Notes: generated by a model not told the origin, from the letters alone. Positions 1 through 64,000 are shown, counted from the stretch's first letter. The stretch is 64,000 nt of DNA from Bacteroidota bacterium (GCA_009786185.1 WQTS01000138.1:1652-65651), one strand, 5' to 3'. Numbers and translations: made by a program.

Positions 1-232
1 TTCCACTTTGCCGTAACCCACAGGAAGTTCATACCATTTTAATATGCCAACTCTCGGTTTGCTCATTTTAACTAAAGCCACATGCACATTGGCTATGAGC
101 TACCCTACCTGTGCATGTTGCAAGTTTGGTTTTTAACGGTGCGCCTGTTTTCCTTTTTTGAGGCATTGCCTTAACTCGGCTTTTCTTTTATTTGGCATGT
201 TACGGTTAAAAAACAAAACTTGCCGGTTTTAG
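1..232 (-). ncRNA. Conserved structured 5' leader element, copy A (runs off the left edge; its downstream gene is outside the window)
   Basis: Near-identical to 3153-3425 and 4941-5215 (ttccactttgcc...caggaa...ctcatttt...cctgtgc...ttttaacggtgcgcctgttt...aaaacttgcc); TACTTTTG promoter motif at 239-246 on minus strand. Confidence 0.65.
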
Positions 233-238
233 TCGCTG

Positions 239-246
239 CAAAAGTA
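239..246 (-). promoter_or_regulatory. Bacteroidetes sigma-A -7 element (TACTTTTG) upstream of leader copy A
   Basis: caaaagta on + strand = TAnnTTTG on minus, directly upstream of the conserved leader. Confidence 0.6.
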
Positions 247-260
247 GTAAAAAATCAAAC

Positions 261-295
261 ATAAATCCGATTTTTTGCTACAATAAATCCGATTT
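261..295. promoter_or_regulatory. Tandem 13-bp direct repeat ATAAATCCGATTT, candidate operator
   Basis: Identical copies at 261-273 and 283-295 (22-bp period) between leader A promoter and the divergent HTH gene. Confidence 0.5.
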
Positions 296-346
296 AATCC
301 TACATCTTTTTCAACCATTTATTTATCAATAAATTAATTTTACAAA

Positions 347-682
347 ATGAAAAAAAACATCGGGAAAATTATTGAAAAGCACGTAAAAGCTAAAGAGGGC
401 TTGTCTGTTGCTAAATTTGCCAAGCTTATTGATAAAGACAGAAGCACGACTTATGATATCTTTACACGGCAAAGTATTGATACGGAACTGTTGGAAAAAA
501 TAGGACAGGTTTTGGAATATGATTTCTTTCAAGAATTGTTGCACCCTGAAACGATACAAAAAATCATTCTTAAGAATTCAATTGTAAATAAAATTTACGT
601 AGAATTGGATATCTCTGAAAAAGATATTGAAAGCCTTGGAATTAAAGATAAAATTGTGCAAATTATAAAAAAGGAAGAATAA
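347..682 (+). CDS. XRE/Cro-type helix-turn-helix transcriptional regulator
   Basis: NIGKIIEK...GLSVAKFAKLIDKDRSTTYDIFTRQSIDTELLEKIGQVLEYDFF matches the Bacteroidetes XRE pattern (SIDTELL..I...L.YDFF). Confidence 0.8.
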   Translation: MKKNIGKIIEKHVKAKEGLSVAKFAKLIDKDRSTTYDIFTRQSIDTELLEKIGQVLEYDFFQELLHPETIQKIILKNSIVNKIYVELDISEKDIESLGIKDKIVQIIKKEE

Positions 683-722
683 AAAGAGAAGAGATAAAAT
701 AGAAGTTGCTTGAGAAAAGCCT
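681..722 (+). repeat. 42-bp direct repeat, left copy
   Basis: aaaaagagaagagataaaatagaagttg(c/t)ttgagaaaagcct also at 1537-1578, 1 mismatch. Confidence 0.85.
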
Positions 723-790
723 CCTGTTTTGTGCAAAAAGCACCCATTTTAGAAAAAACAGCTTAACCCTTGACAAACGGTTTTTTGAAA

Positions 791-860
791 TATATATTTG
801 CGGCGCAATAAAAAACCTAATTTTCACCTAATCAAACAAGAAAACACCTTAGTAGCAATG
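791..860 (+). repeat. Left inverted repeat flanking the Y1 transposase; contains TATATTTG promoter motif
   Basis: 811-860 is the exact reverse complement of 1380-1429; imperfect extension out to 791/1448. Confidence 0.9.
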
Positions 861-901
861 AAATACGACTAACAAACTAATCTAATTACCTAATTTTTTT
901 T

Positions 902-1357
902 ATGCAAATCGAATACAACAATCTCTATATCCACTTCGTGTTTACAACCTTTAATAGAACTAAAATTATTCTTGAAAAACATCGTGAACGTATTGAAAAA
1001 TACATTACTGGAATTGTTAATAATAAAGGATGTCATTTGTATCGCATCTATGCTAATGCTGAACATATCCATTTTCTCGTTTCTCTTAATCCAAAAATTG
1101 ATACTGAAAGTTTAGCTACTATTGTTGCAGACAGTTCTGAAAGGTTTATTAATGAAAACAAATTATGTGCCGGATTTTTTAATTGGCAGCAGTCTTGTTC
1201 TGCATTTTCCGTGTCCAAAGGAGATGTAGAAAAAGTTTGTAAATATATTATGAATCAAAAAGAGCATCACCAATCTGCTGATTATGAACAAGAGCATGAA
1301 CAATTTCTAAAATTTTATCAACAGACAATTCAAATACAAAAAAAATCATGTAATTAG
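902..1357 (+). CDS. tnpA: IS200/IS605-family Y1 (HUH) transposase, TnpA/RAYT-like
   Basis: YIHFVFTT strand, HUH motif EHIHFL, FNWQ..SAFSVS, catalytic Tyr in KYIMNQKEHH. Confidence 0.85.
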   Translation: MQIEYNNLYIHFVFTTFNRTKIILEKHRERIEKYITGIVNNKGCHLYRIYANAEHIHFLVSLNPKIDTESLATIVADSSERFINENKLCAGFFNWQQSCSAFSVSKGDVEKVCKYIMNQKEHHQSADYEQEHEQFLKFYQQTIQIQKKSCN

Positions 1358-1379
1358 ATTAAATTTGTGCGTGTCATCC

Positions 1380-1448
1380 CATTGCTACTAAGGTGTTTTC
1401 TTGTTTGATTAGGTGAAAATTAGGTTTTTATTACGCTGCAAAGATATA
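1380..1448 (-). repeat. Right inverted repeat; TATCTTTG promoter motif points antisense into the transposase
   Basis: Reverse complement of 791-860; caaagata at 1439-1446. Confidence 0.9.
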
Positions 1449-1536
1449 CCGAGACACCCAACTCCGCAACACAATAAATTAATTAAATGAATATCAGAAA
1501 ATTATTTTTTTAGCCTAAAAAACCGCACAAAACAGA

Positions 1537-1578
1537 AAAAAGAGAAGAGATAAAATAGAAGTTGTTTGAGAAAAGCCT
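1537..1578 (+). repeat. 42-bp direct repeat, right copy
   Basis: Matches 681-722 with 1 mismatch. Confidence 0.85.
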
Positions 1579-1698
1579 TATTATTTTATTGCCCCGCAAG
1601 ATCATACGTGGAAAATATCGCGAAACAGAAGTTTTGCAGAGAAATTAATCATGCTAATCTTATTAATCTTGATAAAATCATGGTTCAGACAATCATAG

Positions 1699-2874
1699 TT
1701 AAGACAATAACAAACATTCATCCCACTCCGGCTCCATTTCATAATGATAGCTAAGTAGCGCCAAGCCAATGCCGGAGATACCGGTTAGTAATCCGTAATC
1801 ATTTACCCATACAAATTCGCCATCCTGCGTGTCAAAAGCTTTATAACCGGCCAAACCGTCTTCAAAAGTAGCCATTTCTAAGGTTTGGTTAAACCAATAA
1901 TCTGCTGCGTTTTTAAATTCAGGTAATTTGGTGTTCCACCACATCCGGTAAAAAATATGCCCCATGCCGGCAGCGCCGTGACATAATCCTGCATCAGAAA
2001 CAAAATTATCTGCCAAGTTTCTTCTATGTGAAGCAGCATATAATAATATTTCTGTTGCCTTGTTTATCCAGGCATTCTCTTTCAAAATCGCACCTGCCTG
2101 ATATAAGGCGGAAGCAATTCCTAAATCACCGTAGCACCAACTTAAACGACTCTTATAAATGGTTGGGGTACTTTCAAGTGCAAGGCTGGAAAAATAGCTA
2201 CCGTATTTATCTTTGTCAATTTCTTGGGCAAGTATATATTGTACGGTTCCCCGCAATAATGTTTCTATTTTTTCTTTATCCAACCCCTCAATTTTATATA
2301 GCTTTGATAAAATTGCTACAATGCTTGCCATGCCATGCGACAGAGAAGTATTGTATACCGGTACGTTAGTATCCCCAAAAGGAGATATCCATTTCAAAGC
2401 TCCGTCTTCTTGCGGGGTACTTATTTTTGTTAAATCTTCTAAAAATTGATTCAACACTGCAATTAATTCTTTTCTCTTGGCAACTCTTTTAGTAAAATAT
2501 AGCGCTACGCCTACGCCGCCATGCAAGAAATCATAAGCGTTTTCTTGCATTGTTTTTTTAATCGCTTTTTCCAGATAGTCATCAAAATCTTCTAGAAAGG
2601 CATTTGTATCATAATTAATTATTCCTCTTTGACTTAAATATTCATATAACCAGCCAATGCCTGCTAATCCGTCGCAATGGGTTGCCGAAAAAACTTCACC
2701 GGTTAGTTTTTCTCCCAAAACTTGATGTAGATATGACAGCCTGTCTTGTGATATTTTTTTGTACGAAAACAGTTCACTGCACAAAAGTATTTGCCCGCCA
2801 AGCCCTGTTAACATACCTATTTTAGGGGCAATTTCAGATTTTAGAGTTTGGGCGATCTCGTCAATCTTTTTCAT
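1699..2874 (-). CDS. lanC: Lanthionine synthetase C-like cyclase, paralog 1
   Basis: GLAGIGW, DFLHGGVG, SLSHG (catalytic His), WCYGDLG and LCHG (Zn ligands), GLLTG..GIGL, C-terminal WDECLLLS. Confidence 0.92.
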   Translation of the reverse strand: MKKIDEIAQTLKSEIAPKIGMLTGLGGQILLCSELFSYKKISQDRLSYLHQVLGEKLTGEVFSATHCDGLAGIGWLYEYLSQRGIINYDTNAFLEDFDDYLEKAIKKTMQENAYDFLHGGVGVALYFTKRVAKRKELIAVLNQFLEDLTKISTPQEDGALKWISPFGDTNVPVYNTSLSHGMASIVAILSKLYKIEGLDKEKIETLLRGTVQYILAQEIDKDKYGSYFSSLALESTPTIYKSRLSWCYGDLGIASALYQAGAILKENAWINKATEILLYAASHRRNLADNFVSDAGLCHGAAGMGHIFYRMWWNTKLPEFKNAADYWFNQTLEMATFEDGLAGYKAFDTQDGEFVWVNDYGLLTGISGIGLALLSYHYEMEPEWDECLLLS

Positions 2875-2903
2875 TTTATTATCCTTATGCTATGCAATAT
2901 TTC

Positions 2904-2943
2904 AAAAAAAATGATGTTGCTCAATTTTTTTGAGCAACATCAT
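2904..2943 (-). terminator. Intrinsic terminator between precursor and lanC-1
   Basis: 14-bp stem atgatgttgctcaa/ttgagcaacatcat followed on minus strand by a U-tract. Confidence 0.75.
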
Positions 2944-2952
2944 GAGAAGTAA

Positions 2953-3129
2953 TTAGTCCACTTTTGTTGGAACCGGCGGCATACAGGTTGGGTACTGTAT
3001 AAGCGTACATATTTTGCCTGTAGCAGGGCACTCTGCAGTAGCGTAAGTTGTCATACCACCATAAATTTTACCCGGCTCATCTAATTGAGCAATAGCTTGT
3101 TTGTTTAATTGTAATTTTTTCATAGACAT
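2953..3129 (-). CDS. lanA: Class I lanthipeptide-type precursor, 58 aa (not in ORF track)
   Basis: Manual translation MSMKKLQLNKQAIAQLDEPGKIYGG-MTTYATAECPATGKICTLIQYPTCMPPVPTKVD*; same leader as 4732-4917 and 7739-7963; core has 3 Cys, 7 Thr. Confidence 0.88.
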   Translation of the reverse strand: MSMKKLQLNKQAIAQLDEPGKIYGGMTTYATAECPATGKICTLIQYPTCMPPVPTKVD

Positions 3130-3152
3130 TTAATTTTAAAATATAAAACTCA

Positions 3153-3425
3153 TTTCCACTTTGCCTAAGCCCGCAGGAAGTTCATATCATTTTAATATGA
3201 CAACTCTCGGTTTCTCATTTTAATTAAAACTACTTGCATATCGGTTATGAGCTATCCTACCTGTGCAGGTTGCAAATTTAGCTTTTAACGGTGCGCCTGT
3301 TTCCTCTTTTTTGAGGCGTTGCCTTAGCTCGGCTTTTCTTTCATTGGCATGTTACGGTGTAGAAGCAAAACTTGCCTGTTTTAATTTGCCCAAATTTAAG
3401 CGCTTGGGCAAGTATTTGTTGCAAC
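3153..3425 (-). ncRNA. Conserved structured 5' leader element, copy B
   Basis: Lies between TATCTTTG promoter (3430-3437) and precursor start; several stems with compensatory changes relative to other copies. Confidence 0.7.
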
Positions 3426-3429
3426 GTGG

Positions 3430-3437
3430 CAAAGATA
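3430..3437 (-). promoter_or_regulatory. -7 promoter element TATCTTTG upstream of leader B
   Basis: caaagata on + strand matches the TAnnTTTG consensus on minus. Confidence 0.6.
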
Positions 3438-3458
3438 AGAAAATATATTAAATCACAG

Positions 3459-4637
3459 TTAAGACAGTAATAAACATTCATCCCATGTGGGATCCGTTTC
3501 ATAATAATAGGTAAATAGTGCTAAGCCGATGCCAATTATACCTTCTAACAACCCATAATTATTTATCCAAACTTCGTTCTTATCTTGTATGCTTAAAATT
3601 TTAAAGCCGGCTAAGCCATCTTCAAAAGTGGCTTTCTTTAAGGTTTGTTCAAACCAATAATCTGCGGCATCTTTAAATTCAGGCAATTTTGTATTCCACC
3701 ACATCCGATAAAAAATATGCCCTACGCCGGCAGTGCCATGACACAATGCTACATCTATAACATTATTTTCTTCTAAATTTCGTCTTTGGGTGGCGGCAAA
3801 TAAAAATATTTCTAAAGCTTTCTCTACCCAGGCGCTTTCTCGCAAAACTGTACCTGCCTGATATAAAGTGGAGGCAATGCCCAAATCGCCGTAGCACCAT
3901 GCCAATCTGCTTTTAGTAATGAAAGGCATGCTTTCTAATGCAAAACTGGTGAAGTAACTTCCATATTTGTCTTTATCAATTTCCTGTGCAAGAATATATT
4001 GTACAGCCCCTCGCAATAGCATTTCCGTTTTTTCTTTATCAATTCCTTCTATTTCATACAGTTTCGATAGTATAGAAATAATACTCGACATGCCATGCGA
4101 TAGTGCAATATTATACCCAGGCCCTGTTATATGTGTGGTCAAAAGAGAGCTCCATTTTATAGCTCCATCTTCTTGCTTGATACTTAATTTTTCTAAATCT
4201 TCTAAAAATTGATTTAATACGGCAACCAGCTCTTTTTTCTTCTTTACTCTTTTAGAAAAATAGAGTACAATGCCCACGCCGCCGTGCAGAAAATCATATT
4301 CGCCTTTTAACATGAAGTTTTTAAGCGCTTCTGCCAAACAGTCATCAAACGCTTCCAAAAGTATGTTAGTATCGTAGTCTATCATCTTTTTTTGGCTTAA
4401 ATATTCATATAACCAACCTATGCCCGCTAAGCCGGAAGCATGCGTAAAAGGAAGAACTTCTTCCGCTAATTTTTCTTCTAAAATATTGTGTAAATGCAAC
4501 AACCAATTTTGTGAGACTTTTTTGTGTTTAAACAATTCGCTGCAAATAAGAAGTTGCCCACCAAGCCCCGACAATAATTCCGTATCGGGTACTATTTCAG
4601 ATGTTAAAATCTGAGTTATCTCGTCTATTTTTTTCAT
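3459..4637 (-). CDS. lanC: Lanthionine synthetase C-like cyclase, paralog 2 (start reassigned to MKKIDEI)
   Basis: ALSHG, WCYGDLG, LCHG, WDECLLLS; start set by alignment to paralogs; the longer ORF extension runs into the terminator hairpin. Confidence 0.92.
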   Translation of the reverse strand: MKKIDEITQILTSEIVPDTELLSGLGGQLLICSELFKHKKVSQNWLLHLHNILEEKLAEEVLPFTHASGLAGIGWLYEYLSQKKMIDYDTNILLEAFDDCLAEALKNFMLKGEYDFLHGGVGIVLYFSKRVKKKKELVAVLNQFLEDLEKLSIKQEDGAIKWSSLLTTHITGPGYNIALSHGMSSIISILSKLYEIEGIDKEKTEMLLRGAVQYILAQEIDKDKYGSYFTSFALESMPFITKSRLAWCYGDLGIASTLYQAGTVLRESAWVEKALEIFLFAATQRRNLEENNVIDVALCHGTAGVGHIFYRMWWNTKLPEFKDAADYWFEQTLKKATFEDGLAGFKILSIQDKNEVWINNYGLLEGIIGIGLALFTYYYETDPTWDECLLLS

Positions 4638-4669
4638 TATTTTCTTAACATATACTACCATCATTACAG

Positions 4670-4720
4670 TAAAAATGAAAATTTGTCTTTTAGCACACAC
4701 TGTGTGCTAAAAGACAAATT
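4670..4720 (-). terminator. Long hairpin/terminator between precursor and lanC-2
   Basis: ~19-bp stem aatttgtcttttagcacac / gtgtgctaaaagacaaatt, U-rich tail on minus strand. Confidence 0.7.
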
Positions 4721-4731
4721 CCTTCTAAAAA

Positions 4732-4917
4732 TCAAACAGTACACCCTACTGTTTTCGTGGTTACTGGGATTACACAGCACGCAGGAGTGTCAGTTAGAGG
4801 ACATGGCTTATAACTTTGGTCTGAGGCTATTGTTTTATCAGTTCCTCCATAAATTCTACCCGGCTCATTCAACTGAGCAATCGTTTGTTTGTTTAATTGT
4901 AATTTTTTCATAGACAT
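4732..4917 (-). CDS. lanA: Class I lanthipeptide-type precursor, 61 aa
   Basis: LQLNKQTIAQL (LxLxKx5L) leader ending IYGG; core TDKTIASDQSYKPCPLTDTPACCVIPVTTKTVGCTV has 4 Cys, 8 Thr, 2 Ser. Confidence 0.88.
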   Translation of the reverse strand: MSMKKLQLNKQTIAQLNEPGRIYGGTDKTIASDQSYKPCPLTDTPACCVIPVTTKTVGCTV

Positions 4918-4940
4918 TTAATTTTAAAATACAAAACTTG

Positions 4941-5215
4941 TTTCCACTTTGCCGTAGCCCGCAGGAAATGCACATTGCTTTAATGTGACAACGCTCGGGT
5001 TGCTCATTTTAATCAAAACTACTTGCACATTGGCTATAAGCTATCCTACCTGTGCATGTTGCAAGTTTGGTTTTTAACGGTGCGCCTGTTTTCCTCTTTT
5101 TTGAGGCATTGCCTTAGCTCGGTTTTTCTTTTATTGGCATGTTACGGTTAAGAACAAAACTTGCCGGTTTTAATTTGCCCAAATTTAAGTGCTTGGGCAG
5201 GCACTTGTTGCAACG
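4941..5215 (-). ncRNA. Conserved structured 5' leader element, copy C
   Basis: Aligns over its full length with copy B; stems conserved, C(UACG)G tetraloop near the 3' end. Confidence 0.7.
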
Positions 5216-5254
5216 GAGTAAAATTAAGAAAATATATTTAATATTAAATCACAG

Positions 5255-6442
5255 TTAAGACAATAGCAAGCATTCATCCCAAGCAGGATCCATTTCATAG
5301 TAATAGGTAAGCATTGCCAAATTGATTCCGGCGATGCCTTCTAAAAATTCGTATTTGTTTATCCATCTTGGTTCTCCTTCCGGCATTTGCATTTCAAAGG
5401 CTTTAAAGCCGGCAACCCCATCTTTAAATGTAGCCATTTTTAATGTTTCTTGAAACCAATAATCTGCAGCATCTTTAAACTCAGGCAATTTTGTATTCCA
5501 CCACATACGATAAAAAATATGCCCAATGCCGGCAGTACCGTGACATAATCCTGCATCTTTAACCAAATCATCCTCTAAATTTTGTCTCATAGTAGCAGCA
5601 AATATGAATATTTCCAATGCTTTATCTATCCAAACATTTTCTCTTAGCGCTTTACCCGCCTGAAATAATACGGAAGCAATTCCTAAATCGCCGTAACACC
5701 ACGCTAAACGACTTTTACTAATATGGGAAGTGCTTTCTAATGCATAGTATGTGAAGTAACTACCATATTTATTTTTGTCAATCTCTTGGGCAAGGATATA
5801 TTGTACAGCTCCTCGTAACAATTTTTCTGTTTTTTCCTTATCAATTCCTTCTATTTTATACAGTTTTGACAGTATTGAAACAATACTCGACATACCATGC
5901 GATAAGGAGATATTATATACTTGATTATTAGTATGTCTGAGCAAAAAAGAGCGCCATTTTATGGCTTCATCTTCTTGTTTGATACTTATGTGTTCTAAAT
6001 CTTCTACAAACTGAGCCAGTACCGGTATAAGTTCCTTTTTCTTTGCAACTCTTTTGGTAAAATAGAGTACAACGCCTACCCCGCCATGTAAAAAATCGTA
6101 GTTATTTTCTAACATAAAGTTTTTTAGCGTTTTCTCAAGATAAATATCAGGATCTTCTAAAATAATATTTGTATCGTAATTAATTATTTTTCTTTGACTT
6201 AAATATTCATAAAGCCAGCCAATACCGGCTAAACCGCCACAATGGGTAAAAAGAAAATCTTCGTTAGATAGTTTTTCTTCCAAAATATTATGCAAGTGCG
6301 ATAACCAATCGTGCGATACTTTATTTTGTAAAAACAGTTCGCTGCAAGTGAGTATTTGTCCGCCAATTCCGGATAATAAGCCTAAACCGGAAATAGTTTC
6401 AGAGGCTAATATTTGGGTGAGTTCATCTATCTTTTTTTTCAT
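5255..6442 (-). CDS. lanC: Lanthionine synthetase C-like cyclase, paralog 3
   Basis: SLSHG, WCYGDLG, LCHG, WDECLLLS motifs. Confidence 0.92.
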   Translation of the reverse strand: MKKKIDELTQILASETISGLGLLSGIGGQILTCSELFLQNKVSHDWLSHLHNILEEKLSNEDFLFTHCGGLAGIGWLYEYLSQRKIINYDTNIILEDPDIYLEKTLKNFMLENNYDFLHGGVGVVLYFTKRVAKKKELIPVLAQFVEDLEHISIKQEDEAIKWRSFLLRHTNNQVYNISLSHGMSSIVSILSKLYKIEGIDKEKTEKLLRGAVQYILAQEIDKNKYGSYFTYYALESTSHISKSRLAWCYGDLGIASVLFQAGKALRENVWIDKALEIFIFAATMRQNLEDDLVKDAGLCHGTAGIGHIFYRMWWNTKLPEFKDAADYWFQETLKMATFKDGVAGFKAFEMQMPEGEPRWINKYEFLEGIAGINLAMLTYYYEMDPAWDECLLLS

Positions 6443-6501
6443 TGTTTAATTTTCAATTAAGTATTCTCTTAAGTCTATTAATTACGCAAATCGCTCTAAA
6501 A

Positions 6502-7527
6502 TCATGGTTCAGACAATACTAAGCGAAAACTAAAAATGTCGCTAACAACTGGTCCCATTCCACCAACGTATTCATGATGCCAACCCTCACGAGCCGAAAT
6601 ACGGCAGGTTACCGTAGAATAGAAGGCACCACCACCACGAACTATACGTGGAATAATATTTTCTATGGTGTACTGTGGATTTGTCTGCGGAACATTAGTA
6701 TAAATTCTGTACCACCCATCTAGGCACCACTCCTTTGCATTTCCACTCATATCGTAAATACCCAATTCATTTGGTTTTTTTGTTCCCACCGGATGGAGTT
6801 TCCTATTGCTATTATCACGATGCCAAGCCACTTCATCAACATTATTGCTGCCGCTGTATTTGTATCTCATACTTTGGTTGCCTCCACGTGCCGCATATTC
6901 CCACTCCGCTTCCGTAGGTAAACGATAGGCTTTACCGGTAGTTAGCCTCAATTCTCTAATAAATTTTTGTGCATCATCCCAACTCACTCCGTGAACTGGC
7001 ATATCATCTCCAAAATAAAAACTTGGATTGCTGCCCATAAGAGATATCCACTGTTTTTGTGTAATAGGATATATGGCTATTTTAAAACTACTTAATGTAA
7101 CCGGATGTGCCGGAAGTTCCTGCTCATAACATTCATCATCGCCATCATTGCAACCCATTATAAATGTTCCACCTTCAACCAGTACCATTTTTGGTTCGAT
7201 GGAAGGATCGTAAACTGTTACAATAGATCTAGCTGTTTTGTTTCCATCTTGAGTAGTAGCAGTAATTGTAGTTTTACCAAATGAAATGGCGGTTATTGTG
7301 CCGTTATGCACTGTTGCTACATTGTTATTGCTACTTTCCCAACTCACCTTTTTATTGGCAGCATTTTCAGGTAGTATAATGGCTGCTAAGATTTCCGTTT
7401 TTCCAATTCCACCAATGAATAAAGTGCTTGGTTCAAGTACAATACTTGTAACAGATTCTTTTTTACAAGAAACTGCAACAATCAACAACAACGCTGCAAT
7501 AAACAATCTTAAAATTGTGCTTTTCAT
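6502..7527 (-). CDS. Lipoprotein with Ig-like (Big_2) domain and FGE/SUMF1-type domain
   Basis: Lipobox AVS-C; Big_2 motif KVSWESSNNNVATV..GTITA...GKTTITATTQDG; FGE motifs RLPTEAEWEYAARGG, PNELGIYDMSGN..EW, RIVRGG, FRLV. Confidence 0.85.
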   Translation of the reverse strand: MKSTILRLFIAALLLIVAVSCKKESVTSIVLEPSTLFIGGIGKTEILAAIILPENAANKKVSWESSNNNVATVHNGTITAISFGKTTITATTQDGNKTARSIVTVYDPSIEPKMVLVEGGTFIMGCNDGDDECYEQELPAHPVTLSSFKIAIYPITQKQWISLMGSNPSFYFGDDMPVHGVSWDDAQKFIRELRLTTGKAYRLPTEAEWEYAARGGNQSMRYKYSGSNNVDEVAWHRDNSNRKLHPVGTKKPNELGIYDMSGNAKEWCLDGWYRIYTNVPQTNPQYTIENIIPRIVRGGGAFYSTVTCRISAREGWHHEYVGGMGPVVSDIFSFRLVLSEP

Positions 7528-7594
7528 GATAAATAGGGTTCATTGTGTTTTTATATTATTTAAAAAAATTGATCATAACTGTCTGGTTTTTAAA

Positions 7595-7693
7595 AACTCT
7601 GATAACTCTGATTGAGCGTGATAACCTTTAAAAAAGCATAAAAACAATGCATTAATAATTAGAGATCTGCTAAATCAGTATTATCAGAGTTCT
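7595..7693. repeat. Dispersed palindromic (REP/MITE-like) element, 'aactctgat' family
   Basis: Ends aactctgataactctgattgagc ... aatcagtattatcagagtt; related element at 22903-22996. Confidence 0.65.
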
Positions 7694-7738
7694 CATTGAT
7701 AGGCTATTAAACTAACCTCTTAATACAGTTTTAAGTAA

Positions 7739-7963
7739 TTACCGAGCAGCAGTCGGACATGCATAAGTAGGCCATTCACAGTAACAAGTACAATTTGTTT
7801 GGGCTGTTTCTATGCCACAGTAATTTTGGGTAGGCTTTACACACGCTGCTACTCCCCACACTTGCAGTACAGTTGTTTTATATCCATGAGCTTCACCTCC
7901 GTGAATTTTGTTCGGTTCGTTTAACCGCGCAATCGTTTGTTTGTTTAATTGTAATTTTTTCAT
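7739..7963 (-). CDS. lanA: Class I lanthipeptide-type precursor, 74 aa (start reassigned to MKKLQLN)
   Basis: MKKLQLNKQTIARLNEPNKIHGG leader; core EAHGYKTTVLQVWGVAACVKPTQNYCGIETAQTNCTCYCEWPTYACPTAAR has 6 Cys, 8 Thr. Confidence 0.88.
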   Translation of the reverse strand: MKKLQLNKQTIARLNEPNKIHGGEAHGYKTTVLQVWGVAACVKPTQNYCGIETAQTNCTCYCEWPTYACPTAAR

Positions 7964-7992
7964 AGTATTGATTTTAAAAAAATATACTCTAA

Positions 7993-8107
7993 TTTCCACT
8001 TTGCCAAAGCCCGCAGGAAATTCATATCATTCTGATATGACAACCCTCGGATTCCTCATTTTAACTAAACCTTAACGCACATCAGCTATGAGGCATCTTA
8101 CCTGTGC
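7993..8107 (-). ncRNA. Conserved leader element, copy D (3' module only)
   Basis: Matches the ~115 nt nearest the precursor in copies A-C; homology ends after cctgtgc at 8107. Confidence 0.65.
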
Positions 8108-8829
8108 TAATTCGCGGTTTTCGTTTGCCTGAATTTTAAACGCATCAGGCAATGCAATAATTTGGTATAATTTCTGTTTATTTGCATCCTGAGGTGCAGA
8201 TTTGCAGGGAAAGTATTAAGTGTTTTTGCAAAAGATAAATACTTCCCTGCGGGGCACCTTGGTTATTGCCGGTACGGTCGGAGCACGTCTCGTACCAACT
8301 TAGCGTATTCGAAATTGTGTTTTTTCAAAAATCCACATATTTATAATGAATAAATAAGCGAATAGAGAAATAGAAGAGAGGAAAGATTTTATAATCAACA
8401 CAGATTGCGCTTCATGCAATAAGAACTTATCTGCAAAAATACTATGCAAGTATGCAATGGTTTTATTAAACGTATCGGCTGCTTTCATGCGGTCGAATAT
8501 ATATGTAACAAAATCGCGGGCAAGATACGAAAAAACATCTTCAAAATGATTTATGAACATTTTTTTGTTATCGTTTTTGTTTTCAGTATATTATATATTG
8601 CTTTTTGGGAATAAAATGAATATACTGTTATTCTTGCAACAATTTGTTGGCTAACTTTTGCAGCAAATAGAATTTTTACAGTATTTCGCAGCACCACGAA
8701 ATAAATAAAAATATTATGAATAAAAAATAAGCCCTTAAAAAGGTGAACAAGCAATCTATTTTTTTCTATTTTTGCCACGCAAAATTACATAGGTATAAAA
8801 ACGTATATTTAATTTAATATCAGCATATT

Positions 8830-10389
8830 ATGACAATGCAAGAAAAAATCAATGAGCTTTTAAAACTGCGAGAAACTGCAAGATTGGGAGGCGGTGAAAA
8901 ACGTATTGAGAAACAACACGCCCAGGGCAAATTCACAGCACGCGAGCGTATCCTCATGTTTTTAGATGAGGGTAGTTTCGAAGAGTTTGATATGTTTGTT
9001 ACCCATCGCTGTACAAATTTTGGTATGGAAAAAGAAAAATATTTATCCGATGGCGTGGTAACAGGATATGGCACCGTGGAAGGTCGTTTGGTATTTGTGT
9101 ATTCGCAAGACTTTACCATATTCGGAGGCTCGCTTTCGGAAACAGTTTCCAATAAAATTTGTAAAGTGTTGGATCAAGCCATGAAAATGGGCGCTCCGGT
9201 AGTAGGCTTCAACGATTCTGGTGGTGCGCGTATTCAAGAAGGCGTAAATAGTTTGGCAGGGTATTCCGAAATTTTCCAACGCAATATTTTGGCTTCGGGC
9301 GTTATTCCGCAAATTTCCGCTATTTTCGGTCCTTGTGCCGGCGGCGCTGTGTATTCGCCTGCGCTTACCGATTTTATCATGATGGTGAAAAATACCAGTT
9401 ACATGTTTGTTACCGGTCCGAAAGTAGTGAAAACGGTTACTAATGAGGATGTTACCGTGGAAGATTTGGGCGGCGCTATGATGCACTCCTCAAAATCGGG
9501 TGTAGCGCATTTTGCGGTAGATAACGAAGAGATCGGCATTGCGCAAATTCGCAAATTGTTGAGCTATGTACCTTCTAACAATATGGAAGAAGCTCCGTTT
9601 AAACCCACAAACGACCCAATTAATCGTTTAGAAGATACTTTAAATCAAATTATTCCCGACAGTCCCAACAAGCCTTATGATGTTAAAGATGTTATTTTAA
9701 GTATTGTAGATGACGGTGGTTTTTTTGAAGTTCATGAAAATTATGCAAAAAACATCGTGGTAGGTTTTGCCCGTTTCAATGGAATGTCGGTGGGAATTGT
9801 TGCCAACCAGCCCAAATATTTAGCCGGTGTTTTAGACATCAACTCTTCTCGCAAAGGAGCGCGCTTTATTCGTTTTTGCGATGCCTTTAATATTCCGATA
9901 GTTACGTTGATAGATGTGCCCGGTTTCTTGCCCGGAACCCAACAAGAATACGGCGCATTAATTCTTCACGGCGCTAAACTATTGTACGCGTATGGCGAAG
10001 CTACCGTTCCAAAAGTAACGGTTATTTTAAGGAAAAACTATGGCGGCGCATATTGCGTAATGAGTTCCAAACATTTACGTGGAGATATTAATTACGCTTG
10101 GCCCTCTGCCGAAATTGCAGTGATGGGTGAAAAAGGCGCTGTAGAAATTTTAAGCGGAAGAGAAATCGCCGCTATTGAAGACCCTGAAAAACGCGCAGAA
10201 TTTATCGCTGAGAAAGAAACCGAATACCGCACGGCATTTGCCAATCCGTATATCGCAGCACGTTATGGTTATATTGATGATGTGATTGAACCGCGCAACA
10301 CTCGTTTCCGAGTAATTCGTGCGTTAGAATCATTGAAAAACAAACGCTTGGAAAATCCGGCGAAAAAACACGATAATCTCCCGTTATAA
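8830..10389 (+). CDS. mmdA: Methylmalonyl-CoA decarboxylase alpha / acyl-CoA carboxylase carboxyltransferase
   Basis: [42 protein letters not shown]; followed by an OadG-family gene. Confidence 0.9.
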
Positions 10390-10419
10390 ATTCAAAATTC
10401 AAAACTCAAAATTTAATTT

Positions 10420-10788
10420 ATGGACGTAAAATATGGTGTATTAACAGTAATTGTTGCAACTTTGGTTGTATTTACGATACTATTCATTTCTTTAATAATG
10501 CTGAAATCTTTCGGAAAATGGTTAACCGAAACGAGGAGTAAATATTTAGAACGTAAAGAAAAAAAGCTTGAATTTAAAGCAGCGCAAGCTGCCTCTGCTG
10601 CACTTGATGAAGAAGCAAAAGAGCTTGGCAACAGTGAAGAATTGGCCGCTATTGCCATGGCATTGCATCTTTATTTAAACGCCAACAGAGATGAAGAGAG
10701 TGAAGTTATTACTTTCGATACGTTGGCGCCGCGCTATTCGCCGTGGGCTCAAAAAGGCTTGGTAATGAAGCGAGTTGTGAAGAAATAA
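10420..10788 (+). CDS. OadG/MmdD family decarboxylase subunit
   Basis: N-terminal TM helix, EELAAIAMALHLY and SPW motif; directly downstream of mmdA. Confidence 0.8.
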   Translation: MDVKYGVLTVIVATLVVFTILFISLIMLKSFGKWLTETRSKYLERKEKKLEFKAAQAASAALDEEAKELGNSEELAAIAMALHLYLNANRDEESEVITFDTLAPRYSPWAQKGLVMKRVVKK

Positions 10789-10813
10789 GACTGTTTGGAA
10801 AAAATTCCTGCTT

Positions 10814-11722
10814 TTAACTCTTATTTGGTTCAACGTGAATCGTTACATAGGTATTGTTCCCATATAGTTCTTTGAGTTTTAACTCTATTTCGGTAATACG
10901 GGCATGGGTTTCTTCCAAAGACTTGTTACCGTCCATTCGAATATGAAACTCGATGGCATAATAGTTCCCGATTTTTCGTGTACGTAAATTGTGAAGTTGG
11001 TATACGTCTTTAAATTCACCCACAGTTTCTTCAATCTCTTTTATTACATCTTCCGGTAGCGAACGCTCCAATAGTTCGTCCAGGCATGGTTTTGTTAGCT
11101 TTAAAGCTACCTGAATGATAAAAAAACTAACTACCAATGCGGCTAACGGATCGAGCACTGTCCATTTGTCGCCCAGAAAAATAGCGCCGCCAATTCCTAT
11201 TGCCGTTCCAATGGAAGAGAGTCCATCACTTCTGTGATGCCAGGCATTTGCTATTAATGCAGGCGAATTCAATTTCTTCCCTTTTATAATGGTGTAATGA
11301 TAGAGGATTTCTTTTGATGCAATGGTTGCTAAAGCTGCTATAAATGCAATAATGCTCGGTTTTGGCAGTATTTCGCCTTGTATTACGGAGTAGATGGTGG
11401 TTGCCCCATTCCAGGCGATGCCCAAGCCTACTCCCAGCAAAACGATTCCAATAATTAAAGAAGCAAGTGTTTCAAATTTGCCGTGACCGTAAGCATGTTT
11501 CTCATCTTTTGGTTTTTGTGAAGTTCTTACGAAAGCAATCACAATAATGTCCGTAACAAAGTCGGATAGCGAATGCACCGCATCGGCGATCATGGCGGAA
11601 CTTCGCCCAAGAATCCCTGCGGGAAATTTCACAAGAATCAGAAATAGGCTAACCAAACTACCTATAATGGTTACTTTGTAAATTTGGTGCTCTCTTTGTT
11701 TCTCAGGGGATGGGTTGGTCAT
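10814..11722 (-). CDS. Cation diffusion facilitator (FieF-like) transporter
   Basis: ADAVHSLSD, HAYGHGKFE, NAWHHRSD, C-terminal TIHVEP. Confidence 0.9.
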   Translation of the reverse strand: MTNPSPEKQREHQIYKVTIIGSLVSLFLILVKFPAGILGRSSAMIADAVHSLSDFVTDIIVIAFVRTSQKPKDEKHAYGHGKFETLASLIIGIVLLGVGLGIAWNGATTIYSVIQGEILPKPSIIAFIAALATIASKEILYHYTIIKGKKLNSPALIANAWHHRSDGLSSIGTAIGIGGAIFLGDKWTVLDPLAALVVSFFIIQVALKLTKPCLDELLERSLPEDVIKEIEETVGEFKDVYQLHNLRTRKIGNYYAIEFHIRMDGNKSLEETHARITEIELKLKELYGNNTYVTIHVEPNKS

Positions 11723-11744
11723 ACTCAAAACGTGCTAAAATTTT

Positions 11745-13715
11745 TTACTGTATCACCAATTTTTTTGCCATCCGATGTCGTTTCGTTGAAGCCACAATTA
11801 AATAATTTCCTGCTCTCAAATGCGCCACGCTCAGCGTTCCGTCGTTAAAACCATCTTGTGCGAAAATAATCCTGCCGGCCATATCGTATATCGCAATATG
11901 GTAAGGCTCATGTTGGTTTGTTGCAATGTTAACATAACTGCTTGCCGGATTTGGCATAAAATTAAATGATGAGATATAAGGAAGATTTTCTTTCGGTTCA
12001 TCAATTCCTAATCCAAAGCCTACTTCAACATCTGTTATATAGCCGATTTTTGAATAGGGTACATATTGGGTACCGCTACTTTCCAATCGAAAACGCGCTT
12101 GAAAAAAGTCGCTGCCAATATAATCATTCAATGAGAACTCATAATTTCTCCAGTTTAACATATTACCGGAAATATGTGCTAATTTATGCCATGTTTTTCT
12201 GTCGTTTGTAACCTCAAAATACATACCTGCATTATTCCAATCTTCTTTATGAGACCAACTCGACATCATATACCATATTCCTATAATATTACCTCGCCAT
12301 CTAAAACGAATAGAAATATTATTAGCATTATCAGGAATTGGAAACCAGTCTAATTCTGCAATAGACAAATAGTTATCAGATAAATGTGAACTACCTGCAG
12401 TGTTACAAAGCGTTCCTGTACTACCCATATTTACGCGCACCCAATTGCTTTGCTCAAAGCCATATTTATTGGTTTTAAAATCGTTTGAATAAGGTAATTG
12501 CAAGGGTTCAACAAATGTTATTTCATCTTTATTAGACGGCGCGTTACTAAGGTCAATTACATAATACTCATACTTTTCACCAAGTTCTACATTGTAATCC
12601 ACATAAAAATTCTCGGTAGTTTCATCCAACAGTGTGTTATTTCTATATACTTTGTACGAATTTGGTTCTTCGGAACTGTCCCAGGATACGGTGATCTTAT
12701 CCGTTCCCGAGCAAGCGCTCAAATTTTGTGGAGGCAGCCACGCATTTGCCAATTCGGAGGCAGCGGCTAAAACGGCTTGTACAAAAGCTTTTGCTAAATT
12801 TAAATTATTAACGCCCGCATAATAAACGCCTATTCCGATTGTGTCGCACGATTTATGGTAACAAGGGCTATCATGTTCAATATCACCAATATATAGCGAC
12901 GGATATTCGTACACGTTAAACGGCATGTGGTCGCCACCGTAGCTATCGCCATCACTTAGACGAATGGTAGGAATGGACGGAATATAAGTGTTTGCTGTTT
13001 GCTGATAATATTTAAAAAGCGCTTCGGAGATGTATGAATATCCCGAAGCCATTTCTAAATCGGGAATTGAAGGAGGAAACCAACCAATCATGTCCATATT
13101 AAAATGGGCAATGATATTCATATTTTCGGTGGCGCATTTTTGAGCAAAAGGCATGCTGCCCACCATCCACATTTCTTCTGCATTGAAAGGCACAAATATA
13201 ATGGAGCGCTTGGTAGGGAAATCTTTGAGCAAACGCGCACATTCCATAACGCCTGCGGTTCCTGAGGCGTTGTCATCGGCACCCGGACCATCAGGTTGGT
13301 CGTAATGTGAGGAAATCATGATATATTCATCGGGAAATAGAGCTCCTTTTTTTACTACAACCACGTTTCCGGCATTCAATTGCTGCGATTGATGTGTAAA
13401 GTAATGGATGGATATATCCTCATATCCGTAAGATTCGAAATGATCTACCAACCAATTTTGCACCGTTAATGCAGCCGGAAAGCGCGCATTTCTGATAAAA
13501 CCCTGCATGTAGCGAATATAATTCTCTATACTGTCTTCCGAAACCTGATTGATAAGCTCTACAATTTCCGGATTGGTTTCCGTAACCACCGGATAAGATT
13601 GATTTCTATTACCTTTATTGTTAATCAACGTTGTTTGGGCGCAAACCGTAAACGATAAGAAAAAGAATAAGATAGCACAAAAATGCGGAAATTGAGAGTG
13701 TGTAAAATTTTTCAT
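11745..13715 (-). CDS. M28 family metallopeptidase with Fn3-like region and T9SS C-terminal domain
   Basis: SSHYD, GADDNASG, FNAEE, NMDMIG, GDHMPF, YHKSCD; CTD PNPA...IYDMAGR...GNYLI...KKLVIQ. Confidence 0.85.
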   Translation of the reverse strand: MKNFTHSQFPHFCAILFFFLSFTVCAQTTLINNKGNRNQSYPVVTETNPEIVELINQVSEDSIENYIRYMQGFIRNARFPAALTVQNWLVDHFESYGYEDISIHYFTHQSQQLNAGNVVVVKKGALFPDEYIMISSHYDQPDGPGADDNASGTAGVMECARLLKDFPTKRSIIFVPFNAEEMWMVGSMPFAQKCATENMNIIAHFNMDMIGWFPPSIPDLEMASGYSYISEALFKYYQQTANTYIPSIPTIRLSDGDSYGGDHMPFNVYEYPSLYIGDIEHDSPCYHKSCDTIGIGVYYAGVNNLNLAKAFVQAVLAAASELANAWLPPQNLSACSGTDKITVSWDSSEEPNSYKVYRNNTLLDETTENFYVDYNVELGEKYEYYVIDLSNAPSNKDEITFVEPLQLPYSNDFKTNKYGFEQSNWVRVNMGSTGTLCNTAGSSHLSDNYLSIAELDWFPIPDNANNISIRFRWRGNIIGIWYMMSSWSHKEDWNNAGMYFEVTNDRKTWHKLAHISGNMLNWRNYEFSLNDYIGSDFFQARFRLESSGTQYVPYSKIGYITDVEVGFGLGIDEPKENLPYISSFNFMPNPASSYVNIATNQHEPYHIAIYDMAGRIIFAQDGFNDGTLSVAHLRAGNYLIVASTKRHRMAKKLVIQ

Positions 13716-13843
13716 AATTGTTATGTAATAATGAAAGTGCAAATGTAATAAAAAATTAATGTGAGATTATTCGTAAATAATTAAATTTTTGATATAATTT
13801 CGCACTCTTAAAATTCATTTTTTATTCATTAAATTTTTACGTT

Positions 13844-14536
13844 ATGACAAAGAAATTTTACGCTGAAATGATTGGAACCATGGTGTTGGTTCTTATGGGC
13901 TGTGGAGCAGCCGTTTTTGGTACCGGTGGAAGCGCCGTTGCCGCATGGGTATTAATGGTGGCTTTTGCTTTTGGCTTGGCTGTAGTAGCTATGGCTTATA
14001 CCGTTGGTCCTATCTCGGGTTGCCACATCAATCCGGCAATTAGCTTAGCAGCTTTCATTACTAACAGAATCTCTGCCAAAGAGTGCTGTTACTACATGAT
14101 TGCACAAGTAACCGGCGCGTTCATCGGAGCCGGCATTCTTTATGCATTGGTAAGAACCGGCGCCCATACCGGCGGGGTTACCACTACCGGCGCAAATAAC
14201 TTTGGCGAAGGCATGTTGTTGCCCGCCATGATTGCTGAAACCGTGTTCACTTTTATCTTTATTTTGGTTGTTCTGGGAGCGACAGACAGCAAAAACAATG
14301 CAACCAAATTTGCAGGTTTGGCTATCGGTTTAGCTTTAGTATTGATACACATTGTTTGTATTCCTATTACAGGAACTTCCGTAAACCCTGCACGTAGTAT
14401 TGCTCCCGCATTTTTTGAAGGCGGCACCGCATTAACAAACCTGTGGGTATTTATCCTTTGCCCGTTCTTGGGAGCTACCTTAGCTGCGTTTACCTGGAAA
14501 TGCTTAAATAAAGAATGTTGTACCCTTAAACCATAA
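13844..14536 (+). CDS. aqpZ: Aquaporin Z (MIP channel)
   Basis: Two NPA motifs (SGCHINPA, GTSVNPARS), six TM segments. Confidence 0.9.
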   Translation: MTKKFYAEMIGTMVLVLMGCGAAVFGTGGSAVAAWVLMVAFAFGLAVVAMAYTVGPISGCHINPAISLAAFITNRISAKECCYYMIAQVTGAFIGAGILYALVRTGAHTGGVTTTGANNFGEGMLLPAMIAETVFTFIFILVVLGATDSKNNATKFAGLAIGLALVLIHIVCIPITGTSVNPARSIAPAFFEGGTALTNLWVFILCPFLGATLAAFTWKCLNKECCTLKP

Positions 14537-14541
14537 TCATT

Positions 14542-15180
14542 ATGAAAAAATTAACCTTAATTTTTGCGGCTATCATAGCCTCTGCATGTTTCTTTGCATG
14601 CACCAACCAACCAACGACAAGCACAACAGATGCCACCACTATCGACAATTTAAAAACCGCTATTGTCGGTGAAACCAATGCAAGCGCTAAATATGCTTTG
14701 GTTTCGGAACAAGCATTAAATCAAGGAGAACATGGCATTGCGGCTATGTTTGCTGCCGCCTCTGCTGCCGAAGCTATCCATGCACAAAGCCACATGTTGG
14801 TTCTTAACGATCTTGGCGAAGGCATTGAAGTGATTCCTGATCCTCAAATTAGCGAGAGCTTGGAGGAAAACATCCGTTCCGCTATTGCCGGCGAAATATA
14901 CGAAGATACCGAAATGTATCCTCCTATGGTAGAACAAGCGCGCAAAGAAGACCTCTTTGATGCCATAAGAACTTTCACTTATGCTAAAAAAGCAGAAGAG
15001 CGCCATGCTAAATTATATACCGAAACGCTTGATCTTTTCTTGGCAGGAAAAAGCGATGAGATCTCTAGAACTTGGCACGTTTGCCCACCTTGCGGAAACT
15101 TGTTTAACACCTTAGAAGGATTTGAAATATGCGCAATTTGCGGCGCAGGGAAAAATATTTTTCTCCATTTTGAAAGATAG
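14542..15180 (+). CDS. Rubrerythrin with N-terminal lipoprotein signal
   Basis: Di-iron motifs GE..A..KY, EAIHA, GEIYE..EMYP, EERHA; rubredoxin CPPCG/CAICG; lipobox FFA-C. Confidence 0.85.
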   Translation: MKKLTLIFAAIIASACFFACTNQPTTSTTDATTIDNLKTAIVGETNASAKYALVSEQALNQGEHGIAAMFAAASAAEAIHAQSHMLVLNDLGEGIEVIPDPQISESLEENIRSAIAGEIYEDTEMYPPMVEQARKEDLFDAIRTFTYAKKAEERHAKLYTETLDLFLAGKSDEISRTWHVCPPCGNLFNTLEGFEICAICGAGKNIFLHFER

Positions 15181-15183
15181 ATT

Positions 15184-15798
15184 ATGCATATTGCTGTAGC
15201 AGGAAATATTGGTTCAGGAAAAACAACTCTAGCCGGAATGCTTGCCAAGCATTTTGGCTGGGAAGCGCTGTATGAAAGCGTGGAAAACAATCCCTATTTA
15301 GTGAGCTTTTACGAAGATATGCAACGCTGGTCGTTCAATCTGCAAGTCTATTTTTTAAATAGCCGTTTTCGTCAAGTAGTGGAAATCCGGAAAAAGAAAA
15401 AAGATGTAATCCAAGACCGTACCATTTACGAAGATGCTTACATCTTTGCGCCTAACTTGCACGCTATGGGATTAATGCCTACCCGCGATTTTGAAAACTA
15501 CTCCTCACTCTTTGAACTCATGATGCAATTTTTGCAACCTCCCGATCTGTTAATTTACTTAAGAGCCGATGTTCCTACTTTGGTATCTCAAATTCAAAAA
15601 AGAGGCAGAGAATACGAAACCTCTATCCGTTTAGATTATTTAAAGTCATTGAATGACAGATATGAAGATTGGATTTCCAATTATAAATCAGGTAAATTAT
15701 TAATTGTGGATGTAAACACCATTAAGTTTGCAGAAACTCCGGAAGACTTTGGCACCATTATTGAAATGGTGAATGCCGAACTTTACGGACTATTTTAA
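15184..15798 (+). CDS. Deoxynucleoside kinase
   Basis: AGNIGSGKTT P-loop, QDRTIYED, RGREYE. Confidence 0.9.
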   Translation: MHIAVAGNIGSGKTTLAGMLAKHFGWEALYESVENNPYLVSFYEDMQRWSFNLQVYFLNSRFRQVVEIRKKKKDVIQDRTIYEDAYIFAPNLHAMGLMPTRDFENYSSLFELMMQFLQPPDLLIYLRADVPTLVSQIQKRGREYETSIRLDYLKSLNDRYEDWISNYKSGKLLIVDVNTIKFAETPEDFGTIIEMVNAELYGLF

Positions 15799-15832
15799 CA
15801 ATGGGCGGAAAATTTTCCGTTCCTACAATAAC

Positions 15833-15867
15833 AAAAAAAAGGCTGTCTTTTTCAAGGCAGCCTTTTT
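15833..15867. terminator. Bidirectional intrinsic terminator
   Basis: A-tract-ggctgtctt..aaggcagcc-T-tract between convergent genes. Confidence 0.75.
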
Positions 15868-15891
15868 CCATAAAAACTTCAATAAAGACTT

Positions 15892-16341
15892 TTACTCAGC
15901 TACTACTTCTAAATTAACAGTAACTTTCACATCTTTATGAATATTGATTTGAGCGGTATAATTACCAAGCTCTTTAATATGCTCAGCAGGAAGGATAATT
16001 TTCTTGCGGTCAATATCAATATCATGCTGATCTTTCAATGCTTGCGCTACAGCGATGGTATTTACCGAACCGAAAATAGTTCCTTTTTCCGAAGCTTTTT
16101 GTGCAATTCTCAAAGTTAATCCTTCAATTTTACCGGCTAAAAATTCTGCTTCTTTGCGAATTTTTTCAGCTTTGTATGCACGCTGTTTAATCGTTTCGGC
16201 TAACATTTTTTTATTAGGAACGGTAGCCAAAACAGCTAATCCTTGAGGGAGCAAATAATTTCTTGCATAGCCGTCTTTTACCTTTACGATATCATCGGCA
16301 TATCCCAATTTTTCAACATCTTGTTTTAAAATAACTTCCAT
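15892..16341 (-). CDS. rplI: 50S ribosomal protein L9
   Basis: MEVIL..DVEKLG..DDIVKVKDGYARNYLLP, IFGSV. Confidence 0.97.
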   Translation of the reverse strand: MEVILKQDVEKLGYADDIVKVKDGYARNYLLPQGLAVLATVPNKKMLAETIKQRAYKAEKIRKEAEFLAGKIEGLTLRIAQKASEKGTIFGSVNTIAVAQALKDQHDIDIDRKKIILPAEHIKELGNYTAQINIHKDVKVTVNLEVVAE

Positions 16342-16354
16342 AGTATTGCCCTCC

Positions 16355-16627
16355 TTATTGGTTAGTTTTTAAATTATCGGCTACAAAAGGAAGCAACGCA
16401 AGGTGGCGCGCACGCTTTACCGCCTGAGCTACTTTCTTTTGAAATTTTAAAGAAGTTCCGGTTAAACGCCTCGGGAAAATTCTGCCTTGCTCGTTTACAA
16501 ATTTCTTTAAAAATTCACCGTCTTTATAGTCAATGTATTTAATACCGCTTTTTTTAAAGCGACAATATTTCTTGGTTTTGAAATCCACCGCAATGGGAGT
16601 CAAATATTTAATATCGTTTTGTGCCAT
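16355..16627 (-). CDS. rpsR: 30S ribosomal protein S18
   Basis: [40 protein letters not shown]. Confidence 0.97.
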
Positions 16628-16630
16628 GGT

Positions 16631-17137
16631 TTATTCCTCCTTATTTTCTTGGGTTTGTTCTTGAATTTGATCTTGTACGGGCTCACTTACAGGCTCCGGT
16701 GTTACTTCCGGTTTTGGCTCAGGCTTTGGTTCTGGCTTCGGTTCAAATTTCGGCTCGCGTTTAGGTTCATAAGTTGTTTCCTGTTTAGGAGTTTCTTTCT
16801 TTTGGCCGAAATTATGCGTACGTCTTTTCTCTGCATAAGCGATAGCGTCTTTATCAAGAATAACAGTTAAATAGCGCATAATTTTCTCGTCGCGGCGGTA
16901 CTGCAATTCAAGCTCAGCCACCACGTGTGGTTCAGCTTTAAATTCGAATAATTGGTAAAATCCTGTGGATTTTTTTTGGATTTGGTACTCAAGTCTTCTG
17001 AGTCCCCAGTTTTCTTGATGAATAATCTCTGCACCTTTGTCGCGGAGAATATTCTCAAACTTTTTTACCGTTTCCTTCATCTGATCATCAGACAAAACGG
17101 GCGTCATAATGAAAACGGTTTCATACTGTTTTAACAT
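16631..17137 (-). CDS. rpsF: 30S ribosomal protein S6 with Pro/Glu/Lys-rich C-terminal tail (start reassigned)
   Basis: [36 protein letters not shown]; rpsF-rpsR-rplI order. Confidence 0.95.
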
Positions 17138-17255
17138 ACTTTTTTGGTTTTTAATTAATAAAAATACACCCCTATTTTGGGGCGGCAAAAATATAAAAAA
17201 AGTAATACGAAAAACCATGTTAATTTCGTTATTTTTGCCAATAAATTCTTTTGCT

Positions 17256-19406
17256 ATGAAAAAAACAGTTTCAATTTTTCTCTTTTTATTTTCCATTATT
17301 TTTTGCTATGCCGACGCGGGCATGTGGCTGCCTATCTTATTGAAACAGAAGGAAGCTGAAATGCAAAAAATGGGCTTTAAACTCACCGCCGAAGATGTGT
17401 ATAGCGTGAATAACAGAAGTATGAAAGATGCTGTGGTGCTCTTCGGAAGAGGGTGCACAGGTGAAATTATCTCCAAACAAGGATTAATTCTCACCAACCA
17501 CCATTGCGGTTATTCTCATCTTCAACGCCTCAGCACGATGGATAACAATATTTTACATGATGGTTTTTGGGCAGCTACCAAGGAAGACGAAATTCCTTGT
17601 CCGGGATTGTCTGTTACTTTTTTAATTTATATGGAAGAAGTTACGAATGATATTTTGAAAGGCATAGAAAATGCTACAAATCTTCAGGAACGCGATGAAA
17701 TCATTGAAAGAAACATTCAAATTGTCGGCGAAAAAGCCATTGAAGGCACGGACTATTCTTATGTAATTAAGCCGTTTTATTATGGAAATCAATATTATAT
17801 GTTCATAAACCGCGTGTATGCCGATGTGCGTTTGGTGGGTACGCCTCCCGAAAATATCGGCAAATTTGGCGGTGATACCGATAACTGGATGTGGCCCCGC
17901 CATACCGGCGATTTTGCGTTGTATCGCGTGTATGCAAATAAGGATGGCGAACCCGCCTTTTACGCACCCGATAATATTCCTCTGAAAACCGAAACTTTTT
18001 TCCCAATTTCTATCAAAGGACTTGATGAGGGTGATTTTACCATGGTATTCGGATATCCGGGAACTACGCACCAGTATCTTATTTCCGATGGTATTGATTT
18101 GGTGGTGAATCATAGAAATCCGCCACTCATTCACCAGCGTGGTGCACGTTTGGATATCATGAAAAAGCACATGGATTTATCGCAAGAAGTTCGCTTAATG
18201 TATTCAGATAAAGCTAATTCAATTTCAAACGGTTGGAAAAAAGCGATTGGAGAGAATAAAGGAATTAAGGAAACCAAAGTATTACACAGAAGAGGTAAAG
18301 AGGAGGCATTTTTAGAATTCTTCGCCTCCCAAGGTGCCGATAACAATAATCGTTTTAAATTATTAAACGAAATAAAAGCGCTTTACGAAACATACAGGGA
18401 ATTGGAAACCAAAGCCGTAACTTTGCGCGAAACTTTTCTGGCAATTGAGTTAGGCAGGTTTATTGAAACCGTACGCCCGTTATTAAAGGAAAAACATCCT
18501 TGGTCGACAGAAACGAAAGCCAAATTATTAGCGCGCGCCAATGCTTTTTATCCTACCTATCATAAACCTATTGATAAAGAGGTTTATGTAGAATTATTGG
18601 ATTATTATTTTAATGTTACGAAGCAAGAATGGATTCCCGCATCGTTGCAACAATATGCCGGTATTGATAGAGAATCCTTGCAAATTATGGCAAAACAATT
18701 ATATGACAATTCTGTTTTCACGAATGCAGAAAAGTTTGCGAATTTTGTAGAAAATGCATCTAAAAAAGAAGTTGAAAGTCTTCACAAATGGTTGAATGAA
18801 AATACAATGTTCTTAGATGCTGATTTGGCATTAATACAATTAAATAAAAATTCATACACCGAAAATACGCTTCCCAACATACGACGTCAAATTGACGCCA
18901 AATATAAAGATTGGGTAGCATTTGCCGCGGCAGATACCACAGGTAGGTTTTTTCCGGATGCCAACTTAACCTTGCGGGTTGCATTTGGAAAAATGGAGGG
19001 TTTTTCTCCTTATAACGGTATGGTGTATTTGCCTTATACAACTACAAGTGGTATCCTTCAAAAAGAAGATCCTGATATTTTTGATTATCAAGTAGATGAA
19101 AGATTAAAAGACATTATCATTTATAAAAATTTCGGACCTTATGCGGATGCAAACGGAGAAATGCGCGTGTGTTTTATTGCGAGCAACCACACTACCGGTG
19201 GCAATTCGGGCAGCCCGATTTTGAATGCCAACGGTGAATTGGTGGGCATCAACTTCGATCGTGTGTGGGAAGGCACCATGAGCGATTTATATTACAATGT
19301 AAACCGCTGCCGGAATATCAGCTTGGATATTCGCTATGTTCTTTTGATTGTGGATAAGTTTGCGGGGGCGGGGCATTTGATTTCTGAAATGGAGATTAGA
19401 GAGTAG
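17256..19406 (+). CDS. S46 family dipeptidyl peptidase (DPP11-like; start reassigned)
   Basis: DAGMW N-terminus, [34 protein letters not shown]. Confidence 0.9.
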
Positions 19407-19407
19407 G

Positions 19408-21126
19408 TTAAAACTGAAAATAAACAAACGGCTGTAATTCCGAAGTAATAAATTGATATACAACAAAAACAGTAGCTATCACAGCCACTCCGATAACCCA
19501 AAGAGGAAGCAAGGTAAAATTAATTCTATACCACCGTTTCCAGCGTTCCGGTAGCCAGTGGATGATCATTCCCAAAACAAAAAGAAGGAATACAGCTTTA
19601 TAAGTAGCTATAATTTCCGGAATTTGCGCCAAATTCCACGAACCGCCAATTTGGTTTACCATGCTTTTTGCGGTGCCCCATGCGTGCGAGGTTTGTTCCG
19701 CCGGATCTAAATTGGAGCCGGTACGGAAAAACAAGCGGGTGAAAGTGATAAAGACAAAGGTTAAAAATATACTCCATCCTCGATTGAGTTTTGCGAGCGG
19801 CCTTTGGTCAAAAATATCAATATACAAATAGGTTAACAATGCGCCAAGGCAAATTGTACCTGTCCAAATGAGTGCGATTTTGAAGGCGGGAGAAGGGAAA
19901 AGGGAGAAAAGGAGAAGGGAGAAAAGGAAAAAGGATAGTGTGGTATATAAGCGTTTCCGGTTGTTGATGGTGCGCCAGCCTTTGAAAATGAGAATACTGA
20001 TGCCGTTTAATCCGCCCCAGATGATGAAGTTCCAGCTTGCACCGTGCCACAAACCGCCCAACAACATGGTGATCATCAAATTTACATGGGTACGAAATTT
20101 TCCTTTGCGATTTCCGCCGAGCGGGATGTACAAATAATCTTTCAACCATGTGGATAAAGAGATGTGCCAACGTTTCCAAAAATCGCCGGCATTGGTAGCT
20201 TTGTAAGGCGAATCGAAGTTTTTGGGCATATAAAATCCCATCAGCATGGCTACACCGATGGCAATGTCGGTGTAGCCGGAAAAATCGGCATAAATCTGCA
20301 AAGAATAGACAAAAATGGCGGTAAAATTCTCAAAAGAGGTAAATAATTGCGGATTTTCAATCACTCTGTCCACAAAATTAACCGCCAAGTAATCGCTGAG
20401 TATGATTTTTTTCGCCAACCCGTTTAAAATCCAAAAAACAGCAATTCCGAACTGTTTTCTACTCAAAAAAAACTTTTTGTATAATTGCGGCATAAATTGA
20501 CTCGCACGAATGATGGGACCTGCCACCAAACCCGGAAAAAATGTTACAAAAAATCCGAAATTGAAAAAGTTGGGTACGTGCGCAATCCGCCGTCTATATA
20601 CATCGATAATATAACTCAAACTTTGAAATGTATAGAAAGAGATACCAACGGGCAACAAAATATTCCCCACTTCGAAACGTGAACTGCCGGAAAATTTATT
20701 TGCCCACAAAGCCAAATAATTCACAACCTCAATGTTCGTATCAAACATGGAATTATACGTCGAAGTGAAAAAATAGGCATATTTAAAATAAGCGAGCAAG
20801 AATAAATTGATAAAAACGCCGAGAAAAACGAGCCATTTTCGTTTTCGAATATCCACGGTTATATCTATTTTCTTACCGATCCAAAAGCAATTTAATGTGG
20901 TAAATAAAAGCAAGATAACGAACAATCCGGAGGTTTTAAAATAAAAAAACAAACTGGCAAACATCAAAAATATGTTGCGCAAGAGAATTTTATTTTTCAA
21001 CAATGTTAATCCTGCAAAAACTAATGCAAAAAACGCCCAAAAATAAAACTGCGTAAACAGCAACGGAAATTTATCATCAAATGATAAGAGGTTGGTGAAG
21101 AAGAGTTTTATGTTTTCGAATGACAT
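19408..21126 (-). CDS. MBOAT family O-acyltransferase (AlgI/DltB-like)
   Basis: LPVGISFYTFQ, FFP.LVAGPI.R, QIYADFSGYTDIAIG, FWKRWHISLSTWLKDYLYIPLGG, GLWHGA. Confidence 0.9.
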   Translation of the reverse strand: MSFENIKLFFTNLLSFDDKFPLLFTQFYFWAFFALVFAGLTLLKNKILLRNIFLMFASLFFYFKTSGLFVILLLFTTLNCFWIGKKIDITVDIRKRKWLVFLGVFINLFLLAYFKYAYFFTSTYNSMFDTNIEVVNYLALWANKFSGSSRFEVGNILLPVGISFYTFQSLSYIIDVYRRRIAHVPNFFNFGFFVTFFPGLVAGPIIRASQFMPQLYKKFFLSRKQFGIAVFWILNGLAKKIILSDYLAVNFVDRVIENPQLFTSFENFTAIFVYSLQIYADFSGYTDIAIGVAMLMGFYMPKNFDSPYKATNAGDFWKRWHISLSTWLKDYLYIPLGGNRKGKFRTHVNLMITMLLGGLWHGASWNFIIWGGLNGISILIFKGWRTINNRKRLYTTLSFFLFSLLLFSLFPSPAFKIALIWTGTICLGALLTYLYIDIFDQRPLAKLNRGWSIFLTFVFITFTRLFFRTGSNLDPAEQTSHAWGTAKSMVNQIGGSWNLAQIPEIIATYKAVFLLFVLGMIIHWLPERWKRWYRINFTLLPLWVIGVAVIATVFVVYQFITSELQPFVYFQF

Positions 21127-21144
21127 TTTTTTCTACAAAGTGTA

Positions 21145-22029
21145 TTATATTACGCTTAAAACGAACAATAGTGTAATTAATATCAATTCTCCCATAGACT
21201 TGCTTAACGCTAATCCATTTCGTTTATAAGCGTTTACAATATGATAAATTGCAAAAGGGAGAAGACACAGAAAAAGGTATGAGGTAAGAGGTTTGTGTAA
21301 AATGATATTATAAATAACCATAAGTAAAAACGGCACCAAAACCAACAGTGTTTGATAAAGCTTGGCGTTTTTTTCTCCTATAAGAATAGGAATGGTTTTG
21401 CGGTACTTTTTATCGTTTTCCATATCGCGGATGTTATTGAGATTCACTACTCCGGTTATTAAAAAACCCATGGAAACGGCAGGTAGAAATATGATTGCGG
21501 GTAATGTTTTTGTAAATAGAAAAAACGTGCCTGCCACGGTGGTTAAGCCAAAAAAGAGAAATACTGCCAAATCGCCAAGCGCTCTGTAGCCGTAAGGCTT
21601 TTTACCAATAGTGTAAAAAATGGCGGCTAAAATGGCGAGTGCGCCTATAAAAATCATTATAAATGAAGATGTTGAAAAAAGATTGCCAAATGCAAAATAT
21701 ATCAATAAAATACCCGAAATTACAGCGATAGTGGTAAATATTCCTATCATGATTTTCACATCTTTTACGGATAATTTTCCCGACAGCAACATGGTTTCGT
21801 AGCCAATACTTTCAAAAGAGTCGTTGCCGGATTGGTAGTCTCCCACATCATTGGCGAGGTTACAGGTGAGGTGTAAAGCCGCAGCTGTAATTAACGCCAA
21901 ACCAAATAATAGCCACGAAAAATATCCGAAGAAATTTGCCAATAATCCGCCCATAATGATTCCGGATAGGGAAAGCGGCAGTGAAAATAATCGTAAGGCT
22001 TGAATTCTATAATGAAATTTGCGCATCAT
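21145..22029 (-). CDS. menA: 1,4-dihydroxy-2-naphthoate octaprenyltransferase
   Basis: RLFSLPLS, NLANDVGD..SG.D, YT.GKKPYGYRALGD, NNIRDMEND. Confidence 0.88.
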   Translation of the reverse strand: MMRKFHYRIQALRLFSLPLSLSGIIMGGLLANFFGYFSWLLFGLALITAAALHLTCNLANDVGDYQSGNDSFESIGYETMLLSGKLSVKDVKIMIGIFTTIAVISGILLIYFAFGNLFSTSSFIMIFIGALAILAAIFYTIGKKPYGYRALGDLAVFLFFGLTTVAGTFFLFTKTLPAIIFLPAVSMGFLITGVVNLNNIRDMENDKKYRKTIPILIGEKNAKLYQTLLVLVPFLLMVIYNIILHKPLTSYLFLCLLPFAIYHIVNAYKRNGLALSKSMGELILITLLFVLSVI

Positions 22030-22147
22030 TTTGTGTAATTATTGGGGCAAAAATAACAGTTTTGTGGAAAAAAACTATTTTTGCCTGTTAAAATCTGAAC
22101 CGGGGTTTTATTAAGATTTGTAAGATTAACAAGATTTATTATCATTA

Positions 22148-22897
22148 ATGAGAAAATTGCTTCTTTTTTTAGTTTTTTTTGCGTGTTGCTTCTCTTTTTA
22201 CGCGCAAGAAATTGAAATAGGGGAGACCGGTATGGAAGTGATCACTATTAAAGAATGGAATATTTTGTTGGGTTTGAACAGCTCGGGTTTTGGGTTGGGG
22301 TTTCAGCATGGAAAAACGCCTAATGCCAAAGACAAACACTTGTGGGAAATTGAATTTTTGTATCGCATTAGTCATAAAGCGGTGTTGGGCAGGACTGTTC
22401 CGGAAGGCAGAATTTTTCAGTACGGAAAGTTATACGATTTATTTTTTCTTCGCGGAGGATATGGTTACCAGCGCATTCTTACGCATAAACCTTATTACGG
22501 CGGGGTGCAAATTCGCTATTTTTTCAGTTTTGGCGCATCTGTTTGCCTTGGCTTACCCACTTATTTAGAAATTATTAAGATAAAAAACGAAGCATTTTAT
22601 ACAGAAGTAGAGCGATATAATCCCGATGAGCACAGTGTTTCAAACATTTACGGCGCCGCCCGCTTTTTTGACAGGTTTAACAAAATTGCAGTACGCCCCG
22701 GATTTTACGGCAAAGCAGGATTTAATTTTGACTTTAGCAATAATCCATTAACGATGCAAGTGCTTGAGGTAGGCGTTGCTATGGATATGGTATTCCCGTT
22801 TATTCAGCATATGGCATTTAGCAGGGTGCAACCGGTTTATTTTTATGGATATATTGCGTATGCTTTTGGGAGGAAGAAGCCGAGGTATGATTTTTAG
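22148..22897 (+). CDS. Exported protein, probable outer-membrane beta-barrel
   Basis: Signal peptide and aromatic-rich alternating beta strands. Confidence 0.6.
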   Translation: MRKLLLFLVFFACCFSFYAQEIEIGETGMEVITIKEWNILLGLNSSGFGLGFQHGKTPNAKDKHLWEIEFLYRISHKAVLGRTVPEGRIFQYGKLYDLFFLRGGYGYQRILTHKPYYGGVQIRYFFSFGASVCLGLPTYLEIIKIKNEAFYTEVERYNPDEHSVSNIYGAARFFDRFNKIAVRPGFYGKAGFNFDFSNNPLTMQVLEVGVAMDMVFPFIQHMAFSRVQPVYFYGYIAYAFGRKKPRYDF

Positions 22898-22902
22898 TTT
22901 TT

Positions 22903-22996
22903 TAGAACTCTGATGACTCTGATTGAGCAGATAAACTCTGATTCCTCATAGATTATATCAGGAAAATCACGCTTAATCAGAGTCATCAGAGTTCTA
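22903..22996. repeat. Dispersed palindromic element, 'aactctgat' family
   Basis: tagaactctgatgactctgatt ... aatcagagtcatcagagttcta inverted ends between convergent genes. Confidence 0.75.
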
Positions 22997-22997
22997 A

Positions 22998-23489
22998 TTA
23001 TAGTTTGATTTCATCATAAACCTCCATATTGGTAATATCGGTGCTGTTGATATCGAAGCGAATAAAAGTGATGTGGGTGTGGGGACCGAATTTTCCGCCA
23101 CCGCCCGGATTCATAAAAAGCCAGCCATTTTTTGCGTCGTTCATGATTTGTAAAATATGCGAATGTCCCGCTACTACAATGGTGGGATTTGCTTTTTTAA
23201 TTAAAGGTAACACATCATAATCATAATGTTTAGGATTTCCGATGATATGTTTTAAGAAAACAGTATGTCCTTCACATTCAAAAACTTCAATTTCTTTATA
23301 TTTTCCTCTCACATCCCAGCCGTCGCAATTGCCGTAAACTGCTCGTACTTTGGTTATTGTTGATAACTCGTCCAAAATATCGGTGGAAACCATATCGCCG
23401 GCGTGCCACACTTCGTCGCATTGGGCGAAGAAATCGAATATTTTGGGGTGGATAAATCCGTGGGTATCTGAGATAATGCCGATTTTCAT
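22998..23489 (-). CDS. YfcE-family metallophosphoesterase
   Basis: ISDTHG, HAGD, VYGNCD, GHSH, NPG motifs. Confidence 0.88.
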   Translation of the reverse strand: MKIGIISDTHGFIHPKIFDFFAQCDEVWHAGDMVSTDILDELSTITKVRAVYGNCDGWDVRGKYKEIEVFECEGHTVFLKHIIGNPKHYDYDVLPLIKKANPTIVVAGHSHILQIMNDAKNGWLFMNPGGGGKFGPHTHITFIRFDINSTDITNMEVYDEIKL

Positions 23490-23501
23490 AATATTGATAT
23501 T

Positions 23502-25226
23502 TTATTTGTTAATGAATTCTATCGCTTTTTCCAACAATTCGTCTCTGCCGCTTTTTATTCCTTCAATGGTGGGTTCTATATAAATATCAGGAACAATGCC
23601 AACTCTTTGAGTTTTAGTTCCATCAGGATAATAAATGCCAATTCCGGAAATATATGTTTTTAATCCACCCGGCAATGAAATAATAGATACATTGCCATCT
23701 GCACCGGCAGTTGTGCTTCCCATAATAGTTGTGTTAGGAGATGCCTTAAAAGCCATCGCAGTATATTCTGCCTGACTTTGTGTATCTTCATTTACAAGAA
23801 CGACTAATTTACCTTGGTAATAATTTTTTGATTTTGAAATGTAAAGCGGTCCGGTAAATCTAAATTGTCCCGGATTATTTACGCTTCCTATAGTAAATTT
23901 TACAAAAGGTGTGCGCTTTTTTAAGAAATAGGTCCCCAACTTAAACGGAACAAAGGTTGACGGATAGTTACGAATATCAATAATGATTCCTTTTGTATTT
24001 TTAAATGAGTTCTTAATTTCCTTAATATCATCATTTTTAATTGCTTTCAATGTTATATAACCAATATTATCATCTAAAAGTTTATAGCACTTTTCATCGA
24101 CGCCTTTGTTCCAATATTCTTCCATATTCAAATAGTAACTATTATAAAGTTTTAGTGTGCTTTCTTTACTTTGCCCATCAGAAATATACTTAATATCAAT
24201 TATTGACGAATTAGATCTTAATAAATTATGAGCCATATTTCTCAATCTTGCCGCCTCATTCGATGCCGGGTAATACTTTTTGAGGCTATCCACAATCTTT
24301 TCTACAGGTTTCCCTGAAATATGTGTGATGATATCTCCTTTTTGTAGTTTTGCTTTCTCTGCCAATTCAGGTTTAAAATAATCGGTAACCACTAATTTAT
24401 TTTCGATAAATTTTACTACAAAAGGAGCATCTTTATTCCCTTTAATTTTTTGAATTTGATCAAACTCCAAAAGAAAACCGTGTGTATCGCATATTTCTCC
24501 TATCAGCTGAGCAACAGCCAACTCATACTCCAATTCATCTTTGACATTAATAAAAATAGGGATGTACTCTTTGAGCACGTCATCCCAATTTTTGTCGGTC
24601 ATATATTTATATGGAAAGAAATAGTTTATCGTGTTCCAATAGCGGTATAAAGCCAACAATCTGAATCCCTCATCGGGGAAAGGCATATTTGAATAAAGAT
24701 TTTCGTTATTAAATTTTGGATTGCCCACCATGGGCGTCATGCTTATATAATAATGTCTTCCCTGATGCCGATTTTGGTATATCTCTTTCACTTTGTCTTT
24801 CAAGGCATTATCGGCATCGCTGTTTTCTATCCATGATAAATCAGGTTTTATAAAAACTTTTTTAGATGTTTTTTTACCTCTCTTACACACAGGTATTTCT
24901 CCGTATTTGTTTATCCATGAAAGCAATAGCTGGTCGCGTTGTTTTTTGTCGGTTACTTTTAAATAGTCGGGGAGCACGCGAAATAGTTCATAATCCCAGT
25001 TATAATTTCCTTTTCCGATTTCCGGATGATGATACTTTAAAAACCCCCACAATTTACCTAATAGTTCCAAATCATCAATAATTTGGTTATCAAGTTCAGG
25101 GAAAATAATATTTGAACCGTTGTCAAACGCTGTGTCATTTATTGCCGGATAAATTGTGTCTTTTTTTTGGCAATTTAGTGCCAGTAGTACTACCCAAATT
25201 AATGTGATAATTAATTTTTTTTGCAT
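23502..25226 (-). CDS. S41 family peptidase (probable lipoprotein)
   Basis: WGFLKYHHP, IIDIRNYP, TQSQAEYTAM, TAGADGNV, QRVGIVPDI. Confidence 0.85.
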   Translation of the reverse strand: MQKKLIITLIWVVLLALNCQKKDTIYPAINDTAFDNGSNIIFPELDNQIIDDLELLGKLWGFLKYHHPEIGKGNYNWDYELFRVLPDYLKVTDKKQRDQLLLSWINKYGEIPVCKRGKKTSKKVFIKPDLSWIENSDADNALKDKVKEIYQNRHQGRHYYISMTPMVGNPKFNNENLYSNMPFPDEGFRLLALYRYWNTINYFFPYKYMTDKNWDDVLKEYIPIFINVKDELEYELAVAQLIGEICDTHGFLLEFDQIQKIKGNKDAPFVVKFIENKLVVTDYFKPELAEKAKLQKGDIITHISGKPVEKIVDSLKKYYPASNEAARLRNMAHNLLRSNSSIIDIKYISDGQSKESTLKLYNSYYLNMEEYWNKGVDEKCYKLLDDNIGYITLKAIKNDDIKEIKNSFKNTKGIIIDIRNYPSTFVPFKLGTYFLKKRTPFVKFTIGSVNNPGQFRFTGPLYISKSKNYYQGKLVVLVNEDTQSQAEYTAMAFKASPNTTIMGSTTAGADGNVSIISLPGGLKTYISGIGIYYPDGTKTQRVGIVPDIYIEPTIEGIKSGRDELLEKAIEFINK

Positions 25227-25335
25227 TGCGTGGTTTTTATTTTTCACACTGCAAATATGCATGTTTTTTGTTTAGCTTATTGCCGTTGGTTTTCATATCA
25301 GGGTAAACGCATTGAGATTTTTATTTTATTTTTTT

Positions 25336-25465
25336 GGGCGTGCCCACTCGCTTTCCACCCACAATGCCATCACACGCTCGGGTCGCGTGACTACAGGGTA
25401 CGCCTTCGGCTTCCGTACTCGCTACCGCTCGCACCGGCTTCGCCGCCTTCCGTCCCGCTCACGCA
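25336..25465. repeat. GC-rich palindromic MITE/REP-like element
   Basis: gggcgtgccc ... tcgctaccgctcgc ... cccgctcacgca; GC-rich island in AT-rich intergenic DNA. Confidence 0.55.
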
Positions 25466-25524
25466 GTCGGCAGCCTGCATACCTACATGGAAATTACTAT
25501 CTAATATATTCTTGCTCCGGCAGT

Positions 25525-25750
25525 AAAACTCCGAAGGAGTTTTATGTGAATAACCTCGTGCAAGCCGCCAACGGCGGCGCAGCTCGGGGTATGAAAATAC
25601 CCGCCACCCCTCAGAACTCCGTAGGAGTTCAACATCTATCCGCTTTAAGTTGCGCACCTACGGCGCGCTGGGTAAGCACGTTACACATTTCTACCCCGAG
25701 CTGCGCCTTCGGCTTGCACGGGATTATCTATATGCGCCTACTACGTAGGC
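25525..25750. repeat. REPIN-like composite palindrome
   Basis: Palindromes aaaactccgaaggagtttt (25525-25543) and gaactccgtaggagttc (25614-25630); long IR 25550-25591 vs 25692-25727. Confidence 0.75.
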
Positions 25751-25785
25751 ATTATGCGAGAGGCGCGATTCCAATCAAACAGTCT

Positions 25786-28011
25786 TTATTCCTTAATCAT
25801 CTTCTTAACAACTTCCCCTTTATCCGTATTTAACTTAATAAAGTAAATCCCGCTACTAAGGGTTTCGATATTTATTTTTTGATGAGATGATGAGGTAATG
25901 AGATGATTAGATGATACTTTTCTACCGTAAACATCAAAAATTTCAATATCCTCTATTTGTAACTTGTCACTTGTAACTCGTAACTCTCCTTTTGTTGGAT
26001 TCGGATAAACGGTAACCAATTCATCTAAATTGTTTTCAGAAACAGAGCCTCCGATATTATAAGTTTCCGTAACCGTTTCACTTGGAAGCATTCCGGTTTT
26101 AAAAGCTTTTGCTTTAAGTATGTGAATACCGGCATAAAGCACGATCGCATGTTCAAAAAGATGATCGGATGGTGTGGGTTCACCGCCATTGATAGTATAA
26201 TAAATTTCTGCGCCATCGGTTTCACAGGATATTTCTACACTCACACCGGGTGAAAAATTACCAAAATTACCTCCTTCCGGATAAAAAACAGGATTTGCTA
26301 CAACGTCGAGTGCAATAAAAGTTACAGAAATGGTGTGTGATCCCGTCACATTGACAAAAGTGTAAGTTTCAGGTTGTCCATCAATTATTACTCCATTTAT
26401 TAATACATTTCCAATTTTATAACCGTCGTTTGGCGTCATAGTAAAAGTTTGGTCTGCGCCTTCTAATACTATAACTTGTCCTTGTGGCGCGATGGTACCG
26501 TTAGCGCCGGCAGTGGCAGTAATGATATGGGTAGTTGTACCGCTATGCAAAGTAATATCGGTGAGCGCTCTTGGGGCAATTTGTCTGTCTGCATTAAATG
26601 GAATAGCAAATCCCACAACATCGAAAAGCTCTTCGGGGTTGGTTTCGTAGCCGGTAAATGCGCCGTAATGATTTCTACAAATCATGGAAGACTCATTCTG
26701 ATGAATGGGGATATTGGCTGCCGCACCGGTTCCGAAAGTTCCATCATCAAAGGTTACGCCCAGCAATTTTACCAATTGCGATTCGTAACTTGCAAAATTA
26801 GCGAGCAAGTTCTCCATTGTTACAATGGTAGGTGCAACCGGAGTTCCGGGAGTTCCTTGAGCCAAATTTGCAATGGGTATCAATTCATATAAACCGTTAA
26901 AAATAACACATGTGCCGAGAACGCCGCCCGAAATAATGTCGCCATTTTCATAAGTATTTGTAATGGTTGCCGGTGAATTATCGTAGATTAATAAACCGCC
27001 GGTGGCATCTTTTATGTAAATATTTCTTCCATGGCGAAATACGAAAGTAACATCGCCGGTGATTTTGTATACGTGTGTGGTGGCAGTGGGCGTATTGGCA
27101 GCTTTAAAGGCGGCAATATTAGATACTTCCACGGGAAAGCTGTAAGTTGCGGTTGCCACAGCCGAAGGGGTGAGCCCTGCTTTCCATGCTTTGGCTACTA
27201 AGGTTGTGGTAGTCGAAATATTAAGAGGCGTGTTATACACAGCCGAGCTTTCGGTAGGCTCGCTACCATCTAAAGTATAGCGAATAGTAGCGCCTTCGGT
27301 AGTACAGTTTATGGTAACACTTTGAGGCGTTAAATAACTACCACCGGGAGGGGTGAAAGTTGGTGTAGCTACGGTATTGGCATCGGTAAAATCTGTGATA
27401 CAGAGATCGTCAATATTAACGGAATTTTGAGTACCCGATTGTTTGTATTTAATAATTCTGACTCTTACATTGCCCTGTACATTAATTGGCACAGAAAACT
27501 CTTGCATTGCATTAACGGTACTCCATGCGGGAGAAGTTACCGAATTGCCACCCGGCGAAATCCATGTAATTCCTCCATCAGTTGAGTATTCTACAAATAC
27601 AACACCGCCGCTATGCCCACTGTAGGAACCATAATAAAAGCTTACTGTTCCTATTCCATTAGCTTTATCTTGTTGCATTTGAATAACATTGGCACCGGTA
27701 GTATTTTCTCCCGGTATACTCATAGCGCCACTTGCGGGGTCGCTATTATTTGCTCTTAAGCGGATAGATCTTTCGCCAAAACGTCTGTCATTAGCATCCA
27801 TTATACCATATCCCAAGATTAACCAATTACCGTTTGGGGTAGTAACGATACTGCCTGCATAGCCCGGATTTGTCGGATTTATATTTTCAAAATCTTCAAA
27901 CAATCCGCAATCTCCGTTCTTTTGAATCTGATTTTGCGCGTTACTAAATATATTGCAAAACATTAAAAATGATGCAATTAAAATGCCGATTAAAATGTAA
28001 TTTTTTTTCAT
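25786..28011 (-). CDS. T9SS cargo surface protein with two chitobiase/Fn3-associated (CHB_HEX_C-like) domains
   Basis: VATPTFTP.GG.Y...ATIRYTLDGSEPT and VANPVFYPEGG...IYYTINGGEPT; CTD VYPNPT...IFDVYGR...SGIYFIK...KKMIKE. Confidence 0.8.
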   Translation of the reverse strand: MKKNYILIGILIASFLMFCNIFSNAQNQIQKNGDCGLFEDFENINPTNPGYAGSIVTTPNGNWLILGYGIMDANDRRFGERSIRLRANNSDPASGAMSIPGENTTGANVIQMQQDKANGIGTVSFYYGSYSGHSGGVVFVEYSTDGGITWISPGGNSVTSPAWSTVNAMQEFSVPINVQGNVRVRIIKYKQSGTQNSVNIDDLCITDFTDANTVATPTFTPPGGSYLTPQSVTINCTTEGATIRYTLDGSEPTESSAVYNTPLNISTTTTLVAKAWKAGLTPSAVATATYSFPVEVSNIAAFKAANTPTATTHVYKITGDVTFVFRHGRNIYIKDATGGLLIYDNSPATITNTYENGDIISGGVLGTCVIFNGLYELIPIANLAQGTPGTPVAPTIVTMENLLANFASYESQLVKLLGVTFDDGTFGTGAAANIPIHQNESSMICRNHYGAFTGYETNPEELFDVVGFAIPFNADRQIAPRALTDITLHSGTTTHIITATAGANGTIAPQGQVIVLEGADQTFTMTPNDGYKIGNVLINGVIIDGQPETYTFVNVTGSHTISVTFIALDVVANPVFYPEGGNFGNFSPGVSVEISCETDGAEIYYTINGGEPTPSDHLFEHAIVLYAGIHILKAKAFKTGMLPSETVTETYNIGGSVSENNLDELVTVYPNPTKGELRVTSDKLQIEDIEIFDVYGRKVSSNHLITSSSHQKINIETLSSGIYFIKLNTDKGEVVKKMIKE

Positions 28012-28123
28012 ATTGGTTATATTTTTAATATCGCAAAAATAGTTTTTTATAGCTTATTTCTGCAACTCGGCTTTTTTATTTATGATTGCAATGCCTTCGC
28101 CGTTGTTCAGCGGCAATTGCACA

Positions 28124-28480
28124 TTATTTCATTGATTTTAACGCCTTTGCCAATTGATCCGGACAAGAAGTTGATTTTTCCTTACACGTAATCCCCTCCA
28201 ATTTAGCAATAGCATCGTCTATTTGCATGCCTTCTACTAATTGCGCTACGGCAAATGTATTTCCGGGACACCCTTTGGTGAATGTTACACTGCGAATCGT
28301 ATCATTAATTACAGAAATATCTATCTGTTGGCTGCAAACGCCTTCCGGAATAAACGTAATATCTTTTGTAATCATCTCTTCTTGAATTAATACATTTTCA
28401 TTACTAATATTCTTTTGATTATTACAACTTAACAAGCATAAAGACCCTAAGGTCATTAATATAACAATAGTTTTTCTCAT
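28124..28480 (-). CDS. TSCPD-domain protein with lipoprotein signal (start reassigned to MRKTIV)
   Basis: GVCS..I, GCPGN, LVEGM, GITC..KSTSCPDQLAKAL; lipobox LLS-C. Confidence 0.8.
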   Translation of the reverse strand: MRKTIVILMTLGSLCLLSCNNQKNISNENVLIQEEMITKDITFIPEGVCSQQIDISVINDTIRSVTFTKGCPGNTFAVAQLVEGMQIDDAIAKLEGITCKEKSTSCPDQLAKALKSMK

Positions 28481-28484
28481 GATA

Positions 28485-30734
28485 CTAGAATCTTCTTGGT
28501 GGACGACCATTATTTCCATTTCCGGGGCGTCTTTCACCTCTTTCGCCTCTGTCATTTCTGTCACCTCTATCGGGTCTTGGTCCTCTTGCAGGTCTTGGAG
28601 TCGGCTCTACCCAACCTTCCGGTTTGGGTAATAACGCTCTATGTGAGAGTTTGAATTTGCCTTTATCGTCAATTGCGATGAGTTTTACCTTAATTTCGTC
28701 GCCTTCTTTCAACACATCGGCAACATTGTCAATGCGCTTGTAGTCGATCTCGGAAACGTGGAGCAAACCTTCAACATTGGGCAAAAACTCTACAAATGCG
28801 CCAAATGTTTGAATGCCTTTTACAACACCGTCATACACTTCGCCTACTTCGGGAGCAGTAGTTAAACCTTTAATTTTTTCTACGGCGCGATTAATATCAT
28901 CTAAATTGGCAGCTGCCACATCTACAATACCTACACCGCCTTTTTCTTCAATATTGATCACCGTATTGGTTTCGCGTTGTAGCTCTTGAATTACCTTGCC
29001 GGCAGTTCCAATTACCGCACCAATATACTCTTTCGGGATAATTAATTGTACGATGCGCGGAACGAATGGCTTGTAATCTTCGCGTGGCTCCGGCATCGCT
29101 TCATTCATTTTCTCTAAAATGTGCAGACGACCTCTGCGCGCCTGTTCCAATGCTTCTGCCATGATTTCGGAAGATAAACCGTTGATTTTTATGTCCATTT
29201 GGCAAGCGGTGATTCCGTCTTTTGTGCCACACACTTTAAAATCCATATCTCCCAAATGATCCTCATCACCCAAAATATCGGATAAAATGGCATATTTTCC
29301 TGTTTTTTCGTCGGTAATTAAACCCATGGCAATTCCTGAAACCGGTTTTTTAATTTTAACACCGCAATCCATCAATGCTAATATTCCTGCACAAACGGTT
29401 GCCATAGAGGAGCTTCCGTTCGATTCTAAAATGTCGGAAACCATACGAACCGTGTATGGAAAATCGGTACTATCAAACGGAATCATTGACTTTATCGCAC
29501 GATGCGCTAAGTTTCCGTGTCCAATTTCGCGGCGTCCGGCACTGCCGATACGTTTAACTTCGCCTACCGAAAACGGCGGGAAGTTATAATGCAAAATAAA
29601 GCGGCTGGAACCTTCAATTACAGCGCCATCAATCGTTTGTTCATCTAATTTTGTTCCTAATGTACAAGTAGTTAACGATTGTGTTTCACCTCTTGTAAAA
29701 ATGGCGGAACCGTGTACGGAAGGTAAATAATCGGTTTCAACCCATATTGGACGCACTTGATCTAAAGCACGACCATCCAAACGGGTTCTGTCGTTCAAAA
29801 TCATACTACGCATCGCATCATACTCAACGTCATGGTAGTAGCGTTTCACCAGAGGTTTCTTTTCAACGCGCTCTTCTTCTGGCATTGCTTCCAAAAATTC
29901 GTTGAAAATCACTTCAAAAGCATCACCTCTTTCGTGTTTGGTAGTTTGCGATTTGGCTACGGCAAGTACTTTATCGTAAGTAGCTTTATATATTGCTTCG
30001 CGCAATTCCTCATCGTTATTTTCGTGACAATATTCGCGTTTTGGATTGGCTTTTGTTACCATTGCTGCCAGTTCTAATTGCGCTTGACATTGTATTTTAA
30101 TCGCTTCGTGCGCAAAATTCAATGCAGCCACCATATCGGCTTCCGAAATCTCTTTCATTTCGCCTTCCACCATCATAATGTTTTCCATTGACGCGGCTAC
30201 AATCATGTCAATATCAGAATATTGCATATTTTCTACAGTAGGATTGATTACAAATTGTCCGTCAATTCTGCCCACGCGCACTTCCGAAATCGGTCCCAAA
30301 AACGGGATATCGGAAACAGCTAATGCAGAAGAGGCTGCTAAACAAGCCAATGCATCGGGAAGGTTGTTTTTATCGCCCGACATCAGCGTAACCAACACTT
30401 GTGTTTCTGCATGAAAATCGTCCGGAAACAGCGGACGGAGCGCTCTATCCACCAATCGTGCAATCAAAATTTCGTACTCCGAAGGCCTGCTTTCACGTTT
30501 AAAGAAACCGCCCGGAAAGCGTCCCACAGCGGCATATTTCTCTTGATATTCTACTTGTAACGGCATAAAATCCACGTTCTCTGCCGCTTCTTTTTTACAA
30601 CATACCGTAGCCAACAACATGGTGTCTCCCATTCTCACAACGACTGCACCGTCGGCTTGTTTGGCTAATTTTCCTGTTTCAATGGTAACTTCTCTTCCGT
30701 CACCCAAATCAAATTTTTTTGTAATTCCAATCAT
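28485..30734 (-). CDS. pnp: Polyribonucleotide nucleotidyltransferase
   Basis: [39 protein letters not shown] and S1 domains. Confidence 0.97.
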
Positions 30735-30794
30735 AAATTTAAATCTTAATTAGTTAAACTGTGTCTTCAATATTCTAAATAGTTATTATAATGC

Positions 30795-30829
30795 AAAAAA
30801 AGGCACTTTCCAAATGAAATGCCTTTTTT
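30795..30829 (-). terminator. Intrinsic terminator after rpsO
   Basis: A-tract-ggca(c)tttc..gaaatgcc-T-tract. Confidence 0.65.
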
Positions 30830-30850
30830 GAACTTTTTATTTGTCGTTTA

Positions 30851-31120
30851 TTATTTTCTTAATCCTAACTTTTTAATAATCGCTCTGTAACGTTCAATAT
30901 CTTCTCGTTTAAGATATTCTAACATTTTTCTACGTTTACCAACCAAATTTATTAACGAACGTTTGGTAGCCAAATCTTTTTTATTTTTCTTCAAATGTTC
31001 GGTTAAATGTTTGATTCTGTGTGTAAATAAAGCTACTTGGCTTTCTGCGGAACCGGTATCGGTTGCACTGTTTCCGTGTTCTGCAAAAATTTGCTGTTTA
31101 ACTTCCGGGGTCAAATACAT
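30851..31120 (-). CDS. rpsO: 30S ribosomal protein S15
   Basis: DTGSAESQVALFT.RI.HLTEHLK, LVGKRRKMLEYL, LGLRK. Confidence 0.97.
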   Translation of the reverse strand: MYLTPEVKQQIFAEHGNSATDTGSAESQVALFTHRIKHLTEHLKKNKKDLATKRSLINLVGKRRKMLEYLKREDIERYRAIIKKLGLRK

Positions 31121-31184
31121 AATAATCTTCTTCTTTTAATAATTTTTTCCTTTTACTTTAATGGGCGGCAAAAATATAAAAATT

Positions 31185-31802
31185 TCAATATACATGAACG
31201 CCTCTTTTTTTCCATTTTTTCAACCGGCATTTTATAGCAGGCGAGCTGTCCTGCGTAAGTATTTCAAGTAAATAACCAATAGTTTCATTACCAATCTGCG
31301 CTTTTTTACGCAGCAATAAGAGTGCTTCAAACGCCCAAATTTGCACAGCTACACGCGTACGAGGTGCTACTACCCACGAAGCTACCGTTTCTGCTAAAAG
31401 TTCATATTCATCTTCTGAAAAAATCAAAACATTGTTTTTTAAGAGATCGGTTAATATTTTTCCAAAATGTCTTTTGGCGCTTTCGTTGGTAATTATCGAC
31501 AGTAATTCGATAAAATCGTCTTTTAAAAATAATAGTATGTTTTTATCTTTAAAATAAAGTGTTTCAAGTAAATATGCAGATCTAAACGCTATTTGCTCGC
31601 GCTCTGTTTTCTTTTTTATCCTTAAATAATCATATGCTGCAGATTGAGACTTCGCCTTTTGCGGATTAAAATAAATAACATCTCGTAATACACTAATGAG
31701 CAATTCTTGTAGCGCTTGTTTTTGAATTTCGTTCACCATTCTTTCAGCGAAATCTTTTTCAAAACGTGTTAGAAAGTGTGCTGTAAAGTGTTCTTTGGTC
31801 AT
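31185..31802 (-). CDS. Hypothetical helical-repeat protein
   Basis: 205-aa ORF coupled to the upstream gene; IAFRSAYLLE, VAVQIWAFEAL resemble HEAT-like Bacteroidetes proteins. Confidence 0.55.
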   Translation of the reverse strand: MTKEHFTAHFLTRFEKDFAERMVNEIQKQALQELLISVLRDVIYFNPQKAKSQSAAYDYLRIKKKTEREQIAFRSAYLLETLYFKDKNILLFLKDDFIELLSIITNESAKRHFGKILTDLLKNNVLIFSEDEYELLAETVASWVVAPRTRVAVQIWAFEALLLLRKKAQIGNETIGYLLEILTQDSSPAIKCRLKKWKKRGVHVY

Positions 31803-33401
31803 TTAAGCTTTTCTAAAAATTTCTTTCGGCGTAACCCACATCAAAAAACACATAAAAAAGGCAAAAAAGTTCAAACCGATAAAGGTTTCCCAGTTAGCAT
31901 CACTGAAGTTTGCTGCCAACATGCTCACAAAAAACAGAGTGATTAAAAAAGGATTGTTTTTCCTCCCTTTAAAAAAGATCCATGTTAAAACACTCAAAAT
32001 ATACAACGTACCTAATATTCCAAAACGAATGAGATAATTAAGGTATTGATTATGAGAGGATCCTGTTTTTTGAAATGCTAATTGCGATTCTGATTCTACA
32101 ATGACTTTTTCGTATGCCAATGCGTTATTTCCCAAGCCAATCCCAAACCAAATATGTTTTTTTATAATATCTACGGCTAATACTGCCAACTCTATTCGTT
32201 GTACTAAAGTTTTTCCATTAGGGTTTCGGGTAATTCTATATTGGTCTATTTCCCAAATAGTTGCATAAATTCGAGGGTAAACACTTAATTTATTTTCTGC
32301 ATAAATATAATTAGGAATTTCGTTTTCAATGTTTTCAATATCTTGCTGCGAAAGTTGCGCAAAACCCTCTGCATCTTTTGTCAACCCTTTACTTGTCATG
32401 TACCTCATTATCAAGCTGCTAAAAGCATAATTATTTGAAGCTTTGCTATCATATTCTCTCTGACTATGCGCATTCCACAACGGAATTAATTCTTCTTCGC
32501 AGATAAACAAGGTAACATAATGTCCATTTTCTTTAGTTTTATTCTCAAAATGATGGTAATACGGATTCCCATTTGCCGTATGGGTTCTTATTTCATCAGG
32601 ATGATATTCTATAGTATTGTAAAACTTTTGAACGCAGCTATATATGTAAAATATGGGAAAAACGGTTATCAAAATAAGCAATCCCCAAAAAGTAAATTTA
32701 AGCAGCTTGTTTTTCGTTTTCCATATTAACATGAGCAGCGCAGCAAACGACATTACGCCAAAATAAAGATAAGCGCTGAACGATTTTAGTGAAAACAAAG
32801 CGCTGATTAAAAATACAATAAGGAGAAATAAGAGAGATTTTTGAAGCCATGAAAATTTTCCATTGAGAATAAAATAGAAGATGAGCCAAATTACAAAGGC
32901 AATTTGAAAAGAAAAAGGAATGTGATCTACCCATGTAACTTTCCTAAAATCGAAAAAATAGATGGTATCAATAAAAAGCAATTTGAATAAAGCTACGCCT
33001 GCGGCGATAGAAACCACCGAAATATAAAATCCCAATAAACGACAAGTATTTTTAGATGAAATAGGAGCTGAAGAACCTAATACAAAAGCTAATATAAACC
33101 AAGTTAAGCTTTTGTTAAACTCTTGTAAGCCTAAAGAAAAATTATGTGTAAAACAAAGCCCAATCAAATATATCACAGGAATGGACATCATTAAAAGTGC
33201 ACCGGTGTTATGTATTAATCTGCTCCACTTTGCTTTATAATCTCCTGTCAATATCCAAACGATAAGCAAGGCAACGGAAGTAACACTTATTAAAGCAATA
33301 GACGTGGGCAAAGAAACCAAAAACGCGCCCAATGAAATAAGATATAAGTTTTCTTTCCAGTTATGTATGAGCGATCGACAATATCTTTTTAACATGAACA
33401 A
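31803..33401 (-). CDS. O-antigen ligase family membrane protein
   Basis: Multiple TM segments; R..L....IKKH.WFGIGLG and SHNQYL....RFGILG. Confidence 0.8.
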   Translation of the reverse strand: MFMLKRYCRSLIHNWKENLYLISLGAFLVSLPTSIALISVTSVALLIVWILTGDYKAKWSRLIHNTGALLMMSIPVIYLIGLCFTHNFSLGLQEFNKSLTWFILAFVLGSSAPISSKNTCRLLGFYISVVSIAAGVALFKLLFIDTIYFFDFRKVTWVDHIPFSFQIAFVIWLIFYFILNGKFSWLQKSLLFLLIVFLISALFSLKSFSAYLYFGVMSFAALLMLIWKTKNKLLKFTFWGLLILITVFPIFYIYSCVQKFYNTIEYHPDEIRTHTANGNPYYHHFENKTKENGHYVTLFICEEELIPLWNAHSQREYDSKASNNYAFSSLIMRYMTSKGLTKDAEGFAQLSQQDIENIENEIPNYIYAENKLSVYPRIYATIWEIDQYRITRNPNGKTLVQRIELAVLAVDIIKKHIWFGIGLGNNALAYEKVIVESESQLAFQKTGSSHNQYLNYLIRFGILGTLYILSVLTWIFFKGRKNNPFLITLFFVSMLAANFSDANWETFIGLNFFAFFMCFLMWVTPKEIFRKA

Positions 33402-33429
33402 TTGTTTATATCAATAGCGCAAATTAACC

Positions 33430-34740
33430 TTAATTATTGTACAAGTTTTTTAAATCATATAAAGCTTTCAAATATTGTACTTCATGTACTATTTTTTGTG
33501 CTCTTGCGGCGTGTTCCATATTTAAATCACGCATCAAGTCGGTAACACTCATGGTGCCGTGCTCGGTTTTTGCCAGAGAAGCCCTGTAAATGTTTTCGCG
33601 CATACGAATAATCTCGTCGTCGGAAGCTAAAATTTTTCTATATTGTTCTGCTATGGCGCGTTGTTGCTTTGTTTGAATGGATTGATTGAGCAAAAAAAGT
33701 TGTCTGCTTAGTTCAATATTATGGATATTATTTTCGATAATGCGTTTTTCGTTTTTTAGGGTATAAAGATTTCCGAATCCCCAATTGAGCTGCACGCCGC
33801 CAATGGCATACAATTTTCCGTCAACATCAAACATGTTTAAGCCGGGTCGGGCAAAGCCGCCTTGCAGAAAAAAACCGATTTTAGGCATATTCTTGGCAGT
33901 AATTTGCATATTTTGAATTTTTTGCGCCTCAATGGAAATGTCAAAAAGCTGTAATTCTAATCTATTGTTCGACTCTTGAATTGTAATAATCTCCGGTTTC
34001 TGCAAAGCGACATCGGGAGCTAATTCTTCGCCCATAAACGCGCCCAGCATTGCCACAAAAGCTTCTCGCATGGTAACAAGCTGTATTACACTTTGTTCTG
34101 CGGATATTTGTTCTACTCTCACCGCATCCATATCTGATTCGTTTGCAAATCCCAATTCTACAAAGTTAGCTACTTTATCCAGATTGCGCTGCAACTCTTG
34201 CAAATTCACTTTCAACTGTTCTATTTGGCTGTCGTACAAAATAATACCAAAAAAGAGGTCGTTTATACGCGCCCTTAAAGCGTATATATCTACTTCGTTT
34301 TGTTTGCGTTGCACTTGAGATGCGGCTTGAATTGTTTTCTTTGCCGATCGGATTTGCCCACCATCCCAAATAATTTGATTCAATTGCAGATACGCTTGGT
34401 ATTGATCTTTGGGAACTTCCACACTCAAATTAATGGGCGGGGGCACCGACAAACTCGGCGCATCGGTTTGCAAAGAAGCTTTGCCGTAGAGTTGAAGCTG
34501 CGGAATCCACGCGCGGGAGGCGTTTTGCAGGTTGTACTTTTCGCTCAGATCAATTAGATCCAACTGTTGGATGAGGGGGTGGTTTTTTTCGGTTTTTTCG
34601 TGGCACTCGGAGAGGGTGAGGGGTTGGGCTGTTGCAAAAAAGGGGAAAAAGCAGAAAGCAGAAAGGAGAAGATGGAAGACGGAAAGTGGTTTGCGTGATG
34701 CGAGGTATGGGGGGGATGAGGTTTTATTTTGAGATTTCAT
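33430..34740 (-). CDS. TolC family outer membrane efflux protein
   Basis: LTLSEC....KNHPL, Q.IWDGG, helical repeats, GGVQLNW. Confidence 0.85.
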   Translation of the reverse strand: MKSQNKTSSPPYLASRKPLSVFHLLLSAFCFFPFFATAQPLTLSECHEKTEKNHPLIQQLDLIDLSEKYNLQNASRAWIPQLQLYGKASLQTDAPSLSVPPPINLSVEVPKDQYQAYLQLNQIIWDGGQIRSAKKTIQAASQVQRKQNEVDIYALRARINDLFFGIILYDSQIEQLKVNLQELQRNLDKVANFVELGFANESDMDAVRVEQISAEQSVIQLVTMREAFVAMLGAFMGEELAPDVALQKPEIITIQESNNRLELQLFDISIEAQKIQNMQITAKNMPKIGFFLQGGFARPGLNMFDVDGKLYAIGGVQLNWGFGNLYTLKNEKRIIENNIHNIELSRQLFLLNQSIQTKQQRAIAEQYRKILASDDEIIRMRENIYRASLAKTEHGTMSVTDLMRDLNMEHAARAQKIVHEVQYLKALYDLKNLYNN

Positions 34741-34922
34741 TGTTTAATAATTTTCCTTGTTTTGGTTTTGCAATAATAATAATTTTCTTTGACATCTGTA
34801 ACAAAAAATAAAAAACAAATCTTATTTTGCTTTATTTAAGCAGCAAAACAACAAAGCTTTCATCAATTACAAGAAAACCAATAAAAAAACGTTACACTTA
34901 CTTAATCGAATAAATTCAAAAT

Positions 34923-35927
34923 ATGGAGCAACTTTACAAAATAGGTATCACCCACGGAGATTTAAATGGTATTAGTTATGAGGTAATTATGAAGGCGCTC
35001 GCCGATCCCAAAATTATGGAGATTTGTACGCCTGTGGTGTATGGACTGGCTAAAGCAGCAAGCTACCACAGAAAAGTATTGGAAATGAATGATTTTTCTT
35101 TCCAGTTTGTTAAAAATGCGCAACAATCTGCTCCGAAAAAACCTAATTTGATTAATCTTGGTGATGAAGAAGTGAAAATTGTGCTGGGAGAAAGTTCGGA
35201 AGTCGGCGGAAAAATGGCATCCTTAGCGCTAAATGTAGCTTGCAACGATCTGAAAAATAAAGCTATAGACGCAATCGTAACGGCGCCCATCCATAAACAT
35301 AATATTCAATCGCCGAATTTTAATTTTGCCGGGCATACCGAGTTTTTTAGCGCACAATTTAACGTTCAAAACACCATGATGTTAATGGTGGCAGAAAATA
35401 TTAAAGTGGGCTTTGTTACCAATCATATTCCAATAAACGAAATGGGTAAGGTGTTAACTACGGAGCTGGTTTTAAGAAAAATTAAGATACTCAATGATTC
35501 GTTACTGAAAGATTTTTTGTGTACCCATCCTAAAATTGCGGTGCTGGCGCTCAATCCGCATGCCGGCGATAAAGGATTGCTTGGAAAAGAAGAGGTTAAT
35601 ATCTTGAAACCTGCAATTAACCAAGCATTTGACCAAAATATTAATGCTTTTGGTCCTTTTCCGGCTGATGGATTTTTTGCTTCCGGACAGTATGAGCAGT
35701 TTGATGCGGTGTTGGCAATGTACCACGACCAAGGCATGATTCCTTTTAAATTGTTGGCGTATGAGGGCGGTGTGAATTTTACCGCCGGTTTGCCCATCGT
35801 AAGAACTTCGCCTGCCCATGGAACAGGATATGATATTGCAGGGAAAAATATCGCTTCACCCGACTCCCTGAGACATGCCATCTATTTGGCAATTGATATT
35901 TTAAACAATCGAAAAGCAATTCAATAG
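34923..35927 (+). CDS. pdxA: 4-hydroxythreonine-4-phosphate dehydrogenase
   Basis: GITHGDLNGI, VTAPIHK, GHTE, LNPHAGD, AMYHDQG, RTSPAHGT. Confidence 0.93.
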   Translation: MEQLYKIGITHGDLNGISYEVIMKALADPKIMEICTPVVYGLAKAASYHRKVLEMNDFSFQFVKNAQQSAPKKPNLINLGDEEVKIVLGESSEVGGKMASLALNVACNDLKNKAIDAIVTAPIHKHNIQSPNFNFAGHTEFFSAQFNVQNTMMLMVAENIKVGFVTNHIPINEMGKVLTTELVLRKIKILNDSLLKDFLCTHPKIAVLALNPHAGDKGLLGKEEVNILKPAINQAFDQNINAFGPFPADGFFASGQYEQFDAVLAMYHDQGMIPFKLLAYEGGVNFTAGLPIVRTSPAHGTGYDIAGKNIASPDSLRHAIYLAIDILNNRKAIQ

Positions 35928-35928
35928 C

Positions 35929-38391
35929 ATGCTTTTACCCAATAAAATTGTACAAATTATTACACCTAAAAACAACCTTGTTTCTGATCCGGATTGGGGT
36001 ATTTCAGAGTTGGGTTTTGATAGCCGAAAACTGACTTTTCCGGCACAAACACTCTTTTTTGCTATAAAAACTGCAAAAAATGATGGACATTTGTACATTC
36101 CTGAGCTAATTAAACAAAAAGTTAAAAACTTTATCGTTAGCGAAAATTTAGATCATTACAAAGATTTTAATGCTAATTTTTATCAGGTGGATGACCCTGT
36201 GTGGGCAATGCAGCAAATAGCGGCGGAACATAGAAAAAATTTCAACTACCCTGTGGTAGGAATTACCGGAAGCAATGGCAAAACTATTGTAAAAGAATGG
36301 TTATCTACGATTTTGTCTAAAGATTTTTCCGTTATAAAAAATCCAAATAGCTATAATTCTCAAATTGGCGTACCGCTTTCGGTTTGGCAAATGAATGCGA
36401 ATTACAATTTTGGAATTTTTGAAGCCGGCATTTCTCAAAAAAATGAAATGGAAAAATTGGAAGCCATAATAAAACCCAATATAGGCATTTTAACAAATAT
36501 TGGGAATGCACATTCCGGATTTTTTGAAAGTGATAAAGAGAAATTATTGGAAAAGTTACGGCTTTTTAAAACTGCATCTACAATCATTTACAATAATGAC
36601 GCTCCGTTAATACGAAAAACATTTGAAAATGACCAATTTGCACATTTGCAAAAAATATCATGGGGAAAACATCAAAATTCACATTATAAAATTGTTTCAC
36701 AAAAGCAACTGCAAAATACTACCATTGTGGAATTTTCACATACGCCGGAGTGGCTCGAAATACCGTTTGTAGATGCTGCTTCTGTAGAAAATGTTTTGCA
36801 TATCAGCGCATTATTGATGTTTATGGGATATTCGCTTTCCGATATTTCGAAGCGATTGTGTTTTCTTTCACCGTTGAGCATGCGCATGGAGGTTAAAGAA
36901 GCTCAAAACCAATCTATCATTATTAATGACACTTATAGCTTAGATGTTAACTCATTACGTATTGCTTTAGATTTTTTGAGTACCCAAACGCAATATGCAA
37001 AAAAAACACTGATTATTTCAGATTTTGAACAGGTAAATTGGGGAGAAAAAGAATATATTGAATTGTCAAAAATATTTGATAACCACAATATTACGAAAAT
37101 GATTGTAGTGGGAAATGAGATGCGAAAATGGCACGGTTATTTTCCGGTAGTAGAAAAATATTTTTATGCTACAACCAACGAGCTTTTAACTCACTTAGAC
37201 GATATTAATATTCGAGACGAGGCGGTATTGATTAAAGGAGCACGCTCTTTTAAGTTTGAACGTGTGGTGCAAGCGTTGCAACTCAAAACGCATCAAACTA
37301 TTTTGCAGGTTGATTTGTCTGCAATTATTCATAATTTGCACTTTTTCAAAAAAATACTTCATCCTGAAACCAAAATTATGGCCATGGTAAAAGCCATGTC
37401 GTACGGATTGGGTGATGCGGAATTGATCAATGAATTGTGTTATCATAAAGTTGATTATTTGGCAGTTGCCTACGCCGATGAAGGAATTACCTTGCGAAAA
37501 AGAAACATTACCCGACCTATCGTTGTATTGGGAGCAGAAGCCAACGGCTTCGATTTGATGATTCGGTATCATTTAGAACCGGAGATTTTTAACTTGTTTT
37601 ATCTAAAAGAACTAATAGCAACGTTGCAAAATTATTCTGAAATTGAAAATTTCCCGATCCATATTAAAGTGGATACCGGAATGCACCGTTTGGGATTTGA
37701 CGAAGATGAAATAGCTGAAATGCTACAATTAGTAAACGCCTCTCCGCAATTAAAAATAGCCTCCGTTTTTACCCATCTGGCAGCTTCGGAAGATGCTAAG
37801 GAAGACGTATTTACACAAGGCCAAATTAACAAATTTAAGGAGGTTTGCCAAAAAATAGATATGCAAATTTCATATCCTTACTTAAAACACATCTTAAATT
37901 CGGCAGGGGTTATGCGTTTTCCCGAGGCACAATTTGATATGGTAAGATTAGGTTTGGGGCTATATGGTTTTTGTCCGCTACCTGAAGTACAGCAGCAACT
38001 GCAATCCGTAATTACCCTTAATAGCGTTATTACACAATTAAAAAAAGTTAAAAAAGGGGGAACGGTTGGCTATAATCGCACCTTTATTGCACCAAAAGAT
38101 ATGCAAATTGCCATCGTTCCGGTGGGCTATGCTGATGGTTTTCCGCGAGAATTTAGCAATGGCGTTGGAGCAATGCTTGTTAGGAATAAAAAATGTCCTA
38201 TAGTAGGAAAAGTGAGTATGGATATGACGATGATTGACGTTACCGGATTAGATATTGCTATAAATGATGAGGTTATAATTTACGATGCCGAAAATTCATT
38301 AGAAAAAATGGGTGCCAAAATCGGAAAAATACCCTATGAGCTTTTGACGGCGATTTCGAAACGTGTACCGAGGATTTATGTGAGGGAATAG
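35929..38391 (+). CDS. alr: Bifunctional MurF-like ligase / alanine racemase
   Basis: GITGSNGKT, SYNSQIGVP; MVKA.SYG, HIKVDTGMHRLG, GYADG, VSMDM; usual Bacteroidetes fusion. Confidence 0.92.
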   Translation: MLLPNKIVQIITPKNNLVSDPDWGISELGFDSRKLTFPAQTLFFAIKTAKNDGHLYIPELIKQKVKNFIVSENLDHYKDFNANFYQVDDPVWAMQQIAAEHRKNFNYPVVGITGSNGKTIVKEWLSTILSKDFSVIKNPNSYNSQIGVPLSVWQMNANYNFGIFEAGISQKNEMEKLEAIIKPNIGILTNIGNAHSGFFESDKEKLLEKLRLFKTASTIIYNNDAPLIRKTFENDQFAHLQKISWGKHQNSHYKIVSQKQLQNTTIVEFSHTPEWLEIPFVDAASVENVLHISALLMFMGYSLSDISKRLCFLSPLSMRMEVKEAQNQSIIINDTYSLDVNSLRIALDFLSTQTQYAKKTLIISDFEQVNWGEKEYIELSKIFDNHNITKMIVVGNEMRKWHGYFPVVEKYFYATTNELLTHLDDINIRDEAVLIKGARSFKFERVVQALQLKTHQTILQVDLSAIIHNLHFFKKILHPETKIMAMVKAMSYGLGDAELINELCYHKVDYLAVAYADEGITLRKRNITRPIVVLGAEANGFDLMIRYHLEPEIFNLFYLKELIATLQNYSEIENFPIHIKVDTGMHRLGFDEDEIAEMLQLVNASPQLKIASVFTHLAASEDAKEDVFTQGQINKFKEVCQKIDMQISYPYLKHILNSAGVMRFPEAQFDMVRLGLGLYGFCPLPEVQQQLQSVITLNSVITQLKKVKKGGTVGYNRTFIAPKDMQIAIVPVGYADGFPREFSNGVGAMLVRNKKCPIVGKVSMDMTMIDVTGLDIAINDEVIIYDAENSLEKMGAKIGKIPYELLTAISKRVPRIYVRE

Positions 38392-38494
38392 CATGATGCG
38401 GTATAACCCTGCCGAATCCCAAAATTTTTCATCTATTAAAATTTAACGCCCGAAAATATTATCTTTGCGCCTTAAAATCGCAAATTTATTATTT

Positions 38495-40315
38495 ATGGAA
38501 CAACACCCGTATTTTCAACGCAAACCCGAAACCCGCAGCCGTAAATTTTGGCGCGTAGTGTTCGGATCCATGGTAGGATTTTTCCTGTCGAACATCCTTA
38601 TTACCATTTTAAGCATCTTTATCATCTTGGGTATGGTAGCAGCAATGCTATCTTCTTCAGCTACTCCTATTAAAAGCAACTCTGTTCTTAGAATTACATT
38701 GAGTGGAAATATCGAAGAGCGAGGTGAAGATAATCCGTTTGAAAACACGGCTTGGGAAAGTTTCATGTCCACTCCCACCGGTTTGGATGATATCCTACAT
38801 TGCATTGCAAAAGCGGCTGATGATCCCAATATTAAAGGAATCAGCATTGAAATAAGACCTCCTGTTTCGGCAGGATTTGCAACACTAACGGAAATTAGAA
38901 ATGCATTGGAGAATTTTAAAAACTCAGGAAAATTTATCTATGCATACAGCGAATCTTATTCGCAAGGAGCGTATTATATTGCATCTGTTGCCGATAAAGT
39001 TTTTGTGAGCAATATGGGAAATATTGACTTGAAAGGATTGGCTTTTCAACTCATGTTTTATAAAGGGTTGATAGATAAATTAGACCTTGACGTGGATATT
39101 GTACGGCACGGAACATTTAAAAGTGCGGTAGAGCCGTTTATTTCGGATAGAATGAGCGCCGAAAATCGTGAACAAATGATGCTTTTGGTAAATGATTTTT
39201 GGAACGTTTATATAAATGATGTTTCCGCAAGCAGAAATATTCTCGTAGATTCTATCAATCTCATGGCAGATCAATTACTTTGTATAAATGCAAAAACATG
39301 CAAGCAATTACGATTGGTGGACGATATTTTATATCCGATTGAATATCAAAACTTTTTGAGAGAAACATTGGGTATAGCTGAAAATGCAAAGATTAATACT
39401 ACCACGATTAACGCTTATAAGAGAGTAGCCACTCCGAAAGCGCAAGCGGAAAATATTGCGATTATTTATGCTTACGGAAATATTATGGATGGAAGAGGTA
39501 ATGATAAAAATATTTATTCTGAAAATCTTTGCAGAGAGATTCGCAGGGCGTATCAAAATGATAAAGTGAAAGCGATTGTATTGCGTGTTAATTCGGGCGG
39601 GGGCAGCGCCATGGCTTCCGAAATGATTTGGAACGAAATTGAGCTGGCGAAAGCCACCGGTAAGCCGGTAGTTACCTCTATGGGCGATTATGCCGCCTCG
39701 GGAGGTTACTATATCGCTTGTAATTCTGATTATATTGTAGCTCAGGACAATACACTAACAGGATCTATCGGCGTTTTCGGCATGATCCCGTCGTTGCAAA
39801 GAATGTTGAAAAACAAATTGGGCATCACGCTTGATGTAGCAAAAAGCAATCCGCATGCCGATTACTTGTCAGTGGTGGGACGTCCGTTAAATGAGTTGGA
39901 AAAGAAAAAACTAATGGTTCAAATTGAAGATGTGTACGACATATTTACGAAACGTGTTGCCAACGGCAGAAACCTTCCTATTGAAAAGGTATATAAAATT
40001 GGAGAAGGTCGCGTGTGGTCGGGAACGGAAGCCAAAAAATTAGGTTTAGTAGATCAATTGGGCACCATTGACGACGCCATTGCCAAAGCTGCCGAGCTGG
40101 CAGAGCTAACTGATTACGGAATGGTTTTCTATCCCAGAAAACAAGATTTTTTCACAAGATTTTTTTCTGCGAATTTGGATTCCGAAACTAAAATAGAACA
40201 AGCATTGCAACAACAATTAGGTGACCTCTATTTTACGTATAAAGGAATTAAAACCGTAACCGAAGTTAGTGGAGTTCAAGCAAGGCTTCCTTTTGAAATA
40301 GTAATTAGTGATTAA
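38495..40315 (+). CDS. sppA: Signal peptide peptidase SppA (67K type)
   Basis: HGTFKSAVEP, LRVNSGGGSA, SMGDYAASGGYY, TGSIGVFG, GEGRVWSG. Confidence 0.92.
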   Translation: MEQHPYFQRKPETRSRKFWRVVFGSMVGFFLSNILITILSIFIILGMVAAMLSSSATPIKSNSVLRITLSGNIEERGEDNPFENTAWESFMSTPTGLDDILHCIAKAADDPNIKGISIEIRPPVSAGFATLTEIRNALENFKNSGKFIYAYSESYSQGAYYIASVADKVFVSNMGNIDLKGLAFQLMFYKGLIDKLDLDVDIVRHGTFKSAVEPFISDRMSAENREQMMLLVNDFWNVYINDVSASRNILVDSINLMADQLLCINAKTCKQLRLVDDILYPIEYQNFLRETLGIAENAKINTTTINAYKRVATPKAQAENIAIIYAYGNIMDGRGNDKNIYSENLCREIRRAYQNDKVKAIVLRVNSGGGSAMASEMIWNEIELAKATGKPVVTSMGDYAASGGYYIACNSDYIVAQDNTLTGSIGVFGMIPSLQRMLKNKLGITLDVAKSNPHADYLSVVGRPLNELEKKKLMVQIEDVYDIFTKRVANGRNLPIEKVYKIGEGRVWSGTEAKKLGLVDQLGTIDDAIAKAAELAELTDYGMVFYPRKQDFFTRFFSANLDSETKIEQALQQQLGDLYFTYKGIKTVTEVSGVQARLPFEIVISD

Positions 40316-40324
40316 CCAAAAACA

Positions 40325-40415
40325 ATTTAAGAATTTAATGATTTAAGAATTTAAAGCTATGCATTGCAAGTTTACATCATTAAATCATTAAATTCTTAAA
40401 TTTTTAAATTTTAAA
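40325..40415. repeat. AT-rich ~8-mer tandem palindrome (atttaaga/tcttaaat)
   Basis: aatttaagaatttaatgatttaagaattt ... aaatcattaaattcttaaatt; similar element at 53364-53445. Confidence 0.6.
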
Positions 40416-40420
40416 TATTT

Positions 40421-41212
40421 ATGTTTCTCAGCGCCTTTTATATCTATTTATGGGTAATGATCATCATTGCCATCGCTACCTTCATCACATTATATCACGT
40501 GGAAGCCGGTTACGGTATGTTGCGCACCGAAAAATGGGGTAAAACCATCAACAATAAATGGGCATGGTTCATCATGGAGCTCCCTATTTTCTTGGCTATG
40601 ATTGTTTTATGGCTGTGCTCGCCGCACAGATGCGACATTGTGCCGTTGGTCTTTTTACTTATTTTTCAGTCGCATTATATCCAACGCACTTTAATTTTTC
40701 CGTTTTTGCTTAAAGGAAAAGGAAGAATGCCGCTCGGGATTGTGGGCTTGGGTGTTTCTTTCAATATTTTAAATGCCATGATGCAAGGCTATTGGATTTT
40801 TTATGTGGCATACATTCAATATCCTCAGGCTTTATTTGTGCAAGCGGGCACAAGTTGGTTTTATTCGTGGCAATTTATATTAGGAACTTGCTTGTTTATA
40901 GCAGGTTACTTCATTAACCTCCGTTCCGATTATATTATCAGAAATCTACGTAAAGATCCGAAGGATACTAAGCACTATTTCCCAAAAGGCTTTATGTTTA
41001 AATATGTAACCAGCGCCAATTATTTTGGAGAACTTATTGAGTGGTTGGGTTTTGCTATCTTAACTTGGTCGGTTTCGGGATTGGTATTCTTTATTTGGAC
41101 ATTTGCCAATTTGGTGCCCCGTGCCAATGCTATTTACAAGCGTTATCAAAAAGAGTTTCCTGAGGAAATGAAGAATGGAAAGTTGAAGAGGGTAATACCG
41201 TTTATTTATTAA
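40421..41212 (+). CDS. 3-oxo-5-alpha-steroid 4-dehydrogenase (steroid 5-alpha-reductase family)
   Basis: AGYG, AWFIMELP, HYIQR, N..SD.I.RNLR, P.GFMF.YVTSANYFGELIEW.GFA, NL.PRA. Confidence 0.88.
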   Translation: MFLSAFYIYLWVMIIIAIATFITLYHVEAGYGMLRTEKWGKTINNKWAWFIMELPIFLAMIVLWLCSPHRCDIVPLVFLLIFQSHYIQRTLIFPFLLKGKGRMPLGIVGLGVSFNILNAMMQGYWIFYVAYIQYPQALFVQAGTSWFYSWQFILGTCLFIAGYFINLRSDYIIRNLRKDPKDTKHYFPKGFMFKYVTSANYFGELIEWLGFAILTWSVSGLVFFIWTFANLVPRANAIYKRYQKEFPEEMKNGKLKRVIPFIY

Positions 41213-41258
41213 GAACCTCATTGCCGTTGACTGAAGCCAACGGGCAAGAAAAATATTA

Positions 41259-42143
41259 ATGACATCCACCAAGAAAAAAATCCTGTTCATCATCAACCCA
41301 ATTTCCGGAGGTCATAACAAAGCAAAAGTTATTAGATCTATCCCTAAATTGTTGGACAAAAGCAGATTTGATATTTCGATTACGCATACAAAATGTGCCG
41401 CGCATGCTGCTGAAATTACAAAAGAAGCTGTAGAAAAGAACATTGACATTGTTGTGGCGGTGGGCGGCGACGGCACTATAAACGAGGTGGCCTCACAATT
41501 GGTAAACACGAATACTACATTGGCAATTGTTCCTTGCGGCTCCGGAAACGGCTTAGCGCGCGATTTGGGAATTTCGTTACATTATAAAAAAGCTATTCAG
41601 CAAATTAACTCGCTAAAAACAAAAAAAATAGATGTAGGCATTTGTAATGACCAATATTTTTTCAGTTTAGCCGGAGTAGGCTATGACGCCAAAGTGGCTT
41701 ACGATTTTAACCGAAGAAAAAAAAGAAGATTTTTAGGATATGCCTGGGCAATACTTAAAGATTATTTTTACTTGAAAAATCAATATTATGAAATTGAGTT
41801 GGAAAATGAAAAAATAACCGGTAAATATTTTTTTATTACTATTGCAAACTGCTCTCAATGGGGATACAATGTGAAAGTAGCGCCCGGTGCAAAATTAGAC
41901 AATGGTATGTTTGTAGTTAATTTATGCAAAAAACCTCCCATTTTTCCCATCATTTCTTTCATAATAAAAATGTTATTAGGAAAAATAAATACTTCAAAAT
42001 ATAATACATTTAAAACTTGTAGAAAAATTTTATTAACCTCAAATCGTAAGTTCTTCTACCATCTTGACGGGGATGCCAAAGGGGTTTCTCAAAAAGTAGA
42101 AATTGATATTTTACACCAAGCGTTGAATACTGTCATAAAATAA
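41259..42143 (+). CDS. Diacylglycerol kinase / YegS-family lipid kinase
   Basis: INPISG, VGGDGTINEV, PCGSGNGLAR, HLDGD. Confidence 0.88.
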   Translation: MTSTKKKILFIINPISGGHNKAKVIRSIPKLLDKSRFDISITHTKCAAHAAEITKEAVEKNIDIVVAVGGDGTINEVASQLVNTNTTLAIVPCGSGNGLARDLGISLHYKKAIQQINSLKTKKIDVGICNDQYFFSLAGVGYDAKVAYDFNRRKKRRFLGYAWAILKDYFYLKNQYYEIELENEKITGKYFFITIANCSQWGYNVKVAPGAKLDNGMFVVNLCKKPPIFPIISFIIKMLLGKINTSKYNTFKTCRKILLTSNRKFFYHLDGDAKGVSQKVEIDILHQALNTVIK

Positions 42144-42230
42144 GTTTTTAACAATTACGTTGACGTAATGAAATTTTTATATTTTTGCGAGCCAAGAAAA
42201 AAATCATTCATCATATTAAAATATAAAACA

Positions 42231-44045
42231 ATGAAAAAACTCACCTTTTTATCAATTCTTGCGCTTGTTGCGCTTATTGTAAGTAGTTGCGGATTAGGAA
42301 AAATGGTTCCTAATAACAGAATTACATTGAAACTTGAAGATCCGGACTTGGAAAATAAGGGAGGCAAAGTCGAATACGTAGTAAAAGGCACTGTTCCTCC
42401 GAATTTTATGCAGCGAAGGGCTACGGTTGACATTCAAGTACCGGTGTTCATGAACGAAGACGGTAGCGACAAAACAGAAATTAAATCTATTAAATTAGTA
42501 GGCGAAAAATCGAAAGAACAGGGTACGGTAATATCGCGTAAAAATGGCGGCTCATTCACGGTTGCCGGCAACTTCCCATTCCAAGAAAAACTTGCGAATC
42601 AGGGCATTTACGGTATTGGAACGGCAAGAGCCGGAAAGAAAGAGTTTAAATATCCTCCGCAAAAAATCGGAGAAGGTATCTCTAACACCTCTTCTCGTAT
42701 CGGAATTAATCCTACTTTGAGCGAAACTGCCGGAAGCGGAACCACTATTTTATTTGCTCCGCATGGTTATAAGGCTGAATTTGAGACGCAAACCGGTATA
42801 ATTTACTTTGAAGTTAATAAAGCCGATTTAAATTGGAACTTAAAGTTGAATAAAGACAAGCAAGCCCAAGAAGTTTTAAAAGATTTTAAAGCTTATCTCT
42901 TCAACGCGCTTGATGGTAATAAAAATATTCAACAAATTGCGGTTTATGGCTGGGCTTCTCCCGAAGGTGAAGAGTCTCTTAACCAAGGACTTTCTGAAAA
43001 ACGTTTAGCTCAAGGCGAAAAATGGTTAAACAATCAAATGGAAGAATGGAGAAAAGAGTATGCTAAGAAAAATAAGTTAAGATTGAGAGATGTTCAAATG
43101 CCGAAAGTAACTTTAATACCTAACGCAAAAGGTGAAGACTGGAGCGGATTTGAAGCAGCCGTAGAAAGGTCGAATATTAGAGAAAAAAATCAAATATTAA
43201 ATGTGGTTCGTTCGCAAACCAGCTCGGCGGCAAGAGAGCAAAAAATTAGAAATATGACTGACATCTATACCGAGATTGCCGAGATAATTCTTCCTCCGCT
43301 TCGTCGCGCTGAAATCGCTATAACTTGTAATAAAAATAATTACACTGATGAAGAAATTGTTGAATTAGTAGTGAAAGATCCTTCAAAATTAACTCTTAAC
43401 GAAAAGTTATTTGGCGCTTCTAAAATAGCTGATTTAAAAGTGAAAGAACAAATCTATACGGATATTACAAAAGATGCTGCATCACAAAATGATTGGAGAG
43501 CATATAGCAATTTAGGCGCGCTTGCTATTAATGATGCAAGACTTGCCGATGCGCAAAATTTCTTAGATAAAGCCAACGCTATTTCTCCAAATAACGGTAT
43601 TGTATTGAACAATATGGGAATTTTATATTTCTTGAAAGGCAAAAAAGATGAAGCGAGAAAAGCTTTTGAAGCTTCACAAAAAGCACAAGTAGAGCCTGTA
43701 AAACAAAATTATAACTTAGGACTTTTCAAAATTTTAGACGGTGATTTTGCAGGCGCTATCCAAGCTATGGGCAATCGTAGCTGCGATTATGGCGTAGCTT
43801 TAGCGCAGTTCATGATGAGAGATTTTGCAGCTGCAAAAACGAATCTTGATTGTGTACAACCTAAAGATGCTAAAGCATTTTATTTGGCTGCTATTATTGG
43901 TGCACGCCAAAACAATGAAAATGATGTAATTACCAATCTTCAAAGAGCTATTGAATTAGATGGCGCTTATAAAGCCGAAGCTAAAAAAGATGCTGAATTT
44001 AAAAGATTTAGAAACAACGCTAACTTCCAAAACTTGGTAAGATAA
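42231..44045 (+). CDS. Lipoprotein with OmpA-like and TPR domains
   Basis: Lipobox VSS-C; GWASPEG...N..LS..R, GEDW.GF, LP.LRRAEI; C-terminal TPRs. Confidence 0.78.
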   Translation: MKKLTFLSILALVALIVSSCGLGKMVPNNRITLKLEDPDLENKGGKVEYVVKGTVPPNFMQRRATVDIQVPVFMNEDGSDKTEIKSIKLVGEKSKEQGTVISRKNGGSFTVAGNFPFQEKLANQGIYGIGTARAGKKEFKYPPQKIGEGISNTSSRIGINPTLSETAGSGTTILFAPHGYKAEFETQTGIIYFEVNKADLNWNLKLNKDKQAQEVLKDFKAYLFNALDGNKNIQQIAVYGWASPEGEESLNQGLSEKRLAQGEKWLNNQMEEWRKEYAKKNKLRLRDVQMPKVTLIPNAKGEDWSGFEAAVERSNIREKNQILNVVRSQTSSAAREQKIRNMTDIYTEIAEIILPPLRRAEIAITCNKNNYTDEEIVELVVKDPSKLTLNEKLFGASKIADLKVKEQIYTDITKDAASQNDWRAYSNLGALAINDARLADAQNFLDKANAISPNNGIVLNNMGILYFLKGKKDEARKAFEASQKAQVEPVKQNYNLGLFKILDGDFAGAIQAMGNRSCDYGVALAQFMMRDFAAAKTNLDCVQPKDAKAFYLAAIIGARQNNENDVITNLQRAIELDGAYKAEAKKDAEFKRFRNNANFQNLVR

Positions 44046-44048
44046 GTA

Positions 44049-45083
44049 GTGGAGTTTCTTATTGATAAACTTTCTCAAAAATCCATTCTTCGTAAAGAGG
44101 AATGGATTTTTTTGCTTTCGAATAGAAATAGCAAAATTGTAGAATATGCTTGTGAAAAAGCACGACAAACTTCTATACAACATTTTGGAAATAAAGTTTT
44201 TGTACGCGGATTAATTGAATTTACCAATCATTGTAAAAATAACTGTTTCTATTGCGGCATTCGTGCCGGAAATAAAAATGCAGTACGGTATAGATTAACC
44301 AAAGAAGAGATTTTAACTTGTTGTCGTGTTGGAAACGAGCTGGGCTTCAAAACGTTTGTCTTGCAAGGCGGCGAAGATCCTTATTTTACCGATGAGAAAT
44401 TATTAGAAATCATTACGGCAATAAAAGAACAGTATCCGGATAATGCGCTTACACTATCCTTTGGTGAAAGAAGTTATGATTCCTATTTAGCATTTAAAAA
44501 TGCCGGCGTCGACCGTTATTTACTACGCCACGAAACGGCAAATCCGGAACATTATCGTCAATTGCATCCTAAAAACTTATCGGATTTGCCTCGCAAGCAA
44601 TGTTTGTTTGATTTAAAACGTATTGGCTTTCAAACGGGTACCGGTTTTATGATAGGTTCACCTTATCAAACTATTGAAAACTTGGCAGAAGACATGCTTT
44701 TTATTGCGGATTTTAAGCCACAAATGTTGGGCATCGGTCCGTTTATTCCTCATCAAGACACGCCTTTTGCGGATTTTCCGGCAGGGAGTGTGGAACTTAC
44801 ATTGTTTCTGCTGACACTTTCGCGTCTTTTGTTGCCCAATGTTTTGCTTCCTGCAACTACCGCGCTGGGTACGCTCGATCAGCAGGGACGTGAAAAAGCG
44901 ATATTGTCGGGCGCGAATGTGGTAATGCCGAATTTATCGCCCTTACATGTTCGTGAACAATACATGTTGTATAATAACAAAATAGCTACCGGCTTGGAGG
45001 CTGCAGAGGGAGTGAAAAAATTGGAGGAAAGTATGGCGAAGATTGGGTATGAGTTGGTGCATGAGCGGGGGGATTTTATCTAA
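44049..45083 (+). CDS. hydE: [FeFe]-hydrogenase maturase, radical SAM
   Basis: RGLIEFTNHCKNNCFYCG, RYLLRHET, GIGPFIPH.DTP, PATTAL, GANVVMPNLSP, Y.LY.NK. Confidence 0.88.
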   Translation: MEFLIDKLSQKSILRKEEWIFLLSNRNSKIVEYACEKARQTSIQHFGNKVFVRGLIEFTNHCKNNCFYCGIRAGNKNAVRYRLTKEEILTCCRVGNELGFKTFVLQGGEDPYFTDEKLLEIITAIKEQYPDNALTLSFGERSYDSYLAFKNAGVDRYLLRHETANPEHYRQLHPKNLSDLPRKQCLFDLKRIGFQTGTGFMIGSPYQTIENLAEDMLFIADFKPQMLGIGPFIPHQDTPFADFPAGSVELTLFLLTLSRLLLPNVLLPATTALGTLDQQGREKAILSGANVVMPNLSPLHVREQYMLYNNKIATGLEAAEGVKKLEESMAKIGYELVHERGDFI

Positions 45084-45190
45084 ACCATGATTTATTTGAT
45101 TATTAAGATTATCTTAATTTGTTAAATAAAATTCTATTTTTACACCGTTAATCAAATAACAGAAATATCACAAAAATCCCACTTCAAACT

Positions 45191-46462
45191 ATGAAATTAG
45201 ACATCCTCCTCGGATTACAATGGGGCGACGAAGGCAAAGGCAAGGTAGTAGATGTACTTACTCCGCATTACGATGTTATTGCGCGCTTTCAAGGCGGTCC
45301 CAACGCGGGGCACACGCTCGAATTTAATGGATTAAAGCACGTGTTGCACATCATCCCTTCCGGAATTTTTCATCAAGATAAGATGAATATTATCGGAAAT
45401 GGCGTAGTGATTGACCCGGTTATTTTTCAAAAGGAAATTGAATCATTGGAGAAAATGGGGTTTGATCCTACGAAAAATCTTTTTATTTCTAAAAAAGCGC
45501 ATCTTATTTTACCTACTCACAAGTGGATAGATGCGATGCTGGAAGAACAAAAAGGGGAACAAAAAATCGGTTCTACCTTAAAAGGAATTGGTCCCACTTA
45601 TACTGATAAAATTGCACGCAACGGATTTCGCGTTTGTGATATTATTGCACCTGATTTCTTAGATAAATTTGCAGTAATTTATAAGAAACATAGCGATTTA
45701 CTGATTAAAAATTCTTATAAACCGCAAGACGACATCACTACGGTTTTTACCGATTGGTTTAATGCATTGCAAACTATTTTGCGTTTCAAGTTGATAGACA
45801 GCGAATACGAGGTTAACGATTATCTAAAAGAAGAGAAAAAAGTGTTGGCAGAAGGCGCACAAGGCACGCTTTTGGATGTTGATTTCGGCTCCTATCCGTT
45901 TGTAACCTCCTCTACTACGGTGGCGGCAGGCGCTTGTACCGGCTTAGGCGTGGCGCCGAACCGAACCGGATGCGTAATCGGCATTGTGAAAGCTTATTGT
46001 ACTCGCGTGGGAAGCGGGCCATTCCCCACTGAATTGTTTGATGAAACCGGAGAGCAACTTCGCAAGCAGGGGCACGAATTTGGCTCTACTACCGGACGCG
46101 CCCGCCGATGCGGGTGGCTTGATTTGGTGGCGCTGAAATATACCATTATGATTAACGGTGTTACGGAAATGGTGCTCACAAAAGCCGATGTTATGGATAA
46201 TTTTGATACCATTAAGATTTGCACCGCATATCAAATAGGAGAAGAAACCACCGATCGTTTCCCTACTGAAATAAACGCAGATATTAAGCCTGTCTATAAG
46301 GAATTTAAAGGCTGGAAGCAGAATCTTTCAGAAGAAAAGGATTACGAAAATTTACCACAAGCCTTTAAAGATTATGTGGCTTTTATTGAAAAAGAGACCG
46401 GAATTCCCATTAGTATTGTGTCTACAGGTCCTGATAGAAGTCAAACTATAATTAGAGCGTAA
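45191..46462 (+). CDS. purA: Adenylosuccinate synthetase
   Basis: QWGDEGKGK, GGPNAGHT, EGAQG, EFGSTTGRARRCGW. Confidence 0.97.
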   Translation: MKLDILLGLQWGDEGKGKVVDVLTPHYDVIARFQGGPNAGHTLEFNGLKHVLHIIPSGIFHQDKMNIIGNGVVIDPVIFQKEIESLEKMGFDPTKNLFISKKAHLILPTHKWIDAMLEEQKGEQKIGSTLKGIGPTYTDKIARNGFRVCDIIAPDFLDKFAVIYKKHSDLLIKNSYKPQDDITTVFTDWFNALQTILRFKLIDSEYEVNDYLKEEKKVLAEGAQGTLLDVDFGSYPFVTSSTTVAAGACTGLGVAPNRTGCVIGIVKAYCTRVGSGPFPTELFDETGEQLRKQGHEFGSTTGRARRCGWLDLVALKYTIMINGVTEMVLTKADVMDNFDTIKICTAYQIGEETTDRFPTEINADIKPVYKEFKGWKQNLSEEKDYENLPQAFKDYVAFIEKETGIPISIVSTGPDRSQTIIRA

Positions 46463-46602
46463 TGAAAAAAAAATGGCTCATTCTTAGTACAATACTCTTA
46501 TTGATTTGTTTACTGGCTTCGTGTGCCTCTTCTAAAAATAGTGCGCCGAAATATAAAACGAATCCTAAATATAAAAATGTGGGGGGATGTGGGTGCAGAT
46601 AG
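46462..46602 (+). CDS. Small lipoprotein, 46 aa (not in ORF track)
   Basis: ATG overlaps purA stop (TAATG); MKKKWLILSTILLLICLLAS-CASSKNSAPKYKTNPKYKNVGGCGCR*. Confidence 0.7.
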   Translation: MKKKWLILSTILLLICLLASCASSKNSAPKYKTNPKYKNVGGCGCR

Positions 46603-46645
46603 ATAAAGAATGCGATATTTGCCGCCTCTTTTAAACAAAAATCTT

Positions 46646-47524
46646 ATGACAGCTTTTGTATTTCCGGGACAGGGCGCCCAGTTTGTTGGAATGGGTAAAG
46701 AATTGTATGACAATTACCCAGAAGCCAAAAAAATGTTTGAAAAAGCAAACGAAATTTTGGGTTTTTCTATCACCGATAAAATGTTTTTTGGCACAGATGC
46801 CGATTTGAAAGAAACGCAAATCACACAACCTGCCATTTTTCTGCACTCGATTATTGTGTGTAAAATGTTGAATGAAGGCATGATTCCTGATATGGTTGCC
46901 GGTCACTCCTTAGGCGAGTTTAGCGCTTTGGTAGCCGCTCAAGCGCTTTCGTTTGAAGATGGTTTGCGCTTGGTGTCGCAGCGCGCCAACGCCATGCAAA
47001 AAGCTTGTGTACAAAATCCTTCAAGTATGGCGGTGGTGATAGGTTTTGACGATGACAAAGCGAAAGCCATTTGCGAAACGATTGATGAGGTAGTAGTGCC
47101 CGCCAATTATAACTGCCCTGGGCAATTGGCTATTTCGGGAACTTTCAAAGGATTGGAATTAGCCGGCGAAGCGATTAAAGCCGCTGGTGCCAAGCGCGTG
47201 CTCATGCTGAATGTGGGTGGCGCTTTCCATTCGCCGCTGATGCTGCCTGCACAGGAAGAGTTGGCACAAGCTATTGAAAAAACTGTTTTCCAAACGCCAA
47301 TTTGCCCTATTTATCAAAACTATACCGCACAACCTGAAACTGATCCAGAAATCATCAAGAAAAACTTAATACTACAACTCACCGCACCGGTGCTGTGGAC
47401 TAAAACCATTCAAAATATGGTGAAAAATGGAGCTACAAAATTTGTAGAATTTGGTCCCGGCGAAGTGCTGCAAGGATTGATTAAAAAAATTGAAAGTGCA
47501 GTGGAGGTAACAGGTAGAAAGTAA
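46646..47524 (+). CDS. fabD: Malonyl-CoA:ACP transacylase
   Basis: FVFPGQGAQ, TQPA, GHSLGE, GAFHS. Confidence 0.95.
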   Translation: MTAFVFPGQGAQFVGMGKELYDNYPEAKKMFEKANEILGFSITDKMFFGTDADLKETQITQPAIFLHSIIVCKMLNEGMIPDMVAGHSLGEFSALVAAQALSFEDGLRLVSQRANAMQKACVQNPSSMAVVIGFDDDKAKAICETIDEVVVPANYNCPGQLAISGTFKGLELAGEAIKAAGAKRVLMLNVGGAFHSPLMLPAQEELAQAIEKTVFQTPICPIYQNYTAQPETDPEIIKKNLILQLTAPVLWTKTIQNMVKNGATKFVEFGPGEVLQGLIKKIESAVEVTGRK

Positions 47525-47526
47525 AA

Positions 47527-47610
47527 CTCTGTGATTCTCTGTGCTTACTCTGTGGTTCTCTGTGAAAAATAATATTACACACAGAGTAAGTACAGAGAAC
47601 CACAGAGAGA
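47527..47610. repeat. Palindromic element built from ctctgtg / cacagag units
   Basis: Four ctctgtg units followed by three (c)acagag units. Confidence 0.7.
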
Positions 47611-47626
47611 AACCCAATAATTTAGA

Positions 47627-48217
47627 ATGATACGTTTCTTTGATACAATATTTTCGTTTTTAGGGTTAATTATTCTATCGCCATTTTTTATAATCATTGC
47701 ATTGTTAATTGCTTGTACTTCTCGTGGCAACATTTTTTACACCCAAAGCCGCGTTGGAAAACAAAATAAAGATTTCACACTTTTTAAGTTTCGTACGATG
47801 AGCATCGGCGCCGATAAGAAAGGCTTACTCACTGTAGGAATGAAAGATGCACGCATTACCAAAGTAGGAGGTTTTTTACGAAAATATAAATTAGATGAAT
47901 TGCCTCAACTTTTTAACGTGCTGAAAGGAGATATGAGTTTGGTGGGTCCCCGTCCGGAAGTACGCAAATATGTGGATTTGTATAGCGACGAACAAAAACG
48001 TGTGTTGGAAGTACGCCCGGGCATCACCGATTACGCGTCTATTGAATATTTTGACGAAAACAGGATTTTGGCACAATCTGACAATCCTGAAAAACAATAT
48101 ATTGAAGAAATTATGCCTCGAAAACTTCAATTGAATCTTCGGTATATTGAAAATTGTTCGGTGAAAGAATACTTTAGGATTTTGTTTTTAACGATAAAAT
48201 CTGTGTTTATCTGTTAA
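47627..48217 (+). CDS. Bacterial sugar (phosphoglycosyl) transferase
   Basis: FKFRTM, LDELPQL.NVLKGDMSLVGPRPE, RPGIT. Confidence 0.92.
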   Translation: MIRFFDTIFSFLGLIILSPFFIIIALLIACTSRGNIFYTQSRVGKQNKDFTLFKFRTMSIGADKKGLLTVGMKDARITKVGGFLRKYKLDELPQLFNVLKGDMSLVGPRPEVRKYVDLYSDEQKRVLEVRPGITDYASIEYFDENRILAQSDNPEKQYIEEIMPRKLQLNLRYIENCSVKEYFRILFLTIKSVFIC

Positions 48218-48238
48218 ATCTGTGTCGTCTGCGTGTTT

Positions 48239-50746
48239 CTAAAACTCAATCGCAAACTTCAAATTAATCAACCTCGGTGTTAAATAATTGGGAATAGCCC
48301 AATGGTTGTTAGCAATATCTTTAATCCACATATAGGAAGAAACATTGTTGTTGCCTAATAGGTTGAACACTTCAAAATAAAGTCCTGCATTTTTAATAGC
48401 ACGCGCAAATTTGTTTTTGTTTTTAAATCTGTCTCTGCTTTGTTCAAAGAAAATGTACGAAAAACCGATGTCCACGCGGAAATAATCTTTCATTTCAAGG
48501 GTGTTTTCTTTGGTACGCACAAAATCGGGGTTCCAAAATGGAATTCCGGTGGAATAGACGAAATTTAGACTCACGCGCAACGGACGAAATCCGGGAATGT
48601 GATCCTGGAAAAAAAGATTGAGTGCAAAACGCTGGTCGGTGGGACGCCTTTTGTAGGTAGGTTCCTCCAACTCTCCCTTATTGTTTACGAACGGATGTTT
48701 GTATTTATCCATTGTGCTCATAATAGAGATGGCGAGCCACGATTCCAGTCCTTCAATCAATTCGCCGCTAAAACGTGTGTCAAAGCCGGTGGCAAAGCCT
48801 TTCGCATCATTCATACCACTGTAAACAATTTGGATATTATCAACAAAATAAGAAATCAAATTGTCCAAATATTTGTAATATCCTTCCATGGAAAGCTTGA
48901 AAGGGCGGTTCAAAATTTTAAAATTGTATTCGCTTGCCAAAATCGCCTGATAAGAAAATTGCGACTTAATATTACGATTCAACTCGCCGTGCCTGTTTCG
49001 GTATTCTCTATAAAAAGGCGTTTGGTAATATACACCGGTTTTTAGCCAAAACAGCCAATCGTGTTTCCAGCGCGGTTTATAAAGCAATGATATACGCGGT
49101 GAAGCGTGAAACTCTTCATTATACGACCAATAATGAAACCGCACGCCGCCGTTTAGCGTAAAACGCGGGTCAGTGTCGCTGTCTATTTTCCAAACATCCT
49201 GCACAAATCCGGTAATACGAATCGTGCTTAATGAATTGTTAGAATTGTAAAAATTAAACTTTCCAAACTCCAATGGGCGCGAAGGATGGTCAAACGGCAC
49301 AGAATCGCCCGGAACTGTTGGAATGTGGGGCAAAGTATATCCGGCAGAATCGCTCCAATGCCATTGATACAGTTTATCTCGGATCCGTTCGTTTTGAACT
49401 TTAACGCCCCACGAAAAAGTGTTTCGCTTGGGCAACTGATGGTCTCCGCGAATATCGGCAGCCGAAACCAAAAATTGGATATGATTTCTTGTATGATCAA
49501 TGTTGGTTCCTACGGCACGTACCGAAATCTCTTCTACAGGATCTTTTTCTCTGTCAAAATTTATCTCAATATCACTGAGCCAATACTCACTTTGAATATC
49601 GAAAGTTTCGCTTTCTTTCGCATAATATGAAGACACAATTAACCTCAATTGGTTTTTTAAATTAGGACGATATGTAAAAGTTAATCCGCCTAAATAATTT
49701 TCATACCTATCTACTTCTTGTCCATCGAAAAAAACTGTAAACTGTTTAAAATCATCTATGGGGCCAAATCGAGTTGTGCGGTTGGAAGGAATAAAAAGAT
49801 ATTGGTTAATAGAAAAATTTCCCAGCAATCCGATTTCAAATTTATCGGAAATATTCCATCCCAGCAACATTTGTGCATCAAAAAAATTGGGTTTATAATC
49901 TCCTTTTGAATCCATTGAGTTAAGGAGATACGCATTAGTTTTGTATCTCACCCCAACGAGATACGTAAACACGTCGCGATTTTTTTGTTTGTTGCGCGCA
50001 CTGCCTTCAATGTGAGCGGAAGTACCCAAGAAGCCAATCATGAACGAACCGCCAAGCTGTTTGGGTTTTTTGTATTCCACATCCATCACGGAAGACATTT
50101 TGTCGCCATACTGCGCAGGAAAACCACCTGCAGAAAATTTTACCGCTTGCGTAAGATCCAAATTCACAAAACTTAACCCTTCCTGATTGCCGTTGCGCAC
50201 CAAAAAAGGGCGGTATATCTGAATGTCATTTACGAAAATTAAGTTTTCATCATAATTTCCGCCACGCACATTATACTGTGAGCTTAATTCATTCACAGAG
50301 GAAACCCCCGGAAGCATTTTAATTAAACCTTCGGCGCCGCCGGTGGGCGAGGGTAGTGTAAACGTTAACCTCGGATCTACGCGCGTATAACCATCTGTAA
50401 ACGTGGTGGAAATATCCACTCTTTCCAATTTGGAACCGGTAGGAGTAAGCTCTAAATCCAATTTTAAACGTTCTCTTGGTAAGCCTTTTACGGTAACAAT
50501 TGTATCATGATAAGCCATGTGTCTGAAATGCAACTGCACCTCAATATGGGCAGGCACAGTAATTTGATACTTCCCATCTTCGGTAGAAATTGCGGTGTGG
50601 TCGGTTTGCGGCGACAGTACCATCACGTTATCCACTGGGTTTTGCGCATCACGAATTGTTCCGTATACGGTAACAGTGTTTTGCGCGCACAAAATTAAGG
50701 TCGTAAAGATGAATAAAGTCAGAAAAAAAATGCGCCGCATTTTCAA
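48239..50746 (-). CDS. TonB-dependent receptor-like outer membrane protein
   Basis: CarboxypepD-like N-terminus, plug LPGV..NELSSQYNVRGG.YDEN, GGF.AQYGDKMSS, C-terminal Phe. Confidence 0.85.
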   Translation of the reverse strand: MKMRRIFFLTLFIFTTLILCAQNTVTVYGTIRDAQNPVDNVMVLSPQTDHTAISTEDGKYQITVPAHIEVQLHFRHMAYHDTIVTVKGLPRERLKLDLELTPTGSKLERVDISTTFTDGYTRVDPRLTFTLPSPTGGAEGLIKMLPGVSSVNELSSQYNVRGGNYDENLIFVNDIQIYRPFLVRNGNQEGLSFVNLDLTQAVKFSAGGFPAQYGDKMSSVMDVEYKKPKQLGGSFMIGFLGTSAHIEGSARNKQKNRDVFTYLVGVRYKTNAYLLNSMDSKGDYKPNFFDAQMLLGWNISDKFEIGLLGNFSINQYLFIPSNRTTRFGPIDDFKQFTVFFDGQEVDRYENYLGGLTFTYRPNLKNQLRLIVSSYYAKESETFDIQSEYWLSDIEINFDREKDPVEEISVRAVGTNIDHTRNHIQFLVSAADIRGDHQLPKRNTFSWGVKVQNERIRDKLYQWHWSDSAGYTLPHIPTVPGDSVPFDHPSRPLEFGKFNFYNSNNSLSTIRITGFVQDVWKIDSDTDPRFTLNGGVRFHYWSYNEEFHASPRISLLYKPRWKHDWLFWLKTGVYYQTPFYREYRNRHGELNRNIKSQFSYQAILASEYNFKILNRPFKLSMEGYYKYLDNLISYFVDNIQIVYSGMNDAKGFATGFDTRFSGELIEGLESWLAISIMSTMDKYKHPFVNNKGELEEPTYKRRPTDQRFALNLFFQDHIPGFRPLRVSLNFVYSTGIPFWNPDFVRTKENTLEMKDYFRVDIGFSYIFFEQSRDRFKNKNKFARAIKNAGLYFEVFNLLGNNNVSSYMWIKDIANNHWAIPNYLTPRLINLKFAIEF

Positions 50747-50798
50747 TGGAAAATGGTTTAGAATATAAAATACGAAATAATAGCGTTTTTATTATCCG

Positions 50799-51776
50799 TT
50801 ACCTCGAATTAATAAAATTATTCAACTCATTAATACTACTCGAATATTGAAAAGCGTCATTCACCTTATAATATTTATTTTGGTCGTACACAAATTCGTA
50901 AGCAAATTTTGCAAGATCTACGCGATCTTTATCGAAAGAGAACATTCTTAGGAGATCGCTAATCTGATCGGAGGTCATACAAGAGTTTTTAATAACTTGT
51001 TTTGCTAATGTTACTTTATCTTTTTCAAAAGATTTTGATTGAATGGAGCTTTTCGCTTCTACAAAATCAACGGTAGACATGGGCTGGAAACATCTGTTGG
51101 CAGGAGCAGCCGGAGCCGGAGCTGGTGCCGGTGCCGGTGCCGGTGCGGTATTTACGGTACTTCCGGTAGTGGTGGTAGTTGTTGTTGTGGTCGTAGTCAT
51201 GGTGGTGGTCGTAGTTATGCCGCCCGCTGATACGTTCATATTCAAATTAATAGACTCTTGCCCTGCACCCGCTTGAATACCCATAGAGCTTTCGCTTATG
51301 TTCATATTTATATTTACATTTTCTGTGCCATCGTTGATATTCATTGAAATAGTGCCGTCTGTTGTAGCAGGATTGTTGTTTTGCTGTTGATTACGGTTGT
51401 GGTGCGACCCGTGCCTTCTGTCTGTTTCCGGCTGTGCCTCCATAACCCTTGGCGATTCGCCTCTAAGTGCTAAATTCCACTTTCCCTTGTTATTTTGTTT
51501 AGCTACCATGGTTATTTCTAGATTTTTTTCTTCTCTGTAAACCCTTCCTGTCAATTCCGGAATTGATTTGTTGGCAAACGCAAGGCGTAATTGATAACTA
51601 TGTCCGCTAATATTTTTAGCTTTTACATTAGCCGCGGGAACATCATTTTGTTTAGCGCCATTTACATAAAGGATGAATGTTTCACCGTTTTCGGTATAAA
51701 CCGTAATATCGTTAGTTTGGGCAAAACCTAATGTGCATAGGCAGCACAATAAGATGATAAAGAAACTTTTTTTCAT
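50799..51776 (-). CDS. Exported DUF4476-like domain protein with Thr/Pro-Ala linker
   Basis: Signal peptide; C-terminal MS..DF......SFEKDK...C.TS.QI...FSFDKDR...AK.AY..V.D. Confidence 0.7.
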   Translation of the reverse strand: MKKSFFIILLCCLCTLGFAQTNDITVYTENGETFILYVNGAKQNDVPAANVKAKNISGHSYQLRLAFANKSIPELTGRVYREEKNLEITMVAKQNNKGKWNLALRGESPRVMEAQPETDRRHGSHHNRNQQQNNNPATTDGTISMNINDGTENVNINMNISESSMGIQAGAGQESINLNMNVSAGGITTTTTMTTTTTTTTTTTGSTVNTAPAPAPAPAPAPAAPANRCFQPMSTVDFVEAKSSIQSKSFEKDKVTLAKQVIKNSCMTSDQISDLLRMFSFDKDRVDLAKFAYEFVYDQNKYYKVNDAFQYSSSINELNNFINSR

Positions 51777-51952
51777 AATAGGTTGGTTTTAATTTTTTTT
51801 TTACTAAAATAATAATTCGGCAAAAATACAATTTTTTGCATCTTGTTTTTCATTATTATTTATTTTCTCAACAATTCTTCATAGAAAATAAGCAAAATGA
51901 CTCTATTTTTAATCACTTTTTTTCGTTAATTCGCAGCTTAAAAATCAAAACA

Positions 51953-52198
51953 ATGGAACATACAGCTTTAATAGAAAAAATAACCTCAATTATTGAACAA
52001 ATTCGCCCTTATTTACAACAAGATGGAGGTGATATTCAATTTATTGAATTAACTCCGGAAAACATTGTGCGCGTTCAACTTCGCGGCGCCTGCGGAAGTT
52101 GCCCGCATGCAAAAATTACCCTCAAACACATGGTGGAAGCTACGATTATGGAGCAATGCCCGGAAATTAAAGGAGTGGAAGATATTAACTTAGGGTAA
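51953..52198 (+). CDS. NifU/NfuA-type Fe-S carrier
   Basis: IRPYLQQDGGDI, LRGACGSCP. Confidence 0.9.
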   Translation: MEHTALIEKITSIIEQIRPYLQQDGGDIQFIELTPENIVRVQLRGACGSCPHAKITLKHMVEATIMEQCPEIKGVEDINLG

Positions 52199-52264
52199 GC
52201 GGTTTGCAGTGTGCGGTGAGCGACATGACTCACCGCATACCGCATACCGCATACCGCAAACCGT
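52198..52264. repeat. Heptamer (accgcat)n palindromic element
   Basis: gcggtttgcagtgtgcggtgag ... ctcaccgcataccgcataccgcataccgcaaaccg. Confidence 0.7.
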
Positions 52265-52271
52265 AATAACT

Positions 52272-53369
52272 ATGGGACTAAAATGCGGAATTATCGGGCT
52301 GACAAACAGCGGAAAAACAACGCTGTTTAATTGTATTTCCAATACGAAAGCAGCGATTACCGATTTTGCGTACAGTACGAATAAATCGAATATTGGCGTG
52401 TGTAATGTGCCCGATCCGAGGTTGGAGCATATTGATACCTTCATCAAAGCGGAGCGATTGGTATATGCCACGATGGATGTTGTGGACATTCCGGGTTTGG
52501 CAAAAGGCGCCTCGCAAGGCGAAGGCATCGGAAATACGTTTTTGGCAGATGTGCGTTTGTGTGACGCTTTAATTCATGTGTTGCGCTGTTTCGATAATCC
52601 GAACTTGCCCCACGTGGAAGGCTCTATTAACCCCGTTCGCGATATTGAAATCATTGATTTTGAATTGCAAGTAAAAGACCTGGAGCAAATTGAACGGAAA
52701 ATGTTGAAAGTGGAGAAAGCCATGAAAGCAGGAGAAAAAAGTGCCAAACAAGATTACGAAACACTTCAAAAATATAAAACACATATCGAAAATTTTCAGA
52801 ATGTAAGCACATTAGAGGTTGCGTCCGAAGAACGCGCCGTAGTAGCTGATTTGCTTTTGCTTACCGAAAAACCGCAGTTATTTGTATGTAACGTGAACGA
52901 TGAAGATGCGGTGAACGGAAATAAATATGTAGAGCAAGTGCAAGAGTATCTGAAAGATAAAAATGCGGAAATGCTTATCATTGCCGGAAAAATTGAATCC
53001 GAAATTGCGGAATTAGATGATGAAGAAGAACGTATGGTGTTTCTGCAAGATGTAGGGTTAAGCGAAGCCGGCGTGCGCAAAGTAATTCGCGCCGCTTATA
53101 AGTTGCTGAACCTCATCTCTTTTTTTACAGTGGGCGGCAAAGAAAACCGCGCCTGGACGATAAGAAAAGGTATGTTGGCGCCACAGGCTGCCGGCGCCAT
53201 TCACAGCGACTTGGAACGCGGGTTCATTCGCGCCGAAGTAATTAAATACAACGACTTAGTGGCGCTCGGATCCGAATTAAAATGTAAGGAAGCCGGAAAA
53301 CTTTCCGTAGAAGGAAAAACCTATCAGGTACAAGACGGAGACATTTTGCATATTAGATTTAATGTTTAA
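52272..53369 (+). CDS. ychF: Redox-regulated ATPase YchF
   Basis: DIPGLAKGASQGEGIGN.FL, APQAAGAIHSD.ERGFIRAEV, EGK.Y.VQDGD. Confidence 0.93.
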   Translation: MGLKCGIIGLTNSGKTTLFNCISNTKAAITDFAYSTNKSNIGVCNVPDPRLEHIDTFIKAERLVYATMDVVDIPGLAKGASQGEGIGNTFLADVRLCDALIHVLRCFDNPNLPHVEGSINPVRDIEIIDFELQVKDLEQIERKMLKVEKAMKAGEKSAKQDYETLQKYKTHIENFQNVSTLEVASEERAVVADLLLLTEKPQLFVCNVNDEDAVNGNKYVEQVQEYLKDKNAEMLIIAGKIESEIAELDDEEERMVFLQDVGLSEAGVRKVIRAAYKLLNLISFFTVGGKENRAWTIRKGMLAPQAAGAIHSDLERGFIRAEVIKYNDLVALGSELKCKEAGKLSVEGKTYQVQDGDILHIRFNV

Positions 53370-53462
53370 AGATTTAAAAATTTAAAACCACAACCCATTA
53401 CCTTTAAATATTTAAATCTTAAACTCTTAATTCTTAAATTTTTAACCCAAAAACATATCATT

Positions 53463-54365
53463 ATGAAAAATTACAAAATTTTATTTCTGTTTTTAGCGAT
53501 TGCATTTGTTGCAACCAGTTGTGTTTCATCAAAAAAATACAAAGAATTGGATGCCCTATATCAAAAATGCACCGATGATTTGAATTATACGACTTCTGAA
53601 AAAATTGATTTTGAAAACAAAAGCAAAGAGTTGGCATCGGAAATTGTAACTTTAAAGGTACAAATTGAAAAATTGAAAGAGGACACCACTGCGATGGGAA
53701 GAAGAATTCGCATTGCAGAAAATCAATTGAATAAAATGAAAGGCGATTACGATGAACTTTTAAAAAGCTTCACTGATCAAAATTTAACATTTATTAATAC
53801 GCTACAAGAGCGTGAAAAAGAATTGGCAGAAAAAGAAGCGCGTTTGGCAGAATTGCAAAATATTTTAGCGCAAAAAGACGCTGAAGTAAAAGCATTAAAA
53901 AATAAAGTAACCAATGCACTGAAAGGATTTGAAGATCATGGCTTAACGATTTACGAAAAAAATGGGAAAGTATATGTGTCGTTAGATGAAAAATTGCTCT
54001 TTGCCTCAGGAAGTTGGGAAATTGATAACAGAGGGAAAGAGGCGTTGGCAGAATTGGGCAAAGTGCTTGCCCAAGACACAGATATCAATGTGATGATTGA
54101 AGGACATACGGATAACGTTCCTTTTAGAGGGAGTGGCAATGTGAAAGACAATTGGGATTTGAGCGTGATGCGCGCCACTGCAGTGGTAAAAGAAGTTTTG
54201 AAAAATAAAGGAATTGACCCACAGCGTGTTACGGCTGCCGGAAGAAGCGAATATGTTCCTATTGATCCTGCGGATACAAGAGAAGCGCGCGCGAGAAACC
54301 GCCGTACCGAAATTATTTTAACGCCGAAATTAGACGAACTTTTCAGAATTATTGACAGCCAATAA
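53463..54365 (+). CDS. OmpA/MotB-family lipoprotein with coiled coil
   Basis: Lipobox ATS-CVSSKKY; LLFASGS, EGHTD, NWDLSVMRA, NRRTEI. Confidence 0.88.
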   Translation: MKNYKILFLFLAIAFVATSCVSSKKYKELDALYQKCTDDLNYTTSEKIDFENKSKELASEIVTLKVQIEKLKEDTTAMGRRIRIAENQLNKMKGDYDELLKSFTDQNLTFINTLQEREKELAEKEARLAELQNILAQKDAEVKALKNKVTNALKGFEDHGLTIYEKNGKVYVSLDEKLLFASGSWEIDNRGKEALAELGKVLAQDTDINVMIEGHTDNVPFRGSGNVKDNWDLSVMRATAVVKEVLKNKGIDPQRVTAAGRSEYVPIDPADTREARARNRRTEIILTPKLDELFRIIDSQ

Positions 54366-56882
54366 TTGAAAACAATTCCGTTTTTTTCAAAAACAGCATT
54401 GGATTGGTTTGAAGAAAACCAACGCCGGTTGCCTTGGCGCGGGGAAAGCGACCCGTATAAGATTTGGGTTTCGGAAATTATTTTGCAGCAAACACGTGTA
54501 AACCAAGGCTGGGAGTATTACGAGCGATTTGTGGAACGGTTTCCTAATGTAAAATCGTTGGCAGAAGCGCCTTTGCAAGAAGTTTTACATGTGTGGCAAG
54601 GATTGGGTTACTATTCCCGGGCGCGCAATATGCACACGGCTGCCCAACAAATAATGCAGGATTATCAGAGTGTTTTTCCGCATAATTATTTGGAAATTAG
54701 AAAACTGAAAGGTATTGGCGATTACACGGCTGCAGCCATTGGCTCTATTGCATTCAGGCTTCCTTATCCTGCCGTAGATGGCAACGTATTGCGCGTAATT
54801 ACAAGAATATTTGGTATCTACGATGATATCTCACAACAAAAAACGGTACGCACCATTACGCAACTTTGCCAAGAATTAATAGATAAGGAAAATCCGGGTG
54901 ATTTTAATCAGGCGCTCATGGAATTAGGCGCTATTCAATGCACATCCAAAAAACCGGCTTGTGAAACTTGCCCATTTGCAACTTATTGTGTAGCTTTTGA
55001 AAAGGAACAAGTAACTTTGCTGCCTGTAAAGTCTTCTAAACTAAAAGTTAAAGACCGCTTTTTGCACTACTTTATCTTCCTTAAAGACGATAAAGTCATT
55101 ATTGAACAACGCACCGCCAACGATATTTGGAAAAATTTGTATCAGTTTCCTTTGATTGAAACCCAGACCGTTTGCGAAAAAATTTCCGATTTCGATGAAA
55201 TGCAGCCTGTTTTTTTGAAAGAGATAAAACATAAACTTACCCACCAACATTTAACGATTCGGTTTTATGTGCTAAATGGTGAATTTCCGGAATTGAAAAA
55301 CAATCAAATCATCATTCCCATAAAAAGATTAAAAGATTATCCTTTCCCTGTGCCTTTAAAAGGAATTTTAGAAAATGCAGATTCTGAAATGTCTTTCTTT
55401 CAGCAAATTATCGAACCTTTGTGTTTAAATTTTCAGAAACATGAAACAAATCCCGCATTTTGCATCAATGAAGTTTTTTATTCTTACAAACAATTAAACC
55501 TGCGGGTGGGTGCCATTTTAACCGCATTAAAAAATGTTAAAAACAAGAACATCGCTTTGGCGGCGCATGACCATATTGACACTTATGCTACCATTATCGC
55601 GTGTTGGCTGTTGCACAAATATTATATTCCGTTAAATCCGGCTTTTCCTGTAGAGCGCAATTTGCAAATTTTGGAACAAACGCAAGCTTCTGTTGTTTTA
55701 GATGTGGTAACCGATTCTGTCTTTAAAAATAATAAAACTATTATCGTAACCTCCGAGCTGCAAGATGCTGACATTGATTGGAATGTAGTTGAAAGACAAA
55801 AAGATAATGATGATGACTTTGCGTATCTTTTGTTTACTTCCGGCAGCACGGGCATCCCCAAAGGCGTGCCGATAACACGCCATAATTTGGCTGCTTTTAT
55901 AGCAGGTTATAAAGAAGTTATTCCCGATCTTTCGGAAAACGACCGTTGTTTGCAAATGTTCGATCTTACTTTCGATATGTCGGTGGTAAGCTATTTATTC
56001 CCGCTGTTGCACGGCGCTTGCATTTATACCATTCCCGCGGATAAACTGAAATATCAATATGTTTATACACTTTTAGAACGACACACTTTGACTTATCTTA
56101 CCTTAGTGCCTTCTGTGTTGCACTATTTGCAAAACTATTTTGAAGAGATTTATGCACCTTCGGTGCGCTACTGTTTATTTGCCGGCGAAGCGTTATTAGA
56201 AAATATTGTAAATCAGTGGCATAAATGTGTGCCGAATGCCGTACAAATGAACTTGCTTGGACCTACCGAAGCCACCATTTACTGCACACATCACACAGTA
56301 AAATACAATACTGCTTATCGAAATGGAATTGTTTCTGTGGGCAAGGAATTGAAAAACACGTCCTTAGAAGTATTTAATGATGATTATATCCAATTTTTGA
56401 CAAGCGAAGCGGGCGAATTGTGCATTGCGGGCGCACAACTTACCCCCGGATATCTTAATAATGAAGAATTAAACCGGGAAAAGTTTTTTACCATACATTA
56501 CAAAGAAAAACCAACGCGATTTTATAAAACAGGCGATTTGTGCATTAAAAATCCCGATGGTTCTATAGATTTTATAGGACGGAAAGACACGCAAATTAAA
56601 ATCAGCGGATTTCGCGTAGAGCTTTCGGAGATAGAGTTTCATGCACGCAAAGCGCTGGATAACAGAGTTAATGCTGTTGCGCTTGCCACAACCAATGCCT
56701 TTGGAAATCCGGAAATCGTTTTGTTTTATGAAACTACAGAACAAGCTACAGAGTCCATACTTCATTACTTACAAAAAATGTTGCCTTACTATATGATTCC
56801 CCGAGAAATTTGCTTTATACCACAATTCCCATTAAATGCAAACGGTAAAATAGATAAAAAGAGACTGTTATGTCAGCAATAA
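54366..56882 (+). CDS. mutY: A/G-specific adenine glycosylase MutY fused in frame to an amino-acid adenylation (DltA/NRPS A-type) domain
   Basis: aa 1-341: LPWR, VSEIILQQT, WQGLGYYSRARN, LKGIG.YTA, VDGNV, C-x6-C-x2-C-x5-C. From ATG 55389: FTSGSTGIPKG, FDMSV, GPTE, YKTGDL, GRKDTQIK..G.RVEL.EIE, NGKIDK. Confidence 0.85.
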   Translation: MKTIPFFSKTALDWFEENQRRLPWRGESDPYKIWVSEIILQQTRVNQGWEYYERFVERFPNVKSLAEAPLQEVLHVWQGLGYYSRARNMHTAAQQIMQDYQSVFPHNYLEIRKLKGIGDYTAAAIGSIAFRLPYPAVDGNVLRVITRIFGIYDDISQQKTVRTITQLCQELIDKENPGDFNQALMELGAIQCTSKKPACETCPFATYCVAFEKEQVTLLPVKSSKLKVKDRFLHYFIFLKDDKVIIEQRTANDIWKNLYQFPLIETQTVCEKISDFDEMQPVFLKEIKHKLTHQHLTIRFYVLNGEFPELKNNQIIIPIKRLKDYPFPVPLKGILENADSEMSFFQQIIEPLCLNFQKHETNPAFCINEVFYSYKQLNLRVGAILTALKNVKNKNIALAAHDHIDTYATIIACWLLHKYYIPLNPAFPVERNLQILEQTQASVVLDVVTDSVFKNNKTIIVTSELQDADIDWNVVERQKDNDDDFAYLLFTSGSTGIPKGVPITRHNLAAFIAGYKEVIPDLSENDRCLQMFDLTFDMSVVSYLFPLLHGACIYTIPADKLKYQYVYTLLERHTLTYLTLVPSVLHYLQNYFEEIYAPSVRYCLFAGEALLENIVNQWHKCVPNAVQMNLLGPTEATIYCTHHTVKYNTAYRNGIVSVGKELKNTSLEVFNDDYIQFLTSEAGELCIAGAQLTPGYLNNEELNREKFFTIHYKEKPTRFYKTGDLCIKNPDGSIDFIGRKDTQIKISGFRVELSEIEFHARKALDNRVNAVALATTNAFGNPEIVLFYETTEQATESILHYLQKMLPYYMIPREICFIPQFPLNANGKIDKKRLLCQQ

Positions 56883-57550
56883 CTCATTACAAAGAATTTA
56901 TTATTAGAAAAGCTACAGCGCAAGACATTGATTTTCTGATTTCTGTCATCTGTCATGCCGAAAAAAGCGGCACTGATAAATTTCCTTTGGCATGGTTGCT
57001 TGGAAAAACTGAAGCAGAGTTATATCCTGTGTTAGAGTACTTTTTAAAAGAAGATATTGAAGGTTCGGAATTTGCATTATCCGGTTTTCTTGTTGCAGAA
57101 TATCGGGGAGATGCCGTGGCCGCCGTAAACGCCTGGATTGAAAAACGAAATAGTTTGCATTTGTCTTCAGCGTTAATTAAAGCGCATCTTTTCAAAAATA
57201 TACTTACGCCTGCCGAATTTCAAATATTTCAACAAAAGGCAACCCTTTTAACAGATTTTATGATTGAACGTGAAGAGCAAGTCTTACAGTTTGAAAATGG
57301 CTACACCCTGCCCGAATTTCAGAGCAAAGGAATTATGAGCGCCCTTTACGCAGCGCAAATTTCATACCACCACCAACTTTACCCCGAATTGCGCAAAGTG
57401 CACGGTCATATATTTGCCAATAACGAAAAATCTATTGCAACGTGCCAAAAAGCTGGGTTTACTATAGTGAAACAAACTTTTTCAGATCATTCTGAAATAG
57501 CGGCTCATTTTCCTTATTGCTCTAAAGTTTTATTAGAGAAAATTTTATAG
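56870..57550 (+). CDS. GNAT-family N-acetyltransferase
   Basis: IIRKAT..D, PEFQSKGI (acetyl-CoA motif A), N..S.....KAGF; overlaps upstream stop. Confidence 0.7.
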   Translation: MSAITHYKEFIIRKATAQDIDFLISVICHAEKSGTDKFPLAWLLGKTEAELYPVLEYFLKEDIEGSEFALSGFLVAEYRGDAVAAVNAWIEKRNSLHLSSALIKAHLFKNILTPAEFQIFQQKATLLTDFMIEREEQVLQFENGYTLPEFQSKGIMSALYAAQISYHHQLYPELRKVHGHIFANNEKSIATCQKAGFTIVKQTFSDHSEIAAHFPYCSKVLLEKIL

Positions 57551-57586
57551 TCTGAATTCTATTTTCGTTAAGGTTTAACGTATAAA

Positions 57587-57746
57587 GTACGAGATTCCTC
57601 GCTGCGCTTGGAATGACGATTCTTGCGCAAAGGAGGGGAATGTGGCGGCAGCGCAACATGACAGTGCAATGCGAACATTCTTGCCGCCGCTACTTTTGTT
57701 ATTCACAGTAGCGCTGTCATTCCGAGCGTAGCGAGGAATCTCGTGC
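57587..57746. repeat. Palindromic MITE/REP element (gtcattccgagcgtagcgaggaatctc family)
   Basis: gtacgagattcctcgctgcgcttggaatgac ... gtcattccgagcgtagcgaggaatctcgtgc inverted ends; inner ggcggca/tgccgcc pair. Confidence 0.8.
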
Positions 57747-57781
57747 AACTCCGCGTGCTCTCTGTGCTAAAAAATCCAAAC

Positions 57782-57814
57782 AAAAAAAGCGACTTTTTTA
57801 AGAGCCGCTTTTTT
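57782..57814. terminator. Bidirectional intrinsic terminator
   Basis: aaaaaaagcgactttt..aagagccgctttttt. Confidence 0.65.
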
Positions 57815-57835
57815 GAGTTATTTAATTTAAAATGC

Positions 57836-58042
57836 TTATTTACACTCAACTCCATTTTTTTTACCATCTATTTCTATTACAGTATTCAGATCTGAGCATT
57901 TTGCATGCCCTCCAAGATCAATATCTGATACTGTAATAGTCTTCTCTCCAAGAAGCCAAGTGTCACAAGTACAAGTTTTTTTACAAGAAGTAAACGCTAC
58001 AAAAGCGCCACCAATAAGCAATAATACCAATAATTTTTTCAT
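57836..58042 (-). CDS. Small Cys-containing lipoprotein
   Basis: MKKLLVLLLIGGAFVAFTS-CKKTCTC...C...C. Confidence 0.75.
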   Translation of the reverse strand: MKKLLVLLLIGGAFVAFTSCKKTCTCDTWLLGEKTITVSDIDLGGHAKCSDLNTVIEIDGKKNGVECK

Positions 58043-58207
58043 AATGATTTAATGTGTTTTTTAATAAGCCTACTCTTTAGGATTTTCGGCATCCTCCAAA
58101 ATTAACAAGCGCAAAAATACACTTTATAATATACATAGAGATTTTTTTTGAAAAAATGTGGCTTAATCAAATATTTCTGCTACTTTCGCGTTTTTCGTGA
58201 AATACCT

Positions 58208-59566
58208 ATGATACGCAGATTCTTATTTCTTATATTGTTCACTGTCAGCTTCTTTTCAGCAAAGACACAAACGCCTATTGATGCTATTATTGCCTGGATT
58301 GGAAAGGATATTATTTTGCAATCCGATTTAGAGAAAGCATACGCTGAATATACTGCTCAGTTTGCTGTGCAAGACGATGACGGAGATGAAAAATGTACCG
58401 TTTTTGAGCATTTAGTTTATACAAAATTGATGCTGCATCAAGCAGATGTGGATAGTATTGTTGTTACCGACCAACAGGTGGAAGCCGTTATTAATATGCG
58501 GATGAACTATTTTTTGCAAATGGTTGGCGGAGATGCGAGAGTACTTGAGAGACATTTCGGTAAATCTATTGCCGAAATTAAAAAAGATATGCGCGAAATT
58601 GTGCGTGAACAAATGTATGTGGAAGAGGTTCAGGAAAATATAACCACCAATATTACGGTAACGCCTTCAGAAGTGAAAAATTTTGTGAACCGTGTGGGTG
58701 TGGATAGTATGCCAATGATTCCCGCTACGTATGAATTTGGGCATATTTTAAGAACACCCCCGGTAAGCGAAGCCGAAATTGTAGCGATAAAAGAACGTTT
58801 GGAAGGCTATAAAGAAAGAGCGCTTCGCAGCGATAGCAGAATGGAGCAGGAGTTTTCCATGTTGGCGCGTTTGTATTCCGATGACCCCGGAAGCGCTTCC
58901 AAAGGCGGAAACTTGGGGTTTGTAGAGCGTGGAGTGTTGTACCCTGAGTTTGAGGCCGTTGCATTTAACCTCAGGTCGGGCGAAATCTCGCACGTGCTGA
59001 AAACTCGCGCCGGATACCACATCATTCTATTGCACGAACGCAGAGGAGAATCCGTGAATGTGTCGCACATTTTGCTACAGCCTAAACCTTCCGCCGAAGA
59101 ACAAGTGAGAACGATTGAATTTTTGGATAGCGTGCGACAAGTAATTCTTGATAAAAAAATGAATTTCAGCGAAGCTGCCATGCTCTTTTCCGAAGATCCT
59201 AACAGGTTGAGCGGTGGCTGGGTTATAAATCCTTACACGCTTTCTACAAGATTTGACCAGGAATCGTTAGATCAGGCTACATTTGCTACGATAAGCAAGC
59301 TTATTCCCGGAGAGTTTTCAACGCCTGTTATTTATATTAATGAAGATGGCGTAACCTCCTATCGCTTACTGTATTTAAGGAGCAAAGTGGCGCCTCACAG
59401 AGCCAATTTAGTGGAAGATTATGATGTAATTAAAAATGCCGCTTTAGAGGAAAAGAAAAACAAAGCCATTGAAAGATGGATCATTAACAAAGTAAAAACT
59501 ACAAGTATTAGAATACACAAAGATTACAAAGATTGCGAATTTGTAACACGTTGGCAAATAAACTAA
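58208..59566 (+). CDS. surA: SurA-like peptidyl-prolyl isomerase
   Basis: IDAIIA.IG..IIL.SD; two parvulin domains (LARLYSDDPGSA..GG.LG, PEFEAVAF.L..GEIS). Confidence 0.82.
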   Translation: MIRRFLFLILFTVSFFSAKTQTPIDAIIAWIGKDIILQSDLEKAYAEYTAQFAVQDDDGDEKCTVFEHLVYTKLMLHQADVDSIVVTDQQVEAVINMRMNYFLQMVGGDARVLERHFGKSIAEIKKDMREIVREQMYVEEVQENITTNITVTPSEVKNFVNRVGVDSMPMIPATYEFGHILRTPPVSEAEIVAIKERLEGYKERALRSDSRMEQEFSMLARLYSDDPGSASKGGNLGFVERGVLYPEFEAVAFNLRSGEISHVLKTRAGYHIILLHERRGESVNVSHILLQPKPSAEEQVRTIEFLDSVRQVILDKKMNFSEAAMLFSEDPNRLSGGWVINPYTLSTRFDQESLDQATFATISKLIPGEFSTPVIYINEDGVTSYRLLYLRSKVAPHRANLVEDYDVIKNAALEEKKNKAIERWIINKVKTTSIRIHKDYKDCEFVTRWQIN

Positions 59567-59579
59567 CCTAAAATATACT

Positions 59580-60554
59580 ATGGATATTCATTTTAAAAAC
59601 GATGTAGAAGCCATTGAAGCTTTTGTGGAGAAATATGGCGCACTAAGAAAAGAGATTGCGAAGGTAATTGTGGGACAAGATGAAGTGGTGAAAAATGTAC
59701 TGATGGTACTTTTTAGCCGTAGCCATGCCCTGCTCATTGGCGTGCCCGGCTTGGCAAAAACATTGATGATCACTACTATTGCGAAAACGATAAACTTAAC
59801 CTATAACCGTATTCAGTTTACGCCCGACTTGATGCCGTCGGATATTATGGGAACGGAGATTTTGGACGAAAGTCGTAAGTTTAAATTTGTTAAAGGACCT
59901 ATTTTTGCGAATATTGTATTGGCGGATGAAATTAACCGTACACCGCCCAAAACACAGTCGGCGTTGTTGGAAGCAATGCAGGAACGCTCTGTGAGTATGA
60001 ACGCCGTAACTTACCCATTGCCGGATCCGTTTTTCGTATTGGCCACGCAAAATCCTATTGAACAAGAAGGAACTTATCCGCTTCCCGAAGCACAGCAAGA
60101 CCGCTTCATGTTTAACATATATTTAGATTATCCGACTTTTAATGAAGAGGTGGATATTGTAAAAAGTACTATCCATGGTGATATGAATGAACCGAAGCAA
60201 ATTTTATCCATTGAGGAGATTATTTATTACCAAAAACTGCTTCAAAAAGTGCCGATTGCTGAAAATGTATATGAATATGCGGTTCGTTTGTCCACATTAA
60301 CGCGTCCGTTTACCGGTACGGGACACCAGTGGGCGAAAGATTACTTGTCTTGGGGCGCCGGTCCGCGTGCCTCTCAGTTCTTAATTATCGGGGCGCGTAC
60401 GCATGCTATCCTCGCAGGCAAACTCTCTCCTGATATTGAAGATGTAAGAGCTGTAGCGCACAATATTTTACGACATCGTATCATCAAAAATTATAAGGCT
60501 GAAGCAGAAGGCATTAGCATAGAAGATATTATCAATAAGTTGATGTATGACTAA
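59580..60554 (+). CDS. MoxR-family AAA+ ATPase
   Basis: GVPGLAKT, RIQFTPDLMPSD, ADEINRTPPKTQSALLEAMQE, ATQNPIEQEGTYPLPEAQ.DRF. Confidence 0.93.
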   Translation: MDIHFKNDVEAIEAFVEKYGALRKEIAKVIVGQDEVVKNVLMVLFSRSHALLIGVPGLAKTLMITTIAKTINLTYNRIQFTPDLMPSDIMGTEILDESRKFKFVKGPIFANIVLADEINRTPPKTQSALLEAMQERSVSMNAVTYPLPDPFFVLATQNPIEQEGTYPLPEAQQDRFMFNIYLDYPTFNEEVDIVKSTIHGDMNEPKQILSIEEIIYYQKLLQKVPIAENVYEYAVRLSTLTRPFTGTGHQWAKDYLSWGAGPRASQFLIIGARTHAILAGKLSPDIEDVRAVAHNILRHRIIKNYKAEAEGISIEDIINKLMYD

Positions 60555-61317
60555 ACCTTATTGCATTGATTCACACGCACATCTTTGCAAAGAATATTAT
60601 CCTAACGATTACCGGGAAGTGATTCAACGCGCTGTAGAGCATGGCGTAGAAAAAATAATTTTACCCTGCGTTTCTGCCGAATCTATTCCTGATATTTTTG
60701 AAGTTGCCCAAGAATTTCCTACTCACATTTTCCCGCTCATCGGGTTGCATCCCACCGATGTAAACCAAGATTTTAAAAGGCAATTGGCTGTTTTAGAGAA
60801 ACATTTAAACAACAAACAAATCGTAGGAATCGGCGAAACAGGCATCGATTTATATCACGATAAGTCGTTTTATACCGAACAGTTAACCGCTTTTGAAACC
60901 CAACTAAACTGGGCAAAGGAGCTACAAAAACCACTTTCCATCCACATCCGCGACGGATTTAACGAGGCATTATCAGTGTTAAAAAAGTTTAAAAATGTTC
61001 CGTTACGAGGCATTTTACACTGTTTTTCCGGCGGCATCCAAGAAGCCAAATGGGCAATAGATAATGGTTATTTATTAGGCATTAGCGGTGTAATTACCTT
61101 CAAAAAAAACAAATTGCAAGACATTATAAAAGAAGTAGGAATTAATGCTATTGCCTTAGAAACCGATGCGCCTTTTTTAGCACCGGAACCCTATCGCGGA
61201 AAACGCAACGAAAGCGCTTATATTCCCATCATTGCAGAAAAAATAGCTGCTGTCTTGGAAACCTCCACGGAAGAGGTTATGAGAACTACTACGGCAAATG
61301 TAGAGGCGATTTTTTAA
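60547..61317 (+). CDS. tatD: TatD family hydrolase/nuclease
   Basis: IDSHAH, GLHP, IGETGID, HCFSG, LETDAPFLAP. Confidence 0.92.
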   Translation: MTKPYCIDSHAHLCKEYYPNDYREVIQRAVEHGVEKIILPCVSAESIPDIFEVAQEFPTHIFPLIGLHPTDVNQDFKRQLAVLEKHLNNKQIVGIGETGIDLYHDKSFYTEQLTAFETQLNWAKELQKPLSIHIRDGFNEALSVLKKFKNVPLRGILHCFSGGIQEAKWAIDNGYLLGISGVITFKKNKLQDIIKEVGINAIALETDAPFLAPEPYRGKRNESAYIPIIAEKIAAVLETSTEEVMRTTTANVEAIF

Positions 61318-61379
61318 AGGAATTTTTTACGGATTAGATAATTTACTATACTTTTGCCCCTTCATTAACATCAAATCAA

Positions 61380-63053
61380 ATGGCAAAAAGACACTTAATT
61401 ACTACGGCGCTTCCATACGCCAACGGACCGCTTCATATTGGACACTTAGCCGGTGTTTACGTTCCGGCAGACATTTACAGCCGTTATTTACGCGCCAAAG
61501 GGGAAGAGGTGCTGATGGTTGGTGGTTCCGATGAGCACGGCGTGCCCATTACCATTAAAGCGCGAAATGAAAATACTACACCACAAGTAATTGTAGATCG
61601 ATATCACGAAATAATTAAAAAATCGTTTGAAGAGTTGGGTATTACGTTCGATATTTATTCTAGAACTTCAAAGCCGATTCACCACAAAACCGCTTCCGAT
61701 TTTTTCACCAAACTATATGAAACAGGCAAGCTTATCGAAAAAAATTCCGAACAATATTATGATGAGGAAGTGGGCGAATTTTTAGCCGACCGGTATATTA
61801 CCGGAGCGTGCCCCCATTGCGGCTACGACAAAGCGTATGGTGATCAGTGCGAAGCGTGTGGCACCTCATTAAATGCCACCGACTTAATCAACCCAAAATC
61901 GGTATTAAGCGGAAATGTGCCTGTTATGAAAGAAACCCGCCATTGGTATTTGCCGTTAGACCAATATGAAAACTGGTTGAAAGAGTGGATCTTAGAAGGA
62001 CACAAGGAAGACTGGAAAATTAACGTGTACGGACAATGCAAATCGTGGATTGAGCAGGGCTTACAGCCGCGTGCCGTTACCCGTGACCTGAACTGGGGCG
62101 TAAAAGTTCCTTTAGCAGATGCGGAAGGTAAAGTGTTGTATGTGTGGTTTGATGCGCCTATTGGGTATATTTCGGCCACCAAAGAATGGTGTGATCAGAA
62201 TGGCCAGGATTATGAAAAATGGTGGAAAGATGAGGATACGCGCATGTTACATTTTATTGGGAAAGACAATATTGTGTTTCACTGCATCATTTTTCCGGTG
62301 ATGTTGAAAGCAGAAGGTTCTTTCATTGTACCTGAAAATGTGCCGGCAAACGAGTTTCTGAATTTAGAAAACAATAAAATCTCTACCTCAAAAAATTGGG
62401 CAGTGTGGCTGCACGAATATTTGGAAGATTTTAAAGATAAACAAGATGTGTTGCGGTATACGTTAACCACCATTGCACCCGAAACCAAAGATTCCGATTT
62501 CACGTGGGCAGATTTTCAAGCGAAAAATAACAACGAATTGTTGGCGATTTTTGGGAATTTTGTGAACAGAACGGTGGTTTTAATTCATAAATACTATGAA
62601 GGAATTATACCGGAAGCCGGTGAATATACAGCAGAAGAAAAAGAAATCATTGCCAAAATTGCAGAATTTCCCAACACCATCGGTGCTTCCATTGAAAAGT
62701 ATCGTTTCCGCGAAGCATTAGCTGAGTTTATGAATTTAGCGCGTTTGGGCAACAAATACTTAACTGATACAGAGCCTTGGAAATTAGTGAAAACAGACCC
62801 TGAACGCGTGAAAACCATTTTGCATTTATCTATTCAAATTTGTGCGTGTTTATCGGTATTGGGCGAACCATTTTTGCCGTTTACGTCGAAAAAACTCCAA
62901 AAAATATTAAATATTGACGTGCATTCTTGGAGCGAAGGCGGCAAAATAGACTTGCTAAAAGCCGGACATACAATTAACGCCCCCGAATATCTCTTTGAAA
63001 AAATTGAGGATGCTGCGGTTGAGGCACAAGTAAGAAAATTGCCATTACCATAA
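61380..63053 (+). CDS. metG: Methionyl-tRNA synthetase (no C-terminal tRNA-binding domain)
   Basis: [13 protein letters not shown], Zn knuckles CPHC/CEAC, YVWFDA, KISTS. Confidence 0.95.
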
Positions 63054-63102
63054 ACTTTAATTTTATGATAATGGCAATGAGTTGTTTAATTTTTAGCTAA
63101 CT

Positions 63103-64000
63103 CTATTTTTTCTTCCTGTTCGGAAGCTCCAATCCGAGTCCTCTTCTACGATCTTCTATTTTGAGCCAAATTCCAAGAATAAATGCTATAACGCCAAAAC
63201 TTGCAAAAATAAGCATCGGGTTCCTGTAATTATAAAGCGTATCTCCTTTTATTTCTTCCACTCTGTTGATGCTTGCTTGAAGATTTGCAATGGTTTCCAT
63301 TTGTTGTTCCGTTAACTCATCGTTGTTAGCCAAGATTTGGTCTATGTCTCCTCTAATTTTCGCGATTCTATCCGCACGTTTTTCGTAATTTCTATATACC
63401 AACTGCAAGTCACTAAGATCTTGTCTCAGTGTATTTCCAAAATCTTTTGTAGTAACATTATAGGTGTCCGGATCTACAAGTTCTTGTTGAAAAGAGCTAA
63501 TGGCGTCCATTTCTATTCTTATCTCGGATAAATTTTTACCAATGCCCGGATTTGCACGATCCAGCGCGCCTCCAATAATAATTGGAACACACAATAAACC
63601 AATATTTTGAATCCAGAATATTACAGCGTAAGAAGAACCTAACACTTTGTCATCTACCAACTTTGGAACGGAGGGCCACAATGCTGCGGGCACCAACGAG
63701 AATGAAATTCCCAGAATTACAATAGCGCAGATGGCTATCGGATAAGTAAAATTGGGGGTTAGCGCAAAAATCAAATGGCAGGACATCATTAATAGTGCGC
63801 CTATGATTAGCATGGTTGCTCCTTTTCCTCTTGTATCTAAGAAAAATCCTAATAACGGAGTAAGCACCATAGCGCCAATGGGGAAATATGAAAACAGATT
63901 ACTTGCATCTCTCATGCTGATTTCCAAGCGACTGGAAAGCATATCTGCCGCAAATCTTTGGAATGGGAAAATAGCTGAATAATACAAAACGCACAATCCG
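63103..64000 (-). CDS. MFS transporter, 3' part (start outside window)
   Basis: YYSAIFPFQ, G.FLD.RGKGA, FSLVP.ALWPSVPKLV, LGSSYA.IFWIQN.GL; frame open to window edge. Confidence 0.82.
   Translation of the reverse strand, partial: GLCVLYYSAIFPFQRFAADMLSSRLEISMRDASNLFSYFPIGAMVLTPLLGFFLDTRGKGATMLIIGALLMMSCHLIFALTPNFTYPIAICAIVILGISFSLVPAALWPSVPKLVDDKVLGSSYAVIFWIQNIGLLCVPIIIGGALDRANPGIGKNLSEIRIEMDAISSFQQELVDPDTYNVTTKDFGNTLRQDLSDLQLVYRNYEKRADRIAKIRGDIDQILANNDELTEQQMETIANLQASINRVEEIKGDTLYNYRNPMLIFASFGVIAFILGIWLKIEDRRRGLGLELPNRKKK

What the first reader, a model, noticed from the sequence alone, without database searches (positions are those of the whole stretch)
1..8107. Unrecognised structured leader RNA repeated ahead of each lanthipeptide precursor
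Seen: four copies (1-232, 3153-3425, 4941-5215, 7993-8107) of a non-coding element. The three with a visible downstream gene end 23-29 nt before the precursor ATG on the minus strand, and copies A and B start just after a TAnnTTTG promoter. The element is far more conserved than the precursor cores. Stems covary between copies: UCAUAUCA/UGAUAUGA (D), CACAUU/AAUGUG (C), UCAUAUU/GAUAUGA (B), CAUAUU/GGUAUG (A). The variants form G-U pairs only on the minus strand, which supports the strand call. A ~21-bp long-range stem (GCAAGUUU...AAACUUGC) shows an A-U/G-C swap between C and B. The 3' hairpin UUCC-UGYGG-GY[UACG/UUAG/UUUG]GC-AAAGU-GGAA keeps a UNCG-like loop and a near-invariant internal loop. 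The segment AAAAUGAGNAA(N)CCGAGNGUUG is conserved in all four. I could not match it to any riboswitch or ribozyme I know. Inference: a cis-regulatory or processing RNA dedicated to RiPP precursor expression.
Basis: partly seen in the sequence, partly recalled or inferred. Interest (0 to 1): 0.9.

Follow-up and report, generated by a model that had tools for sequence, protein, structure and literature searches.

The report
Pseudoknotted leader RNA before peptide-precursor genes
A previously undescribed, highly folded RNA of about 180-275 bases forms the start of the messenger RNAs for many small antibiotic-like peptide precursors in a narrow group of gut Bacteroidales, which suggests these scattered genes share one RNA-level control.

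Summary
The window holds four copies on the minus strand and the genome holds ten. About 58 further loci from MAGs and metagenomes carry it.

A Bacteroidetes TAnnTTTG promoter box abuts the element (exact in 40 of 61). A small double-glycine-leader ORF follows in 46 of 58 scorable cases.

Covariation supports a modular fold:
- an optional 5' pseudoknot (M0);
- a core made of closing helix P0, a long arm with a three-way junction (M1), and a hairpin whose loop pairs with the 3' tail (M2);
- a pseudoknotted module next to the start codon (M3).

In the core, 87.7-89.4% of cells are paired, against 28-43% when partners are slid. At least 94 independent compensatory events were counted.

No Rfam family matches the window copies. 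In some relatives M3 is replaced by the known DUF805b motif, whose function I found described nowhere.

The element was found in 2 of 22 genera of its family and in 0 of 150 other genomes of the order.

Function is inferred only. It is most likely a cis-acting 5' leader that controls stability or translation of the precursor mRNA.

The parts
54..233 (-). Copy A, core (P0, M1 arm, M2 hairpin plus pseudoknot)
   Evidence: Model R1 hit at C138:1705-1884, 199.4 bits. Its downstream gene lies beyond the left edge of the window.
1..69 (-). Copy A, start-proximal module M3
   Evidence: Model R2 hit at C138:1649-1720, 83.2 bits. It runs 2 nt beyond the window start.
239..246 (-). Copy A promoter -7 box, TACTTTTG
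   Evidence: Read. The same position is occupied in 19 of 61 homologues.
3206..3385 (-). Copy B, core (P0, M1, M2)
   Evidence: R1 hit, 175.1 bits. Pair counts.
3151..3222 (-). Copy B, module M3
   Evidence: R2 hit, 92.6 bits. Pair counts.
3379..3426 (-). Copy B, 5' pseudoknot module M0, starting with the palindrome GUUGCAAC
   Evidence: R3 hit, 54.3 bits. Pair counts.
3430..3437 (-). Copy B promoter -7 box, TATCTTTG
   Evidence: Read. Position class -103..-95.
4995..5174 (-). Copy C, core
   Evidence: R1 hit, 185.7 bits.
4939..5010 (-). Copy C, module M3
   Evidence: R2 hit, 80.6 bits.
5168..5215 (-). Copy C, module M0. The promoter box here is imperfect (TAATTTTA).
   Evidence: R3 hit, 56.7 bits. 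Sequence read.
8047..8124 (-). Copy D, M2 domain only. The M1 arm is replaced by a short linker.
   Evidence: R1 partial hit, 49.1 bits. Alignment.
7991..8062 (-). Copy D, module M3
   Evidence: R2 hit, 91.5 bits.
8118..8159 (-). Copy D, module M0.
   Evidence: R3 hit, 26.7 bits, E 0.004.
2953..3129 (-). Precursor gene after copy B (double-glycine leader)
   Evidence: ORF. NF038153 lant_leader_L1a, 22.1 bits against a cut-off of 22.
4732..4917 (-). Precursor gene after copy C
   Evidence: ORF. NF038153, 26.0 bits.
7739..7963 (-). Precursor gene after copy D
   Evidence: ORF. NF038153, 25.1 bits.
2911..2943 (-). Terminator-like hairpin right after precursor B and before the LanC-like gene
   Evidence: 14-bp stem followed by a T run.
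4679..4721 (-). Terminator-like hairpin right after precursor C
   Evidence: 20-bp stem followed by a T-rich tail.
1699..2874 (-). LanC-like cyclase gene downstream of precursor B. Two more lie at 3459-4634 and 5255-6442.
   Evidence: PF05147, 128-135 bits.
6502..7527 (-). Lipoprotein gene with Big_2 and FGE-sulfatase domains, downstream of precursor D
   Evidence: PF03781, 152 bits, and PF02368, 54 bits.
347..682 (+). Small Cro/C1-like HTH gene, divergent from copy A
   Evidence: HTH_3, 15.7 bits, below the cut-off. Homologous neighbours at 5 other loci, 3 of them over the cut-off.

Best explanation
What it is: the element is the 5' untranslated leader of the precursor mRNAs, a modular RNA rich in pseudoknots.

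How it is transcribed: transcription starts a few bases after a TAnnTTTG box, so the fold begins essentially at the first transcribed base.

The core: a closing helix (P0) brings together a long arm and a hairpin. The arm (M1) ends in a three-way junction. The hairpin (M2) has a loop that pairs with the 3' tail.

Optional modules: a 5' H-type pseudoknot (M0), and a pseudoknotted module (M3) that ends about 30 nt before the AUG. In relatives M3 is replaced by the DUF805b motif, which ends about 20 nt before the AUG.

How it most likely works (inferred, not shown): it acts in cis and after transcription.
- It gives the short precursor transcript, which is mostly terminated at a hairpin right after the precursor gene, a structured 5' end. 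That end would resist 5'-end-dependent decay.
- It presents a conserved three-dimensional surface that a shared trans-acting factor, either a protein or a small molecule, could read to tune translation.
- Unlinked precursor genes would then respond together.

My confidence that it is a transcribed, structured, cis-linked leader RNA family is about 0.9. My confidence in the factor-responsive control mechanism is about 0.4-0.45.
For: Copies and context:
- The own genome holds 10 copies, and all lie upstream of double-glycine-leader ORFs.
- There are 66 distinct core sequences. Model R1 gave 75 matches in 83 sources.
- 46 of 58 scorable copies are followed by such an ORF.

Promoter:
- The box is exact at one of two fixed positions in 40 of 61. 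Counts are 22 and 18 per 10-nt bin there, against 0-3 per bin nearly everywhere else and 5 in the bin next to the first peak.

Structure:
- On a MAFFT alignment of 48 sequences, 89.4% of cells pair, against 28-42% when partners are slid. 23 of 49 pairs change on both sides, against 10-13. None of 500 shuffles reached this.
- On the model-fitted alignment of 75 rows, 87.7% pair against 32-43%, and 48 of 53 pairs change on both sides against 21-27.
- On a tree, at least 94 compensatory events are needed, against 29-39 for slid partners.
- For M3, 89.2% pair against 17-57%. For M0, 90.6% pair against 20-46%.

Other points:
- G-U cells outnumber A-C cells 250 to 113.
- One-base indels between copies break any reading frame.
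- M0 and M3 occur nowhere else in the genome.
- M3 sits at a fixed 27-32 nt from the AUG in 24 of 27.
- Terminator-like hairpins follow the precursor genes.
- The genome has RNase E/G and no RNase J over the cut-off. RNase E/G is 5'-end dependent by established knowledge, so a structured 5' end would matter.
- The element is more conserved than the neighbouring LanC genes.
Against: - There are no expression data. The transcription start, RNA ends and abundance are all unobserved (one search listed no RNA run).
- No terminator or anti-terminator lies inside the leader.
- Predicted openness of the ribosome site is only 0.57, against 0.46 for the leader. This neither shows nor excludes masking.
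- Outside the stretch used to fish homologues, unpaired columns are not more conserved than paired ones (0.79 against 0.85). A ligand pocket is therefore not indicated.
- Domains can be lost. Copy D and two relatives lack M1. Three relatives have M1 only. Many have no 3' module. This fits interchangeable stable folds better than a single aptamer.
- Most homologues were found with one 21-nt pattern, so that stretch looks invariant by ascertainment.
- The taxonomic range is narrow, so some of the conservation reflects short divergence.
Confidence: 0.45

Rival explanations
1. Constitutive stabiliser or translation enhancer. The stacked stable folds that begin at the first base only shield the short precursor mRNA from 5'-end-dependent RNase E/G, and possibly offer a ribosome standby site. 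The result is a large excess of precursor over enzymes. No factor or signal is sensed.
For: - The fold starts at the transcription start in both promoter classes.
- Modules are optional and interchangeable.
- The related small pseudoknot DUF805b sits alone, just after promoters and 19-24 nt before the AUG of four other genes for small or secreted proteins in this genome.
- RNase E/G is present and no RNase J was detected over the cut-off.
- Terminator-like hairpins follow the precursor genes, so the transcripts are short.
- Loops are not conserved more than stems.
Against: - A single 5' hairpin would be enough for protection. Here at least six covarying helices and two or three pseudoknots are kept over 180-275 nt.
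- M0, M1/M2 and M3 are restricted to precursor leaders and are not used by other genes of the genome.
Confidence: 0.3
2. Small-molecule riboswitch. The M1/M2 core is an aptamer. M3, DUF805b or the bare spacer serve as alternative translational expression platforms.
For: - A conserved core combined with variable 3' modules is the usual riboswitch layout.
- The fold is complex, with a junction and a pseudoknot.
- The element is cis-linked to one functional class of genes.
Against: - Either core domain can be absent.
- No switching helix was found.
- No excess of conserved unpaired bases was found.
- No obvious ligand links such diverse peptide genes.
Confidence: 0.12
3. Transcription-level leader. 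A processive antitermination RNA of the put or EAR type lets RNA polymerase read through the hairpin after the precursor gene into the LanC-like or FGE-like gene.
For: Terminator-like hairpins lie between the precursor and enzyme genes at 2911-2943 and 4679-4721, and the element lies in the leader of the unit.
Against: - No match to any Rfam antitermination RNA.
- Many copies precede precursor genes in other arrangements. In four cases the next gene found is a lipoprotein, secreted-protein or enzyme-like gene.
- The fixed spacing to the AUG points to translation rather than elongation.
Confidence: 0.05
4. Self-cleaving or processing RNA, or a dual-function transcript whose leader also acts in trans, as in RNAIII- or Pel-type peptide-coding regulatory RNAs.
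For: The fold is large, pseudoknotted and of unknown function. The leader (up to about 275 nt) is longer than the 180-230-nt coding part.
Against: - No match to a known ribozyme family.
- No conserved candidate cleavage site was identified.
- There are no RNA data.
Confidence: 0.05
5. Not a functional RNA. The similarity would be a by-product of recent cassette duplication or gene conversion, or the element would be a mobile repeat.
For: - Copies within the genome are 86-89% identical.
- The adjacent leader-peptide coding part is equally conserved.
Against: - Compensatory changes across genomes and metagenomes.
- Orientation, promoter position and distance to the AUG are fixed in every copy.
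- I saw no terminal repeats or random contexts in the sequences read.
- The element is more conserved than the neighbouring coding genes.
Confidence: 0.03

Closest known systems
DUF805b and DUF805 RNA motifs (Rfam RF02914 and RF03081, clan CL00115)
   Same: - In relatives, and in the tenth copy of this genome, the module next to the start codon is this motif. Two copies score 44.8 and 43.2 bits against a gathering score of 35.6, and four more score 23.6-32.6. The own-genome copy scores 23.2 bits to DUF805.
- It is an H-type pseudoknot that ends about 20 nt before the AUG, in the place M3 occupies in the window copies.
- M3 has the same strand order and a similar A-rich, AGU-containing loop before the last strand (my reading).
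   Different: - The window copies themselves give no hit at E<=10.
- M0, M1 and M2 have no counterpart in the motif.
- In this genome DUF805b stands alone in short leaders of other genes for small or secreted proteins.
- I found no description of its function. One unrelated paper mentions the name.
Riboswitches upstream of small ORFs, for example the Downstream-peptide and glnA motifs
   Same: A conserved structured 5' leader with a pseudoknot lies directly upstream of short ORFs. The motif was described from comparative genomics before any function was known (passages of PMC2864571 seen).
   Different: - No sequence or model similarity.
- The present RNA is far larger and modular.
- No ligand is indicated.
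- Its ORFs are secreted peptide precursors with double-glycine leaders.
5'-terminal stabiliser structures of bacterial mRNAs, for example the ompA 5' stem-loop (recalled, not from a call)
   Same: The structure begins at the 5' end of the transcript in an organism that has RNase E/G.
   Different: Those stabilisers are simple hairpins. This element has at least six covarying helices and two or three pseudoknots, and it is restricted to one gene class.
Peptide-coding regulatory RNAs (RNAIII with hld, Pel with sagA; recalled, not from a call)
   Same: A small peptide gene is embedded in a transcript whose structured non-coding part is longer than the coding part.
   Different: There is no evidence here of action in trans, and there are ten paralogous copies per genome instead of one.

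Membership tests
Any Rfam 15 family (window copies) | A covariance-model match at or near the family's gathering score | tested here: not met
   - No relevant hit at E<=10 in window 1-9000.
- None in 3125-3445, apart from a 14.5-bit chance snoRNA match.
- The only gathering-level hit in the whole window is DUF805b at 58067-58099, which is elsewhere.
DUF805b (RF02914) | Model score at or above 35.6 bits, with a hairpin plus 3' pseudoknot of the consensus GCC-GAAAA...GAGUAGGC type | tested here: not met
   - For module M3 of the window copies there is no hit at E<=10.
- For the alternative module of relatives the feature is met in 2 (44.8 and 43.2 bits) and approached in 4 (23.6-32.6 bits).
DUF805b (RF02914) | Position in a short 5' leader, about 20 nt upstream of the start codon | tested here: met
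   - Stand-alone copies in this genome end 19-24 nt before the AUG.
- The DUF805b-type module in leader relatives ends 19-25 nt before it.
- M3 ends 27-32 nt before it.
Riboswitch (as a kind) | A conserved aptamer fold supported by covariation | tested here: met
   However, either core domain can be missing in some members.
Riboswitch (as a kind) | An expression platform with mutually exclusive pairing (a terminator, or masking of the ribosome site) | tested here: inconclusive
   No terminator-like site lies on the minus strand inside the leaders. Predicted unpaired probability of the start region is 0.57 against 0.46 for the leader.
Riboswitch (as a kind) | Specific ligand binding | not testable with these tools
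   This needs in-line probing or an equivalent assay.
Mobile repeat (MITE-like) | Random genomic contexts and orientations, with terminal inverted repeats and target duplications | tested here: not met
   All 10 own-genome copies have the same orientation and spacing relative to a precursor ORF. The promoter box sits at fixed positions.
Protein-coding or upstream-ORF element | A reading frame conserved among copies | tested here: not met
   - One-base length differences between AUGAG and CCGAG shift the frame between copies.
- The AUG itself is replaced where its pairing partner changes.
Class I lanthipeptide precursor (downstream genes) | NF038153 lant_leader_L1a at or above 22 bits | tested here: met
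   The three window precursors score 22.1, 26.0 and 25.1 bits. The genome gives 10 hits, 9 of them at element loci.

The most novel reading that the evidence does not exclude
The M1/M2 core is a new class of large pseudoknotted receptor RNA, either a riboswitch or the RNA half of a dedicated RNA-protein switch. It would place a whole set of unlinked, hypervariable peptide-precursor genes under one post-transcriptional signal. That would be the first RNA-defined regulon for ribosomally made natural products. The DUF805b-type pseudoknots would then be the general output module of Bacteroidales leaders that lack a Shine-Dalgarno sequence.
Probability: 0.25. Interest if true: 0.85.

Novelty: new variant of a known kind. 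Interest (0 to 1): 0.72.

Why it matters
Control of ribosomally made peptide natural products is known almost only at the level of transcription and of precursor-to-enzyme ratio.

This finding adds a large RNA fold, well supported by covariation, that marks the precursor genes themselves. There are ten per genome, they lie at unlinked loci, and they sit beside different tailoring enzymes.

If the fold is functional, it has three uses:
- It offers a handle for finding precursor genes in Bacteroidales metagenomes.
- It is a candidate part for expressing such peptides in Bacteroidota, which lack Shine-Dalgarno-led initiation.
- It gives the orphan Rfam motif DUF805b a first biological context.

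The element is also a well-defined new target for studies of large RNAs of unknown function.

Tried and rejected
- RNA evidence: no RNA holder was listed for window 2950-5260. The five runs listed are on record as DNA.
- Rfam: nothing relevant for the window copies.
- Literature: searches on lanthipeptide plus riboswitch, RiPP plus structured or leader RNA, bacteriocin plus RNA motif, Bacteroidetes lanthipeptide plus untranslated region, and DUF805 gave nothing on such a leader. Term look-ups in PMC2864571, PMC5737381 and one bioRxiv preprint also gave nothing. Supplementary files, where DUF805b was probably described, could not be read.
- Upstream ORF starting at the AUGAG: rejected, because the frame is not conserved and the AUG covaries away.
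- Ribosome-site masking judged from partition-function folding: uninformative.
- Excess conservation of unpaired bases: not found.
- An xrRNA-like block of a 5'-3' exonuclease: this was considered because the three-way junction plus loop-to-tail pseudoknot is topologically similar. It is weakened because no RNase J reaches the cut-off (61.5 against 400 bits). RNase Y was also not found, in a genome that is 96% complete.
- T-box-like sensing of tRNA: no model hit, and it was not pursued.
- Chance pattern matches: four genome loci (L023, L027, L031, L033) and five metagenome loci (L043, L051, L074, L079, L084) were set aside. In one search they gave no R1 match, or only weak ones (L027 at E 0.0054, L031 at E 0.0095).
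- Rows left out before the seed alignment A3: 12 fragmentary or divergent loci and 6 truncated ones.

Full report
OBSERVATION

The four copies are real and lie on the minus strand. Against copy B, BLAST gives C 88.0% over 299 nt, A 86.2% over 253 nt and D 81.4% over 140 nt.

The window is part of contig C138 of a 2.84-Mb genome in 144 contigs. That genome holds nine copies by BLAST. A covariance model finds a tenth, more divergent copy on C123, plus one 19.9-bit match at E 0.43 that I disregard.

Every one of the ten lies directly upstream of a small ORF with a double-glycine leader. Nine of these ORFs match NCBIfam NF038153, the class I lanthipeptide leader L1a, at or just over its cut-off.

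Between B and C the element is 87.6% identical and the leader-peptide coding part 88.4%. The core-peptide part is 50.8% and the LanC-like genes 73.1%.

RELATIVES

BLAST over 61 related genomes found the element in 6, counting the own genome.

A 21-nt pattern taken from the most conserved stretch was then scanned in two collections:
- In one genome per species it found 11 loci. Seven are titled Bacteroidales or Lentimicrobiaceae MAGs, and four are chance hits in unrelated phyla.
- In metagenome contigs it found 63 loci, of which five are chance hits (checked with the model).

After removal of exact duplicates there are 66 distinct core sequences.

Model R1 (181 positions, 47 pairs) gave 75 matches at E<=0.01 in 83 sources. 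Two of them are weak matches in chance loci.

Distribution of R1 matches:
- Family: 7 of 151 genomes, counting the own genome, in 2 of 22 genera.
- Order: 0 of 150 other genomes, from 149 genera.

The family is therefore narrow.

DNA runs that hold 95% of the sampled words of the stretch carry the label termite gut metagenome.

CONTEXT

A TAnnTTTG box, the Bacteroidetes -7 element (recalled knowledge), sits at one of two fixed places:
- 56-62 nt upstream of the pattern, where it abuts the core.
- 95-103 nt upstream of the pattern, where it abuts an extra 5' module.

The box is exact in 40 of 61 sequences with enough flank, and most of the rest are one letter off. The two 10-nt bins hold 22 and 18 boxes, against 0-3 in nearly every other bin and 5 in the bin next to the first peak. 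Transcription therefore most likely starts just before the element.

Of 58 copies with at least 330 nt downstream, 46 are followed by a small ORF with a double-glycine-type motif by my rule. By eye three of the 46 are doubtful.

Of the 12 without such an ORF:
- two have truncated precursor remnants;
- one has the precursor behind a second module;
- three precede lipoprotein or secreted-protein genes;
- one precedes a larger enzyme-like ORF that I did not analyse;
- the remaining five are truncated or divergent elements (four of the five were left out of the seed alignment as fragmentary or divergent).

The leaders of these ORFs belong to several unrelated families. The downstream genes also differ, being LanC-like cyclases or lipoproteins with Big_2 and FGE-sulfatase domains.

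The genome has a single LanB-type dehydratase, on another contig, and two full-length transporters with a C39 peptidase domain.

Lanthipeptide-type leaders occur in seven other genomes of the family. None of those genomes has an R1 match, and the upstream regions I read there look unrelated. Conversely, relatives that do carry the RNA have other leader types. The RNA is thus linked to double-glycine precursor genes of one lineage, not to lanthipeptides as such.

Terminator-like hairpins follow precursors B and C directly, at 2911-2943 and 4679-4721. The main transcript is therefore probably short. The leader, up to about 275 nt, is longer than the coding part.

STRUCTURE

I divide the element into modules.

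M0 (optional)
- An H-type pseudoknot at the 5' end, preceded by the palindrome GUUGCAAC.
- On 31 sequences, 90.6% of cells pair against 20-46% when partners are slid. Two pairs carry 8-9 compensatory cells each.

Core
- Helix P0 (UUAAAACC with GGUUUUAA) closes a junction that holds two parts.
It ends in a three-way junction with two small hairpins.
- The second part is a hairpin, P4.
- The P4 loop, CUCAU, pairs with AUGAG in the 3' tail, which forms a pseudoknot.

Pair counts for the core:

| Alignment | Cells paired | Cells paired, partners slid | Pairs changed on both sides | Same, partners slid |
|---|---|---|---|---|
| MAFFT, 48 sequences | 89.4% | 28-42% | 23 of 49 | 10-13 |
| Model-fitted, 75 rows | 87.7% | 32-43% | 48 of 53 | 21-27 |

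- In both alignments none of 500 shuffles reached the observed values.
- RNAalifold, without guidance, picked the pseudoknot stem itself, with C-G 19, U-A 10 and G-C 8 at one pair.
- On a FastTree of 58 rows, parsimony needs at least 94 compensatory events in 33 of 53 pairs, against 29-39 events for slid partners.
- These controls are imperfect, because I derived the structure from the same sequences and one alignment is fitted to it.

M3 (present in all nine L1a-type copies)
- It contains CCGNG paired with UNCGG, a variable hairpin P6, a two-base-pair mini-hairpin with a tetraloop, and UUCC...GGAA.
- P6 (5 of 6 pairs) and the mini-hairpin (2 of 2) covary.
- CCGNG/UNCGG has three compensatory cases.
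- UUCC/GGAA never varies, so it is untested.

Module combinations
- Some relatives lack M3.
- Three relatives have M1 only.
- Copy D and two relatives from another genus lack M1.
- These combinations are seen.
- In the own genome, models of M3 and M0 hit only these leaders.

Not coding
- One-base indels shift any frame between copies.

COMPARISON WITH KNOWN RNAs

The window copies match no Rfam family.

The alternative 3' module of relatives, however, is the Rfam motif DUF805b (RF02914):
- Two copies score 44.8 and 43.2 bits against a gathering score of 35.6, and four more score 23.6-32.6 bits.
- The tenth copy of this genome gives 23.2 bits to the sister motif DUF805.

In this genome DUF805b also stands alone. 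One copy lies in the window at 58067-58099. The four copies with an ORF downstream sit just after promoter-like boxes and 19-24 nt before the AUG of genes for small Cys-rich lipoproteins and other small or secreted proteins.

M3 occupies the equivalent place, ending 27-32 nt before the AUG in 24 of 27. It has the same strand order, but it is not a detectable member of the motif.

I found no text on the function of DUF805b.

MECHANISM (INFERRED)

What is shown: a structured RNA on the coding strand, a promoter box in front of it, fixed spacing to the AUG, restriction to precursor genes, and terminator-like hairpins behind those genes.

What is inferred: the leader acts in cis after transcription.

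Two readings compete.
- A factor-responsive operator that coordinates unlinked precursor genes. Its complexity and its restriction to one gene class speak for this reading.
- A constitutive stabiliser or translation enhancer. Several points speak for this reading:
  - the modules are interchangeable;
  - loops are not conserved more than stems (0.79 against 0.85);
  - DUF805b is used on its own elsewhere;
  - the genome has RNase E/G but neither RNase J nor RNase Y over the cut-offs.

I could not separate these readings. Folding of the start region was uninformative, no terminator lies in the leader, and no RNA run was listed.

Small Cro/C1-type HTH genes lie just upstream of six of the ten loci, five of them divergently. 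They probably provide local transcriptional control. If so, the shared leader would be a second, common layer of control.

VERDICT

The function remains open.
- The core is a new RNA family in a known general category, the structured cis-acting leader, and it is joined in some members to a known orphan motif.

Noticed in passing
window 58067-58099 (-): A stand-alone DUF805b RNA motif (39.8 bits against a gathering score of 35.6). It lies just after a promoter-like box and 24 nt before a 68-aa Cys-rich lipoprotein ORF. A second copy lies on C67 before a similar 70-aa ORF.
   Followed up: partly
G000 C134:31820-31906 (-); also L018 and L102: A tenth lanthipeptide-type precursor has a different conserved upstream leader, a second leader type. 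In two relatives the same stretch is fused upstream of M0, M2 and M3.
   Followed up: no
window 6502-7527 (-), and six other loci of the genome: A lipoprotein of about 340 aa with a Big_2 domain and an FGE-sulfatase domain follows seven of the ten precursor genes in place of a LanC-like cyclase. Weak matches to EgtB, OvoA and PvdO-type enzymes suggest an unusual tailoring enzyme outside the cytoplasm.
   Followed up: partly
window 347-682 (+), and five other loci (L004, L016, L020, L021, L022): Small Cro/C1-type HTH genes lie immediately upstream of six of the ten leader loci, five of them divergently. Three pass Pfam cut-offs.
   Followed up: partly
window 3417-3424 and 5207-5214 (-), and most M0-type homologues: The 8-bp palindrome GTTGCAAC sits right at the predicted transcription start and is nearly invariant. 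It takes no part in the covarying stems, so it may be a DNA operator.
   Followed up: no
window about 681-1590: An IS200-like Y1 transposase gene lies at 902-1357 (PF01797, 69.6 bits). It is flanked by an inverted repeat of about 40 nt (about 822-861 and 1381-1420) and by direct repeats of about 40 nt (about 683-722 and 1540-1580).
   Followed up: no
whole genome (C34, C123, C126): There is only one LanB-type dehydratase gene for nine or ten scattered lanthipeptide-type precursors and at least the three LanC-like genes seen in this window. Two transporters with a C39 peptidase domain are present, one of them on the contig of the tenth leader copy.
   Followed up: partly
L066 and L093 (metagenome loci): Complete leaders are followed by precursor genes truncated after 19-21 codons. 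These are decayed copies that keep the RNA.
   Followed up: no

Follow-up and report, generated by a model that had tools for sequence, protein, structure and literature searches.

Lanthipeptide precursor-LanC cassettes around a probably shared dehydratase in the genome of a termite-gut Bacteroidales

On balance, it is probable that the genome of an uncultured termite-gut Bacteroidales (G000) encodes modular class I lanthipeptide cassettes, at least eight in number, which share one dehydratase (LanB) and one exporter (LanT) while each cassette supplies its own LanC to make the rings. Three of these cassettes lie in the window, the stretch of 64,000 nt from contig C138 that was analysed. On its minus strand the window has precursor genes and intact LanC genes, three of each, along with an upstream element of ~300 nt that is conserved and present four times. 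The features of the array, in window coordinates, are as follows.

1..270, minus strand: upstream element of unit 4 (repeat families D4 and D7; nhmmer match C138:1921-1626), with the R1 core motif at 59-180 (CM match C138:1710-1831, 138.6 bits)
347..682, plus strand: 111-aa ORF, divergent from precursor 4 (from the ORF list; no Pfam family)
902..1357, plus strand: IS200-like Y1 transposase between units 1 and 4 (PF01797, E 3.5e-19)
1699..2874, minus strand: LanC1 of unit 1, 391 aa (PF05147, E 1.6e-38), catalytic residues kept
2911..2943, minus strand: terminator-like hairpin of 14 bp with T-run, between precursor 1 and LanC1 (fold -20 kcal/mol, z -2.77)
2953..3123, minus strand: precursor 1, 23-aa leader and 33-aa core (3 Cys, 7 Thr, 0 Ser)
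3124..3424, minus strand: upstream element of unit 1 (R1 core 3211-3333; CM match C138:4862-4984, 134.1 bits)
3459..4637, minus strand: LanC2 of unit 2 (PF05147, E 4.1e-37), its start set by alignment at MKKIDEI, which is conserved, as the GTG start listed at 4700 falls within the hairpin at 4679..4721
4679..4721, minus strand: terminator-like hairpin of 20 bp with T-run, between precursor 2 and LanC2 (fold z -4.95)
4732..4911, minus strand: precursor 2, 23-aa leader and 36-aa core (4 Cys, 8 Thr, 2 Ser)
4912..5212, minus strand: upstream element of unit 2 (R1 core 5000-5123; CM match C138:6651-6774, 139 bits)
5255..6442, minus strand: LanC3 of unit 3, 395 aa (PF05147, E 2.4e-39)
6502..7527, minus strand: lipoprotein of 341 aa with Big_2 and FGE-sulfatase fold (PF03781, E 3e-44; PF02368, E 1.6e-14)
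7739..7963, minus strand: precursor 3, 23-aa leader and 51-aa core (6 Cys, 8 Thr, 0 Ser)
7964..8264, minus strand: upstream element of unit 3, 5' half diverged (R1 core 8052-8166; nhmmer score 198.8; CM 78.7 bits)

The original prediction described a unit as leader RNA, precursor, hairpin and LanC, with a fourth leader at the left edge. Three units are indeed present, and a copy of the upstream element stands at the left edge, with precursor 4 just outside the window at C138:1359-1622. The composition of the unit requires correction, as the description left out the lipoprotein gene. Unit 3 runs from the precursor to the 341-aa lipoprotein and then to LanC, units 1 and 2 are without a lipoprotein gene, and the hairpin was found in only two of the three units.

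All three window precursors begin with a leader that is 23 aa long and fits MKKLQLNKQxIAxLxEPxxIxGG, nearly identical among them as had been claimed, and the core sizes of 33, 36 and 51 aa with 3, 4 and 6 Cys were likewise recovered, along with 7-8 Thr and 0-2 Ser. Genome-wide, nine precursors with the MKKLQLNK leader were found among 11 regex matches, and their cores hold 3-7 Cys, 4-10 Thr and 0-2 Ser, as befits precursors of class I lanthipeptides. The LxLxKx5L motif ending in GG was read in nine of nine leaders and, together with the C39 transporter described below, places the system in the Bacteroidetes subgroup of class I. In the part of Walker et al. 2020 (PMC7268733) drawn on here, Bacteroidetes class I systems are characterised by this leader and a split LanB; the leader and LanB of the present genome fit that account, and the use of the motif as a Bacteroidetes class I mark is supported. 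A homologue search with precursor 3 returned only the query itself, one of three candidates.

The nine precursors are accompanied by eight LanCs and eight cassette lipoproteins, over seven contigs. Pfam searches of the genome gave eight LanC matches (PF05147) against one match to Lant_dehydr_N (PF04738) and one Lant_dehydr_C gene (PF14028) that is split over two contig ends, which agrees with the predicted sharing of the dehydratase. At genome level this is a class I LanB, single and split, found on C34 and C126; within the window there is none. On C126, LanB_C is followed by a protein with Peptidase_C39 (E 6.1e-30) and ABC domains and then by HlyD, and the genome has one such C39-ABC exporter and one HlyD. 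We infer that LanB and LanT serve all cassettes, including the window precursors. LanC follows eight of the nine precursors, two of the eight by way of contig joins. An overlap of 65 nt links the left end of C138, and likewise that of C87, to the right ends of both C34 and C89; the C34-C126 join has an overlap of 77 nt and the C134-C100 join one of 97 nt. C34, the contig with LanC and LanB, continues from either C138 or C87, as the overlaps are equal. Methylmalonyl-CoA decarboxylase genes lie near both of these contigs (near C87 by ORF reading only), and thus synteny does not pick which of them joins C34; OAD_beta is on C126. The original prediction overlooked the genome-wide spread, and the array in the window is part of a larger cassette family.

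The three window LanCs share 68-72% pairwise identity and, in agreement with the original prediction, all keep the catalytic His (SHG) and the Zn ligands (WCYG, CHG) without variation. LanC3 shares 82-85% identity with the C34 and C89 LanCs, and identity among the eight paralogs of the genome ranges from 67 to 85%. In a tree, these eight and two LanCs of the same-genus genome G006 form one clade (SH-aLRT 100). The equivalents of NisC H212, C284, C330 and H331 are invariant across all ten clade members, as in class I LanCs, and the equivalents of the NisC Trp, Tyr and Arg are also kept in ten of ten; the equivalent of NisC Asp141 is D in nine and E in one. Pairwise dN/dS of the eight paralogs is 0.10-0.19 in all 28 pairs, at dS of 0.46-1.70, and these LanCs are under purifying selection. 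Judged by the kept NisC-equivalent residues and by dN/dS, no LanC looks inactive, inactivity of two of the window LanCs being among the objections foreseen at the outset.

It is plausible that each core has a dedicated cyclase, and we infer that each LanC is specialised for the neighbouring core and not merely co-expressed with it. An alternative that is possible, though we are inclined to doubt it, is that the LanC paralogs are interchangeable, that the cyclase gene is kept through whole-unit copying or through local co-expression that matches the supply of cyclase to that of precursor, and that the core itself sets ring topology. Copying of whole cassettes, which had been predicted, is borne out by the groupings of LanC, lipoprotein and core, which concur for units 3, 4 and 5. 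The co-divergence of cyclase and core that had been predicted with it did not hold up. LanC and core identity do correlate within the genome (r 0.55-0.57, Mantel p about 0.006-0.009), but this is driven only by the recently duplicated units 3, 4 and 5, and over 18 distinct units from metagenomes and the window the two are uncorrelated (r = 0.09, p = 0.2), which speaks for interchangeability. A scan of pN/pS along the LanC alignment points in the same direction, as none of its 20-codon windows exceeds 1, and adaptive co-divergence is therefore not demonstrated. The precursor on C134 is without a LanC of its own, and at the related locus L014, on a contig of 3.9 kb, four different precursors stand with one LanC, which indicates that related cyclases may handle several cores. 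NisC and ProcM tolerate varied substrates, and to our knowledge the LanC and LanM enzymes studied to date accept many. Against interchangeability, the eight paralogs have been kept under purifying selection despite their dS values, which mark the copies as old, and redundant copies would be expected to decay. Furthermore, variation among the paralogs is concentrated beside the catalytic His, being highest in the loop just before it (residues 156-180) and at residues 346-365 (LanC3 numbering), and similar arrays arose independently in several lineages.

It is highly improbable that certain of the additional LanCs do something other than cyclise these peptides, for example LanCL-like thiol addition or removal at dehydroamino acids, or self-protection. 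LanCL enzymes are described as adding and removing glutathione at dehydroamino acids (PMC9993889, in the part drawn on here), and Bacteroidales commonly have LanC-like genes with no LanB (PMC10352776, likewise in part), but the stand-alone Bacteroidales proteins of the latter source are without the Zn and catalytic motifs, both of which all eight LanCs of the present genome keep. In addition, each of these LanCs directly follows a precursor with a LanB-type leader, and all fall in one clade with LanB-adjacent LanCs. Scarcely credible is an assembly or binning artefact, such as strains with one LanC each collapsed into one genome: although the genome is in 144 contigs that break at LanC and lipoprotein repeats, and public contigs break at the ~30-nt identical leader start, so that block order depends on the original assembly, dS between paralogs is at least 0.46 and they are thus not strain variants, single public contig pieces from four termite-gut runs link, at 100% identity, a core with its LanC and a LanC with the upstream element that comes next, contamination is 1.89%, satellite cassettes share contigs with housekeeping genes, and comparable arrays occur on a 3.06-Mb contig (L026/L027) and in the one-contig genome G329. 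Public runs that matched the stretch numbered five, with no RNA run among those listed.

Other Bacteroidales, too, have arrays of several LanCs next to a single LanB, long contigs included, and in other genomes arrays of precursor, exported protein and LanC adjoin one LanB. In 54 metagenome loci, 31 precursors of the LxLxKx5L/GG leader type were found, and LanC follows 26 of them. No description of precursor-LanC cassettes or of multi-LanC/single-LanB arrays was found in the literature searched, though the supplementary cluster tables of Walker et al. might list multi-LanC clusters.

The array of the termite-gut genome differs from the known organisation of class I lanthipeptide genes and is a new variant of it. 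Among the prochlorosins (class II), one promiscuous bifunctional enzyme, ProcM, makes all rings on many ProcA precursors. The two systems are alike in their conserved-leader library, hypervariable cores, partly scattered loci and shared enzymes; in the present genome, however, dehydration would be shared and nearly every precursor has its own cyclase gene. The Bacteroidetes LxLxKx5L clusters, for instance that of pinensin in Chitinophaga pinensis, have in common with the present genome a GG-ending leader, a C39-peptidase transporter and a LanB split into glutamylation and elimination proteins (PMC7268733, in the part drawn on here). For the C. pinensis cluster, two LanAs with a single LanB and a single LanC are described (consulted part of PMC3091789), whereas here there are eight LanCs, mostly in cassettes distant from LanB, and the cassettes add a lipoprotein gene and a conserved candidate leader RNA. 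More than one LanC per cluster or genome was noted in 2010 for Frankia EAN1pec cluster I, Spirosoma linguale and Microscilla marina, and the five LanCs and four LanBs of Spirosoma give a ratio near one-to-one (PMC3091789). Within the part of that source drawn on here, these reports contain no repeated precursor-LanC cassette and no common leader, in contrast to the eight LanCs to one LanB and the single leader family of the present genome. The class I cluster of Tumebacillus flagellatus, with 10 distinct LanAs, also sets many different cores behind one biosynthetic system, but it is reported as one cluster, and multiple LanCs go unmentioned in the pertinent part of PMC7268733.

The lipoprotein of unit 3 has a signal peptide that ends in an AVSC lipobox, by sequence reading, and its C-terminus is variable among paralogs. 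Its Pfam matches are Big_2 and FGE-sulfatase only, with no LanI family, and on these profiles the cassette lipoprotein does not appear to belong to the LanI-type immunity lipoproteins (NisI, SpaI). A LanI-like function may be hypothesised, and the protein is a candidate peptide-binding or immunity protein that could bind the cognate peptide, for example in the latter capacity. FGE-fold genes number ~18 in the genome, mostly outside cassettes. Among solved structures, TvpA (PDB 2y3c), a variable protein of Treponema denticola, matches the cassette lipoproteins best, at E 1.2e-41 with profile A7; FGE follows at 5e-32, and the FGE-sulfatase fold is common to all three. Unlike FGEs, the cassette lipoproteins are without the catalytic CxxxxC pair and thus have the FGE fold but are not FGE enzymes. 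A gap falls at this motif when the profile is aligned to FGE 6s07, and alignment A7 of seven paralogs has no invariant Cys column in the C-terminal part, where one of the seven is without Cys. A role as an FGE/SUMF1 enzyme was rejected on this ground. TvpA is a ligand-binding variable protein. A diversity-generating retroelement linked to the TvpA-like lipoproteins was not found in the genome, its one RVT_1 gene lying on C142 beside no cassette. An FGE-fold lipoprotein in lanthipeptide cassettes is new in this setting.

A terminator scan gave 15 sites, as opposed to 6.0 +/- 2.8 in shuffles. A G+C-containing stem and a U-run directly after the precursor stop, as in an intrinsic terminator or attenuator, are present in units 1 and 2 and absent from unit 3. 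None of 200 shuffles was as stable as the hairpin at 4679..4721, and 3' of the precursor 3 gene no convincing hairpin was found (fold z -1.0 and 0.1). In nisin-type operons an attenuator hairpin follows lanA. Units 1 and 2 resemble these operons in their strong hairpin and U-run between precursor and enzyme genes, whereas no such hairpin was found after precursor 3.

The upstream element is a candidate structured 5' leader RNA. Searches against Rfam 15 gave no family match for it, either at gathering scores on the whole window or at E up to 1 on one copy, where the sole match was a chance-level one to RUF1 (18.1 bits against a gathering score of 70). RNAalifold on a 17-sequence MAFFT alignment yields one helix only, and the remaining helices are hand-set and less secure. 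The element also stands in front of non-lanthipeptide GG-leader peptides in two genera. A candidate regulatory RNA common to different RiPP classes is new in this setting.

On this reading, a cassette consists of a promoter region that is conserved, a 5' leader of ~300 nt that is probably structured, and a LanA gene whose leader follows the LxLxKx5L...GG pattern and whose core, rich in Thr and Cys, is found in that cassette alone, together with its own LanC. An attenuator-like hairpin follows the LanA gene in units 1 and 2, and most units add a periplasmic lipoprotein of Big_2 and FGE fold that is not an FGE enzyme. In the proposed mechanism, the single split LanB, as glutamylation and elimination proteins, would read the shared leader and dehydrate Thr/Ser in all nine precursors, the LanC encoded beside each precursor would form the thioether rings, and the single C39-peptidase ABC transporter would cut after GG and export the peptide with HlyD. 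A fuller version can be offered only tentatively: substrate-dedicated LanCs would draw on a central LanB/LanT through the common leader, in plug-in modules that are mobile by copying and carry, besides a riboregulated leader, a lipoprotein that binds the cognate peptide, possibly in immunity, the whole being co-regulated with an unrelated radical-SAM peptide locus by an undescribed 5' leader RNA.

How lanthipeptide cyclases pair a given Cys with a given dehydroamino acid has long been asked, and the best-studied of these enzymes are strikingly promiscuous. Eight LanCs with different cores behind one leader, dehydratase and exporter amount to a matrix of cognate and non-cognate pairs in which to ask whether enzyme or substrate sets topology, and the loops that vary beside the catalytic His are candidate regions to exchange. 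The locus also indicates many unexplored peptides in termite-gut Bacteroidales.

At the left end of the array, the site equivalent to that of the 111-aa ORF (347..682) is held by Xre-type HTH genes (HTH_3/HTH_19/HTH_26) in four other units, on C140, C100, C92 and C87. At the opposite end, a carboxyltransferase gene lies to the right of precursor 3. Repeats within the array are long (138-300 nt), and the IS200-like transposase is bracketed by 42-nt direct repeats at 681-722 and 1537-1578 (repeat D9, 98% identical).

The three precursor genes of the array are each followed on the minus strand by a LanC gene of their own:

7963–7739, minus: precursor 3 (ORF reading)
7527–6502, minus: lipoprotein of 341 aa with Big_2 and FGE-sulfatase domains (Pfam)
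6442–5255, minus: LanC3 (PF05147)
4911–4732, minus: precursor 2 (ORF reading)
4637–3459, minus: LanC2 (PF05147)
3123–2953, minus: precursor 1 (ORF reading)
2874–1699, minus: LanC1 (PF05147)
902–1357, plus: IS200-like Y1 transposase (Pfam)
347–682, plus: 111-aa ORF with no Pfam match (ORF reading)

All three LanCs match PF05147 (E about 4.1e-37 to 2.4e-39; LanC1 1.6e-38) and are 68–72% identical to one another. The leaders are almost the same, while the cores of precursors 1, 2 and 3 differ in length (33, 36 and 51 aa) and in Cys number (3, 4 and 6) and contain hardly any Ser. ORFs, Pfam matches and alignment thus agree with the original prediction of three precursor–LanC units with near-identical leaders and cores of different lengths. 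The fourth leader proposed at the left edge is also present: a conserved element of ~300 nt lies upstream of every window precursor, with a fourth copy at 1–243. The expected uniform make-up holds for units 1 and 2, unit 3 having the additional lipoprotein gene, and the hairpin expected in every unit is found in two of three, being strong and followed by a T-run downstream of precursors 1 and 2, with no such structure downstream of precursor 3 by terminator scan and folding. The IS200-like insertion separates unit 1 from the ORF that diverges from unit 4, its transposase gene bracketed by 42-nt direct repeats (681–722 and 1537–1578, 98% identical).

An assembly artefact is very unlikely. The 11-kb array stretch is present in five metagenome runs on termite guts, which belong to four studies; three of the runs contain 0.94 of the sampled words, and one run may be the source sample of the assembly. 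Contig pieces from four runs cover this stretch, X1 and X3 with depth in 30 of 30 bins. Because pieces of 100% identity bridge the junctions from a core to its LanC and from a LanC to the next upstream element, yet break at the identical leader start, the tandem arrangement is solid and the block order rests on the original assembly. The units are paralogs rather than strain variants, since dS is at least 0.46.

The array belongs to a genome-wide family. The source genome (2.84 Mb, 144 contigs, completeness 96%, contamination 1.9%) has eight LANC_like matches over six contigs, one Lant_dehydr_N match and one Lant_dehydr_C gene, which is divided between two contig ends. A six-frame motif scan gave 11 matches, nine with the MKKLQLNK...GG leader: four on C138, the contig of the window (C138:1652–65651), and one each on C87, C140, C100, C134 and C92. 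The commonest order is precursor, Big_2/FGE-fold lipoprotein, LanC. Five of the nine units have a small divergent gene upstream, and four of these genes match Xre-type HTH families, the window member having no Pfam match. On C34 a LanC truncated by the contig end precedes the LanB N-terminal protein, and C126 reads LanB_C, Peptidase_C39 + ABC transporter, HlyD, OAD_beta. Both C138 and C87 overlap, at the left end, the right end of C34 as well as that of C89 (65 nt), and end overlaps join C34 to C126 (77 nt) and C134 to C100 (97 nt); with these joins, eight of nine precursors have a downstream LanC. Two lipoprotein genes come after the ninth precursor, on C134, whose core is 68% identical to that of the next unit, on C100. 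The C140 unit has an extra 141-aa lipoprotein-like ORF between lipoprotein and LanC (C140:19290–19715; L096:2391–2816), with no Pfam match. Parts of a methylmalonyl-CoA decarboxylase operon, by ORF reading except for OAD_beta, are scattered over three contigs: carboxyltransferase and small membrane subunit (window 8830–10788, plus), OAD_beta (C126:4651–5979) and a biotin-carrier-like ORF (C87:7027–7467). Every part adjoins lanthipeptide genes, and in the one-contig genome G329 the entire operon lies beside an array.

Bacteroidetes class I systems are described with LxLxKx5L/GG leaders, C39 proteases and split LanBs, and 62% of class I precursors are the sole precursor in their cluster (Walker et al., 2020, PMC7268733). 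Two LanCs are reported in a Frankia cluster and several in Spirosoma and Microscilla (Marsh et al., 2010, PMC3091789). Our search of openly accessible papers found no description of repeated precursor–LanC cassettes with one common LanB. The arrangement is a real, unusual variant of class I lanthipeptide organization.

Whole cassettes were duplicated jointly, as predicted. A tree of 99 LanCs groups the eight of this genome with two from G006, a genome of the same genus, in a single clade (SH-aLRT 100), within which LanC3 and the C34 and C89 LanCs form a subclade (SH-aLRT 99); since these three accompany three related cores and three related lipoproteins, the cassette was copied as a whole. The data do not show the predicted cyclase–core co-divergence, or co-adaptation: LanC and core identity correlate within the genome (r 0.55–0.57, Mantel p 0.006–0.009), a result that rests on units 3, 4 and 5, and over 18 distinct units r = 0.09 (p = 0.2).

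LanC was found in 5 of 40 relatives, with at most two matches per genome, and in 36 of 401 genomes of an order sample (matches scored up to 4, a figure of 4 meaning at least 4). G006 has lipoprotein–LanC, three intervening genes, then precursor–LanC–LanB–LanB_C–LanT. Separate arrays occur in further lineages. Loci L026 and L027, on one 3.06-Mb contig, repeat precursor, CarbopepD_reg protein and LanC upstream of LanB–LanT–HlyD, and G329 has a similar array. A fused LanB has four LanCs alongside in G178, and L034, L052, L070 and L072 have two LanCs apiece. Scanning metagenomes yielded 54 loci, in most of which the LanC is 67–76% identical to the query, among them a further array with three LanC matches (L160); LanC lies downstream of 26 of 31 metagenome precursors, a set that includes three from our source genome and one from G006. 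The gene between precursor and LanC encodes the FGE-fold lipoprotein in the source genome and G006, CarbopepD_reg in L027 and Peptidase_S41 in L016 and L013. In the G329 array (L100, 7900–9800), two ORFs between LanC fragments may represent an insertion by which a LanC was interrupted. In L013 (3701–6181, Candidatus Limimorpha) the gene after LanC encodes an outer-membrane protein that resembles TonB-dependent receptors (CarbopepD_reg, Plug, OMP_b-brl_3), and outer-membrane proteins repeatedly adjoin RiPP genes in the Bacteroidales examined.

Alignment to NisC (2g02) upholds the predicted retention of the catalytic His and zinc ligands (Cys/Cys/His) in all ten clade members. Their counterparts of the NisC Trp, Tyr and Arg are likewise conserved, and Asp141 corresponds to Asp in nine members and to Glu in one. 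These LanCs differ from the LanC-like genes of a Bacteroidales mining study (PMC10352776), which have no LanB and lack the catalytic motifs. Paralog variation is highest at LanC3 residues 156–180, directly before the catalytic SHG, and 346–365, with pN/pS of 0.5–0.74 in windows at the variable stretches. Pairwise dN/dS is 0.10–0.19 in all 28 pairs, and pN/pS exceeded 1 in no 20-codon window of the LanC alignment. A dedicated cyclase per core would be the most interesting reading of these sequences, and a plausible one.

The closest solved relative of the cassette lipoprotein is TvpA (2y3c; E 1.7e-23 alone, 1.2e-41 with profile), which outscores FGEs, whose CxxxxC pair the lipoprotein lacks. 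A lipoprotein signal is present by sequence reading, and the seven paralogs (49–69% identity to the window copy) vary most in the C-terminal ~60 residues. We infer a periplasmic binding protein, possibly with a role in immunity. About 18 FGE-fold genes (20 matches) occur in the genome.

A profile of nine copies of the upstream element finds ten places in the genome, and a covariance model of its 124-nt core gives 19 instances in 7 of 151 family genomes and two genera; a LANC_like search of these seven found nothing in four, all same-genus. A small Cys-rich ORF lies within ~100 nt downstream of 15 of 19 instances, most with a GG leader. In the model-fitted alignment both sides have changed in 10 of 15 pairs and 85% of cells pair, against 22–43% with partners slid; the observed figures were equalled in 0 of 500 shuffles, the structure being derived from the same sequences and helix 2 poorly aligned. 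Helices 3 and 4 hold 131 Watson–Crick cells, 12 with sense-strand wobble and 3 with wobble on the antisense only. Element identity between three pairs of units is 88–90%, and that of LanC coding DNA 72–80%. The element has no Rfam match; the sole gathering-score Rfam match in the window is a DUF805b RNA (RF02914, 58067–58099, minus, 39.8 bits). The promoter-proximal part (e.g., window 3380–3440 and 5170–5230, minus) contains the palindrome GTTGCAAC and a 9-nt inverted repeat, TTTGCCCAA ... TTGGGCAAA, around a TAnnTTTG-like box. Both occur in six of nine units and could serve as an operator to which the Xre-type proteins of the divergent genes bind. The tenth copy, on C123, precedes a different GG-leader, Cys-rich peptide and two radical-SAM/SPASM genes. 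This second RiPP locus (C123:1435–4703; L116) comprises the diverged element copy, the 53-aa peptide (1705–1866) and, after the radical-SAM/SPASM genes, a large exported protein.
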